A stretch of 64,000 nucleotides of DNA, taken from a virus. Location: positions 125,676-189,675 of the IMG/VR virus record IMGVR_UViG_3300021594_000641; one strand, given 5' to 3'. Below are positions 1-64,000 of this stretch, one piece after another; position 1 is the first letter of the stretch, and each line of letters opens with the position of its first letter. Below the pieces are notes generated by a model. It was not told the DNA's origin. It searched no databases and was given only the letters and a program-made list of their open reading frames with translations. The translations under genes were made by a program, and so were the position numbers.

Positions 1-292
1 TCCATTTCCGCCTATAGGCTCGCATTTTATCTGGATTTGCTTTTTGCCAATCAGAGTTTTGTTTTAATATTTTTTGTTTGTTTTTAATATAGTTAGCTCT
101 ACCCCTTTCTTTATTTTTAAGCCTGCATTCTTCTAAATTTTCTTGATAATAGCGTTTAGCGTTTAAACGCCAAACCTCTTTAAGTTTTTCCGCGTGTTTC
201 TCTCTGTACTTTTTACTGTATTCTTTAAATTTTTCCTTATTAGCTTCTCTGTATTTTCTATTGTACTCTCTTTGTTTTTCTTTATCAGTCAT
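1..292 (-). CDS. Partial ORF running off the left edge; Lys/Glu/Arg-rich helical protein, possibly the N-terminus of an HNH-type endonuclease
   Basis: Not in the ORF track. ATG at 292 overlaps the stop of 285..1157 and reads MTDKEKQREYNRKYREANKEKFKEYSKKYREKHAEKLKEVWRLNAKRYYQENLEE...DKMRAYRRKW with no stop to base 1. Such KEYREANKEK repeats often precede HNH domains (inference). Confidence 0.7.
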   Translation of the reverse strand, partial: MTDKEKQREYNRKYREANKEKFKEYSKKYREKHAEKLKEVWRLNAKRYYQENLEECRLKNKERGRANYIKNKQKILKQNSDWQKANPDKMRAYRRKW

Positions 293-1157
293 GTACTTTG
301 TGCCTCTTTCCAGAATCATCATCAAAATCAATGCTTGGAAATATAAGTTTAATTCCGTTCAAAACTTCTTCGCACTGATCAGCTGGTAACTTTCTTTTAA
401 AATAATCACAACATTGTTTAATGCTCCAGCCCATCTCGTAAGAAGCTACGAGGTAATTATGAAACTTATCATTAAGGGTTAAAGCATAGGTGATTGGTTT
501 TGACCTGTAAAACCTATGAACCCAGCCTAGGTCTAAATGAACGTAACACTTACCTCCATTATTCCTCACTTTTTGATGTAAGTAAAGCTCTTCTGCGCTA
601 AAACCTTTAAAGTGCTTGCTAAAGTATGGATAGTGTTCACGCTTCATAAGCGTGTAAGCAGAGCCATGTCCTTCAATCTCTTTGATCTTTATCTTTGGCA
701 GTTCTGGGTCTGTGTGCCATACGCCAAAGAAGTCTCCGCGCCATTCTGGTAGCAGCTCAGACGCGATCATGTGACCACGCTCGTTCAGCAACGGACCTGT
801 CCAAAGGTCTTTGCCTATTAGGTCGCTGTCGATAGCGTCGATGATGTATTGCACAGAACATGGAGCTAGCAGAACATGACTGTCTACTAGAAGAACATAG
901 TCGCCTTTGGCGTGTTCCCACACAGAATCTTTGGCGTGTGCTGGACCTTTGTTCTTGGAGTGGTGAACGTACCTGGCTCCAGAGTTGTTGCACACGTTTT
1001 CTAGGTCTTGCTGCTTCTCAGGCATGTCGTCTATGACAAGAAGCTCTACGTCTGTTCTTTCTGCTTTGACGTGGTACTGGCGTATGGAAGTGAGGGTCCA
1101 GAACGCGCCTTCTGGGTCATCCCAGTTAGCCATGCCGATAGTGAGCTTGGGGGACAT
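285..1157 (-). CDS. GT-A fold (family 2-like) glycosyltransferase
   Basis: LTIGMANW start strand, LLVIDD, GPAHAK, DYVLLVDSH (DxD-like). Confidence 0.85.
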   Translation of the reverse strand: MSPKLTIGMANWDDPEGAFWTLTSIRQYHVKAERTDVELLVIDDMPEKQQDLENVCNNSGARYVHHSKNKGPAHAKDSVWEHAKGDYVLLVDSHVLLAPCSVQYIIDAIDSDLIGKDLWTGPLLNERGHMIASELLPEWRGDFFGVWHTDPELPKIKIKEIEGHGSAYTLMKREHYPYFSKHFKGFSAEELYLHQKVRNNGGKCYVHLDLGWVHRFYRSKPITYALTLNDKFHNYLVASYEMGWSIKQCCDYFKRKLPADQCEEVLNGIKLIFPSIDFDDDSGKRHKVHD

Positions 1158-1167
1158 GACAGCCTTT

Positions 1168-2121
1168 CTATGTCAGACCGTACCGACCTTTGAGACGATT
1201 ATACAGATTGGATATGCCTGTGGAAGAGAGGGCTTTGTCGTAAACCCTTACCATATAGAATGTGGCGTTTAAAGGCTCTGCTCCGCTACCGACGTCAGCG
1301 GCCAGTCTCCAGTTCTGACCAGTTGATATGGTAGCAGTGTTGGTAGAACTAGCATTCAATGTTCCGTTTTTATAGAGCTTTGTGTTGTTTGAAGCGTCTC
1401 TAGTAGCCGCAATTATAAACGTTGAAGCAGTTAAGTTAGTAGACCAGTTAGGCGTGTACGAGTTTAAATACAGCCCTCCAATATTGTTTAGTTGAAGAGT
1501 ATTGCTAGTATAGCCGACACCGTAGTTGCCTATGATGTTGCCACCAGTGGTATTATTTAAAGTTATAGCTACAACTATAGTAAACTGCCCAGTCACTAAA
1601 GAATTATTTGCAATTTCAGCGTAGCTGCTGCTACTACCACTAAAGCTTATTCCTCCGTAGTTAGTGGTAACAAAAGTTCCGTTGTAAATAGTAGCGTTAT
1701 TACCGCTTTCACTCAGATCAAACCAGGTTGAGCCTGTGCCTGGGTAGCTCTTGTAGTTCAAAGCGTCTAGGTGCAGCTTCAAGCCGTACTCGTTCTCTAT
1801 GTCTGTGTTAGCCAACGTAACAGCCGCGACGTAGCTTCCATCTAGGGCTGACTGAACTCCATTGGCCGCGAGAATAATCTCAACGCTGTCGTTTGCTTCT
1901 ATCGTTACGCCTGAGATGTCCAAAACAATAGTTTGATCAGAAGCGTCTGAATCTGCTGTGTTGAGCGTTATGCCAGCTGTTATCGGCCCAGCTGTTGTAG
2001 TGGTCGTCGTAGTTGTTGTGGTTGTTGTCGTTGTGGTCGTTGTTGTAGTAGTCGTACTGGTAGAGCTTGACGAGCTAGATGTTGTGCTAGTGTCTGGAGG
2101 CGGCGATGTCATGATAGCCAT
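1168..2121 (-). CDS. Virion protein: Ser/Thr tract, partial Ig-like domain, C-terminal LamG/ConA-like domain
   Basis: 21 consecutive Thr codons (1993..2055); GLKLHLDALNYKSYPGTGSTWFDLS...VRVYDKALS lectin-like pattern; AAGGAG RBS. Confidence 0.8.
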   Translation of the reverse strand: MAIMTSPPPDTSTTSSSSSSTSTTTTTTTTTTTTTTTTTTTTTAGPITAGITLNTADSDASDQTIVLDISGVTIEANDSVEIILAANGVQSALDGSYVAAVTLANTDIENEYGLKLHLDALNYKSYPGTGSTWFDLSESGNNATIYNGTFVTTNYGGISFSGSSSSYAEIANNSLVTGQFTIVVAITLNNTTGGNIIGNYGVGYTSNTLQLNNIGGLYLNSYTPNWSTNLTASTFIIAATRDASNNTKLYKNGTLNASSTNTATISTGQNWRLAADVGSGAEPLNATFYMVRVYDKALSSTGISNLYNRLKGRYGLT

Positions 2122-2132
2122 TTGTCGGCTCC

Positions 2133-2552
2133 TTAGAACTTTATAGATTTCTTTATTCTAGCCGTAATCTCATTAGCGTCTATCAAAGTGCCTTGGTTGG
2201 CTCCAGGGCACTTTTTTGTGATATTGTTCCAGTTTTCTTGTGAGTTTTCAATAAGTCGCATAAAAGGATAGGAGCGACATTGGTTTGGTTGAGCATCATA
2301 TACTGAACAGGTTGTTCCGTTGGCTAGGAACGGGCACTCACCATTTGTCTTTCTTTGTATCTGCAAGTCTTCAAAATTATTGTTTGTATACTTGATAGCA
2401 ACTTCTTGCTCAGGCATGTTCAAATGCTTAGCCAGCACGCTAAGATCGTCACCTACCAGCCATATCGACCCTTCCCAAGACTTGCAGCAGTCACCGCACT
2501 TGGTGCATTCAAAACGCAGGCCGTCTTTGTACCAAGGCTCTTGAGTTGTCAT
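2133..2552 (-). CDS. YkgJ-family cysteine-cluster (CxxCxxCC) protein
   Basis: WYKDGLRFECTKCGDCC...CPFL...CSVY...QCRSYPF...CPG. Confidence 0.85.
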   Translation of the reverse strand: MTTQEPWYKDGLRFECTKCGDCCKSWEGSIWLVGDDLSVLAKHLNMPEQEVAIKYTNNNFEDLQIQRKTNGECPFLANGTTCSVYDAQPNQCRSYPFMRLIENSQENWNNITKKCPGANQGTLIDANEITARIKKSIKF

Positions 2553-2815
2553 CCTGTGCCTTTCGTTACCTTGACAGTGATGCCTGTGGTAGCTGCCACA
2601 ACAGGCTGATTGAACGACAGGATAACCTGGTTGCCTGCTTGCGCCACTCTTGTTGGAGGTCTTCTAGGTGGTGGCGCGTATGGGTTTGTAACGCTAGCTT
2701 TGATAACGCCTGTAGAGCTAGGGTACAGCGCTGGAGGAGAGCCTGCTCCTCCATTTGTGCAACCACCAACGCCAGAGTTCGGCCTGCGCTTGCATCGTCT
2801 GCTGATTCCAGCCAT
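2549..2815 (-). CDS. 88-aa protein; C-terminus looks like the first half of an Ig-like domain
   Basis: Strong GGAGG RBS; ends GNQVILSFNQPVVAATTGITVKVTKGTG; stop overlaps the YkgJ ATG (ATGA). Confidence 0.7.
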   Translation of the reverse strand: MAGISRRCKRRPNSGVGGCTNGGAGSPPALYPSSTGVIKASVTNPYAPPPRRPPTRVAQAGNQVILSFNQPVVAATTGITVKVTKGTG

Positions 2816-2830
2816 AGAAGTATCCTCCTA

Positions 2831-6727
<3,897 letters not shown>

Positions 6728-6778
6728 TGTTCACTCCAGCTAAAAGCCAGAAATAAAAGCTTAAAGCGCTTAATCTGG

Positions 6779-8152
6779 TCAATAAATGTTCCACTTTGTG
6801 TTAAGGTAGGCCTCTACGCGTTGTTGTTGATTCAACGTTAAAGCTGAATTATAAATGAGCATCTCGTAGAAATCACCTCTGTAAGTCTGCCCACCGCTTC
6901 TATTAAAAAAAGTTGTTGCTGATGAAGACAGGCTAGTGTTGTAGCTTGAGACTATAGTTGAACCATTTAACCTTAAACCCCCTCCTGAAGAAGCATTCAC
7001 ATAAGTAAACAACGTATTTGAATTTAAAACACTAGATGAAACAGTGTATGTGCTGGGGTAGTCTAATTCTATTCTTCCACTACTATCAATCCACATCATT
7101 GGCCTAGAACCAGACGTGTCATAGATGCTGTGATAGCCTGTGCTGTTAGTTTTAAACACAGTAAAAATTGTAACGGGTTCAGGACCTATAGCAAAACTAG
7201 AAGGTTGAATGAAGTCATTGCTGCCGTCGAAGCGCAAAACACTTAAATTGTTTTGTATACCTAACTTAACAAGCGGTCTATTAGCTGATGTTGCTTGACT
7301 GGCATGATTTAAATTACCGCTTTTATCTTTCCACAAAGCGACTGCTGTGCCGTCAGCTGAAGCCAAAGTAGTTCCGGCGGTGTCTGAGAAAAGTGTTCCA
7401 GAATCAGATGCGTCAAGCCATAACTTCATACCAGGAATGTCTGGAAGTGAAATCGGAGACCCTAGATAGCGACTACTGGTTGCACTGTAGTTTTGAGCAA
7501 CTTGAGCCGCTGTCATTGCTGCGTTGTAGAAGCTTACCTCTCCTATTGATCCAGTGAAGTTATAAGAAGCGTCGTAGCGCCAACCTATTTTTATCGATTG
7601 GCCCGTGGCTAGCGAACCAGCAGCAGTATGCGTGCTGTCCAAAACACCGTTTATATACTTAGACACAGTGCCTGAGAGCCTGGATATTACCAAGTGATAC
7701 CAAGTATTTGTGGTAATTTGAGTAACGCTGTTGTTCGCCGTGTTGCCTATCCAGGTGCGAAAGTTGTATGGCGAAGCAGCCAAGTAGTAAATGATGCCGT
7801 TGCCGTTAAGATTATCGTCCAAAGAAACGGGAAGAGAATAGGGCGCGAAGCTAGATACTTTAGCCCAACACTCTAGAGTGAAGTCGCCTGTGCCGACGTT
7901 AAACAAAGACGATGTGCCTGTAGCGGTAGCCCCAGCAGTAGCTCCAGAGTATGTAAGAATACCGCTGTTCATGTAAGAAAAAACTGGACTATTGCCTATG
8001 GTGGCGTTGAGACCGTTACCTGTTAAATCAGTCCAAGTAGTACCACTACCTGGGTAACTCTTGGTGTTACCAGCGTCTAAAGAGACAACCAAACCAGAGT
8101 CTGCAATCTCAGGTCCAGCGTAAGAGCCAAGAGCTTTGAACTCAGCACTCAT
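6779..8152 (-). CDS. Tandem LamG/ConA-like lectin domain virion protein
   Basis: GLVVSLDAGNTKSYPGSGTTWTDL, FTLECW, WYHLVISR; second domain MKLWLDASD...WKDKSGN...VLRFDG. Confidence 0.85.
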   Translation of the reverse strand: MSAEFKALGSYAGPEIADSGLVVSLDAGNTKSYPGSGTTWTDLTGNGLNATIGNSPVFSYMNSGILTYSGATAGATATGTSSLFNVGTGDFTLECWAKVSSFAPYSLPVSLDDNLNGNGIIYYLAASPYNFRTWIGNTANNSVTQITTNTWYHLVISRLSGTVSKYINGVLDSTHTAAGSLATGQSIKIGWRYDASYNFTGSIGEVSFYNAAMTAAQVAQNYSATSSRYLGSPISLPDIPGMKLWLDASDSGTLFSDTAGTTLASADGTAVALWKDKSGNLNHASQATSANRPLVKLGIQNNLSVLRFDGSNDFIQPSSFAIGPEPVTIFTVFKTNSTGYHSIYDTSGSRPMMWIDSSGRIELDYPSTYTVSSSVLNSNTLFTYVNASSGGGLRLNGSTIVSSYNTSLSSSATTFFNRSGGQTYRGDFYEMLIYNSALTLNQQQRVEAYLNTKWNIY

Positions 8153-9534
8153 AGCCCGAACCTCCCGCGCAGAGAGTTGAAGTTTTGCGCTATTTGGATA
8201 GGTGAAAGCGCTGCGTTATAAATTTGAACAGACGCAATGTTACCACCGAAAAAATTGTTTGCAGCGTTATGAAAAACGGCTATTCGGCAATTATAGCCCG
8301 CGCCGTTACCAAACTGTGTTGTCTGATCCCCACTTCGAGATACGCCTGAGCTTCGCTCAACTCCGTTTACGTAGTGACGAGTTATTGTTCCAGTGTCACT
8401 ATTGTTCCTAACAAAACAATAATTACGCCAGGTGCTGTCTTGAAAATCTCCATAAGTACCACTTCTAGACAAAGCAGAATAAGGCGTGCCTCCGCTATTC
8501 CAATAGACCCACATAGTTTGACCTGTGGACCCCAAGTCAGGGTCATTCATATCAAAATGCAAAGCGTAAGAAGACGTTGATCCGTTTCCTAGCGAGAGTA
8601 AGTATTGGTAAGAAGCTGTAGACGTAGCTTTAAACCAAAAATTAAAAGTGCAATTTGTCAGTGTAGTAGTAAAAGGCAACGTGGCGTAATTAGTAGTCCT
8701 ATTGAATACAAAACTACCGCCGTTACCTGTGTCAAACGTAGGGCTGTTTACAAGCGTAGCGTTATTGCCGTTTCCACTTATATCGTTCCAAGCAGTGCCA
8801 CTTCCAGAATAGCTGTTAGGATTACCTGCGTCTAAGCTGACAAGTAAATTGCTGGTAATAGGCGGCGGAGAATAGAAATTATCAATACGACCACGGCTAG
8901 CGTTGTAATTTTGTAACGCCTCTGAGGCGGTCAACGCACGACTATAGACTAAAGTTTGACCTATGTTACCAATCCAGTAGTTGTTATCGAACCTAGTTTG
9001 ACCAATTGCCAAAGTGTTTGCGTGGGTTGTGGCGGTAGTGATGCTGTTCACAGCTACGCCGTTAACGTACACGACTAAAGTGGTTCCGTCGCAGGTTATA
9101 GTTAACTGGTACCAGCTGTTAACAGCAAAAGAATAATTTATTAGCGAATAACCGTTTGAGTTGTACCACACACGCATAGAGTTAGCTGCGGCTGTTGTAG
9201 TACCAACATAACAACCGTTAAAGCTAGAAGTGCTGTAAGTAGAAAACAATCCACGGTTATGGATGTTGTAAGTAGACGTGTTGTTAAACCACATGGATAT
9301 TGACCATGTGTTGCTAGGGGTAAAAGAAGAGCTTAAAGTTTGAGCGCCGCTGTAGGTTAAACTTCGACCAAAGCCGTAATTGACGTAAGGGCTGCCATTC
9401 AAAGTAAAATTATTGCCTGCTCCGCTTAAGTCGGTAATCGTAGACCCAGAGCCCGAGTAGCTTTTGATGTTGCCAGGATCAAGGCAAAGCGCCAAACCAC
9501 TTTGGACAATTGATGGAGAGTGACCTAGTCCCAT
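8149..9534 (-). CDS. Tandem LamG/ConA-like lectin domain virion protein
   Basis: Two copies of the L.L.LD.GN..SY.GSG...DL/ISG.GN pattern; YNAALS...QNFNSLRGRFGL end. Confidence 0.85.
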   Translation of the reverse strand: MGLGHSPSIVQSGLALCLDPGNIKSYSGSGSTITDLSGAGNNFTLNGSPYVNYGFGRSLTYSGAQTLSSSFTPSNTWSISMWFNNTSTYNIHNRGLFSTYSTSSFNGCYVGTTTAAANSMRVWYNSNGYSLINYSFAVNSWYQLTITCDGTTLVVYVNGVAVNSITTATTHANTLAIGQTRFDNNYWIGNIGQTLVYSRALTASEALQNYNASRGRIDNFYSPPPITSNLLVSLDAGNPNSYSGSGTAWNDISGNGNNATLVNSPTFDTGNGGSFVFNRTTNYATLPFTTTLTNCTFNFWFKATSTASYQYLLSLGNGSTSSYALHFDMNDPDLGSTGQTMWVYWNSGGTPYSALSRSGTYGDFQDSTWRNYCFVRNNSDTGTITRHYVNGVERSSGVSRSGDQTTQFGNGAGYNCRIAVFHNAANNFFGGNIASVQIYNAALSPIQIAQNFNSLRGRFGL

Positions 9535-9546
9535 CGCACGCCCTCC

Positions 9547-10156
9547 TTACAGGCCGAATCTGCCGCGAAGGGCGTTGTAGTTTTGTAGGATTTGATCTGA
9601 TGTGAGTATTGTGTTGTAGATCAACAAAAAAGAAATCTGACCGTTAGCTCTTTCGTTATTTTGACCGCCGATATTGAAACCGTTAGGACCGCTTACTCCA
9701 AGAGAATTCTGAACAACAAAAGTATTGTCGTACCACATAGACCATGTGTCGGTAGAAGTGTCGCCAGTACCCGTCCAAATATGCCAACCAGACCCAGACA
9801 AGGTGTACTGGTTGTTTACCCAACCTTCGGCATAGTAGTTTGGTCCGCTTCCGCCGTGATGACCAAGCAGCCAATTGTTGTTTAAGGCAGTCAGCATTCT
9901 GCCGCCAGATATTATTCTGGTTGCAGACATGATCGTGTACTTGCTGGTGGAATAACTGCTAGTGATGGCGCTCGTTGTTCCATTTGTTTCAAACACGCCA
10001 CCGTTGGCACTGCTCCAAGTAGGAGAGTTAACCAAAGTGAAGTTATTACCGTTACCAGTAAGGTCCAGCCAAGACGTACCTGAACCTGGGTAACTTTTTA
10101 CGTTGGCAGCGTCCAGGTAAACCTGTAGCCCACTTGTAACTATGCTGGGGTTATAG

Positions 10157-10167
<11 letters not shown>
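9547..10167 (-). CDS. Single LamG/ConA-like lectin domain virion protein
   Basis: GLQVYLDAANVKSYPGSGTSWLDLTGNGN...QNYNALRGRFGL. Confidence 0.85.
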
Positions 10168-19038
<8,871 letters not shown>

Positions 19039-19057
19039 CTACGCGTCCTCTATGAAA

Positions 19058-19086
19058 ACAACACGGGATTTACCGTCCCGTGTTGT
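19058..19086 (-). terminator. Intrinsic terminator-like hairpin just upstream of the fibre operon
   Basis: ACAACACGGGA-cggtaaa-TCCCGTGTTGT (11-bp stem) followed by TTT on the minus strand. Confidence 0.65.
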
Positions 19087-19109
19087 CTCGGGAACAACGG
19101 CTATTTGAT

Positions 19110-19418
19110 TTACAGAATGCCTTTTTCCTTACCGTAACTTTCTAAAGCATTTTGAACTGCAGCGAGGGCTGTAGCAAAGTCTTCTCTAGAAGATACTTCC
19201 GCCCAAAGGTCTGGAATAAATATATTCTTACGGCCTTCTGGGTACAGGTCCCACGATCCGTCTTCTTTTCTGAAGCCTGGAACTAGAAAAGCTTCAGCGG
19301 CCATAGGACGAGTTATCCCGTCGCCTTCAAAAACAAGGCGTTCAGTGACCCACTTGTCGTACACTTTGGCTTCTGTAGCGGGTATTTCAATAGGGTTAGT
19401 TGCTTCTATATCTGCCAT
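19110..19418 (-). CDS. Hypothetical protein, possibly fibre-associated
   Basis: AGGAG RBS, 102 aa, adjacent to the fibre genes. Confidence 0.7.
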   Translation of the reverse strand: MADIEATNPIEIPATEAKVYDKWVTERLVFEGDGITRPMAAEAFLVPGFRKEDGSWDLYPEGRKNIFIPDLWAEVSSREDFATALAAVQNALESYGKEKGIL

Positions 19419-19443
19419 GGCTTTCTCCTTATAAAAAGCTTAA

Positions 19444-19611
19444 TCAAGTGTAACCCAAAGGTTGGTCTGTAGGTAGAGCAACCACAGACTCTAGTTCAAA
19501 AGAGTTTACGGTCATAGGATGAACCCAGGCCACAAAAGTCTGAATCATCTCTTCAGGAAAATTTACTACTTCTTCAACCTTTGAAACATCGCAGCTATAA
19601 TCTGATAACAT
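19444..19611 (-). CDS. 55-aa hypothetical protein missed by the ORF track
   Basis: AAAGGA RBS then MLSDYSCDVSKVEEVVNFPEEMIQTFVAWVHPMTVNSFELESVVALPTDQPLGYT; fills the gap between genes. Confidence 0.65.
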   Translation of the reverse strand: MLSDYSCDVSKVEEVVNFPEEMIQTFVAWVHPMTVNSFELESVVALPTDQPLGYT

Positions 19612-19627
19612 AACTCATTCCTTTCTG

Positions 19628-22600
19628 TTAATGAGTGATATTCAAAAGCTCTAATCCCTTGGCAATAGACTTAGTTGTAGAGTCAGCTTTTGGGCTTGCT
19701 GCCGCTGCTCTAATCTTTTCAACTGCGTCTTTAACTGAGTTTGCCTTGTGCATACTAGAAGCAAAAGGAACATACCAATAGTTTTTAGCTTCTTCATCTA
19801 CTCTAGCGTTGTACGTATCTACTATACTGCTTCTTATTTTTTGAACCAGATCGGCTTTAACTGTCTGAGGCATGACAGAAACTATTCTTTCAATCATCTC
19901 AGGAGTTTTATTTTCAAAAGTGTATTTGCCGCTCTTATCTTTAAAGCCCAAACCAGCTAAGTCGTTAAACTCGTCAAAAGTTTTTGCCTTAGCCAGGACT
20001 GGAGCATTACCAAGGTTATTTATCATTTTATTGTCTTCGGCTACTCGGCTATCAAATTTAGCCATAGCCGTTGAAGCCGTCGGGTATTTGTTATTTAGAG
20101 CAGTTAGCAAAGTTCCTCTGTTCTGAGGGTCTAACGTACCTAGCAGAGTAGCTGCTTCAGCGGCGGTTGCTCCTCCAGTCATTACTTTGTCGTATAGAGG
20201 TGAGTGCTTAACCTGGTCTATACTGTACTTTCCGTAATGATTGTCTTTACGCAGTTGGTTAAGGACCCTTTCAGTTGGATTGTCTTCTTCAACGCTACCT
20301 GTCAAAAAGCTCATGAATCCTTTTGGAGTTATCAAGTCTGAAGGAGACTGACCTGAGCTAAAGTAGTTATAGCCAGCCAGGCCCAGCGCGCCCAAGCCGC
20401 CAGCTAGACCTAGGCTAGGCAACCAGTCTCCTCCGTAGCCTGTGACCAAGCTTATAGCGCCTAAAGCGGCTAAGCCCAATCCGCCATACATAAACACTTT
20501 TTCTGTAGTGGACATGTTTGAATAAATGTTCTTAGTCATGTCCTTGGCGTATGGAGAATCTGCTCCAACTATTTTGTCTACTTCGGAAGAAACTTTGGTA
20601 GCTACTTGAGTTTTAACTTCAGGAGTGTTTATAAGGTTAGAGACAGCTCCGACAGCCTTTTGAGAATCTGTAAAAAATTGAGGGTCTATGGGCTGGCCTG
20701 ACTGGAACAGGTTAGTAGCAGCAGCTACACCAGACCAGGTAGTTATGTCTTTGACATAGCCTTCAGCTTGTTTGATCGCTTGTTTTTCTTCCGCAGTTAC
20801 TGTGTCCGGAGCTGTAGACATCTTTTGTCGTATGCCCGCTAGGTTTGCGGCGGAGTCTAGTAAATGTTGTTGTTTAGGAGCTATGTCGACTTTATATGAA
20901 TGGTTAAGGTAGTCAGTAACAAAAGGAAGACCGTTTTTTCTAAAATCTGCATTAGCTTCATCGTACAGTTTTGTTACTCTATCCCTTTCTGACATGTTGC
21001 TTGATTGGTCAGACCTAGACGCAAAATCGGAATATTGCTTATTAGCGTCAGCAAACCTTGAAGCCGAGTCTTTAAAACTTTTGAATCTCTCAGGAGTGCT
21101 TCCATATTGTTGAGATATGTGAGTAGAAAGAACAGCCTGATTACTTGCTATCTCTGACTTCACTTGATTTGCTTCAAGCGTGTTAGGCTGAAGGTATGAA
21201 AGCCTTTCTGACAAATTTTGAATGTTAGTTTCTGTTTGAGCTATTTCAGGCGACACGACTAGAGCGTCAGCCACTCCTACGGAAACTAATGGAGCTATAT
21301 TAGAAATTCCTGGGAATTTTGTTCTCAGACTCTCAGGAGTAACCACTTCATTGCTGGAGAAACCCCTGCTCTGCTCGTCGGCTATTTGAGCGGATGCTCT
21401 TTGCTTTTCTTCTAGAGAAGGAGGAACAACTTCTGGTCCGGACAAGTAATTAGAAACAGGCTGGAAAAATGGAATAGTGCTGGCAGCTATAGTCGTTGCG
21501 CCTTGAATAAGGTTAGGTCCTTGGATTGCTTTTTCAGCAATGAAGGGTTTATTAGCGACGTTCTGTATTGCTCTAGTTAATATGCTAGCAGGGTCTGGAT
21601 GGGTCGTTCCTAAGGGAATAGGCCCTACAAAAGAAGCCCTGTCTGATTCTAGTATTCTTTGCATTTCATCTCGTACTGCGGCTCCCTCGTTTCTTACTAT
21701 GGCACCAGGGTCTTTTAGAACCCCTGTAGAAGCATAAGGATTTTTAGCCCTAACTTGTTTAATAGCGTCAGCTATTTGCTTATACCCTTGTCTCATAAAC
21801 ATAGGTAAAGGGCCGTAGCCGCCAGACAGCTCACCCGCTTGAGCTGCTTGTTCTGGAGAAGCGCCAGCAAGGCCTGCGGCTATTTGAACAGGCGCGTTAA
21901 ACAGAGGAGATAATCTGTAATTGTAATCAAATATACCTTTTGACAAATTTCCGGCTACGGCTCCAGCTGTTTGTATGGGTTTTGGGATGCCCGCTGCAAT
22001 TCTGGCTAAATTTGCTGAGTTAGTAGCGCCTCCTCTTTCTAAAGCCGTTCTAGCTGAGTTAAAAGCTTCAGACCAGGAAGGAACTTGCCTAGCCGAAACT
22101 GCTTGTTGGGCTTTTGAAGCAGAAGGGCCAAACAAACGAGAAAGGAAATTTTCAGTTAAAGTATTAGCGCCTGTAGCCGCCTGTTCTGCAGCCGCTCCCA
22201 GCCTTGGAGCTAAGTACCTATACGTTGCTGGAACAGTCGCCGTAGCAGACCTTATTGCAGGCATAATCGGCCTTAAAAATGGAAAAGCCATAGCAGCAAC
22301 GTTAGGGGCTAAGCGAGCATAGTTGCCTAAATACGAATTATTTTCATTAACCCCTCCAGATAAAACATCAAGAGCCTGTCTGGCTATTTCAAGTTTTTTT
22401 TGGCTATCTCCTGTTCTTAAAAATTTTTCTCTGCCTAAAATATCGTTTTCGTCTATTTGCTTTGATAACTCGTAGATAGATTTAAAATGGTTTCTTGCGG
22501 CTTCTTGCTGCTCAGGTGTTCCGACTTTTCCAGAAGCAAGCTCAAATAAGTGCCCTGCGTTTCTATCGTATTTTAAATTATCTGCGTAAAACTTTTCTAA

Positions 22601-23662
22601 AGCAGGCCCTTCCAGCTCTCGACCTTCTGCGTCTGTTGGCAAAGCCTTTCCAGTTAAGTTGGCAGTTCTAGCCCAGTCTTTCTCTATCTGTTCGTTTGTG
22701 AATGGTTTAAAATTGTATTGGTTTACAAGATAAGGACTGCGCATATCCTCGGGTAAAACTGGAACAGCTTTGCTAATCAAGTCTAGTCTTTCAAGATTTT
22801 GAGGAGATAGCTGTGCCGCTCTAGAACTAAATTCAGGGAAGATAGCTTTTCTAACGTCTGGCTTGCCTAAAGCGCCATAACGCCAATCGACATTAGTTTC
22901 AGGTTGAGGTTTACCAGAAAAAATACTTCTATCAAACCAAGAAGGGTCTATGCTCTGCATCTGCCTTTTTTGAACGCTTCCTGGAATAGCCGGCTGTAAA
23001 ACTTTTAGTTTTGGACCAATCCCAAAAAATCTTCTGCCTCGGTCTAAGGCTTCTTCAGGCAACTTTATGTCCGTAGCGCCTTGAGCTTTTAGCTGTAAGT
23101 TTCTTGTTTCTTTATCCCTAGCCAACTGCTCTTCTTGAAGCTTTTTAAAAGCAGCGTCTTCTTTTGCAATTCTAGTTTCTACATGCGGCTCAGTTAAACT
23201 TTTAGGAATAACTTCTCCAGCGCTCTTACTAATATAAGAAGCTATAGCTTCTAACTTATTTAAAGAACCAGTTTTTTTAATTCTGTTAAAGCTGCTGACT
23301 AAGTTGTCTTCAGCCTTTTTAGTTGAAATGATCTTGGCTATGGCGTTAGCGCCATAACCCTGAGGTTGTACTATAGGACCAACAGCCGGGGCTACTGGAA
23401 CAGCCGGTTGACCTGTGGCTGGGCCAGCTGCTCCTCCGGTGGCGCTTACATTAGGTTTAGGCAGAGCTTTGTTGTTGAAGTTAGTTAGAGCTTCTTTGAC
23501 TATGGAATCGATAAGGTAGTTATCTACAAACTCATAAGCTCGCTTTTCTTTTTTCTTTTCAGGAAGGCTTTTTATGTCCTTAGTGTGCTTAGCCCACCTT
23601 TTAGCCATTTCTGGATGGTTAGCAAACATCCACCTTTGTTGAGCTTTGGACTGAAAAGGCAT
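19628..23662 (-). CDS. Large putative internal virion/ejection protein
   Basis: 1344 aa, helical and Ala/Gly-rich; N-terminal MPFQSKAQQRWMFANHPEMAKRW motif; Gly-rich hydrophobic segments (VFMYGGLGLAALGAISLV, LGLAGGLGALGLAGYNYF) as candidate TM helices. Confidence 0.6.
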   Translation of the reverse strand: MPFQSKAQQRWMFANHPEMAKRWAKHTKDIKSLPEKKKEKRAYEFVDNYLIDSIVKEALTNFNNKALPKPNVSATGGAAGPATGQPAVPVAPAVGPIVQPQGYGANAIAKIISTKKAEDNLVSSFNRIKKTGSLNKLEAIASYISKSAGEVIPKSLTEPHVETRIAKEDAAFKKLQEEQLARDKETRNLQLKAQGATDIKLPEEALDRGRRFFGIGPKLKVLQPAIPGSVQKRQMQSIDPSWFDRSIFSGKPQPETNVDWRYGALGKPDVRKAIFPEFSSRAAQLSPQNLERLDLISKAVPVLPEDMRSPYLVNQYNFKPFTNEQIEKDWARTANLTGKALPTDAEGRELEGPALEKFYADNLKYDRNAGHLFELASGKVGTPEQQEAARNHFKSIYELSKQIDENDILGREKFLRTGDSQKKLEIARQALDVLSGGVNENNSYLGNYARLAPNVAAMAFPFLRPIMPAIRSATATVPATYRYLAPRLGAAAEQAATGANTLTENFLSRLFGPSASKAQQAVSARQVPSWSEAFNSARTALERGGATNSANLARIAAGIPKPIQTAGAVAGNLSKGIFDYNYRLSPLFNAPVQIAAGLAGASPEQAAQAGELSGGYGPLPMFMRQGYKQIADAIKQVRAKNPYASTGVLKDPGAIVRNEGAAVRDEMQRILESDRASFVGPIPLGTTHPDPASILTRAIQNVANKPFIAEKAIQGPNLIQGATTIAASTIPFFQPVSNYLSGPEVVPPSLEEKQRASAQIADEQSRGFSSNEVVTPESLRTKFPGISNIAPLVSVGVADALVVSPEIAQTETNIQNLSERLSYLQPNTLEANQVKSEIASNQAVLSTHISQQYGSTPERFKSFKDSASRFADANKQYSDFASRSDQSSNMSERDRVTKLYDEANADFRKNGLPFVTDYLNHSYKVDIAPKQQHLLDSAANLAGIRQKMSTAPDTVTAEEKQAIKQAEGYVKDITTWSGVAAATNLFQSGQPIDPQFFTDSQKAVGAVSNLINTPEVKTQVATKVSSEVDKIVGADSPYAKDMTKNIYSNMSTTEKVFMYGGLGLAALGAISLVTGYGGDWLPSLGLAGGLGALGLAGYNYFSSGQSPSDLITPKGFMSFLTGSVEEDNPTERVLNQLRKDNHYGKYSIDQVKHSPLYDKVMTGGATAAEAATLLGTLDPQNRGTLLTALNNKYPTASTAMAKFDSRVAEDNKMINNLGNAPVLAKAKTFDEFNDLAGLGFKDKSGKYTFENKTPEMIERIVSVMPQTVKADLVQKIRSSIVDTYNARVDEEAKNYWYVPFASSMHKANSVKDAVEKIRAAAASPKADSTTKSIAKGLELLNITH

Positions 23663-23665
23663 GGC

Positions 23666-24010
23666 TTAATCCTGCTTAGCTGATGTTTTTTTAGCATTTT
23701 CTCTCAGCTTGTTGAAATAATCAATAGTATCATCGATATCTGAGTTAACTGTTTGCCAGTTCCATAGATGGCCAAAAACAAAATGGCAGTTCCTTCCAGG
23801 ATATCGGCAAAGGGCAATTAGATTACTTTCGTCAAGCTCCATGTCAGGATGTTCGTGAAAAGGGCGCTTGTGGTGTGCGACAAGCTTTTTGTCTATGCCG
23901 CACACCGCGCAAGTCTTACCGTAAAGAAACTTTTTGCTGAGAGCCTGCCACTTGCCACTTCTAGGTTTCCCTAGAGTAAAGAAAGAAACTAGCTTAGCTA
24001 TAAACTGCAT
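23666..24010 (-). CDS. HNH endonuclease
   Basis: CAVCG...AHHKRPF...NLIALC...CHFVFGH. Confidence 0.85.
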   Translation of the reverse strand: MQFIAKLVSFFTLGKPRSGKWQALSKKFLYGKTCAVCGIDKKLVAHHKRPFHEHPDMELDESNLIALCRYPGRNCHFVFGHLWNWQTVNSDIDDTIDYFNKLRENAKKTSAKQD

Positions 24011-24030
24011 AGCTACTTATTCCAAAACAA

Positions 24031-24315
24031 CTACCTGGTCAAAGACACAACCATCTCAAGGTCGTACTCTATTTCATACTCAGCAAATATCTTCATGTTT
24101 ACCTTTATGGCCTTGTCTGACCTGCTAGGTAAAACATCGACGTAGAGGAAATCAGTTTCTTCAAGGGCAGCTCTTATGGCCTTCTTTACTAAATGAAAAG
24201 CTTTCTTGTAGCTAAGCTTGTTAAATCCTGGAAGACACATGGCAGAGTTAACCCTGTCCATGATCACGTTAAAAGCCTTCTGGACTATCAACCCTTGATC
24301 TGAATTAACTTCCAT
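24031..24315 (-). CDS. Hypothetical protein (start revised to ATG 24315, MEVNSDQ)
   Basis: Revised start removes the overlap with the upstream gene. Confidence 0.6.
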   Translation of the reverse strand: MEVNSDQGLIVQKAFNVIMDRVNSAMCLPGFNKLSYKKAFHLVKKAIRAALEETDFLYVDVLPSRSDKAIKVNMKIFAEYEIEYDLEMVVSLTR

Positions 24316-24322
24316 GGCTGCT

Positions 24323-24712
24323 TTACCCCGTGATTGGAATAGAAGTATCCACCTGTCTAAAAACAATAGGACCTCCTTGTCTAGAAGGAGCATTAATCTC
24401 AATAGAACTGGTCTTATCTTTATTAACAGTACTCTGATCAACAAACACTACCCTCGTATAATCAGCGAACTGCAAAGCCAAGCCCTTGTCCAAATAAGTA
24501 AAAGTAGCTGGAGGGTTTTCCAAAAGCTTACTTTTTATAAAATGGACAAAAGCCTCTACCTCCTGTTTTAGCTTCTTACTGGTCGGAGTTTCTTTTTTAT
24601 CTTCCTTTGACTCCAAGTACTTTTTCAGCATCAAGTCAAAAAAATCAGGGTCTTCGTTCGTATACACTTTGAAGCCGGCGTTCTTGTATGCTTCAAGTTC
24701 TTTCTTTTCCAC
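24323..24712 (-). CDS. Hypothetical protein
   Basis: GTG start with AAGGTGG RBS; 129 aa. Confidence 0.65.
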   Translation of the reverse strand: MEKKELEAYKNAGFKVYTNEDPDFFDLMLKKYLESKEDKKETPTSKKLKQEVEAFVHFIKSKLLENPPATFTYLDKGLALQFADYTRVVFVDQSTVNKDKTSSIEINAPSRQGGPIVFRQVDTSIPITG

Positions 24713-24771
24713 AACCCACCTTACTTTCTTTTCTAGTGTCTATACGCACTGACCCTGCGCGGTACCTCTTC

Positions 24772-24799
24772 AGTATATACGCGAACGACCAAATGTCTA
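24772..24799 (-). promoter_or_regulatory. Sigma70-like promoter
   Basis: TAGACA-N16-TATACT in the intergenic gap upstream of 24712. Confidence 0.45.
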
Positions 24800-24817
24800 A
24801 GAGAATGATTTTTGCTT

Positions 24818-25885
24818 TTACTTGCTAAGCTGGGCGTCTATGACTTCGGCCCATAAAGCTGAGAATTGTTTACGCCTGGCCTCAAGTCCTACAGAAGTTG
24901 AAGCTCGCATCTTGTTCAAAATGCTTTTGTTATTAAAAACAAAACTTAATGTTTTACGTATGGAACTGTCGCTGTGAAGAGCGTAGCTTACTCCCAGGTC
25001 TGTACTGCTCGACCCACATTCCAAAAGAAATCCATTAATGGAATTGCTGACTATTTCGTTCATTGGAGGAAAGTCGTAACAAACTACCGGTGTTCCCATA
25101 GTTAATGATTCTAAAACAACTGAACCAAAGCTTTCTATCTGGCCTGGGTATACAGTTATATCGTGTTCTCCATATATAAGCGGGGTTTCAAACCAGCCAG
25201 TAGGATCATCTATAGCGATTATAGAACTGCCGTTTTCTTTGGCTACCGTTAAGGCTTTTAATTGATTTTTTGAAAGCTTTGCAACTTTATTGCTAAACAA
25301 AAAAGTTATTTTGATTCCTGGGTTATCGTCCAGTACAGCTATTAAAGTTTCATACAGCTTTGTGACATCTACTCTTTTGATTTGAAAACCAGGACAAGCT
25401 ACTAGCACCTTTAAAGGCTCAGAGTCGGTTCTGTCTATTTGAGAAAACGCCCAGTTGCAGTCCCAAGGAATATGCACAACGTTTTTAAGCCTCCAGTAGG
25501 ACTGGAAGTATTTAGCCTGTTGAGCAGAAGGAGTTACTACAGTAGTGCCTTGTTTAAGAGAAGAAACTATATCCGCGTCTACGCTATCCCACGTTGCTAC
25601 ACAGGTTACTGGCGTTCCTCTTTTCTTTATGGCTTTTATTTCTTGTGCGTCTGAGTAACTAAAAAATATCAGCCTGTCTACAGAAGCGCTCCAGGTTTCA
25701 AAGCTTACTTGCTTTGAACTTTTGACAAACTCGTCCCAGTAGTCATGCAGAGCTATTCTTGTTGTAGGCTCTAGCCTATTATATATAGTGACATCATAAC
25801 CTAAATTTTCCAACACTTCAGCTGTTTTTAAAGCCGCGTAAGTGAAGTCATGCCTCGCGTAATTTAGCGATATGCCTACTTTCAT
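24818..25885 (-). CDS. GT-B fold (family 4-like) glycosyltransferase
   Basis: DITVYPGQIESFGSVVLESLTMGTPVVCYDFPPMNEIV...NGFLL (Ex7E motif). Confidence 0.9.
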   Translation of the reverse strand: MKVGISLNYARHDFTYAALKTAEVLENLGYDVTIYNRLEPTTRIALHDYWDEFVKSSKQVSFETWSASVDRLIFFSYSDAQEIKAIKKRGTPVTCVATWDSVDADIVSSLKQGTTVVTPSAQQAKYFQSYWRLKNVVHIPWDCNWAFSQIDRTDSEPLKVLVACPGFQIKRVDVTKLYETLIAVLDDNPGIKITFLFSNKVAKLSKNQLKALTVAKENGSSIIAIDDPTGWFETPLIYGEHDITVYPGQIESFGSVVLESLTMGTPVVCYDFPPMNEIVSNSINGFLLECGSSSTDLGVSYALHSDSSIRKTLSFVFNNKSILNKMRASTSVGLEARRKQFSALWAEVIDAQLSK

Positions 25886-25899
25886 TTACGTGGCCTCTA

Positions 25900-26520
25900 T
25901 CAGTTGTGAACATACAGATATCCGTCTACTTTCGATATTTTACCTTTAACAGCCAAGAACAGTTTTTTTATAAAAAACCAGTCTGCTGCGAAAGAGTAGT
26001 CTGTCCAGTTTACCAGTTTTACTACTTCAGTAGAAGCCATCCAGCAACCTACGTCTACTTTTCCTCTAGCCATTTCTGTATTAAGTGGCTGCCAAAGTTT
26101 ATGACTGTGTATCATGTTGCATATGCACATTTTGGTAGAGTCTTTTTGCATTTTATATAACATGTTTTCAAAATAATTAGGAGTATACCAACAGTCTCCA
26201 TTAGTAGTACATAAGTGAGTACAGCCAAGACTGGCTAAATAGGAGAACCCAGGATAACGCATGTCGTGGCCAAATTTATTTTGTCTTTCTCTGGTTTCTA
26301 TAAAAATAAATCTATCGTCTTTTCCTACTAAAACATTAACTGCCGCTTTTACTTCGGGAGTTGCGGGTCCGTCGTGAGATATGGCTATTTTAAAATTTTT
26401 CCACGTTTGAGCTTTTAAGCTAGCTAGCAAAGATTGAAGAGGTTCTATTTGATTGTATGTTACGACAACCATACCTACTAAAGGATTGTCGTTAATACTT
26501 TTAAGTTTCCAAAAACGCAT
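25900..26520 (-). CDS. GT-A fold (family 2-like) glycosyltransferase
   Basis: VGMVVVTYNQ, QTWKNFKIAISHDG, TTNGDCWY, AADWFF. Confidence 0.85.
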   Translation of the reverse strand: MRFWKLKSINDNPLVGMVVVTYNQIEPLQSLLASLKAQTWKNFKIAISHDGPATPEVKAAVNVLVGKDDRFIFIETRERQNKFGHDMRYPGFSYLASLGCTHLCTTNGDCWYTPNYFENMLYKMQKDSTKMCICNMIHSHKLWQPLNTEMARGKVDVGCWMASTEVVKLVNWTDYSFAADWFFIKKLFLAVKGKISKVDGYLYVHN

Positions 26521-26521
26521 T

Positions 26522-27286
26522 TTAGCCCTTACTTTTTCGGTACCATCCTTGGTATTGCTTGCCTGTTTTTACAGCTCTGCTGACACTTCTGTAGTGCCAT
26601 ACAAAGCTGTAAGGGCAGTATCCTACTTTTCTACCCATGCCTAGCCATCTACCTATGAGCTCATCTTCATTCCTCATCATTTTATTTTTTGGGTTAAAAA
26701 CACAAGAAGAATCAAACGCTCCGGACCACCAAGTATCTGTAAGTGCAGCCATGCAAAATCCGTTTATAAGCGTTTGAACAAAATCCTCGTCCTTTCTTTC
26801 CATAAGCTTTTCTTGCACTTGGTCTATGTAATCGTCTGAATCATCAAGATTATAATCAGGAATCAAGGTCGTTATCTGCTGTTTCTGACGATGCCCCGGA
26901 GCGTTTGTTGCGGGACCTACGAGGTCTGCGCGATTTTCTCTTAGAAGTTGAAATATCTTCATCGACCAGTTCTTCGGAAACTTCAAGTCGCTGTTCGCTG
27001 GTACCGCTATCGGTATTCTCAGTTCCTTTGCCTTCTGAAGTCCCCAGTTCCAGCTCCTGGTCAGGTTCTGGTCGTTCTGAGGAAACCTGTGTATTATCAA
27101 CCGGTCCTGCGGTAGGCAACTCCAGATTGACGAATCCCACTCCGGACTCGCATCGTCTACTACCATCACAATGCTGTTTGGCGTATTCGCAAGAGCTGTC
27201 TTTGCAGATAACAGTGCATAATCCAGGTGATTGTAAGTCGGGATTATCACAGCTGCTTCCAGGTTGGCTGCAAGGCTGCTCGACAT
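26522..27286 (-). CDS. GT-A fold (family 2) glycosyltransferase (start revised to 27286)
   Basis: AVIIPTYN, VVDDAS, SWNWGL, NSDL, NEDEL; GAGG RBS before MSSSLAAN. Confidence 0.85.
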   Translation of the reverse strand: MSSSLAANLEAAVIIPTYNHLDYALLSAKTALANTPNSIVMVVDDASPEWDSSIWSCLPQDRLIIHRFPQNDQNLTRSWNWGLQKAKELRIPIAVPANSDLKFPKNWSMKIFQLLRENRADLVGPATNAPGHRQKQQITTLIPDYNLDDSDDYIDQVQEKLMERKDEDFVQTLINGFCMAALTDTWWSGAFDSSCVFNPKNKMMRNEDELIGRWLGMGRKVGYCPYSFVWHYRSVSRAVKTGKQYQGWYRKSKG

Positions 27287-27977
27287 TTTCAACCTCTGTC
27301 TTGGGTTCTTCTTTAGGTACGACAAATTCTGGAACAGGTACGGAATCATTAGTGTCTAGCGTGCCCGTTTTAGTTATCTTAACCATTTGAACAGACAGAC
27401 CAAACTCTGGATAGGCATCTACAGGTTCAAGTATTTCTACTTTCAAACCTGACCTCTTTACAAGTTCATTTATAACTAAGAAAGCGCAACCAGAGAAATG
27501 ACTACTAGCGTAATAACCGTCTACTAAAATTACAGAATCTTCTCCAGTCAGTTTTATAGCGTACTCTATATCTGACTGTACCGTAGCCAAAGACTTTCCT
27601 CCGTCTATAAAAATAACATCCATTTTTGGTAATTTTTTTACAGCTTCAGGCAATGTTTTTTTACTATCGCCTTTGAATAAGTTAATTGCTTTAACTTTAG
27701 CTTTACCTTTTAAATAATCCATGACTTCAGAATAAGATGGAGCAAAAGGTCTACGGCAGCCTTCTACTTCGCTAACTTCATGGGTCATGTCTTCAAATAA
27801 ATCAAAACCATAATACTCAATATTTTTTCTTCCATTAGCGTAGGCCCTGTTGGCCATTAGTTTTCCTTGGATGCCGTGGAAACAGCCTATTTCCATAATT
27901 TTAAAAGGCTTATGTTTCTGGCCTTTTACAGAAGTTTCATCCACGGCGGTCATAAGATGTTGATAACGCAAAGTCAT
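26856..27977 (-). CDS. Class I SAM-dependent methyltransferase with a long C-terminal extension overlapping the next gene
   Basis: IMEIGCFHG, YYGFDLF, LFKGDS, DVIFIDGG motifs. Confidence 0.8.
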   Translation of the reverse strand: MTLRYQHLMTAVDETSVKGQKHKPFKIMEIGCFHGIQGKLMANRAYANGRKNIEYYGFDLFEDMTHEVSEVEGCRRPFAPSYSEVMDYLKGKAKVKAINLFKGDSKKTLPEAVKKLPKMDVIFIDGGKSLATVQSDIEYAIKLTGEDSVILVDGYYASSHFSGCAFLVINELVKRSGLKVEILEPVDAYPEFGLSVQMVKITKTGTLDTNDSVPVPEFVVPKEEPKTEVENVEQPCSQPGSSCDNPDLQSPGLCTVICKDSSCEYAKQHCDGSRRCESGVGFVNLELPTAGPVDNTQVSSERPEPDQELELGTSEGKGTENTDSGTSEQRLEVSEELVDEDISTSKRKSRRPRRSRNKRSGASSETADNDLDS

Positions 27978-28047
27978 AAAGCACCCCCTTTAGATAAAGC
28001 AATTTACTATTAAGTTTTTAACAAAGCAACCCTAGATATGCTTATAT

Positions 28048-28080
28048 AAGTAAAGCAAGCCGGTTAAGCTTGCTTTACTT
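28048..28080. promoter_or_regulatory. 13-bp perfect hairpin in an AT-rich intergenic region; sigma70-like TTGCTT-N17-TAAATT downstream on the minus strand
   Basis: AAGTAAAGCAAGC-cggttaa-GCTTGCTTTACTT. Confidence 0.5.
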
Positions 28081-28109
28081 AATTTAAAAATTTTACAGGC
28101 GTATCTTAT

Positions 28110-28319
28110 TTACATTTTATTTTCTATGAGCTTTTTATAGTGTTTTTCACAATACCAAACGTCCATAGTTTCTAAACAGTCCTGTCCTGTTTCACTCGAG
28201 GAATTAGCCGAAATACTTAAATGATGCGTACCATTTTTATTGCACTTAGCAAAAGCGCATCTTTGCACAGCAACGCAAAAAGAGCCGCTATTGCCCGCAG
28301 CAGTTGATTTTGACGCCAT
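28110..28319 (-). CDS. Small Cys-rich hypothetical protein
   Basis: CAFAKC...C...YCEKH, possible Zn binding. Confidence 0.55.
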   Translation of the reverse strand: MASKSTAAGNSGSFCVAVQRCAFAKCNKNGTHHLSISANSSSETGQDCLETMDVWYCEKHYKKLIENKM

Positions 28320-28500
28320 GGTATTTCCTCGAGTCGTTAACTATAAGCAAAGAAGAATCACCATCAGCTTGAGTAATCTCCAGGCTTAAATCGACAGGAG
28401 TATTCCATTCTGTAGATTGTATAGCCTCGTTCAAATTTTTCAAAATATCTAAAACAGCTTCGCTATTCTCTGCTTTTATGTTTATAGATATTTCAATCAT
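28288..28500 (-). CDS. Hypothetical protein
   Basis: 70-aa ORF filling the gap downstream of the portal. Confidence 0.55.
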   Translation of the reverse strand: MIEISINIKAENSEAVLDILKNLNEAIQSTEWNTPVDLSLEITQADGDSSLLIVNDSRKYHGVKINCCGQ

Positions 28501-28520
28501 ATTATCTTTCTTAGTTAAAT

Positions 28521-30434
28521 TTATTGCCCGCCAAATTGCTGCTGCATTACCATCTGACCTCCAGCTGTTCTAGCCTGCTGCCGGATGTTTTCAATAGTTT
28601 GTTTAACCGCAGCGTGCAAAGTTGGATCTTGCCCTTTTAGCTTTGTCATTTCTGACTGTCTTTGAGATTCAGGGACGCTAAGAAGCTGAGAAGCTATAGC
28701 CTCGGCTTTAGCCTGCAGCTCTTGAGGTGTTATTTTTTGGCCTGGCTGCGTTGGCGTAGTCAGAGACATCTGCTGAGCCGCCGCGTCCATTGGCCCTGCT
28801 GGAGGTTGGTTTGGAGGAGTTGCTCCTCCAGGTGCCGGAGCTCCGCCGGTAGCTGGGGCTGCTCCGGGTGCGGGAGGAGCCTGCGGAGGTGGCGCGGCCA
28901 TCTGATCCATGATAGAAGCAGTATCCATTTCTTCTTGAAGTTTGGCCTGCTCTTCTTGTTTGAACCTCTGCTCTTCCAGAGTTTGTCTTGTTTCTTCCTT
29001 GAAATCCAAACCCATACCGCGAAGAGCTGTGGTCTGGCTGATTTGCTGAGCTTGCATTAGCTGCAGCTTTGCCATCACGTTGTTCATGTCGTCGGTCAAA
29101 GTAGGAGGCAATAGAGAAGCTCTGGCCGGTTCCCAGCCCATAGAGTCAGCTGTCCGCATGGTAACGAACGTCAAGAAGTCGTTCATGTAATGAGTTAAAT
29201 AAGTCCAGCTAGACTGGAAAAGTCTAATAGCTGGAAGCATAGCTTGAAGACTTAGGGTGCCGTTGTACAGCTCTGCCGGCATGCCGAACCCGTTCAACAA
29301 AGTAGTTATGCCTTGTTGCATTAATTCTGTAGGTGCGAGCTTGCTGGCTTCTCCGCCTAGCATTTGATACTGGATAGGATGGCTCAAGAAATGCCAAGCT
29401 GCTGGGTCTCTGCGCCTTTTACGTAGCATACTTTGTACTTGAGACGAGAACCCGCCCAAGTCCATGTTCATCAAAGGGTCTCCAGCTTCTGGGTTACTGG
29501 AACTGCTGGGAGCTGGGGTTAAAACCCTAAAAGGCACAACGTAGTCCAAGGCTATGGCTTCGTTATATCTGTGAAGAACTTGGCAGTACCAAGCCTGACG
29601 GAAATTAACCAGAGTTCTAGATATGCCCCATCCTCTAGACCTTACACCTGCAAGAGTTGGCTCGTGCATGTGGAAAACAACGTCTTTATCAAAAAGCAAG
29701 TAGCCGTTTGACTGTATGGCTTCGACAACTTCCCAAGGAACTGTAGGCAGTACTTGCGGATCGCCTCTTCTAACTTGCAGTCTGTAGTCTTCAGGTATTC
29801 TCCAGATATATTCTCTGAAGTCATTTATCATGTCATACCGTATTTCCATTTCATACGGAGACCAGCGTTTGATTGTTATTTGTTTTTCGTCAGTAAGACG
29901 TCTGTCTACCCTGTGCCATTTACCGGAATATCCGCATTTAGGATTGGGGCATTTAGCGACAAAATCAGGCATCTGCCATTTAAAAGAAAAAACAGGGTTT
30001 TTCATCATCTCTGTTAGAGGGACGTCAAAATAACATTTTGGGCAACTTAGATAACGTCTAAAAGGCAAAACTAAACTTGTAAAGCTATTTCCGTAGCACA
30101 AAAAGTCTAAAGCAACAGAGTGTAGAACTTGCTTTACTTTTAAAACGTTATTTAAAAATATCTCGTACTTCTGTCTTTCGTCGTCTCCTAACTTTTCTCC
30201 ATCTTGAGATTCAACTTTTATGTCAGTAATGAAATAAGAAACTATGCGCCTGGCTGCTTCTCTGATCATTGAGTTTACGTGAAAAGTAAACTCACAAAAC
30301 CTAAGGGCATCGCGGATATTTTCCGGCATCACCGTGGACGCGTAGTCCATGAACGGATCTGGAAAAGGCTCTTCGCCCCTGTTCAGGTTCCAGTTCTTGC
30401 CTATAGAACTTTCAAAAAGGTCGCCGGATGGCAT
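28521..30434 (-). CDS. Probable portal protein
   Basis: 637 aa; FPDPFMDYAS...LRFCEF...RIVSYFIT N-terminus and Pro/Gln-rich C-terminal tail as in large-phage portals; internal CPKC...CPNPKC Zn ribbon. Confidence 0.65.
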   Translation of the reverse strand: MPSGDLFESSIGKNWNLNRGEEPFPDPFMDYASTVMPENIRDALRFCEFTFHVNSMIREAARRIVSYFITDIKVESQDGEKLGDDERQKYEIFLNNVLKVKQVLHSVALDFLCYGNSFTSLVLPFRRYLSCPKCYFDVPLTEMMKNPVFSFKWQMPDFVAKCPNPKCGYSGKWHRVDRRLTDEKQITIKRWSPYEMEIRYDMINDFREYIWRIPEDYRLQVRRGDPQVLPTVPWEVVEAIQSNGYLLFDKDVVFHMHEPTLAGVRSRGWGISRTLVNFRQAWYCQVLHRYNEAIALDYVVPFRVLTPAPSSSSNPEAGDPLMNMDLGGFSSQVQSMLRKRRRDPAAWHFLSHPIQYQMLGGEASKLAPTELMQQGITTLLNGFGMPAELYNGTLSLQAMLPAIRLFQSSWTYLTHYMNDFLTFVTMRTADSMGWEPARASLLPPTLTDDMNNVMAKLQLMQAQQISQTTALRGMGLDFKEETRQTLEEQRFKQEEQAKLQEEMDTASIMDQMAAPPPQAPPAPGAAPATGGAPAPGGATPPNQPPAGPMDAAAQQMSLTTPTQPGQKITPQELQAKAEAIASQLLSVPESQRQSEMTKLKGQDPTLHAAVKQTIENIRQQARTAGGQMVMQQQFGGQ

Positions 30435-30438
30435 TTTT

Positions 30439-30624
30439 CTAGTCTCGTTTTAAAAGCTTAGATGAAACAGCGTCGGATAAAGACTTGGTCACATGAGTCT
30501 CCAAATCAGAGAACTCCGCCGAAGCCTCCTTCAACGCTTTCGTAGTCTGGCTCTCCCGAGTCGACTCCGGAAAATTCTGGGGAGTTATCCCCTTCGCTAT
30601 CACCGCTCTCTTTTCCATTTTCAA
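30439..30624 (-). CDS. Small hypothetical protein directly upstream of the portal
   Basis: MEKRAVIAKGITP...LKEASAEF; ends 4 nt before the portal ATG; overlaps the 3' end of 30506..31306. Confidence 0.55.
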   Translation of the reverse strand: MKMEKRAVIAKGITPQNFPESTRESQTTKALKEASAEFSDLETHVTKSLSDAVSSKLLKRD

Positions 30625-31306
30625 GTTCCCCTGTGGCTATGTCGACTATACCAAGCTCCTTGGCCATTTCAGAAGTAAGATTTTTAGAGCTTCCGACGGG
30701 AACTACGCAAATTTCAAAAGGATCGCATTCAAACTTTATAGGAAAATTTTTAACAGAAGGATCTAGTAAGAATAAGCTTTTAGTACCCTGCACGTAAACA
30801 CCTACTGGTTTTCTTTCTTCATTAGGACGCATGTTACAATAAGGATAAAACTCAGCGGATCCTCCAAAACGTTTGTCAGTTACAAATATTAAATAATTGC
30901 TAACAACTTTAACTTCATGGTATTTAAAAGATATAGAGCCGCAGCCTGGCATATCAAAATAAACTTTTGTTTGAGGTGACGTTACAGCTGCTTTGGGCAA
31001 AACGGCTGCGGGATGCGCGTGATTAATTTCATTGATGTTAGGTATAGCCCTTCCTACTTTAATAACGTCTCTGGGTAAATCTTCTGAAGAAGCTAGTTTG
31101 AACAAGTTACTAGCAATCTCTTCCCTGTTAACCACGTTGTTCCCCTTTTTGTCAGGTCCTGAAGTCTTACCGCTTAATCTATCAAGGCTGATAGTAAACG
31201 ACTCGCCCAAATGCGCCCTGTCAGGGTCAACAACTATCTCAGTGATTTGTTTGTTGTGAAAAATAGTAGACTGAGATTTGCCCGATACTGCGGAGTCAAC
31301 GCTCAT
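30506..31306 (-). CDS. Hypothetical protein
   Basis: AAAGGA RBS, 266 aa. Confidence 0.7.
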   Translation of the reverse strand: MSVDSAVSGKSQSTIFHNKQITEIVVDPDRAHLGESFTISLDRLSGKTSGPDKKGNNVVNREEIASNLFKLASSEDLPRDVIKVGRAIPNINEINHAHPAAVLPKAAVTSPQTKVYFDMPGCGSISFKYHEVKVVSNYLIFVTDKRFGGSAEFYPYCNMRPNEERKPVGVYVQGTKSLFLLDPSVKNFPIKFECDPFEICVVPVGSSKNLTSEMAKELGIVDIATGELENGKESGDSEGDNSPEFSGVDSGEPDYESVEGGFGGVL

Positions 31307-31387
31307 GGCTTTCCTTTCATGTAAATCTGTCTTATGAAAATACTATATCCAATCTTATCTTATTAACCAGACCTTTACCCAATAGCT

Positions 31388-31424
31388 AAAAAAAACCCGG
31401 CCTGACTCTAACGAGTCAAGCCGG
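31388..31424 (-). terminator. Intrinsic terminator of the 31439 gene
   Basis: CCGGCTTGACTC-gtta-GAGTCAGGCCGG followed by G and T8 on the minus strand. Confidence 0.85.
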
Positions 31425-31438
31425 ATCAGGCATCAGGT

Positions 31439-32347
31439 TCATAAGTTGGCCTTAGCCCACTCGAACCTCAAATGCCTTGCTAGGTCGGTGGGGTTAGACA
31501 CCCCATCTCGAAGGGTGGTGTTGTTGACAGCCACTATCTGCGGCTGTCTGTTGAAGGGCACAAACTCGAACATGTCGAGCACAGCGCCTCCAGCCTGGAT
31601 AGGCCTCCGGAGGTGGCGAGGAGCTATCCGAATATCGAACAGCTGCACGTCGTCCTCAGAAATCATGGAGTGAGCCTCCATGGTCTCCTCGAAGATTCTC
31701 TTTAGAGTTTCTGGTGGGAGAGCCATGAACTCTTCCTTGCTCCTAGTCTTCCTAGGAACAAGTTCAGCCACAACCGTGCCTGGCTCCGTGGCCACCCCGG
31801 GCTGTACCCATTCCAAGACTTTGGCTTCGGGAGGAAGCTCTAGCACGTCTTGGTTCTCAAATTCAATAAAGATGTTTCCATCTTTAACGATTTGAGAAAT
31901 TTTCCCGCCGGTTGATACGGTGCCAGGGTGAGGCGGGCCGCGCCAACCAGGGGAAGTTGAAGCCATGGCTGTTTCAATAAGCCATGGCTGTGGGAGCGGG
32001 TTAGCCCACTCAAATTGCTTCCCGAAGGAAGCAAGAAGAATAGGTCCTCTAATCTCAGGTGCCATTTTTGGTGGCCTCTGAGAGTACAGGTATCGGAACA
32101 TGACGCCCGCCACGTCTTGTTCCTCTGAGGAAAACCTACAGTTTATAGCTGTAGGGTCCTCGGCCCGCTCGTTGTAGAGAGTCAGCCCCCTGTGGTCAAA
32201 GCAGTATCGGTGTACTGCTAGGACATGCCCATCTGGGCGAGGTCCGCCCTGCCACATGGTCATGAACCTGCCGGTTCCTACCGGCTGGAGGCCTCCCTTG
32301 AAAGGGGCTTTTGGGTGACAGGAGTAAAACACAGAAACCTTCTTCAT
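31439..32347 (-). CDS. GC-rich hypothetical protein with a possible sandwich-barrel hybrid motif (start revised to MKKVSVFY)
   Basis: GGAG RBS; GKISQIVKDGNIFIEFENQDVLELPPEAKVLEWVQPG segment; own terminator. Confidence 0.7.
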   Translation of the reverse strand: MKKVSVFYSCHPKAPFKGGLQPVGTGRFMTMWQGGPRPDGHVLAVHRYCFDHRGLTLYNERAEDPTAINCRFSSEEQDVAGVMFRYLYSQRPPKMAPEIRGPILLASFGKQFEWANPLPQPWLIETAMASTSPGWRGPPHPGTVSTGGKISQIVKDGNIFIEFENQDVLELPPEAKVLEWVQPGVATEPGTVVAELVPRKTRSKEEFMALPPETLKRIFEETMEAHSMISEDDVQLFDIRIAPRHLRRPIQAGGAVLDMFEFVPFNRQPQIVAVNNTTLRDGVSNPTDLARHLRFEWAKANL

Positions 32348-32424
32348 CGCTAGACTCCATTCCAGAATCACCGCTGACCAATAGATGCGGTGCATATGAT
32401 TATGACGTTTTCCTTAACTGTTAT

Positions 32425-32718
32425 TTAACTGTTCAAGTATTCGCCATCATTAACAAAAGACTCTTCTTGATTAAACAAAGGAAAGCGTGACGAGCCGTCT
32501 AAAGAAATAAGATACTTAGCCGGACCTTTAGTTATGTTCCACTTCTCGCCGTAAAACACGCCTCCATACATTCTTTTGTTAGCCTCAAGTAAACGAGTCA
32601 AAGACTCAGCTGCCAGCTGCGCTGAGTCAAACTCTGTAATGCTAGGAGGTTCTCCTTCGTTTACAGCTAACACATAGAATTTAAAGTTGTCTGGATAGTC
32701 GCTGCTTGTGTTACTCAT
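32425..32718 (-). CDS. Hypothetical protein
   Basis: Tightly packed ORF with overlapping start/stop. Confidence 0.65.
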   Translation of the reverse strand: MSNTSSDYPDNFKFYVLAVNEGEPPSITEFDSAQLAAESLTRLLEANKRMYGGVFYGEKWNITKGPAKYLISLDGSSRFPLFNQEESFVNDGEYLNS

Positions 32719-32977
32719 TTTCTGAAGCCTCAGGTTCTACATACAAAACTGTTACAGAAGACGTGATCATCTTTACTGTGTTTTCTTTATCCATCCATTC
32801 CATGTGTATGGATGGCGGAGATGCGTACACTAACTGGTTTGAAGTCTGCTCTACCCAATCGTTTATAAGCTTGTCTACTTCAGTAGTTTTATCTAGCAGG
32901 TCCCAGCCAGTCAGCGAGTTCTCTGAAGTTTTTCGCATAAGTATCTGACCGAAAAAAACTTTGCTCTTAGTTAACAA
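32711..32977 (-). CDS. Hypothetical protein
   Basis: Tightly packed ORF. Confidence 0.6.
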   Translation of the reverse strand: MLTKSKVFFGQILMRKTSENSLTGWDLLDKTTEVDKLINDWVEQTSNQLVYASPPSIHMEWMDKENTVKMITSSVTVLYVEPEASENE

Positions 32978-33659
32978 CTGGCACCATCACTTTCTGCATT
33001 TGAATAGTTTCTTGTTCAGGAGGCGCAAAAGACACGTAAGGGTAAAGGCAAGATTTAATATAAGCCAAGCGCTTTGGCCCCGACACTCCTGAAACGTGTA
33101 TTTTAAATGGAGTAGGGCTTACTGGAAAAGAAAACCCTTCAAAAGACATATCTCCTTGAGCTAACCTTTCCGCGTTTTCACAGTTGATTCCCCAATCTCT
33201 TGGAGGACATGAGCACAGACTAGGATCACTAGACCATTCGTTAGGATCAGGTATATAAGCTGTGTGCATAAAACAAGATAGAACTAGCTGTCTCACTTTA
33301 CAGCAAGCTATAACCCCGTTTAGTAGATTATATATTTCAGGCCAGAATTCTATTTTGCAGCCGTACAAAGTTTTATTCCAAAAATGGTCTAACCCTTTAA
33401 ACAAAGGTCTGTCGTAGATTAAAGCAAACACGGCTTCACTATTGTCTTTCTTAAGCATCCATTCTTCTACAGGGTCCGTTGTCAAATTAGCTTCAGTGAA
33501 TAACAAGCCATGGTTAAAAAAAACAAACTCCGAAGAGAGTTCAGACAGCTTGTGGGCCATCTGAACTCTCTTCACTGGAGGCAGTTTCCTGATCTCTTCG
33601 GCAGAAAGAGTTTCACTTTTGTAAAAGCCTTCCTGCCTTGGAAAATCAGAATGAATCAT
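32967..33659 (-). CDS. Hypothetical protein
   Basis: 230-aa ORF in the operon. Confidence 0.65.
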   Translation of the reverse strand: MIHSDFPRQEGFYKSETLSAEEIRKLPPVKRVQMAHKLSELSSEFVFFNHGLLFTEANLTTDPVEEWMLKKDNSEAVFALIYDRPLFKGLDHFWNKTLYGCKIEFWPEIYNLLNGVIACCKVRQLVLSCFMHTAYIPDPNEWSSDPSLCSCPPRDWGINCENAERLAQGDMSFEGFSFPVSPTPFKIHVSGVSGPKRLAYIKSCLYPYVSFAPPEQETIQMQKVMVPVVN

Positions 33660-34272
33660 CTCTTACTTCCGAAGATGTCATTACGTCTAAACCTGTGGCA
33701 GCGCAGAAGTCTCTAACGGCTTCAGACTGCTTTTTAGTGTTAGACAAATCAACAGTAGACAAGTCTAAACCAAAATACTTGAATATGCCCGACAAAGAAA
33801 TCCTAGACTGCTCGTCAGCAGAAGAAAGGAAAACCCTGGTCGGATCCATGAAAATATTCTTGACCGTGTGATCACCGAAAAGCCAGTAATACACAAAGTC
33901 AATACGCGCTATGTCGGCCTTTGGGCATTCTTTGATGACCTGAGCTGACACAGAACGCATAAAATTCTTGGCGTTAAAACCATAGACCCTTATACGGCTA
34001 TAGTCTAAGTTGCCAATATATTTAACGAAGTCATGAGCAGCGTTTCCACCTGAAAAGTCAAAAGTTTCTCCCATTGAACTGATCATATGTATGTCAGTTA
34101 CAAGACTGGTGATTGGTTTGGAAGAAGCTGTGCTCCTAATTTCGGAATAAGCTTTTTCCAAATACTCTTCTATGACCTTTGGGTCTTTGTAGTTCTTGGG
34201 AGCTTTTGGTGCAGACACGTAGCTCTGGAACTCTGGAGCAGCAACGCTGGTGTAACCGATGTAATAAATCAT
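33646..34272 (-). CDS. PolB-exonuclease-related protein, catalytic motif I apparently lost
   Basis: APKNYKDPKVIEEYLEK...ASSKPITSLV...VYGFNAKNF...D pattern of phage PolB-like 3'-5' exonucleases, but IYYIGYTSV where DxE is expected. Confidence 0.55.
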   Translation of the reverse strand: MIYYIGYTSVAAPEFQSYVSAPKAPKNYKDPKVIEEYLEKAYSEIRSTASSKPITSLVTDIHMISSMGETFDFSGGNAAHDFVKYIGNLDYSRIRVYGFNAKNFMRSVSAQVIKECPKADIARIDFVYYWLFGDHTVKNIFMDPTRVFLSSADEQSRISLSGIFKYFGLDLSTVDLSNTKKQSEAVRDFCAATGLDVMTSSEVRDDSF

Positions 34273-34283
34273 TGGATCCTTCC

Positions 34284-34508
34284 TTAGTCTTGAGAATCTA
34301 CAAACCTAACAGACTCAAAGGGCACTTTGACCTTCAAAGGCCCACTAACGCCTCTGTCGTCCAATAGTGTAAGCAAGGCATACTCCACACCTTCTTCCAC
34401 CACAGGCAAACAGCCGGCATTGAAAAACACTCCCTTTCTTATAACCCTCCCGTCAGGTAACTTGATAATACCCCTAGATTTAAAAACAAAAACTCTGTCA
34501 GTTTTCAT
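34284..34508 (-). CDS. Hypothetical protein
   Basis: 74-aa packed ORF. Confidence 0.6.
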   Translation of the reverse strand: MKTDRVFVFKSRGIIKLPDGRVIRKGVFFNAGCLPVVEEGVEYALLTLLDDRGVSGPLKVKVPFESVRFVDSQD

Positions 34509-34510
34509 TC

Positions 34511-34759
34511 TTAAACCCCAACAGCAAGTTTGCAGACAGCTTCGCTAATAGCGTTGACTGACAAGTCGCAGCTATTCTTTGGAAGGCTCTCCGCTAACTT
34601 GGTTAGATCAAATCTTCCCTCGATCGTGTAAACGATATCGAGGTAGTCCAGGCTGTCTAAGCCCAGAGAGCTCAAAGGCTCGTCATGAGAAATGTTTTTT
34701 AAACCAGTAACCTCCTGTATGCACGCAGACACTTCATTCTTTACATCATCCTGAGACAT
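34511..34759 (-). CDS. acpP: Acyl carrier protein (start revised to MSQDDVK)
   Basis: LGLDSLD phosphopantetheine-attachment motif, IEGRFDL, 82 aa acidic. Confidence 0.8.
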   Translation of the reverse strand: MSQDDVKNEVSACIQEVTGLKNISHDEPLSSLGLDSLDYLDIVYTIEGRFDLTKLAESLPKNSCDLSVNAISEAVCKLAVGV

Positions 34760-34772
34760 GACCACTCCGTGC

Positions 34773-34994
34773 CTATGGGTACTCGCAAACTTGTGACCAT
34801 AGTGTTTCATCCGCCGGGGTCACAGACCAGCGGTTGAGCCCAAGCTTATCTTGCTGGTGCCTTCTTATACTATCTACGACTCTTCTGAGTTCAAGTAGAA
34901 GTGAGTCTATTTCTTTTAAAGTTTCTTTGTCCGCACAATCTTGTTTTTGTTCTACGTACTTGCCTATTATCTTTCTTACGTCTTCATACGCCAT
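34773..34994 (-). CDS. Hypothetical protein
   Basis: 73-aa packed ORF. Confidence 0.6.
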   Translation of the reverse strand: MAYEDVRKIIGKYVEQKQDCADKETLKEIDSLLLELRRVVDSIRRHQQDKLGLNRWSVTPADETLWSQVCEYP

Positions 34995-34997
34995 AGC

Positions 34998-35660
34998 TTA
35001 GTCCTCTGCAGAATCATCCTTAGGTTCAGCGAAACTTAAACCTTTAGCATAATTCTCCAGGGCAAGCAAACAAACAAAAGCAGAGTCGGCAGCGTTATCA
35101 AACCCGGCTGACTCGTAGTTAACCGGATCGTAGTCTGTTTTAAACATTTCATTACAAGCTTTTATCATGTCTGACTTGTTGGCATTTCCTTTTCCCGTGG
35201 CTCTTTTCTTTATTGTGCCTATCGGGAAACTTCCACAAGGAATTCCATTTTCTTCTGCCCAGGTGCATACCGTTGCCTTGAGGGCTCCAAAAAATTCACA
35301 AGAGGTAGCTGCCCTAGCCAGTATAGAGTGCATGTTGAACTTGGTTAACTTTTCAGAAGGCGTGTACTTGACGTCTTCAAAAGCAATTATGTCTGGTTTA
35401 AGAATAGACAAAAATTGCCTTAAACGAACAAATCTGAGCGCGCCGCTGTCATAGGAGCCGGCTGAAAGATCCCACTGACCTATGTGCATTTCTATATTTT
35501 CAGGAGCTACTAGCTGCTTTTCTTTTATGTAACAGTAGCTGTACCCACAGTTAGTGCCTAAGTCTAAACCTAATACTATATTTGTTTTAGGTTCGGCTGG
35601 TGGTTTTATAAAAAATTCTTTAAAAACCCACGGGTCACTACACATGTTGTACTTACGCAC
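34998..35660 (-). CDS. RuvC-like Holliday junction resolvase
   Basis: VLGLDLGT, IAFEDV, IKKRATGKGNANKSDMI, DNAADS. Confidence 0.85.
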   Translation of the reverse strand: MRKYNMCSDPWVFKEFFIKPPAEPKTNIVLGLDLGTNCGYSYCYIKEKQLVAPENIEMHIGQWDLSAGSYDSGALRFVRLRQFLSILKPDIIAFEDVKYTPSEKLTKFNMHSILARAATSCEFFGALKATVCTWAEENGIPCGSFPIGTIKKRATGKGNANKSDMIKACNEMFKTDYDPVNYESAGFDNAADSAFVCLLALENYAKGLSFAEPKDDSAED

Positions 35661-35674
35661 TGGCTGGCTCTTTC

Positions 35675-36424
35675 TTAATTGCGTTCCAATTCCTTATATT
35701 CCTGGAACAAGTAATGAGTCAGTAAACAGTCAAAGTCTGCTTCGTGCGCTTTATTCATGTCCAGGTTATGCTTTTTAGCCAAGTCGTATTTAACCGAGCA
35801 ATGGTTATCCAAAGAGCCTTTTACAGAAGACCCTCCAAGCCTGTAAGCTCTTTTGCAAAAGTCTAACCAAGTCTCTTCGTCCGATATCTCTGGGAAAAGC
35901 TGAACGCTTTTTTCTATGCTCAAAGTGTCCAGGTACTCGTCAGGTTTGAACTTTAAACGCATACCTCCTTCAGATATTTCGCTGAGTATTCTGTCTAACA
36001 TTGGTTGGTCTAATCTTAAACCGTTATGCGCTATAAACTTAAATCCGTTTTTCTTGCATTCATTAACTAAGCTGTGAAATTCTCTAAGAACTTTTTCTGG
36101 GATATCCCCTTGTCTCAACCTGTCTACTGATATTCCGTATACCTTGCCTGTAGCTACACCTTTTTTGTATTCAAACTGATTTTTAGTCCTAGCTATTCTA
36201 TCGGATATCCAGTAATGAAACTCAGGCGGTTGACCCCTTAACCAGTTTAAAGTCCTAGAGCCAGAGTCAACCACCTTGTTGTTTTCAACTACTGCCCAGC
36301 CTATTTGGCCAGGAATGTCTATTGTCAAATCCAGGCCCGTAGTCTCTATGTCAAAAACTAGATAGCTATCTGGAAGCTTACCTAATTTTTCAGAGGCGTA
36401 TTTGAGCCACGAGCCAGGATTCAT
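35675..36424 (-). CDS. DEDDh 3'-5' exonuclease (DnaQ-like)
   Basis: VFDIETTGLD, IAHNGLRLD, DTL, AHEADFD. Confidence 0.9.
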   Translation of the reverse strand: MNPGSWLKYASEKLGKLPDSYLVFDIETTGLDLTIDIPGQIGWAVVENNKVVDSGSRTLNWLRGQPPEFHYWISDRIARTKNQFEYKKGVATGKVYGISVDRLRQGDIPEKVLREFHSLVNECKKNGFKFIAHNGLRLDQPMLDRILSEISEGGMRLKFKPDEYLDTLSIEKSVQLFPEISDEETWLDFCKRAYRLGGSSVKGSLDNHCSVKYDLAKKHNLDMNKAHEADFDCLLTHYLFQEYKELERN

Positions 36425-36436
36425 CGCTTCTCCAAA

Positions 36437-36946
36437 CTATCGTCGCTTGAAAATTTTCCAAGGCCTGACGATGTAATCGTACCAGCGAATCCTAGCTTTG
36501 TTTATAAAAGCTTGCTTTGCTTTAAAGCCCGCTTCAATTATATGCGCGTCGTTAAAAGGAGGATCGTCTGAATCGACGTGGACGTCTCTTATCGCATAGA
36601 AAAAAGCGCCTGTGATGACTTGCCCCATACGCACAAGAATTACGGCTTGATGCGAAGGAGGCAAGTCAAAAAAGCCACAGGCTGCGATAGCTTCTTCTGG
36701 AGACTTGTAACCTTTGTCTCCTTGGTCTAAACAAGCTTTAAAATAATTAGCATATCTCTCAACCAGAACACCAAGGTCATTTTCAGAAATGTTGAACTTT
36801 TCTATTAGCTCTTTAGCTATAGGTTCCGACACTTCATTCTCATAAGCCATCAAAGCAGACTTCATGAGGTTAGGCCAAGCGTAAGCAATGTCCCTACTAG
36901 GGTTGTACCTGCGCCTGTCTACATGACCTTTGATGTTCATACCCAT
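36437..36946 (-). CDS. Hypothetical protein
   Basis: 169-aa packed ORF. Confidence 0.7.
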   Translation of the reverse strand: MGMNIKGHVDRRRYNPSRDIAYAWPNLMKSALMAYENEVSEPIAKELIEKFNISENDLGVLVERYANYFKACLDQGDKGYKSPEEAIAACGFFDLPPSHQAVILVRMGQVITGAFFYAIRDVHVDSDDPPFNDAHIIEAGFKAKQAFINKARIRWYDYIVRPWKIFKRR

Positions 36947-36948
36947 GT

Positions 36949-37650
36949 CTACTGTCCTTTCTCTCCCTCAGGGTTATATCCGTGCTTTTCACGCCAGTTA
37001 CTTATGCTAACAGGAAAAACAGGCTCGGCAAGCTTGAGTAGAGCTTTAGCGTACTGCCGTATTTCCCATTGGGCATCAGAACCTAGCCTAAGTTTAAGGA
37101 AGTGCAATAGAGATCGCAAGTTGCATGAAGCCCACATAGCGCTATACATGCCTACGGGTAAAACAGACCTAGCTAATTCCTTAGCTAGCCCTCCAGCTAT
37201 AAGTTTTTTATAACTTACAACAGACATGACGTAAGAATTTATAATCACATCTGTCAGCTCCTGGTTCTCGAAAGATTCTCCAGAAGCCTGCTTGTTTACC
37301 TTAGCCTGTCTCCTAAGCTCTTTAGGCACATAGCATTCAATGTCTATATCTTTACCGCCTTCCAAATACCTCATGCTCCATTCATTATAAGACCATCCAA
37401 CTCTATGCCTGTGCCACTCCCTAAAAACAAATATGGGAGCTTTTATTTCAAAAGTGAGAATGTTGTGCTCCATGGGTGTTCCATGGTCGTGGTCTGCCAA
37501 ATAAGCTATTAGCTTTTTGTCTCTTTCAGAAACTTCATCAACTCTTTTTGCGTAAGATACTCTAGCTGAGTTTACTACGCTCAAGTCTCCGCCTGTCTTT
37601 TGAATAAGCCTTACTTCTGAAACACCGTCTCCCAAAGGATCAATCGTCAT
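36949..37650 (-). CDS. thyX: Flavin-dependent thymidylate synthase
   Basis: HGTPMEH, RHRVGWSYNEWSMRY, ELARSVLP, NLRSLLHFLKLR, AQWEIR. Confidence 0.95.
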   Translation of the reverse strand: MTIDPLGDGVSEVRLIQKTGGDLSVVNSARVSYAKRVDEVSERDKKLIAYLADHDHGTPMEHNILTFEIKAPIFVFREWHRHRVGWSYNEWSMRYLEGGKDIDIECYVPKELRRQAKVNKQASGESFENQELTDVIINSYVMSVVSYKKLIAGGLAKELARSVLPVGMYSAMWASCNLRSLLHFLKLRLGSDAQWEIRQYAKALLKLAEPVFPVSISNWREKHGYNPEGEKGQ

Positions 37651-38561
37651 AACACTTCCTTTCTTGACATCTCACGTCCTGTTGTGTCTTCGTACCTTAC
37701 GCAGTTTAAACACTTGTCAGAAGAAGAACTTGGGCTAAACAAAGAATCTGAACCGCAATAACCACAAACATCAACAACATAAGTCTCACCGTGTGTTGCC
37801 GCCGAGCACCTGTCCTTTCCCATCCAGCAGTTATAGCAAGGAAGTTTAGCCTCAGGTTGCGATATCGGGCAGTTAAACCCAATACGCTTCCTTAGCTTTA
37901 TTAGGTTTTTATTCCAGTTCTTCATGGCAGAAGACACAACAACTTCAGAAAAAGAAGGCTTGTTGTCTCTAGCCAACTCTGGAGAAAACCACCCCGCAAA
38001 CCTCATCCAGAACAATTCCCTTTCATCTTTAAAAGGAGTTTTCTTGTAAGGAGCAGAAAATCCTAAAGCTTTTGAAATGCCTTTTAGGTACTTAAGCCCC
38101 AAAAACTTTTCAATAGTTTTGCCGGCTGCTGGGCCTGTCAAAACAAATAGAGTGTAAATGCAGCCCCTGTTGCGCGTGTGCCTAGAAGAAGGATTCAACA
38201 AGAAAGGTCTGCAGCTCTTAACTTGGACAACTCCCCATCCTGAGTGCGTCATTGAAATAGTGGAGCACACAGGGACACCTTGTTTCAACAAAGGTATATT
38301 CCCCGCAATCCTCCAAGCTGTTTCACCGACTTCGTTATCCGTAACTAAGCCGCCTTTCAAGTGGCTTATCGAATCAACGATGACTTGGTCCGACAAGCCC
38401 GCAGGTAAACACTTGCGAACTTGTCGGACCAGATCAAAGAACTCCCTAGACGAAGAGTCTTCCTGGAAGTATCCAGAAAAGGCAGCCTTTAGACATTTAG
38501 CTCTGGTAATAGCGTCAGAAATGTCAAAGTAGACTCCTTTAGGAAGCTCTCCTAAACTCAT
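37647..38561 (-). CDS. Hypothetical protein with C-terminal Cys clusters
   Basis: CP...CYNC...C; CGYC...CLNC. Confidence 0.7.
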   Translation of the reverse strand: MSLGELPKGVYFDISDAITRAKCLKAAFSGYFQEDSSSREFFDLVRQVRKCLPAGLSDQVIVDSISHLKGGLVTDNEVGETAWRIAGNIPLLKQGVPVCSTISMTHSGWGVVQVKSCRPFLLNPSSRHTRNRGCIYTLFVLTGPAAGKTIEKFLGLKYLKGISKALGFSAPYKKTPFKDERELFWMRFAGWFSPELARDNKPSFSEVVVSSAMKNWNKNLIKLRKRIGFNCPISQPEAKLPCYNCWMGKDRCSAATHGETYVVDVCGYCGSDSLFSPSSSSDKCLNCVRYEDTTGREMSRKEVL

Positions 38562-38770
38562 CGTTTGGTAGCCGCCTTGGCCTTACTGGCCATCTTAGTA
38601 TTGGTAGACTTGGCGCGAGTCTTTGTAGTCGCCTTGCTTGTTGTAGCTTTAGCCGGCTTAGACTTAGCCTTAGTCTTAGCAGGCATAGTAGCCTTGGCCT
38701 TGCTGGCGCAGACAGGCTTTGTTTTATTGACAATCTTAGTCATAACCGTATCCATCTTAGCATTCTTCAT
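38558..38770 (-). CDS. Histone H1-like Lys/Ala/Thr-rich basic protein
   Basis: PAKTKAKSKPAKATTSKATTKTRAK; only one acidic residue in 70 aa. Confidence 0.65.
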   Translation of the reverse strand: MKNAKMDTVMTKIVNKTKPVCASKAKATMPAKTKAKSKPAKATTSKATTKTRAKSTNTKMASKAKAATKR

Positions 38771-38827
38771 ATTAACCCTTTTCTGATGCCTTCGTTAAAA
38801 ACCTAAATAGCGATAGAAGGCGTAACG

Positions 38828-39547
38828 CTACTTAGTGGTCTGATTTGGAGTAAAGCCTTTTCCTATGGGCCTCTCGGTTTTACTCGCTCCTCTCCTTTGA
38901 GCAGCAGATTCTTTTCCAAAAGAGTCTGCGTTTATAGCCACTCCTTCCTTGGTGTGTCTAAGTTTAAGATCGTTTTGAGCCAGGAGTATGCCCAAAGCCA
39001 CATCTCCACCGCAGTGTTTTAACTCCTTTATAGGCCAATCGTAAGTTCTTAAAACATCGGTTCTAATGCACCACCATCCTCCAGTAGCGAATCTAGGAAA
39101 CTGAGGAATAGGCTTACCTCTATACCAAGGTTGAGTTTCACACCAAGCCCTTTGATCTGCGCCGTACTTTATACCGTAGACAGATCCCAGCATGTCGCAG
39201 CTTTCCATGTCTTTTTCAATACTAGAAAGCCACAAAGGCAAGTTGTCGGCTTTGATGTAGCTGTCATCATCAAACCACATTAGGTAATCAGTTGTTATTG
39301 GTTTGCTGTAAAACAGCTCACGCATCATTGGATACTTAAATATTTGTGGGTTTGCCTCCCTGGTGGTTATTGAATCTCTTCTAGACAATACGTAATTTGA
39401 AGTCTCGTCGCAGACTTCGTTTAAGCCTACGCGAAGTTCTATAAGACCTAGCTCGTTCAACTTGAAAAGAGGTTCCAAGCATCTGCGAGCTAGATCTGGG
39501 TAGTCACCATATAAGAGGGCGCAGACTGTAAACTTAATATCAGCCAT
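38828..39547 (-). CDS. GT-A fold glycosyltransferase (start revised to MADIKF)
   Basis: YLMWFDDDSY, FATGGWW, GGDVALG. Confidence 0.75.
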   Translation of the reverse strand: MADIKFTVCALLYGDYPDLARRCLEPLFKLNELGLIELRVGLNEVCDETSNYVLSRRDSITTREANPQIFKYPMMRELFYSKPITTDYLMWFDDDSYIKADNLPLWLSSIEKDMESCDMLGSVYGIKYGADQRAWCETQPWYRGKPIPQFPRFATGGWWCIRTDVLRTYDWPIKELKHCGGDVALGILLAQNDLKLRHTKEGVAINADSFGKESAAQRRGASKTERPIGKGFTPNQTTK

Positions 39548-40442
39548 CTTTGTTCTTTTCTTTCTTTTCAGATACAAGCCTGTCGTAAGATTGCTTGAAC
39601 TGAGGAATGAATTCTGCGCATTGCCGCTTTATAGTGTCTAGGGTGTCCTGGCACAACGTCAAGCCTTCAAACACTTCTTTCCTAGCTGATTCTCCGCTAG
39701 TGTCTGCCAAGCCTACACAGGCGTTTCCTACCAGCTCGACCATCTTGTCGCTAAACTTGCAAGCTGCCTGGTACAACTTTTTCAAAGTTTTAGGGACATC
39801 CATAGATATTTCTGAGTCGCCTGAAGGCGGATGAGAGACTGACTGAGTTGAAGGCTCAGGCTGGTCTTCTATGTCTTGCTGTGTTTCTATTACTACCACT
39901 CCAGTCGATTCAGATTCTTTTGGAGTGTCTTCAGTAATAAAACTGCTTTCGTCAGGATTGATGGTTATGTTGTTTGAAGCCATCAATTCTTGCAGTTTCC
40001 TTACTGACATCTTTTTTTCTACTGCTTCAGCAATCAAATTTTCTCTAGTCTGATCGTCCACGTGGACTAAAAGATTGAAATGACTCCAGCTCAAGCTGAA
40101 GTCGTTGTCTGAAAAGAATTCCATCAAATCTTGAAACTTAGCTATGTCTTCGTACATCTCGTAGAAAGAACATAGTTTGTAAGCGTAGCTGATACTGATT
40201 TCCAAAGCCTGAGCTAGAGTTGGCACAGCGTTTTTGCCGTAGTCCACTTTCTCTTTACCGTCAAGACTTAAGCCATTCTTTACCAGGTGTATTGTCTTGC
40301 CCCTGGCGCGGTGAAACCTAAGGCTGTTCTTAAAGTGAGTGTTGCTAGCTTCGACTTCGCTGTAGTACACCTCTTTGAGCGGAGTGTTCATCATTGAGAA
40401 AGCTTGTTCCGTGCCTGATACAATTTGAACCTCTGACATCAC
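39540..40442 (-). CDS. DUF1016 N-terminal-like / HTH DNA-binding protein
   Basis: YGKNAV...LSWSHFNLLVHVDDQTRENLIAEAVEKKMSVRKLQ. Confidence 0.6.
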   Translation of the reverse strand: MMSEVQIVSGTEQAFSMMNTPLKEVYYSEVEASNTHFKNSLRFHRARGKTIHLVKNGLSLDGKEKVDYGKNAVPTLAQALEISISYAYKLCSFYEMYEDIAKFQDLMEFFSDNDFSLSWSHFNLLVHVDDQTRENLIAEAVEKKMSVRKLQELMASNNITINPDESSFITEDTPKESESTGVVVIETQQDIEDQPEPSTQSVSHPPSGDSEISMDVPKTLKKLYQAACKFSDKMVELVGNACVGLADTSGESARKEVFEGLTLCQDTLDTIKRQCAEFIPQFKQSYDRLVSEKKEKNKDG

Positions 40443-41584
40443 AACCTCATCTTTCCTGAAAGAAGCCTAAACGAAGACTGCTCAAGGTGATCCCTGACAG
40501 TCAGACTGTTACTGCCGTTATTCCCTTCGGCAAGTAACGCGATAAAAACATCCAAAGCCGTCTTTGAGTTTATATCAATTTTGTTTTCCAAATTGAAAGT
40601 TCTCAAAGACCCGTCACCCGACTGAGAATACATGAACCTTTGTAAAACCCTCCTGGAAGTGGAACCGTTAACCTTGTTTACTGCCATCTTTCTTTTAAAC
40701 TCAGAAGCCCAGTTTTCTAAGTTTATGGTTCCCTCTGAAATAGGCAGTCTGGAACAATACAGGGAAGACAACATGTCTGCAACCTTAGTTTCTGTTATTT
40801 CAAGTCTTTTAACTTGAACAGATTTTAAGAGGCTGCTCAGTCTAGCTGAGAAATCTTTTCCTTTATGATCCAAGCACCAAGAGTTAGTGTATGGAACCAT
40901 GGTGCTGCCGATATTACCAAAAGACATAAACAGAGTTACTTTTACAGAGCTGTCTCCGCTCTCGCTGTTTGAGAACAGTAGGCCTACGCGAACAGGGGAT
41001 AGAACATCGCTGTGACCTAGAGAGTCAAGGGTCATAGGTTCGCAAAAAGCAAACCTAGCCTGCATCTTTCTTCCGCTTATTGAACTTCTGAAAAAGGTAT
41101 AAGACTCACCGAAACTTTTAAAGACTTTTTCTATTTTTTCAAGAAGCTCAAAGTTTGGGAGTCTTTGGTATCTTGGCCCCACCAAACAGTCCAGTGTACC
41201 TGTCTGATTGTTCTTTATTGCTTTTTTACCTAAAAGATGAGTATTGAAGCGCCTTCTTACAAAAGTGTTATACAAGACGCACGCGTCATAGTCAGAATAA
41301 GCCTCATTAAACTTTTTGTTTGTTGAGCTGTTCACTGACATATTGCTTACTACGGTGTACAAGCCATTACACAAGAATCCACAAGCCTGCCTTAAGGCTT
41401 GCCAGCTGAGCTTGTACCCTCCGCTTATTGTTTTAAACCTGTCGTTAAGAGCCAACTGAGACGCATTGTCTACCGGAAACACTAGAGTGTTTTTTTCAAT
41501 ATTACTCAAATGATCTTTAAATAGCTTGTGCTGGCTTTCGCTAAAGTGAATTGTTTTTAGATCAGAAGCTATTTTTGACAGCAT
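40439..41584 (-). CDS. DUF932-like protein
   Basis: GPRYQRLPNFELL...VGLLFSNSESGDSSV...HKG. Confidence 0.6.
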   Translation of the reverse strand: MLSKIASDLKTIHFSESQHKLFKDHLSNIEKNTLVFPVDNASQLALNDRFKTISGGYKLSWQALRQACGFLCNGLYTVVSNMSVNSSTNKKFNEAYSDYDACVLYNTFVRRRFNTHLLGKKAIKNNQTGTLDCLVGPRYQRLPNFELLEKIEKVFKSFGESYTFFRSSISGRKMQARFAFCEPMTLDSLGHSDVLSPVRVGLLFSNSESGDSSVKVTLFMSFGNIGSTMVPYTNSWCLDHKGKDFSARLSSLLKSVQVKRLEITETKVADMLSSLYCSRLPISEGTINLENWASEFKRKMAVNKVNGSTSRRVLQRFMYSQSGDGSLRTFNLENKIDINSKTALDVFIALLAEGNNGSNSLTVRDHLEQSSFRLLSGKMRL

Positions 41585-41593
41585 GGCTTATAC

Positions 41594-42112
41594 TCACAAG
41601 CTGGGAAACTCCCAAGAAATAGTTTCTAGCAGTTGAGTAAACGGCTCTATTACAAACGGCATCTCTTCTTTTGACAATCTTTTTTTTATCCAAAAACCAT
41701 TTGGTGTCTTATCGTCAAGAGTAGGCATTCTGTGAATGCAACAAACTCCAAATCTCGGCCAGGTAAAAACACAACCAGTGACCCTGGAGTCATACTCTGG
41801 TTTCAAGCTGTCTATCTCTACCCATCCTTCAAAGCATGGAGTTTTTGTAAACCTGTTTTTAAGTTCTCCGAAGATATCCCTCTGGTATTGAACTTTTCTT
41901 CTGCCGATAAAAATAGGGAAGCTTTGAAATTTGGTAACAAACCACAACAAACTTGGTTTTGACCCTGTTTCTGATTTGCACATTGAAACAAGCATTCCGT
42001 AGGAAGGAGCTCCTACGGAATGCTTTAATATCGTCTTTATGACGGTCTCGTCAGTGTCGAACGATTCATCTGAAGCGTTTCCAACATTCAAGACTTCGTC
42101 ATAAAAACTCAT
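41594..42112 (-). CDS. Hypothetical protein
   Basis: 172-aa packed ORF. Confidence 0.65.
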   Translation of the reverse strand: MSFYDEVLNVGNASDESFDTDETVIKTILKHSVGAPSYGMLVSMCKSETGSKPSLLWFVTKFQSFPIFIGRRKVQYQRDIFGELKNRFTKTPCFEGWVEIDSLKPEYDSRVTGCVFTWPRFGVCCIHRMPTLDDKTPNGFWIKKRLSKEEMPFVIEPFTQLLETISWEFPSL

Positions 42113-42114
42113 TG

Positions 42115-43410
42115 TTATTCCTCTTCTACAACGTTTGAGAAACCGCCAGGCATACTAATCTCACCAGTTTCAGGATTAGTAGACAAAGCTTCTTGGATCT
42201 GATCTTTGTATGGAACGCCCATTTCAAACGGTCTTCTGGGGCATACTCCAAATACCTTGTCTAGTTCTTTGACTAGCTCAGGAGATTCAGAAATAGCCTT
42301 GCCTACTTCGTGCCAAGATCCTTTGGATATACCAAGAACCGGACAGTCAGCAGTCCTTCGCGTCTTGTCTATGTTTTCAATAGAGCAAGCGTTGTGGACA
42401 GCCTTTCTTTGCCAAGCTTCTTGGAAAGAATCAAACAAGGCCACCGTAGCGTCGTGCCAATCCCACATAGAAGTTTGAACCAGGTTTTCATCTTTGGTCC
42501 AAAGAAGCTTTACTTCTATGTACCTCCTGTCTCCAGCTGAAGACAGGCTGTTCTTGTCGCTGTGGATTCTGATCAGTCTTCCTTGCTCACTCTTTGTGTG
42601 AATGTCCGCTTTTCTAGCCATCCTAAGAATGAACGTAGAAGTAAATCCAAGACTAGCTCCTCCAGGAACTCTTCTGATAATAGGCTTGCCTGGAGAATGC
42701 TCTTCTTTCATATGGTTAATACCTATGAAAGAAATGGGCCAGTACTGCATCTTTGGGAAGAATACTTTTACCCACATGTTCAAGTTCTTGGCGATGTTAC
42801 TAAAAGTAGGAGTAGCATAGCCGTTCTTCCACGTATCGTCTGTCTCACTTTTTGTAGTGGCTGCTGTGATGCTATCGACTCCTAGAGCCATAGGCATCTC
42901 CATACCTCCCCTACAATCGTAGTGAGCCTCCGCAGCTTTTACGTACTCACTGCACATCTTTTGCCAAGATTCTACAGTCAAACAAGAGTGGCTTTTAAAA
43001 GGCAAAGGAGCCTTTATAAAAGATTCCCTGAAATCTGGAGAATCCTTAGCCTCTACTTGAATATGACCAAAAAGCCCGTGAGGCATACCTGGGTCAAACT
43101 TAACTATCTTGCTGCCGTTGTATATGTGCCATCTATACATTTCATAAAGAAGAGCTGTTTTACAACTTTCAGGTATGCCTATAATTTCTGTCATTCTTGA
43201 GTACGGAAAAACGCTGTTGCAGAATAAGTACCTCAGACTGATCGCGTCTAGAGGTGCTCCAATGATAACCTTTGTGCTATCGTCACAAAGATAATCATTG
43301 CCCGGGCCATTCTCGACTTGCCTCATATTCAGCACTTGCTGAAAAAAGGAGTCTGGGCCTGTCTTGACTGCAGGCCTGGCGTCTTCAACAACAGCTTTCT
43401 TCCTACCCAT
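42115..43410 (-). CDS. RecA/UvsX-like recombinase (start revised to ATG 43410, MGRKKAV)
   Basis: PYSRMTEIIGIPESCKT (variant Walker A), LGVDSITA, FIGINH, VPGGASLGFTSTFILRM; CAGGAG RBS; track residues upstream of 43410 lie over hairpins. Confidence 0.8.
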   Translation of the reverse strand: MGRKKAVVEDARPAVKTGPDSFFQQVLNMRQVENGPGNDYLCDDSTKVIIGAPLDAISLRYLFCNSVFPYSRMTEIIGIPESCKTALLYEMYRWHIYNGSKIVKFDPGMPHGLFGHIQVEAKDSPDFRESFIKAPLPFKSHSCLTVESWQKMCSEYVKAAEAHYDCRGGMEMPMALGVDSITAATTKSETDDTWKNGYATPTFSNIAKNLNMWVKVFFPKMQYWPISFIGINHMKEEHSPGKPIIRRVPGGASLGFTSTFILRMARKADIHTKSEQGRLIRIHSDKNSLSSAGDRRYIEVKLLWTKDENLVQTSMWDWHDATVALFDSFQEAWQRKAVHNACSIENIDKTRRTADCPVLGISKGSWHEVGKAISESPELVKELDKVFGVCPRRPFEMGVPYKDQIQEALSTNPETGEISMPGGFSNVVEEE

Positions 43411-43556
43411 GACATCAATCTCCTGATTAAAAACTAAACAAACAAAGAAATAAAAAAGTGACAAAAAATGCGCGTACGTAAAAATACGCGCATTTAAAAC
43501 AAACGAACGTGCAACAGGAGATTGATAAAACAAACGCCTGTTGCACGTTTGCTTTA
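43411..43556 (-). promoter_or_regulatory. Structured ssb-recA intergenic element: 13-bp hairpin (43506-43549), terminator-like hairpin (43466-43495) and a 12-nt anti-SD
   Basis: AACGTGCAACAGG/CCTGTTGCACGTT; AAATGCGCGTA/TACGCGCATTT followed by T runs; 43515-43526 is the reverse complement of 43414-43425 (the recA RBS). Confidence 0.75.
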
Positions 43557-44900
43557 TCAATCTTCTGAAGGATTAGGTAACCGTGACTTTACAGCCTTAC
43601 GGGCGTTCTGGATGTTTTGCCAAACTTTGTTATTAGCATCATTAGTAGCTTCTTCAGGAACAAACTCGCCAGACGTGGGAGGACTAATAGCCTCACTAGA
43701 GATTGTCTTGGCTGGAGTAAGAGAAAAAGACTTTAAAGCAGGCTTGGCAAAAGCAGGCGCTGGAGGCGCTTCAGCCACGACAGCAGCAGGCACAGCCACA
43801 TCAGCCCAAGAAGGTTCAGGAGCTGAAATAGACGTAACTTTAGTCTTACCCAGCTGCTGCAACCCTTCTGCCCTGATCTTTGGATTCAGGTACTGCCCGT
43901 AACGGTCATCCAGAGCATACACCAGCAAAGAAGGGTAGCCTGAATAAAGGTCTTGAACAAGCAAAACCTGCTCCTCATTGCTCATGATGTTTACACAAGA
44001 AGACCAGTCTTTGATCTTCTGTGTAACAGCTTCAGCAACGGAAGACAAATCTGCGGAGAAACCTTTGTACTCCTTTTCAAGGAACACATCAAAACCTTTG
44101 ATAGTCTTATCGTTGCGACCGGCTGCCTCCAGCATTCCTGGAGTAAACTGGTTTGTACGCTTAAGACCTGCACGGCGAGGGTCTTGACCTTCCGTGAAGA
44201 TAGTTACGTAGCTGCCTTCGTCTAGAGCTATGGGGTCGCCACATACGAAGTGAGCAGACACATTACTGCTGTCTCCGCGATAATCAGTCCTTTCGTCCAT
44301 GGCGCTTCTCAGGTTCTTATACACTGAGGGCTTTAAGAGCATGAACTGAGCACTGTCGTCTGGAGCCAAACCCTTAGGAGTTTGGAAGTCCTCACCCTTG
44401 TAGGACATCAACAGACACTGCACTAGCCAGCAAAGCTTGGGCTTTGCCGGAATAGCCGGAGAGTTGTAAGGCCCAGAAGGCAGAAGCAAACTAGCCCAAC
44501 CCACAGAAAAAGGAAGACCTTTTTTGGTTCCCTCATCAGCAGCGCTGCGAATCATCATGAGAGGATTGCTGCTAATGTCATAGAACCTATCATACGGGTC
44601 GTGCATAACCCAGGTTCTAGCCCTTTCACTCTTTGGGTCTTTGACAGACTCTGCTACTTGAATAGGGAAAAACCACTGACCAAATTCATTCATGTTGGTC
44701 GGCAGTCGCCACGGATCAAGCATAGTTGGATTGTCAGGATTAACGCCTGGAAGAATCCTGATCACAGTAGACTGATTCATTGGCGGGCTGTACAGCTTTC
44801 CAGCACCCGGCTTAAGAATCATGTTGAGATACTTTCCGTCACCTCCAGAAAGATTGGCGCTGACAGAATTAACAGAGATACGGCGAGAGCTACCTTGCAT
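43557..44900 (-). CDS. T4 gp32-like single-stranded DNA-binding protein (start revised to MQGSSRR)
   Basis: STVIRILPG motif; GAAAGGA RBS; position next to recA and the polymerase. Confidence 0.65.
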   Translation of the reverse strand: MQGSSRRISVNSVSANLSGGDGKYLNMILKPGAGKLYSPPMNQSTVIRILPGVNPDNPTMLDPWRLPTNMNEFGQWFFPIQVAESVKDPKSERARTWVMHDPYDRFYDISSNPLMMIRSAADEGTKKGLPFSVGWASLLLPSGPYNSPAIPAKPKLCWLVQCLLMSYKGEDFQTPKGLAPDDSAQFMLLKPSVYKNLRSAMDERTDYRGDSSNVSAHFVCGDPIALDEGSYVTIFTEGQDPRRAGLKRTNQFTPGMLEAAGRNDKTIKGFDVFLEKEYKGFSADLSSVAEAVTQKIKDWSSCVNIMSNEEQVLLVQDLYSGYPSLLVYALDDRYGQYLNPKIRAEGLQQLGKTKVTSISAPEPSWADVAVPAAVVAEAPPAPAFAKPALKSFSLTPAKTISSEAISPPTSGEFVPEEATNDANNKVWQNIQNARKAVKSRLPNPSED

Positions 44901-44963
44901 GACAGTCCTTTCAAACTTGAAATTAAAAACGCCAAACGGCAAATGCCTAGCGGCATCGATATA

Positions 44964-45485
44964 CTACGCGTAGTCTTGGAAAAGGCAACTGGGAACTGCA
45001 CCGTTTTGCCCTAAGTACCTGCCTGAGTAAGCACTTATTTTTCCAAAAGTTTTTTGATAAGCTACCTGGCACACTTCTGTGCCGTGGTACACTTTCAACG
45101 GATGAACCACAGTTATCTCCAAAGTCCATTTACCGCGAAATCCGGTATCCCCGAATCCTGCAGTAATATGCACTTGCATACCCAGTCTGCCTATTGAACT
45201 TCTTCCTTCAATGTGCGGAACATGGTTTGGAGTTTCTGTGTATTCTTCTGTCTCTCCCAGATAAAGAACACCAGGGTTAAGGTAAAGTCCATCATCAGGA
45301 ATAATCAACTCTTGGGTCTTGTTCTCCTTTCGCATATCTAGTGGGAAATTGTTGTAAACCAGCAACCTCTTACCCAGCTTGAGGTTGTAGCTGTTGGGAT
45401 TAACCTGTTTCATGTTGAATGGGGTTATAACAATATTTCCCATTTCAACTTCTTTTATAATTTGATCTCCAGTCAAAATAGACAT
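44964..45485 (-). CDS. dcd: dCTP deaminase
   Basis: VNPNSYNLKLG, EGRSSIGRLG, AGFGDTGFRGKWTLEI, YSGRY. Confidence 0.95.
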   Translation of the reverse strand: MSILTGDQIIKEVEMGNIVITPFNMKQVNPNSYNLKLGKRLLVYNNFPLDMRKENKTQELIIPDDGLYLNPGVLYLGETEEYTETPNHVPHIEGRSSIGRLGMQVHITAGFGDTGFRGKWTLEITVVHPLKVYHGTEVCQVAYQKTFGKISAYSGRYLGQNGAVPSCLFQDYA

Positions 45486-48400
45486 CAGCCTGCTCCGTAA
45501 AATTCGTTAATACCCAACTTTGCGCACTCTTCTTTTGTAATAGGTACAGACCATCTAGTGAATACGTCTGGAGGAGGAACCTGTAAATGATACGGACCTC
45601 CAGACCCTTTCCTGGTTCCGTCTAGGTTGCATGGCCACACATCAACCCTATCGCTCATGCACTCCGGTATGACGCTGTTTACAACCCAATCGACGCAGTT
45701 AACCGGAACCTCAAGAACTACGGCGTCATGTACCTGAAGAACTATGTCGTACCATAACTCAGGGTCTTCTGCCTCAAGCCTGTACCAGTACAGATGGTCA
45801 AGCGCCCTGGACATGGCGTCAGCCACAGCTGACTGGACAGGGAAGTTCATGGCTTGCCTTTGCTGTTCCCCTGCAACATCTCTTTCAGAAGTTTTTGTAA
45901 ACCTTCTGTACCTTCCAAAACAGTTTACTATGTAACCAGGATCTTGGCTCCTTTCACGGCATTCTTCAAAATACTTAGGAAGAGCTGGATACATTGAAAC
46001 CAAGCCTTCAATAAGCTGACGAGCTTGATCAACAGTTACGTCAGCTCCTTCTTGTTTTGCTTTTCTTGCTGTAGCCTCAGCCTGTTGCCCGTAGGCGTAA
46101 CCAAAAACCACGGCCTTGGCAGCACTTCTAAGCGCGCTTTTACCGATTGACTTTAAGCCTTGCTTGGTTGGCGGACAGCTTAGACCGAAAGTATTCACAG
46201 CCACGTTGCTGTGAATGTCGTAATAGTCTGGGTCGTCTTCAGGTAAACCGCTGCGCCTGACGTGTTCAGACATGTTTAAGTCGCCAGACTGCCAAGCCAT
46301 GATAGCCAGCTCTGCGCCAGTGTAGTCTGCATCCACAAACACATGCCCAGGCTTGGCCCTTATTATGGACCTGAGAGGCATCTTGTACTCTAGCTGTATC
46401 TCTGATCCGTATCTTTTGAATACAGCCTTGTATTTTTCTTCAGCCGTCTTCCCCAAATTTTGCAAGGGAGGTCTTGCTGAGGAGGCTCTTCCTGTTTCTT
46501 TGGTTTGGAAGAACTGACTCCTGACGCGATTGTCAGCATGAAGATAAGAAAGAAGGCCGGACTCATACTCAATACGTCCATCCTCATCCCTCACAGCAGA
46601 ACCTTCTTCTACACCTTTTCCTGGCCTCAAGACGTACCTAGTAAGCTGAGCTACGTACCTTAAGTCTCGCAATAGCTCAACGCACGGATGCTTGTCAGAA
46701 AGTATTTGAAGTACTTCTTTGTCCGTGGAAACAGCGTAGTCACTTTCTATGTTCTTGGCTTTTATTTCCTTCCACATCTTAGGCCTTTTGCCTGTAGACT
46801 TGTATGGCTCCAAGTACAAAGACAAAGCTCCCTCGGGCCTGACGCTCTTTGGTTTAAAAGTTTCTTTGTCTATAACGCCGTTGTACTGCTCACCAAACAT
46901 CATCTCTCGACAATGTTGAACGGAGCTGGTGTTGAACTCAGGCCAGTTTAGTTCTTTACGCAATATCTCAAGAAGCCTGTTCTTAGCTTTTAGATAATGC
47001 TCTGTTAGAGTTTCTGCTGTTTCCAAGTCTACTTGCAAACCAGTCATGTGCATTTCACCAAACGCAGAGCTGGCTCTCATGGATACCCAGAAAGGTTTCC
47101 TGGAGTTATTGCCATAAGAATCTCTATCTAAAGCTCCTGGCTGATCTTCTTTTCCGTTAAAAAAATCAAAAAGACGCCTGGTGCAGTCAGCGTCATAGTT
47201 GCCGTAAGGTATTAGTATTTCATCAGGGCAATCGCCGTAACCTTCCAACTGCTCTGAGTTTATCTTGTTTTGTTCACAATAAGATTTTTTCCATTTCTGT
47301 AAATCTACGTCGTATCTTGGTACGCCTACATACCTTGTACCCAAGACTTCTAGCTTGAAATCTCCAGTCTCATTGACGGAGTGCGCGGCAAGAAGTGTGT
47401 CAAAACCTCCAAACTTTTTTGTCTTTTGATAACCAAACAATTTTTCTTTTCCGTTAGCCCCTGGAGAATCCATTGGAGCCACGAAGTTACTTCTTATGTC
47501 CAGTCCTACATGCATAAGCCAAGGCATGTCAGCGTTTAGGTAATGCCCTACTACTCTTACTTTTCTTTTAGGCGTATTAGTAAAAACCTTGCTCAACTCT
47601 TCTATGACCGCAGGTATTCCTCCCTCTATCTCGGACTCTCCTCCTTGGTTGTGCAAAACAAAACAAGCAGCTTTTCCAGGTTTCCAGGAAATCTGTATTG
47701 TTCTGACGTACGCGTTTTTTTCAGTAGGGTACGAGCCGTGCCACTCAGCATCTACAGCTACAACGTTTGAGTCAGGCTCGTTTAATATTTCCTGTACTAA
47801 GATTTTCGCCTCGTCAAGACCTTTGATCGTCCTGTGGTCTATTACCTCTTCAGCCTTCTCCTGTCCTAAGATCGTGTTTAGAAAAACTCTGACAACTCCC
47901 TTAAGATCATCAGACCTTTCAGGCTTTTTCAGTACTGCAGCAGGGCTTATACCAGTTATAACTTTTGCTGTAAAAAACTCATCTTCGCCTTTGCCGTCTT
48001 TTACTTTTATCTCCATCACCCTTCCTTGGGTGTTTGAAGTGGTATGGCCTTTACCAAGAACAGCAGTTATAGCTTCAGAGCCCAAAGCAAGTATGAAGCT
48101 TGGCCGAACAAGCTTTATCTCTTGCTGCAGTATCAGAGAACAGTTTTTAATCCAAGAAGCTTTGAAAACTCCTCCCTTAGTGTCTGGGTGGTCATGCTTT
48201 ATGACTGACGTGATGTAAAACTGTTGTTTGTCAAAAAATCCTTCTTCTTCAAAACAATTAGCCAGTATCTCTCCCGCGTTACCGACTAGAACTTTTCTGT
48301 TGTAGTGGTTCTTAACGTGAGGCTGCTTTACTACGATCATGACGGGAGACGGAACAGGCCCTGTAGCCTGCTCCGTCCACAGCCCGCCAAGAACAAAATT

Positions 48401-48679
48401 AACAGTAACTTTTTTATTTAAATACGATAACGGCAATACGAAATTGTCGTCGTACAAAGCTCTGTAGTATAAGGCTTCAAGCTCAAAGTCGTGAGTCTTG
48501 TAGTCTATACCGTCTTTTTTTAGCAGCTCAGCGTACTCAACAAAGTCTGGACCCGGCGCGGGCAAGCCTTCAAAATTCTTTCTGTAAAAAGGAAAATTTT
48601 TGAATAGCTCTGTGTCACCGAATCTCAAAGTTTCTAAGAACCTGAGTTCGCTGTACATCTTTCTAAAATTATCGCTCAT
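45485..48679 (-). CDS. Family A DNA polymerase with N-terminal uracil-DNA-glycosylase-like domain and 3'-5' exonuclease
   Basis: UDG-like LVGNAG...YITSVIK...EIKLVRPSFILALG...SPAAVL; exonuclease DAEW, NAD, YGNYDAD; polymerase TGRASS, DADYTGAEL, RSAAKAVVFGYAYG, QAMNFPVQS, QVHDA. Confidence 0.95.
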   Translation of the reverse strand: MSDNFRKMYSELRFLETLRFGDTELFKNFPFYRKNFEGLPAPGPDFVEYAELLKKDGIDYKTHDFELEALYYRALYDDNFVLPLSYLNKKVTVNFVLGGLWTEQATGPVPSPVMIVVKQPHVKNHYNRKVLVGNAGEILANCFEEEGFFDKQQFYITSVIKHDHPDTKGGVFKASWIKNCSLILQQEIKLVRPSFILALGSEAITAVLGKGHTTSNTQGRVMEIKVKDGKGEDEFFTAKVITGISPAAVLKKPERSDDLKGVVRVFLNTILGQEKAEEVIDHRTIKGLDEAKILVQEILNEPDSNVVAVDAEWHGSYPTEKNAYVRTIQISWKPGKAACFVLHNQGGESEIEGGIPAVIEELSKVFTNTPKRKVRVVGHYLNADMPWLMHVGLDIRSNFVAPMDSPGANGKEKLFGYQKTKKFGGFDTLLAAHSVNETGDFKLEVLGTRYVGVPRYDVDLQKWKKSYCEQNKINSEQLEGYGDCPDEILIPYGNYDADCTRRLFDFFNGKEDQPGALDRDSYGNNSRKPFWVSMRASSAFGEMHMTGLQVDLETAETLTEHYLKAKNRLLEILRKELNWPEFNTSSVQHCREMMFGEQYNGVIDKETFKPKSVRPEGALSLYLEPYKSTGKRPKMWKEIKAKNIESDYAVSTDKEVLQILSDKHPCVELLRDLRYVAQLTRYVLRPGKGVEEGSAVRDEDGRIEYESGLLSYLHADNRVRSQFFQTKETGRASSARPPLQNLGKTAEEKYKAVFKRYGSEIQLEYKMPLRSIIRAKPGHVFVDADYTGAELAIMAWQSGDLNMSEHVRRSGLPEDDPDYYDIHSNVAVNTFGLSCPPTKQGLKSIGKSALRSAAKAVVFGYAYGQQAEATARKAKQEGADVTVDQARQLIEGLVSMYPALPKYFEECRERSQDPGYIVNCFGRYRRFTKTSERDVAGEQQRQAMNFPVQSAVADAMSRALDHLYWYRLEAEDPELWYDIVLQVHDAVVLEVPVNCVDWVVNSVIPECMSDRVDVWPCNLDGTRKGSGGPYHLQVPPPDVFTRWSVPITKEECAKLGINEFYGAG

Positions 48680-48685
48680 GATCCT

Positions 48686-49726
48686 TCACCTTTCGGGCCA
48701 AAACTCATCTAGGCCAGCAAGGGTCCTTCCCTTGTTTATCAATGCCCAACAGTCTTTGAAAGTCAAAGACCCAGGGTCTTTGACTCCCTCATGACAGATA
48801 TTGAACACAGGAGCCTTTGTGATCAACCTCAGTTGTCTTACAATTTCTTCAGATTTATGCTGAGCGTCAGAGTCTAAAAATACAGCTATCGGTTTGTCGC
48901 TCCAAGCCCCGTAAACCAAAGTTCCTTGGTCGTCTGCCAAGTCAGAACCCAGAAGCCCAGCACCGCAAGACCCTACCCTCCAAACATCAGCAGCTCCTTC
49001 GCATAAAACAACCATAGGCTGTTCTTTGGCAACGTCATAGTTGTAGAGCATTTGCCTTTTAGACATGCCTCTCAAATTGTAATACTTTTTTATTCCCGTG
49101 GTCTTCCAGTCTACATCGCCAATGAACCTACCTTGCCACCCAACAAGGTTTTGGCTCATAAACAACGGTATAAAAATTCTGTCTTTAAGAAGGTAATCCG
49201 CTCTATCAAAAACATAATTGCAATACCCTACACCAAAATTAAAAGACAGGTCGTTAGGAGAATAGCCCCTAGACGACAAGTAGTTAACGGCTGGGTGGTT
49301 TGGCTGTAACTCATTCAACATGAGTATGTCGCCAGGAAGGGATATAGGCTCCAAAGGTTTTCTAGCGTCAACTATAGTACCTTCTATGACTGGAAGCTTT
49401 ATAGGCTCTGAAGAATTAAACAAGCTGGTGAAAAGCCTATCCCTGTTTAACTTTCCTTCCAGACCGTCCAAGCATCTAGTTTCGTTATAGCAAACAGACA
49501 ACCACCTATGGTCAGTGAACCTGTGGTTTATCCATAGGCGATTACGCTGGTCTCCACAAAAAGGGCAATTAACGCAATAGTACTCTCCTGGAGATACTAT
49601 CTTTAAACGCAACTTGCCGTTTTCTTTTCTGTTAACCAGCTGAAGACTTTGACCCTGATTAGCTACTTTTACGCGACCAAACAACTGACCTAGCCTTTCA
49701 TACAAGGCTGGACACAAAACTTTCAT
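48686..49726 (-). CDS. DNA primase (Zn finger + TOPRIM)
   Basis: NCPFCGD...H...C; LCEGAAD; FLDSDA. Confidence 0.9.
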   Translation of the reverse strand: MKVLCPALYERLGQLFGRVKVANQGQSLQLVNRKENGKLRLKIVSPGEYYCVNCPFCGDQRNRLWINHRFTDHRWLSVCYNETRCLDGLEGKLNRDRLFTSLFNSSEPIKLPVIEGTIVDARKPLEPISLPGDILMLNELQPNHPAVNYLSSRGYSPNDLSFNFGVGYCNYVFDRADYLLKDRIFIPLFMSQNLVGWQGRFIGDVDWKTTGIKKYYNLRGMSKRQMLYNYDVAKEQPMVVLCEGAADVWRVGSCGAGLLGSDLADDQGTLVYGAWSDKPIAVFLDSDAQHKSEEIVRQLRLITKAPVFNICHEGVKDPGSLTFKDCWALINKGRTLAGLDEFWPER

Positions 49727-49735
49727 GACTACCTC

Positions 49736-58749: not shown

Positions 58750-60202
58750 GTATTTTAAGAATGGTGGAGGTTGTACTCTTGCCCTCAGTCATGGGGACAA
58801 GTTTTACATCTCCACCATTCTTTTTTGTTTCAGCTGCTCCAGGTATGTCACAGCCCGCGTACTCTGAACCTTTTACAAGATAAGAAGGTTTAATTCCTGA
58901 AATCAGAGGAACAAGCTGGTCTTGTTCAAAAGGAACAACAGCGTCAACCACGGACAAAGAAGCAAGAAGCCTCAATCGCAAAGACAAAGGATTAAAAGGC
59001 CTTCCATCGCCTTTAAGCTGTTTTATGCTTTCATCTGTGTTTACTGCGACTATAAGGCTGCCGCCTAGGCTCTTGGCTTCTTCTAAAAGACTTATGTGTC
59101 CGTCATGTAGTATGTCAAAGCATCCGTTAGTAAACACTATTGGATTTTGAACAGTCTTGTTAGCCCTGGCCCAAGACACAGCCTGTTGTACTGTAAGTAT
59201 TTTAGACTCTGATTTTTTAGGAACACAGTCGTGTGTTTCTGCGCATATAGCGGCTATCTCATCAACGCTTACTACAGAAGTATTTTCTTTTGTGACGGCA
59301 ACGCTGGAAGCGGCATTAGCGTAAGCTACCGAAGTTTTAATTGGATAGTTACATTTCAAAGCAGAAGCCAGAGCCGAAACAAAAACGTCTCCAGCGCCAG
59401 TTACGTTAGCGGGCCTTTTAGTTAAAGCTTTTATGCTGGAGCACTCACCGCTAAATCTGTCATAGTAAGAACAACCGTGCTGTGATCTAGTTATTACTAT
59501 AAGAGGTAAACTGGGCATAAGCCTAGACAAAGCCAAGGTCAAAGATTCACAATACGCGTCATCTCCAAGTAAGTCTGGAGAGTAGTTTATTTTTAGTATT
59601 TGACAGGCTTCTTTAAAATTAGGAGTTATGCAAAAGCATTCAGACCACAGTCTGGCTGTATTCGGCTTAGCGTCAACAAAAACTTTTATACCTTTTAAAG
59701 CGCAGACCCTTTGCAAACCTTCGGCCAAAGCTGACGATATAGTTTTTTTGTTGTAGTCTGACACAACCAAACAATCAAAGTTTGCCGCTTGGCTTTTAAA
59801 CCTATTAAAAAGAGTTTCAGTTAAATTTTTGTAATCAGAAGAAGTAGATATATCTTTTTCTAAATCAAATCTAAATAGATGATGCTGCCAGGATACTATC
59901 CTTGTTTTAACAGGTGTGTTCCAGTCAGATAACTTGACCAAGTCACTCTTGACGCCAACAGAAGAAAGATGGTCTTCCAGGTAAGAGCCTTCTTGATCTT
60001 TTCCAACTGCCGAAAAAAGAGTTACGTTTTCACCCAGCTCTTTTAAGCAAGCTGCTACGTGCGCCGCGCCTCCTGGGCACTGGCTTTGCCTGTTTATCAA
60101 GGCTAGCGGTACCGGGGCTTCTGGAGATATCCTGGAGACTTCTCCAAAAAGATACCTGTCCAACATCACATCCCCGATAACCGCTACGCCTTTAAAAGAC
60201 AT
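58724..60202 (-). CDS. hldE: Bifunctional heptose-7-phosphate kinase / heptose-1-phosphate adenylyltransferase (start revised to MSFKGV)
   Basis: VIGDVMLDRY, GGAA, KTRI, SDYNK, TPNFKEA, VTGAGD; then VFTNGCFDILHDGH, KGDGRP, KGSEY, STTSTI. Confidence 0.92.
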   Translation of the reverse strand: MSFKGVAVIGDVMLDRYLFGEVSRISPEAPVPLALINRQSQCPGGAAHVAACLKELGENVTLFSAVGKDQEGSYLEDHLSSVGVKSDLVKLSDWNTPVKTRIVSWQHHLFRFDLEKDISTSSDYKNLTETLFNRFKSQAANFDCLVVSDYNKKTISSALAEGLQRVCALKGIKVFVDAKPNTARLWSECFCITPNFKEACQILKINYSPDLLGDDAYCESLTLALSRLMPSLPLIVITRSQHGCSYYDRFSGECSSIKALTKRPANVTGAGDVFVSALASALKCNYPIKTSVAYANAASSVAVTKENTSVVSVDEIAAICAETHDCVPKKSESKILTVQQAVSWARANKTVQNPIVFTNGCFDILHDGHISLLEEAKSLGGSLIVAVNTDESIKQLKGDGRPFNPLSLRLRLLASLSVVDAVVPFEQDQLVPLISGIKPSYLVKGSEYAGCDIPGAAETKKNGGDVKLVPMTEGKSTTSTILKILSSSSQTL

Positions 60203-60210
60203 CGTGCACC

Positions 60211-60390
60211 TCACTGACCTGAATCTATATTTGAATGGTTTTTAACAGGTCTTGGATTTCTTTCCTTGGAGTTAGTCTCGTTGCAAGGGCCACAAACTCT
60301 GTTGGTTAACTTATTGACCGACTTGAATACCTTGCCGCACTTTATACAAGGTCTGTTGCCGGGTCTATCGTCAGGGTAATAACCAGCCAT
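60211..60390 (-). CDS. 59-aa Zn-finger protein missed by the ORF track
   Basis: GAGG RBS; MAGYYPDDRPGNRPCIKCGKVFKSVNKLTNRVCGPCNETNSKER... Confidence 0.7.
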   Translation of the reverse strand: MAGYYPDDRPGNRPCIKCGKVFKSVNKLTNRVCGPCNETNSKERNPRPVKNHSNIDSGQ

Positions 60391-60397
60391 AGGTACC

Positions 60398-60844
60398 TCA
60401 AGTTAAATCTAAAACGTCATCGTCTGTGTCACTCTGATCGTCTTCATCTTGTTTTGATGAAAACATCCTTCCTCCCAGTCCTTCTTTTCTTTTTCTATTT
60501 TTACAAAATTTAAGAAGCAAGTCCTCAGCGTCTTCGGTGCTCTTAAACTCCATAAGAGTAAAAGTAACAGAAGAGTCAGAAATAGCTTTAGCATAAGGCT
60601 CTGTAAGAGGGTCGCAACGTCCTAGCTGCCACCTAGACGTGAATATCTCTAAAACGTCAATCGCCTCTTCATAAGAGTAAGAAGCGTCGTCCAAAGGGAA
60701 GGACTTTAATTTTATATATTGGAAAACAGGTTTATCGTCATTTACGCGCTGATAGCTGACAGGCAAATCTTGGTCAGAGGGTAAATAGGGTATGTGAGGA
60801 ACTACTACTTTGAACCTTACGCCTTCTTCTTTTATTTTTGGCAT
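60398..60844 (-). CDS. Hypothetical protein
   Basis: AGAGG RBS; acidic C-terminus. Confidence 0.7.
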   Translation of the reverse strand: MPKIKEEGVRFKVVVPHIPYLPSDQDLPVSYQRVNDDKPVFQYIKLKSFPLDDASYSYEEAIDVLEIFTSRWQLGRCDPLTEPYAKAISDSSVTFTLMEFKSTEDAEDLLLKFCKNRKRKEGLGGRMFSSKQDEDDQSDTDDDVLDLT

Positions 60845-60889
60845 GTTTAACCTCTATGCGCGCATATCTCAATAATAAAAATAATACAC

Positions 60890-60920
60890 GCGTTTGGCGT
60901 GCTTGCAACACGCCAAACGC
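60890..60920. terminator. 12-bp perfect hairpin, possible terminator or processing site
   Basis: GCGTTTGGCGTG-cttgcaa-CACGCCAAACGC; U-tract placement is not canonical on either strand. Confidence 0.5.
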
Positions 60921-60925
60921 AAAAA

Positions 60926-61696
60926 TCACAAGTAAAAAGAACCAAAAGTAAAAAAGTACTTTGACTTCTTAGGCCTATGTCTTATGAGGTCAGACATAAA
61001 CTTTGAAGAGTAAGCTGGAGAAAGGCAACCGTAAGGATAAGATATTTGCGATGCTACCTTAACAAATGCGGATCTACCTTTAAAAACAAGTTTGTTACTA
61101 TAACTAAAATCAATTGCTTTGCTGGTGTGCAGAACTATTTTAGTTACAACAAACGCTTTGTTTTCTGACGGAAAAGCGTAACACAAGCACGCTCCGCCCT
61201 CTATGCCAACCCTCCTTTTCAGTCTAGATACTGCCTTATTGGCTTCGGCGGTTTTCAGAGACAGTAGCTCTGAAGCCTCCTTGCCATTACATGAAGTCTC
61301 AAATCTTTCCGTAATTACATAAAATAAACTTTCTGGATTAAGAGCAGCTGCTCTCTTGGCTTTACGATATATCTTTTGGGTATACCTTCTAGACCAACAC
61401 CATGGACACATAAAACTAAGTTTACAACTTTTAGGGCTATAGCTTCCAGAGGAGAAAGAACCAACACTAGGAGGGCAGTTTCTAAGATATTGCATTCTAG
61501 ATTCAACACCCATTCCCAAAATGGTTTTGTCTATTCTCCTAAGGTCTTCTAGCTTAAGCCGCCAAAACCTTACAAACTTTTTTGTTTTGTTTTTTATTTT
61601 TTCAAAGTCAAAAACGCTAAGTCTAAAAAGGCTCTGGATCAAACACCTGGTAAGCCTAGTCTTGTTGAGACTAGTTATTTTAAAACGTACGTCCAT
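60926..61696 (-). CDS. Hypothetical protein with a Rep_1/IS91-like Cys motif
   Basis: C...SCKLSFMCPWCWSRR followed by FYVIT; no HUH motif seen. Confidence 0.55.
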   Translation of the reverse strand: MDVRFKITSLNKTRLTRCLIQSLFRLSVFDFEKIKNKTKKFVRFWRLKLEDLRRIDKTILGMGVESRMQYLRNCPPSVGSFSSGSYSPKSCKLSFMCPWCWSRRYTQKIYRKAKRAAALNPESLFYVITERFETSCNGKEASELLSLKTAEANKAVSRLKRRVGIEGGACLCYAFPSENKAFVVTKIVLHTSKAIDFSYSNKLVFKGRSAFVKVASQISYPYGCLSPAYSSKFMSDLIRHRPKKSKYFFTFGSFYL

Positions 61697-61977
61697 TACC
61701 AGGTATTAGCCGTTAAGTCTTCTAAGTCATATTTATCAATCATAAAACTTACAGCCTCGCTTGGAGTCATCTTACAATTAAAGTACTTCATTGATACCTC
61801 GACGTCACCACAAGCGTCATTCCAATCTATTCCGCATCTTTTTTTTAACTCTGCATCAAATTTTTTAAACCAAGATTCGTAAGTATCTGCGGCGACCACG
61901 CGACTGCTCCATTGAAAAAAAGTAACTAAAATAACAGTCATAACAAAAGAAGCAACAGAAAGCAGTAATACTCGCAT
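61696..61977 (-). CDS. Hypothetical protein with N-terminal hydrophobic segment
   Basis: MRVLLLSVASFVMTVILVTFFQW. Confidence 0.6.
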   Translation of the reverse strand: MRVLLLSVASFVMTVILVTFFQWSSRVVAADTYESWFKKFDAELKKRCGIDWNDACGDVEVSMKYFNCKMTPSEAVSFMIDKYDLEDLTANTW

Positions 61978-62046
61978 GTTACACCTTGTTGTATGCTGTT
62001 TTTAAATACAATATTTAATTTTTTAATAAAACAAACGGATAAGCTC

Positions 62047-62295
62047 TCACTTGTTAAACCAGCACTTTCCGCAACCGTTGCATCGCGCTAGCCCGTCTAC
62101 GTCGTCGTCTTCAAATACTTCAGACGTGGAGCAGTAAGGACAGGTGTCGTCAAACTCAACGGCACTTTGCGCTGAAATAGCTTCTTGATCAGAAATCATT
62201 TTTCCTACGGCTTTTAAAATAGTGGTTAAGGCGTTTATTTTTTCTTTTAAATGTTGGTTTTCTTTTTCCAATTCCTCTATCCGCGCATCAATCAT
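62047..62295 (-). CDS. Coiled-coil + Zn-ribbon small protein (start revised to MIDARIE)
   Basis: CPYC...CNGC; AGAGGAG RBS. Confidence 0.65.
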   Translation of the reverse strand: MIDARIEELEKENQHLKEKINALTTILKAVGKMISDQEAISAQSAVEFDDTCPYCSTSEVFEDDDVDGLARCNGCGKCWFNK

Positions 62296-62299
62296 GCTG

Positions 62300-62608
62300 T
62301 TACTCCTCTTTGTTTGAATCCGGCCCTTTAGGCTTAAACCCAAGAGCTTCTGTAACCCACTTATCGGGAACCCAGCATCTTAGGCCGTATCCTGGATCGT
62401 ACCAGTGCCCGCAGTTTTTCTGAACTGCCAGCCTTAGCTTTTTCAACTTGTCAGCATTGTCGTGAGCTATGTCTTGAAACGACAACACCAGAGACTCAAG
62501 AGCCTTTATCCTTTCGTCGTCTGTCAAAACTTTACTCCCCTGGTTCGACGTGTACTTACTTCCCGTAATACTGAAAAAGAACAGCATTACAGTAGCAATG
62601 AACTGCAC
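62300..62608 (-). CDS. Hypothetical protein (true start may be TTG near 62527)
   Basis: LTDDERIKALES... coiled segment; GGAG upstream of TTG. Confidence 0.55.
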   Translation of the reverse strand: MQFIATVMLFFFSITGSKYTSNQGSKVLTDDERIKALESLVLSFQDIAHDNADKLKKLRLAVQKNCGHWYDPGYGLRCWVPDKWVTEALGFKPKGPDSNKEE

Positions 62609-62837
62609 CGACGGTCATTCCTGTGTCGTGGCAGTGGTGTAAATGGACCGGATACTTTAGAAAACCTTTTGGAAAAATCTTGAGGTTTATTTGTTTTTCC
62701 ATTACTTCAAAAGAAGCTGGACCGTCTAAAGCCTCCCCGCAGTGACTGCACCTGCCTTCTTGAAGTAGAACATACTCTTCTCTAACTTTTTTTCTTTGCA
62801 CTCTGCTTAATATCGTATAGTCAACTGGAAGATCCAT
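62556..62837 (-). CDS. Endonuclease VII-like His-Me finger nuclease
   Basis: QEGRCSHCG...LHHCHDTGMTVGAVHCYCN. Confidence 0.8.
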   Translation of the reverse strand: MDLPVDYTILSRVQRKKVREEYVLLQEGRCSHCGEALDGPASFEVMEKQINLKIFPKGFLKYPVHLHHCHDTGMTVGAVHCYCNAVLFQYYGK

Positions 62838-62839
62838 AA

Positions 62840-63142
62840 TTAACCTACTTCTCCCGGAAGTTCACCGATTGGTCGCCAATGCGATATAGCCCGGAGTGGC
62901 CATCTTCCATTCCAATGCAGAACCATGAGTTCAGCCCCACCGTAAAATTCGTGCCGCTGAACAAGGTAATTGCCGTGCCCTGTCGGCGGTTCGCCCCACG
63001 CATCACGCCAGCGAAGCAAATCTTCCAGATTCCTGCACTTCTGACATTTCCCAAGCTGGTTAAGTGCCTCGGTTATTTCTTCCTCTGTTTCATCTCCCGG
63101 CCACTTGCCGATAATCCGGCCTATTGGCGTGTCACTCATCAC
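62840..63142 (-). CDS. Small protein with a DUF551-like C-terminal domain
   Basis: RWRDAWGEPPTGHGNYLV...ISHWRPIGELP. Confidence 0.7.
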   Translation of the reverse strand: MMSDTPIGRIIGKWPGDETEEEITEALNQLGKCQKCRNLEDLLRWRDAWGEPPTGHGNYLVQRHEFYGGAELMVLHWNGRWPLRAISHWRPIGELPGEVG

Positions 63143-63154
63143 TCCCCTCCTTCG

Positions 63155-63245
63155 CCCGGCAGCGGGCCGATTGGTCGCCAGTAATCCACCGGCTTAATTT
63201 CCCAACGGTCATTTTCCCAGTAATTATCCGACCATGATACAATAT
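63155..63245. repeat. 91-bp exact direct repeat, copy 1
   Basis: Identical to 63910..64000. Confidence 0.95.
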
Positions 63246-63478
63246 GGAACCGTAAAACCGATTGGCCACTTGCCTTTCCAGTAAGTGGCGTGGATGCTTG
63301 TGCAACCATCGAAGTCGTTATTTATCACAAGGTAGATGCCTTCCTCCGTTGGCGATTCACCATACGCGTCACGCCAGCGGAGCTGTTCACGCAGCTTGGC
63401 GTTCTCCGACTCAAGCTCAGCAATTTTCTCGTCCGCTTCGCACAACTGGTCGAGCCAGTCCACATCACGGTCGCCCAT
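63224..63478 (-). CDS. DUF551-like paralog with truncated or chimeric 3' end (start revised to MGDRDV)
   Basis: GGGAGG RBS; RWRDAYGESPTEEGIYLV; the expected YWRPIGPLP ending lies in another frame (to 63139). Confidence 0.6.
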   Translation of the reverse strand: MGDRDVDWLDQLCEADEKIAELESENAKLREQLRWRDAYGESPTEEGIYLVINNDFDGCTSIHATYWKGKWPIGFTVPYCIMVG

Positions 63479-63537
63479 TGCATCCTCCCGCTGAACGCCC
63501 AGCCAGTCGCAAAGACTAGCTGGGCACAAACAACCGT

Positions 63538-63834
63538 TTAGCCACCAACTCTGCCGTTGTACCAAGCAGTCACAACCGACATCGCTGCCTTAATAGCAGC
63601 CTCAGCAACAGCGTCTGGAACATCGTAAAACTTGATGTTTTTGCCATCTTCGCCAGAAATCGCACCAACTTGCAGGGATGCCTTGTTGTCCTTGAACGAA
63701 AGGTACTTCAAGTACCCGTACCTGCTGCTGTCGCCGTTTGGCTCAGCAGCTAGTACAGGCATCCTCTGGTGGCTGTCGGAATAAGCACAGCACGAACTAG
63801 TCCAGAAACCCGGAACACTCTTATCGTCAGTCAT
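63538..63834 (-). CDS. Hypothetical protein (start revised to MTDDKSV)
   Basis: GAGGTG RBS. Confidence 0.6.
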   Translation of the reverse strand: MTDDKSVPGFWTSSCCAYSDSHQRMPVLAAEPNGDSSRYGYLKYLSFKDNKASLQVGAISGEDGKNIKFYDVPDAVAEAAIKAAMSVVTAWYNGRVGG

Positions 63835-63899
63835 GTTGTCACCTCGTAGCATTCCATCTCTCTGGAGTCACACCACAGAACGGCAGGTGTCGCCGTGGT

Positions 63900-64000
63900 T
63901 CACTCGCCTCCCGGCAGCGGGCCGATTGGTCGCCAGTAATCCACCGGCTTAATTTCCCAACGGTCATTTTCCCAGTAATTATCCGACCATGATACAATAT
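63900..64000 (-). CDS. 3' end of another DUF551-like gene entering from beyond the window
   Basis: IVSWSDNYWENDRWEIKPVDYWRPIGPLPGGE-stop. Confidence 0.7.
   Translation of the reverse strand, partial: IVSWSDNYWENDRWEIKPVDYWRPIGPLPGGE
63910..64000. repeat. 91-bp exact direct repeat, copy 2 (may extend past the window)
   Basis: Identical to 63155..63245. Confidence 0.95.

What the first reader, a model, noticed from the sequence alone, without database searches (positions are those of the whole stretch)
43411..43556. RNA switch between ssb and recA: perfect anti-SD stored in an alternative hairpin
Seen on the mRNA strand: 8 nt after the ssb stop, hairpin 1 (AACGUGCAACAGG / CCUGUUGCACGUU, 18-nt loop), then a terminator-like hairpin with U-runs, then the recA RBS CAGGAGAUUGAU. 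The loop and 3' arm of hairpin 1 contain AUCAAUCUCCUG, an exact 12-nt complement of that RBS (plus one flanking G-U pair). Eight of these nt are exposed in the loop and four are locked in the stem, so the two pairings compete. Inference: recA translation is controlled by ribosome occupancy at the ssb stop, by SSB or CsrA binding, or in trans by the terminated ssb 3'UTR acting as antisense RNA. This would link recombinase dose to SSB status.
Basis: partly seen in the sequence, partly recalled or inferred. Interest (0 to 1): 0.72.

Follow-up and report, generated by a model that had tools for sequence, protein, structure and literature searches.

The report
Three-way RNA fold before phage recombinase
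The spacer between a phage's single-strand-DNA-binding gene and its recombinase gene holds a terminator and two mutually exclusive hairpins that share an exact 12-base complement of the recombinase ribosome-binding site. This may let translation of the first gene damp the second, but it is found in only one phage lineage and no function has been shown.

Summary
These are the 13-bp hairpin H1 with an 18-nt loop, a terminator hairpin H2 with a U6 run, the recombinase SD 12-mer, and its exact complement in H1's loop and 3' arm. The gene labels hold: the upstream protein has a T4 gp32 SSB fold and the downstream one is a UvsX/RecA-like recombinase.

It forms a 22-bp hairpin, H0, that excludes H1 and buries the anti-SD. 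H0 dominates the ribosome-free fold (0.91). SD masking is predicted at 1-3%, and becomes favourable only while a terminating ribosome melts H0 and the base of H1.

The complementarity is the top outlier among 170 gene starts in this genome (z = -4). It is absent from about 35 related junctions, which share only one terminator hairpin. All near-identical isolates carry the same spacer, so there is no covariation to test.

Best reading (about 0.38): a lineage-specific, translation-sensitive anti-SD that damps recombinase translation on read-through SSB transcripts. A by-product of local duplication with no function is almost as likely (0.33).

The parts
43557..44900 (-). gp32-type single-stranded-DNA-binding protein gene, 447 aa from the first ATG at 44900. 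Stop TGA at 43559-43557, then TAA.
   Evidence: No Pfam or PHROG hit. An AF2 model built from 12 syntenic homologues matches T4 and RB69 gp32: Foldseek E 1.3e-4, probability 1.0; VIA Z 8.8 and 8.4 against 4.5 for the next hit.
43546..43567 (-). H0 5' arm, segment A. It begins with CAGAAGAUUGAU, the third and near-identical copy of the SD 12-mer, and covers the last 8 nt of the SSB ORF, the stop codon and 11 nt beyond it.
43515..43536 (-). H0 3' arm, segment B. It consists of the word CGUUUGUUUU followed by the anti-SD AUCAAUCUCCUG (43526-43515).
   Evidence: H0 is -25.2 kcal/mol, with ensemble probability 0.91 in full-length ribosome-free RNA.
43537..43549 (-). H1 5' arm, AACGUGCAACAGG. Nine of its bases form the loop of H0.
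43506..43518 (-). H1 3' arm, CCUGUUGCACGUU. Its first 4 nt are the last 4 nt of the anti-SD.
   Evidence: 13 perfect pairs, -19.5 kcal/mol. An extended form of 17 pairs is -22.7. Probability is about 1.0 when segment A is blocked or absent.
43466..43495 (-). H2, an intrinsic-terminator-like hairpin with a GC-rich core. A U6 run lies at 43468-43463; its first three U sit in the A-U extension of the stem.
   Evidence: -16.2 kcal/mol. It is formed in every fold. It is the positional equivalent of the single hairpin found in about 35 related junctions.
43426..43461 (-). U-rich leader with little predicted structure, between the terminator and the SD.
   Evidence: No sigma-70-like promoter on this strand.
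43414..43425 (-). Segment C, CAGGAGAUUGAU. It carries the recombinase SD (GGAG at 43423-43420) and most of the spacer before the start codon.
   Evidence: Exact 12-nt complement of 43526-43515.
42115..43410 (-). UvsX/RecA-like recombinase gene, 431 aa, ATG at 43410.
   Evidence: phrog_97, E 9.3e-12. The N-terminus M-[AG]-[KR]-[KR]-K is conserved in 26 homologues, and a GxxxxCKT P-loop-like motif and a VDS motif are present.

Best explanation
The spacer has two layers.

The conserved layer is H2, an intrinsic-terminator-type hairpin after the gp32-like SSB gene. It marks the end of the abundant SSB message and lets some transcription read through into the recombinase gene.

The lineage-specific layer is a three-way competition for one strand, B (43536-43515), which contains an exact anti-SD.
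1. On RNA whose SSB stop region is free of ribosomes, B pairs with segment A across the stop codon (hairpin H0). The anti-SD is buried, and the recombinase SD is as open as its weak local structure allows.
2. A ribosome finishing the SSB ORF must unwind A. B then goes into H1, which leaves 8 anti-SD bases in an 18-nt loop.
3. While the terminating ribosome also melts the first few pairs of H1, B can pair with the recombinase SD (12 pairs plus one G-U). This helix stacks on the remaining 9 bp of H1 as an H-type pseudoknot, with H2 looped out.

The predicted result is negative coupling: the more often the SSB ORF is translated to its end, the more often the recombinase RBS on the same read-through RNA is masked. 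This would hold recombinase well below SSB and release it when SSB translation falls.

Shown: the sequence elements, their energies and mutual exclusivity, the gene identities, and the statistical outlier status. Inferred: that read-through RNA is the recombinase message, that the pseudoknot forms, and that translation changes as a result.
For: - The elements and their energies: H0 -25.2, H1 -19.5 (extended form -22.7), B:C duplex -18.4 to -19.7, pseudoknot estimate -21.7 kcal/mol.
- State depends on ribosome position. With no ribosome, H0 is 0.91. With A blocked, H1 is about 1.0. With a footprint reaching 43547-43545, the net free energy of SD masking moves from +0.5 to -3.2 kcal/mol.
- The recombinase SD is the strongest outlier of 170 gene starts for complementarity to its upstream sequence, z = -4.0, with 0 of 300 shuffles as strong.
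- C resembles A and B only over the 12-13 nt that pair, with no flank homology of the kind a larger duplication would leave.
- H0 overlaps the stop codon. In about 35 relatives the hairpin starts 8-25 nt after the stop, clear of a terminating ribosome.
- In this genome and its relatives the hairpin's T-run is typically 10-35 nt from the next SD, and no sigma-70 promoter fits here. Read-through RNA, which carries B and C in cis, is therefore the likely recombinase message.
- Precedent: the T4 e, soc, 49 and I-TevI RBSs are hidden in helices on longer read-through transcripts (PMC3014915, section 29).
Against: - No conservation: about 35 non-redundant related junctions show no enrichment for SD complementarity. 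z ranges from -2.4 to +2.7, and the single -2.4 is expected by chance.
- All near-identical isolates have the same spacer, so there is no covariation.
- Equilibrium masking is only 1-3% unless a ribosome sits on the stop codon. The favourable window of a few kcal/mol lies within the error of the energy model.
- The pseudoknot energy is a rough Dirks-Pierce-style sum made by hand, not a computed ensemble.
- A strong terminator lies between B and C, so most transcripts may never contain both.
- The spacer is full of short repeated words: X three times, Y three times, and L with its complement. This suggests local copying, which could have produced C without selection.
- No RNA evidence is usable: two low-depth metatranscriptome contigs stop inside the recombinase ORF.
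Confidence: 0.38

Rival explanations
1. The SD match has no regulatory output. H0, H1 and H2 are simply a heavily structured 3' end of the SSB message, acting as tandem terminators or a barrier to 3' exonucleases. The 12-nt match to the recombinase SD would be a by-product of the short local duplications that built this spacer, or of chance helped by SD-like words in hairpin stems.
For: - The only conserved feature in about 35 relatives is one terminator-type hairpin.
- The spacer consists of reused short words: X three times, Y three times, and L with its complement.
- Other spacers in this genome contain duplicated hairpins, at genome positions 9839-10071 and 3579-3927. Another terminator stem contains GCAGGAGAG.
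- Long-gap 12-nt inverted repeats are near chance frequency across the genome.
- Predicted SD masking at equilibrium is 1-3%.
Against: - The match covers exactly the SD and its spacer, and is the top outlier of 170 genes.
- Given the hairpins, the chance of a 12-nt exact match between a 22-nt SD region and a 60-nt hairpin region is about 1e-4 (my estimate from 4^-12 times the number of placements).
- A plain terminator or stabiliser would not be expected to overlap the stop codon, and none of the relatives' hairpins does.
Confidence: 0.33
2. The anti-SD acts in trans. The SSB message ends at H2, or is cut near its stop codon. This leaves an RNA of about 95 nt (H1 plus H2 plus a U tail) that shows 8 anti-SD bases in the H1 loop. 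It pairs with the recombinase RBS on other transcripts, in the manner of a 3'UTR-derived sRNA.
For: - RNA starting after the stop folds as H1 (about 1.0) plus H2, with the seed in an 18-nt loop followed by a terminator hairpin and U tail.
- The intermolecular duplex is -18.4 to -19.7 kcal/mol.
- In T4, an RNase E site lies next to the gene 32 stop codon (PMC3014915, section 24).
Against: - Opening the anti-SD out of H1 costs about 14.7 kcal/mol, so net pairing is unfavourable at about +2.
- The loop-only 8-bp contact is weak, -7.0 kcal/mol.
- In unprocessed RNA, H0 buries the seed.
- There are no data on RNA ends, and the element is not conserved.
Confidence: 0.1
3. The region is a protein operator. 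The gp32-like SSB would nucleate on the structured region and spread along the 36-nt U-rich leader over the recombinase RBS, as T4 gp32 does on its own leader. The repeats would then matter as structure, not as an anti-SD.
For: - The upstream protein has the gp32 fold.
- A possible pseudoknot is followed by a long U-rich, weakly structured leader that includes the RBS.
- The T4 gene 32 operator is a pseudoknot plus an unstructured A/U-rich tract overlapping the RBS (PMC3014915, section 24; PMC535899).
Against: - There is no sequence or structural similarity to the T4 or RB69 operators, and the T4 operator sits upstream of gene 32 itself.
- A/U-rich leaders are generic, and the relatives have them without the extra hairpins.
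- This model does not explain the exact 12-nt complementarity.
Confidence: 0.07
4. The element acts at the DNA level. The direct and inverted 12- and 22-bp repeats next to an AT-rich tract would be binding sites for a replication or recombination protein, or a cruciform, within the replication module.
For: - Three copies of a 12-bp word and three of an 11-bp word lie within 150 bp, next to a T-rich tract and between replication genes.
Against: - There is no GC-skew turn at the site.
- The words occur nowhere else in the 190-kb genome.
- The repeats map exactly onto RNA-level landmarks (stop codon, SD), which a DNA site would not need.
- The repeats are absent from relatives.
Confidence: 0.05

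Closest known systems
RBS-sequestering structures of T4 genes e (lysozyme), soc, 49 and I-TevI (PMC3014915, section 29)
   Same: The SD/start region of a phage gene can pair with an upstream complementary segment carried only by longer read-through transcripts, which keeps those transcripts poorly translated.
   Different: In T4 the helix is a local hairpin, and a late promoter inside it produces translatable short transcripts. Here the anti-SD lies 89 nt upstream, beyond a terminator hairpin. No internal promoter was found. The anti-SD is also held in two competing hairpins, one of which spans the upstream stop codon.
T4/RB69 gene 32 autogenous translational operator (PMC3014915, section 24; PMC535899)
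   Same: It involves a gp32-type SSB, a possible coaxially stacked pseudoknot, and a long A/U-rich unstructured tract that includes an RBS.
   Different: The T4 operator lies upstream of gene 32 and works by protein binding. Here the element lies downstream of the SSB gene, in front of the recombinase, and its striking feature is RNA-RNA complementarity to the SD. The two share no sequence similarity.
MS2 coat-replicase long-range interaction
   Same: A long-range helix between an upstream cistron and the downstream start region makes downstream initiation depend on ribosomes in the upstream ORF.
   Different: In MS2, upstream translation opens the mask, giving positive coupling. Here upstream translation should free the anti-SD, giving negative coupling, and a decoy copy of the SD word sits at the stop codon.
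IS10 fold-back inhibition of read-through transcripts (from my own knowledge; the literature search did not return the primary description)
   Same: Transcripts entering from outside carry a complement of the RBS and are translationally silent.
   Different: IS10 has neither a competing hairpin tied to an upstream stop codon nor an intervening terminator.
Leader-peptide transcription attenuators such as trp (from my own knowledge)
   Same: They have overlapping, mutually exclusive hairpins, and the choice between them depends on where a ribosome sits.
   Different: In an attenuator the terminator is one of the competing hairpins. Here H2 shares no bases with H0 or H1, so the output cannot be termination.

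Membership tests
Intrinsic (Rho-independent) terminator (H2) | GC-rich stem with a short loop, followed at once by a U tract | tested here: met
   12-bp stem with a GCGCG core, 6-nt loop, -16.2 kcal/mol, U6 at 43468-43463. The simple consensus scan did not list it. I think this is because its maximal stem absorbs three U of the run, but I did not check that explanation.
Intrinsic (Rho-independent) terminator (H2) | Transcripts end in the U tract | not testable with these tools
   Only two low-depth metatranscriptome contigs were available, and contigs cannot show RNA ends.
T4 gene e-type RBS-sequestering structure | The SD and/or AUG is paired in a stable helix on the long transcript | tested here: inconclusive
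   A 12+1 bp helix is possible (-18.4 to -19.7 kcal/mol). Predicted occupancy is 0-3% without a ribosome, and 0.3-0.99 with a terminating ribosome on the base of H1.
T4 gene e-type RBS-sequestering structure | A promoter between the 5' arm and the RBS makes a short, translatable transcript | tested here: inconclusive
   No sigma-70-like site on the - strand between 43515 and 43426. The phage's own promoters are unknown.
Leader-peptide transcription attenuator | The terminator hairpin shares bases with an alternative anti-terminator hairpin | tested here: not met
   H2 (43495-43466) shares no bases with H0 or H1 (43567-43506) and forms in every scenario.
Any Rfam family | Score at or above the family's gathering threshold | tested here: not met
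   The best hits were trpB motif (31.4 against 59 bits), mir-556 (28 against 84) and L20 leader (23 against 58.7). All are generic hairpin look-alikes.
3'UTR-derived base-pairing sRNA | An accessible seed, plus a terminator hairpin with a U tail | tested here: met
   RNA starting after the stop folds as H1, with 8 seed bases in the loop, followed by H2 and the U run.
3'UTR-derived base-pairing sRNA | It accumulates as a separate stable RNA | not testable with these tools
   No raw RNA reads cover the region.
T4 gp32-type SSB (upstream gene) | gp32 core fold | tested here: met
   Foldseek: 1gpc, 8gme_A and 2a1k, E 1e-4 to 1e-3, probability 1.0. VIA: Z 8.8 and 8.4, covering 198-220 of 210-235 residues, with the next hit at 4.5. 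The model's mean pLDDT is only 60.8, with the core at 70-90.
T4 gp32-type SSB (upstream gene) | Zn-binding His/Cys ligands of gp32 | not tested
   I did not examine these residues in alignment A3.
RecA/UvsX recombinase (downstream gene) | Profile match and ATPase-core motifs | tested here: met
   phrog_97 UvsX-like, E 9.3e-12. The most distant homologue carries Pfam RecA PF00154. An invariant G-x4-C-K-T motif, with Cys where the P-loop normally has its second Gly, and a V-D-S motif are present. No direct Pfam hit.

The most novel reading that the evidence does not exclude
This would be a termination-triggered pseudoknot switch. Each ribosome that finishes the gp32-like SSB ORF strips a decoy copy of the recombinase SD word off the anti-SD. 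The anti-SD then clamps the real recombinase RBS across a looped-out terminator. Recombinase translation would be inversely tied to SSB translation and would be released when SSB synthesis shuts down. That is negative translational coupling, setting the SSB-to-recombinase ratio through three copies of one 12-nt word.
Probability: 0.3. Interest if true: 0.65.

Novelty: new variant of a known kind. Interest (0 to 1): 0.4.

Why it matters
SSB and recombinase compete for the same single-stranded DNA, so their ratio decides whether presynaptic filaments form. If the three-way fold works as proposed, it would be a compact RNA device, needing no protein factor, that sets this ratio by reading how often the SSB ORF is translated to its end. 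Its sign, negative coupling, is opposite to the textbook MS2 case. It would also be easy to reuse in synthetic operons. If it has no function, it is a useful warning: an exact 12-nt match to an SD can arise in spacers built from reused short words.

Tried and rejected
I could not fetch the contigs of the closest protein relatives or of the 89%-identical fragment P0032.
- Megablast of 3 kb and tblastn of the recombinase against 50,697 phage records gave no match.
- Single-protein scans of the viral and metagenome contigs found no relative. Only the alignment-based scans worked.
- The 481-aa database versions of the recombinase translate the spacer. All are identical to the window, so they give no variation.
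- Sequencing runs: two raw-read freshwater DNA runs held no reads of this stretch. Two RNA runs gave one short contig each, inside the recombinase ORF. They provide no variants, no RNA ends and no conclusion.
- Rfam: nothing near a gathering score.
- Attenuator model: rejected, because H2 shares no bases with H0 or H1.
- Replication origin: no GC-skew turn, and the words are unique to this site.
- Dispersed repeat or MITE: rejected, as there are no other copies in the genome.
- A coding reading of the spacer: the frame is open from 43560, but it was rejected because 26 homologues start at the MxKKK that corresponds to ATG 43410.
- CsrA: no specific support. The only GGA motifs are the SD itself and one in codons 3-4, and the host is unknown.
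- Nested-only folding cannot represent the pseudoknot. I replaced it with a hand-made energy sum and an accessibility calculation; both are rough.
- Earlier notes of this scan contain nothing on this spacer, by place, by sequence or by words.

Full report
**Setting.** The window is the last 64 kb of a 189,675-bp viral record estimated at 91% complete. A crude ORF map puts 179 of 188 genes on the - strand. The phage appears in freshwater and lake metagenomes, and also in runs labelled 'fungus metagenome', across 14 studies. No record in the deposited phage collection matches it, by DNA or by the recombinase protein. The finding lies in the replication module. On the - strand the gene order is a family-A DNA polymerase with UDG and exonuclease domains, a dCTP deaminase, the gene called 'ssb', the 146-nt spacer, and then the gene called 'recA'.

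**Observation.**
- the SSB stop at 43559-43557;
- H1, 13 perfect pairs (43549-43537 with 43518-43506) and an 18-nt loop;
- H2 (43495-43466) with a U6 run;
- the SD word CAGGAGAUUGAU at 43425-43414, and ATG at 43410;
- its exact complement at 43526-43515, with 8 bases in the H1 loop and 4 in the stem, plus one flanking G-U pair.

The whole region folds far better than shuffled sequence, z = -6.0.

**Gene identities.** Pfam recognises neither flanking protein.
- Downstream protein: it matches PHROG 97, UvsX-like recombinase, at E 9.3e-12. It has about 28 homologues at 37-52% identity that share an M-[AG]-[KR]-[KR]-K N-terminus, which fixes ATG 43410 as the start. They also share RecA-like G-x4-C-K-T and V-D-S motifs.
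- Upstream protein: no sequence-level hit, but it is conserved in synteny. A model built from 12 syntenic homologues matches the T4 and RB69 gp32 cores in two independent structural searches: Foldseek E 1.3e-4 with probability 1.0, and VIA Z 8.8 and 8.4 against 4.5 for the next hit.

The 'ssb' and 'recA' labels therefore hold, as a gp32-type SSB and a UvsX-type recombinase.

A third copy of the SD word, CAGAAGAUUGAU, lies at 43567-43556, across the SSB stop codon. Together with the next 10 nt it is the 5' arm of a second hairpin, H0. H0 pairs 43567-43546 with 43536-43515 over 22 positions, with one A-C mismatch, one G-U pair and a 9-nt loop. H0 and H1 share bases and cannot coexist. The anti-SD strand B therefore has three possible partners: A at the stop codon, the H1 arm, and C at the recombinase SD. 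H0 is the most stable at -25.2 kcal/mol. H1 is -19.5 (extended form -22.7), and B:C closed as a long-range helix is -15.8.

**Thermodynamics.** In nested folding of the full RNA, H0 has probability 0.91, H1 0.09 and B:C 0.00. With A blocked or removed, H1 is about 1.0. With a footprint reaching 43545, a shortened H1 is 0.87 and B:C 0.13.

Nested folding cannot describe H1 shortened to 9 bp together with B:C. That combination is an H-type pseudoknot with loops of 14, 0 and 80 nt, and H2 sits inside the last loop. A hand-made Dirks-Pierce-style sum puts it at about -21.7 kcal/mol.

An accessibility calculation, which tolerates that topology, gives a net pairing free energy of:
- +2.8 kcal/mol with no ribosome;
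- +2.1 with A covered;
- +0.5 with the footprint to 43547;
- -3.2 with the footprint to 43545.

SD masking is thus predicted to be rare, except while a terminating ribosome holds A and the base of H1 open. These differences are within the error of the method.

**Is it chance?**
- The 12-mer at one mismatch or fewer occurs 4 times in the window against 0.22 expected, and three of those are in this spacer.
- Among 170 SD-bearing gene starts in the genome, the recombinase is the strongest outlier for complementarity between its SD region and the 170 nt upstream. Its z is -4.0, the next is -3.2, and the distribution has sd 1.0.
- Against this, exact inverted repeats of 12 nt or more number 31 against about 2 expected. 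Most are tight hairpins, and long-gap ones like B/C are not clearly enriched.
- The words are unique to this locus.
- C resembles A and B only over the 12-13 nt that pair, with no flank homology.

**Comparative evidence.** Near-identical isolates are common, but their spacers are identical. This could be read from database versions of the recombinase that translate the spacer. Apart from one 89%-identical C-terminal fragment whose contig does not reach the spacer, the next relatives are at 52% protein identity or less.

I recovered 63 related loci. Gene order is kept: a protein of about 430-530 aa, a spacer of 55-119 nt, then the recombinase. About 35 non-redundant junctions each carry one perfect hairpin of 11-20 bp with a short loop. 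It starts 8-25 nt after the stop and is followed by a U-run and an A/U-rich leader. None shows enrichment for SD complementarity. The single z = -2.4 case, L049, is expected by chance among that many tests.

The conserved element is therefore the terminator-type hairpin, of which H2 is the local equivalent. H0, H1 and the anti-SD are specific to this lineage.

**Other checks.**
- No Rfam family comes near its threshold.
- There is no sigma-70-like promoter between B and the SD.
- There is no GC-skew turn.
- Metatranscriptome data amount to two short low-depth contigs inside the recombinase ORF, which show nothing about RNA ends.

**Interpretation.** The reading I favour, at about 0.38, is a translation-sensitive anti-SD. 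Ribosomes finishing the SSB ORF remove the decoy A from B, and B then transiently masks the recombinase RBS on read-through RNA. This would be negative coupling.

It explains three things: why a hairpin overlaps the stop codon here and nowhere among the relatives, why the same 12-nt word occurs at the stop codon and at the SD, and why the complement of that word is shared by two exclusive hairpins.

The closest documented precedents are the T4 e, soc, 49 and I-TevI structures, which silence read-through transcripts (PMC3014915, section 29). The present case differs in three ways: the pairing is long-range, a terminator intervenes, and there is a decoy at the stop codon.

Almost as likely, at 0.33, the SD match has no function. 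The spacer is built from reused short words, and other spacers of this genome carry duplicated hairpins.

Three minor rivals remain: a trans-acting 3'UTR fragment (0.10), an SSB operator on the U-rich leader in the style of T4 gene 32 (0.07), and a DNA-level site (0.05).

**Verdict.** If the element is functional, it is a new variant of a known kind of RBS-masking control. It occurs in a single lineage of an uncultured phage, so interest is moderate. The reporter experiment listed under next steps would settle the question.

Noticed in passing
window 43411-43560 (- strand): The recombinase reading frame stays open through the whole spacer. Public gene calls for this same protein exist as 431-, 449- and 481-aa versions. 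The 481-aa one starts at TTG 43560 and translates both hairpins and the terminator. Homologues show that the 431-aa version is correct.
   Followed up: yes
window 42115-43410 (- strand), residues 78-85: The P-loop of this recombinase family reads G-x4-C-K-T. A Cys, invariant in 27 sequences, stands where RecA and UvsX have the second glycine of the Walker A motif.
   Followed up: no
window 44901-44963 (- strand): The 63-nt leader of the gp32-like SSB gene has a hairpin with a U-run, then an A/U-rich tract (UUUUUAAUUUCAAGUUUGAAAGGA) running into the start codon. It loosely recalls the A/U-rich operator of T4 gene 32. I did not examine it further.
   Followed up: no
L049:~1900-2003: In a relative at 29% identity, 11 nt just after the SSB stop codon are predicted to pair with the recombinase SD region, enclosing the terminator hairpin (z = -2.4). 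It is the only related junction with any hint of SD masking. Among about 35 tests it is compatible with chance.
   Followed up: partly
window 43178-43404: Two lake metatranscriptome runs each hold one short contig (43178-43404 and 43209-43399). Both end 6-11 nt inside the recombinase ORF, and neither run covers the spacer or the SSB 3' end. Depth is only 2.6-3.6, and contigs cannot define RNA ends.
   Followed up: no
genome C1:9839-10071 and C1:3579-3927 (outside the window): Other spacers of this phage contain duplicated or very long perfect inverted repeats: an 18-bp hairpin present twice about 100 nt apart, and a 31-nt-arm palindrome with nested repeats. Local copying of hairpin sequence evidently occurs in this genome.
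   Followed up: no
L006-L015, L037, L038: 15-30 nt upstream of the recombinase ATG: Several relatives share an ACATATA-like word between the terminator hairpin and the SD. It may be a phage promoter or processing motif. The window does not have it.
   Followed up: no
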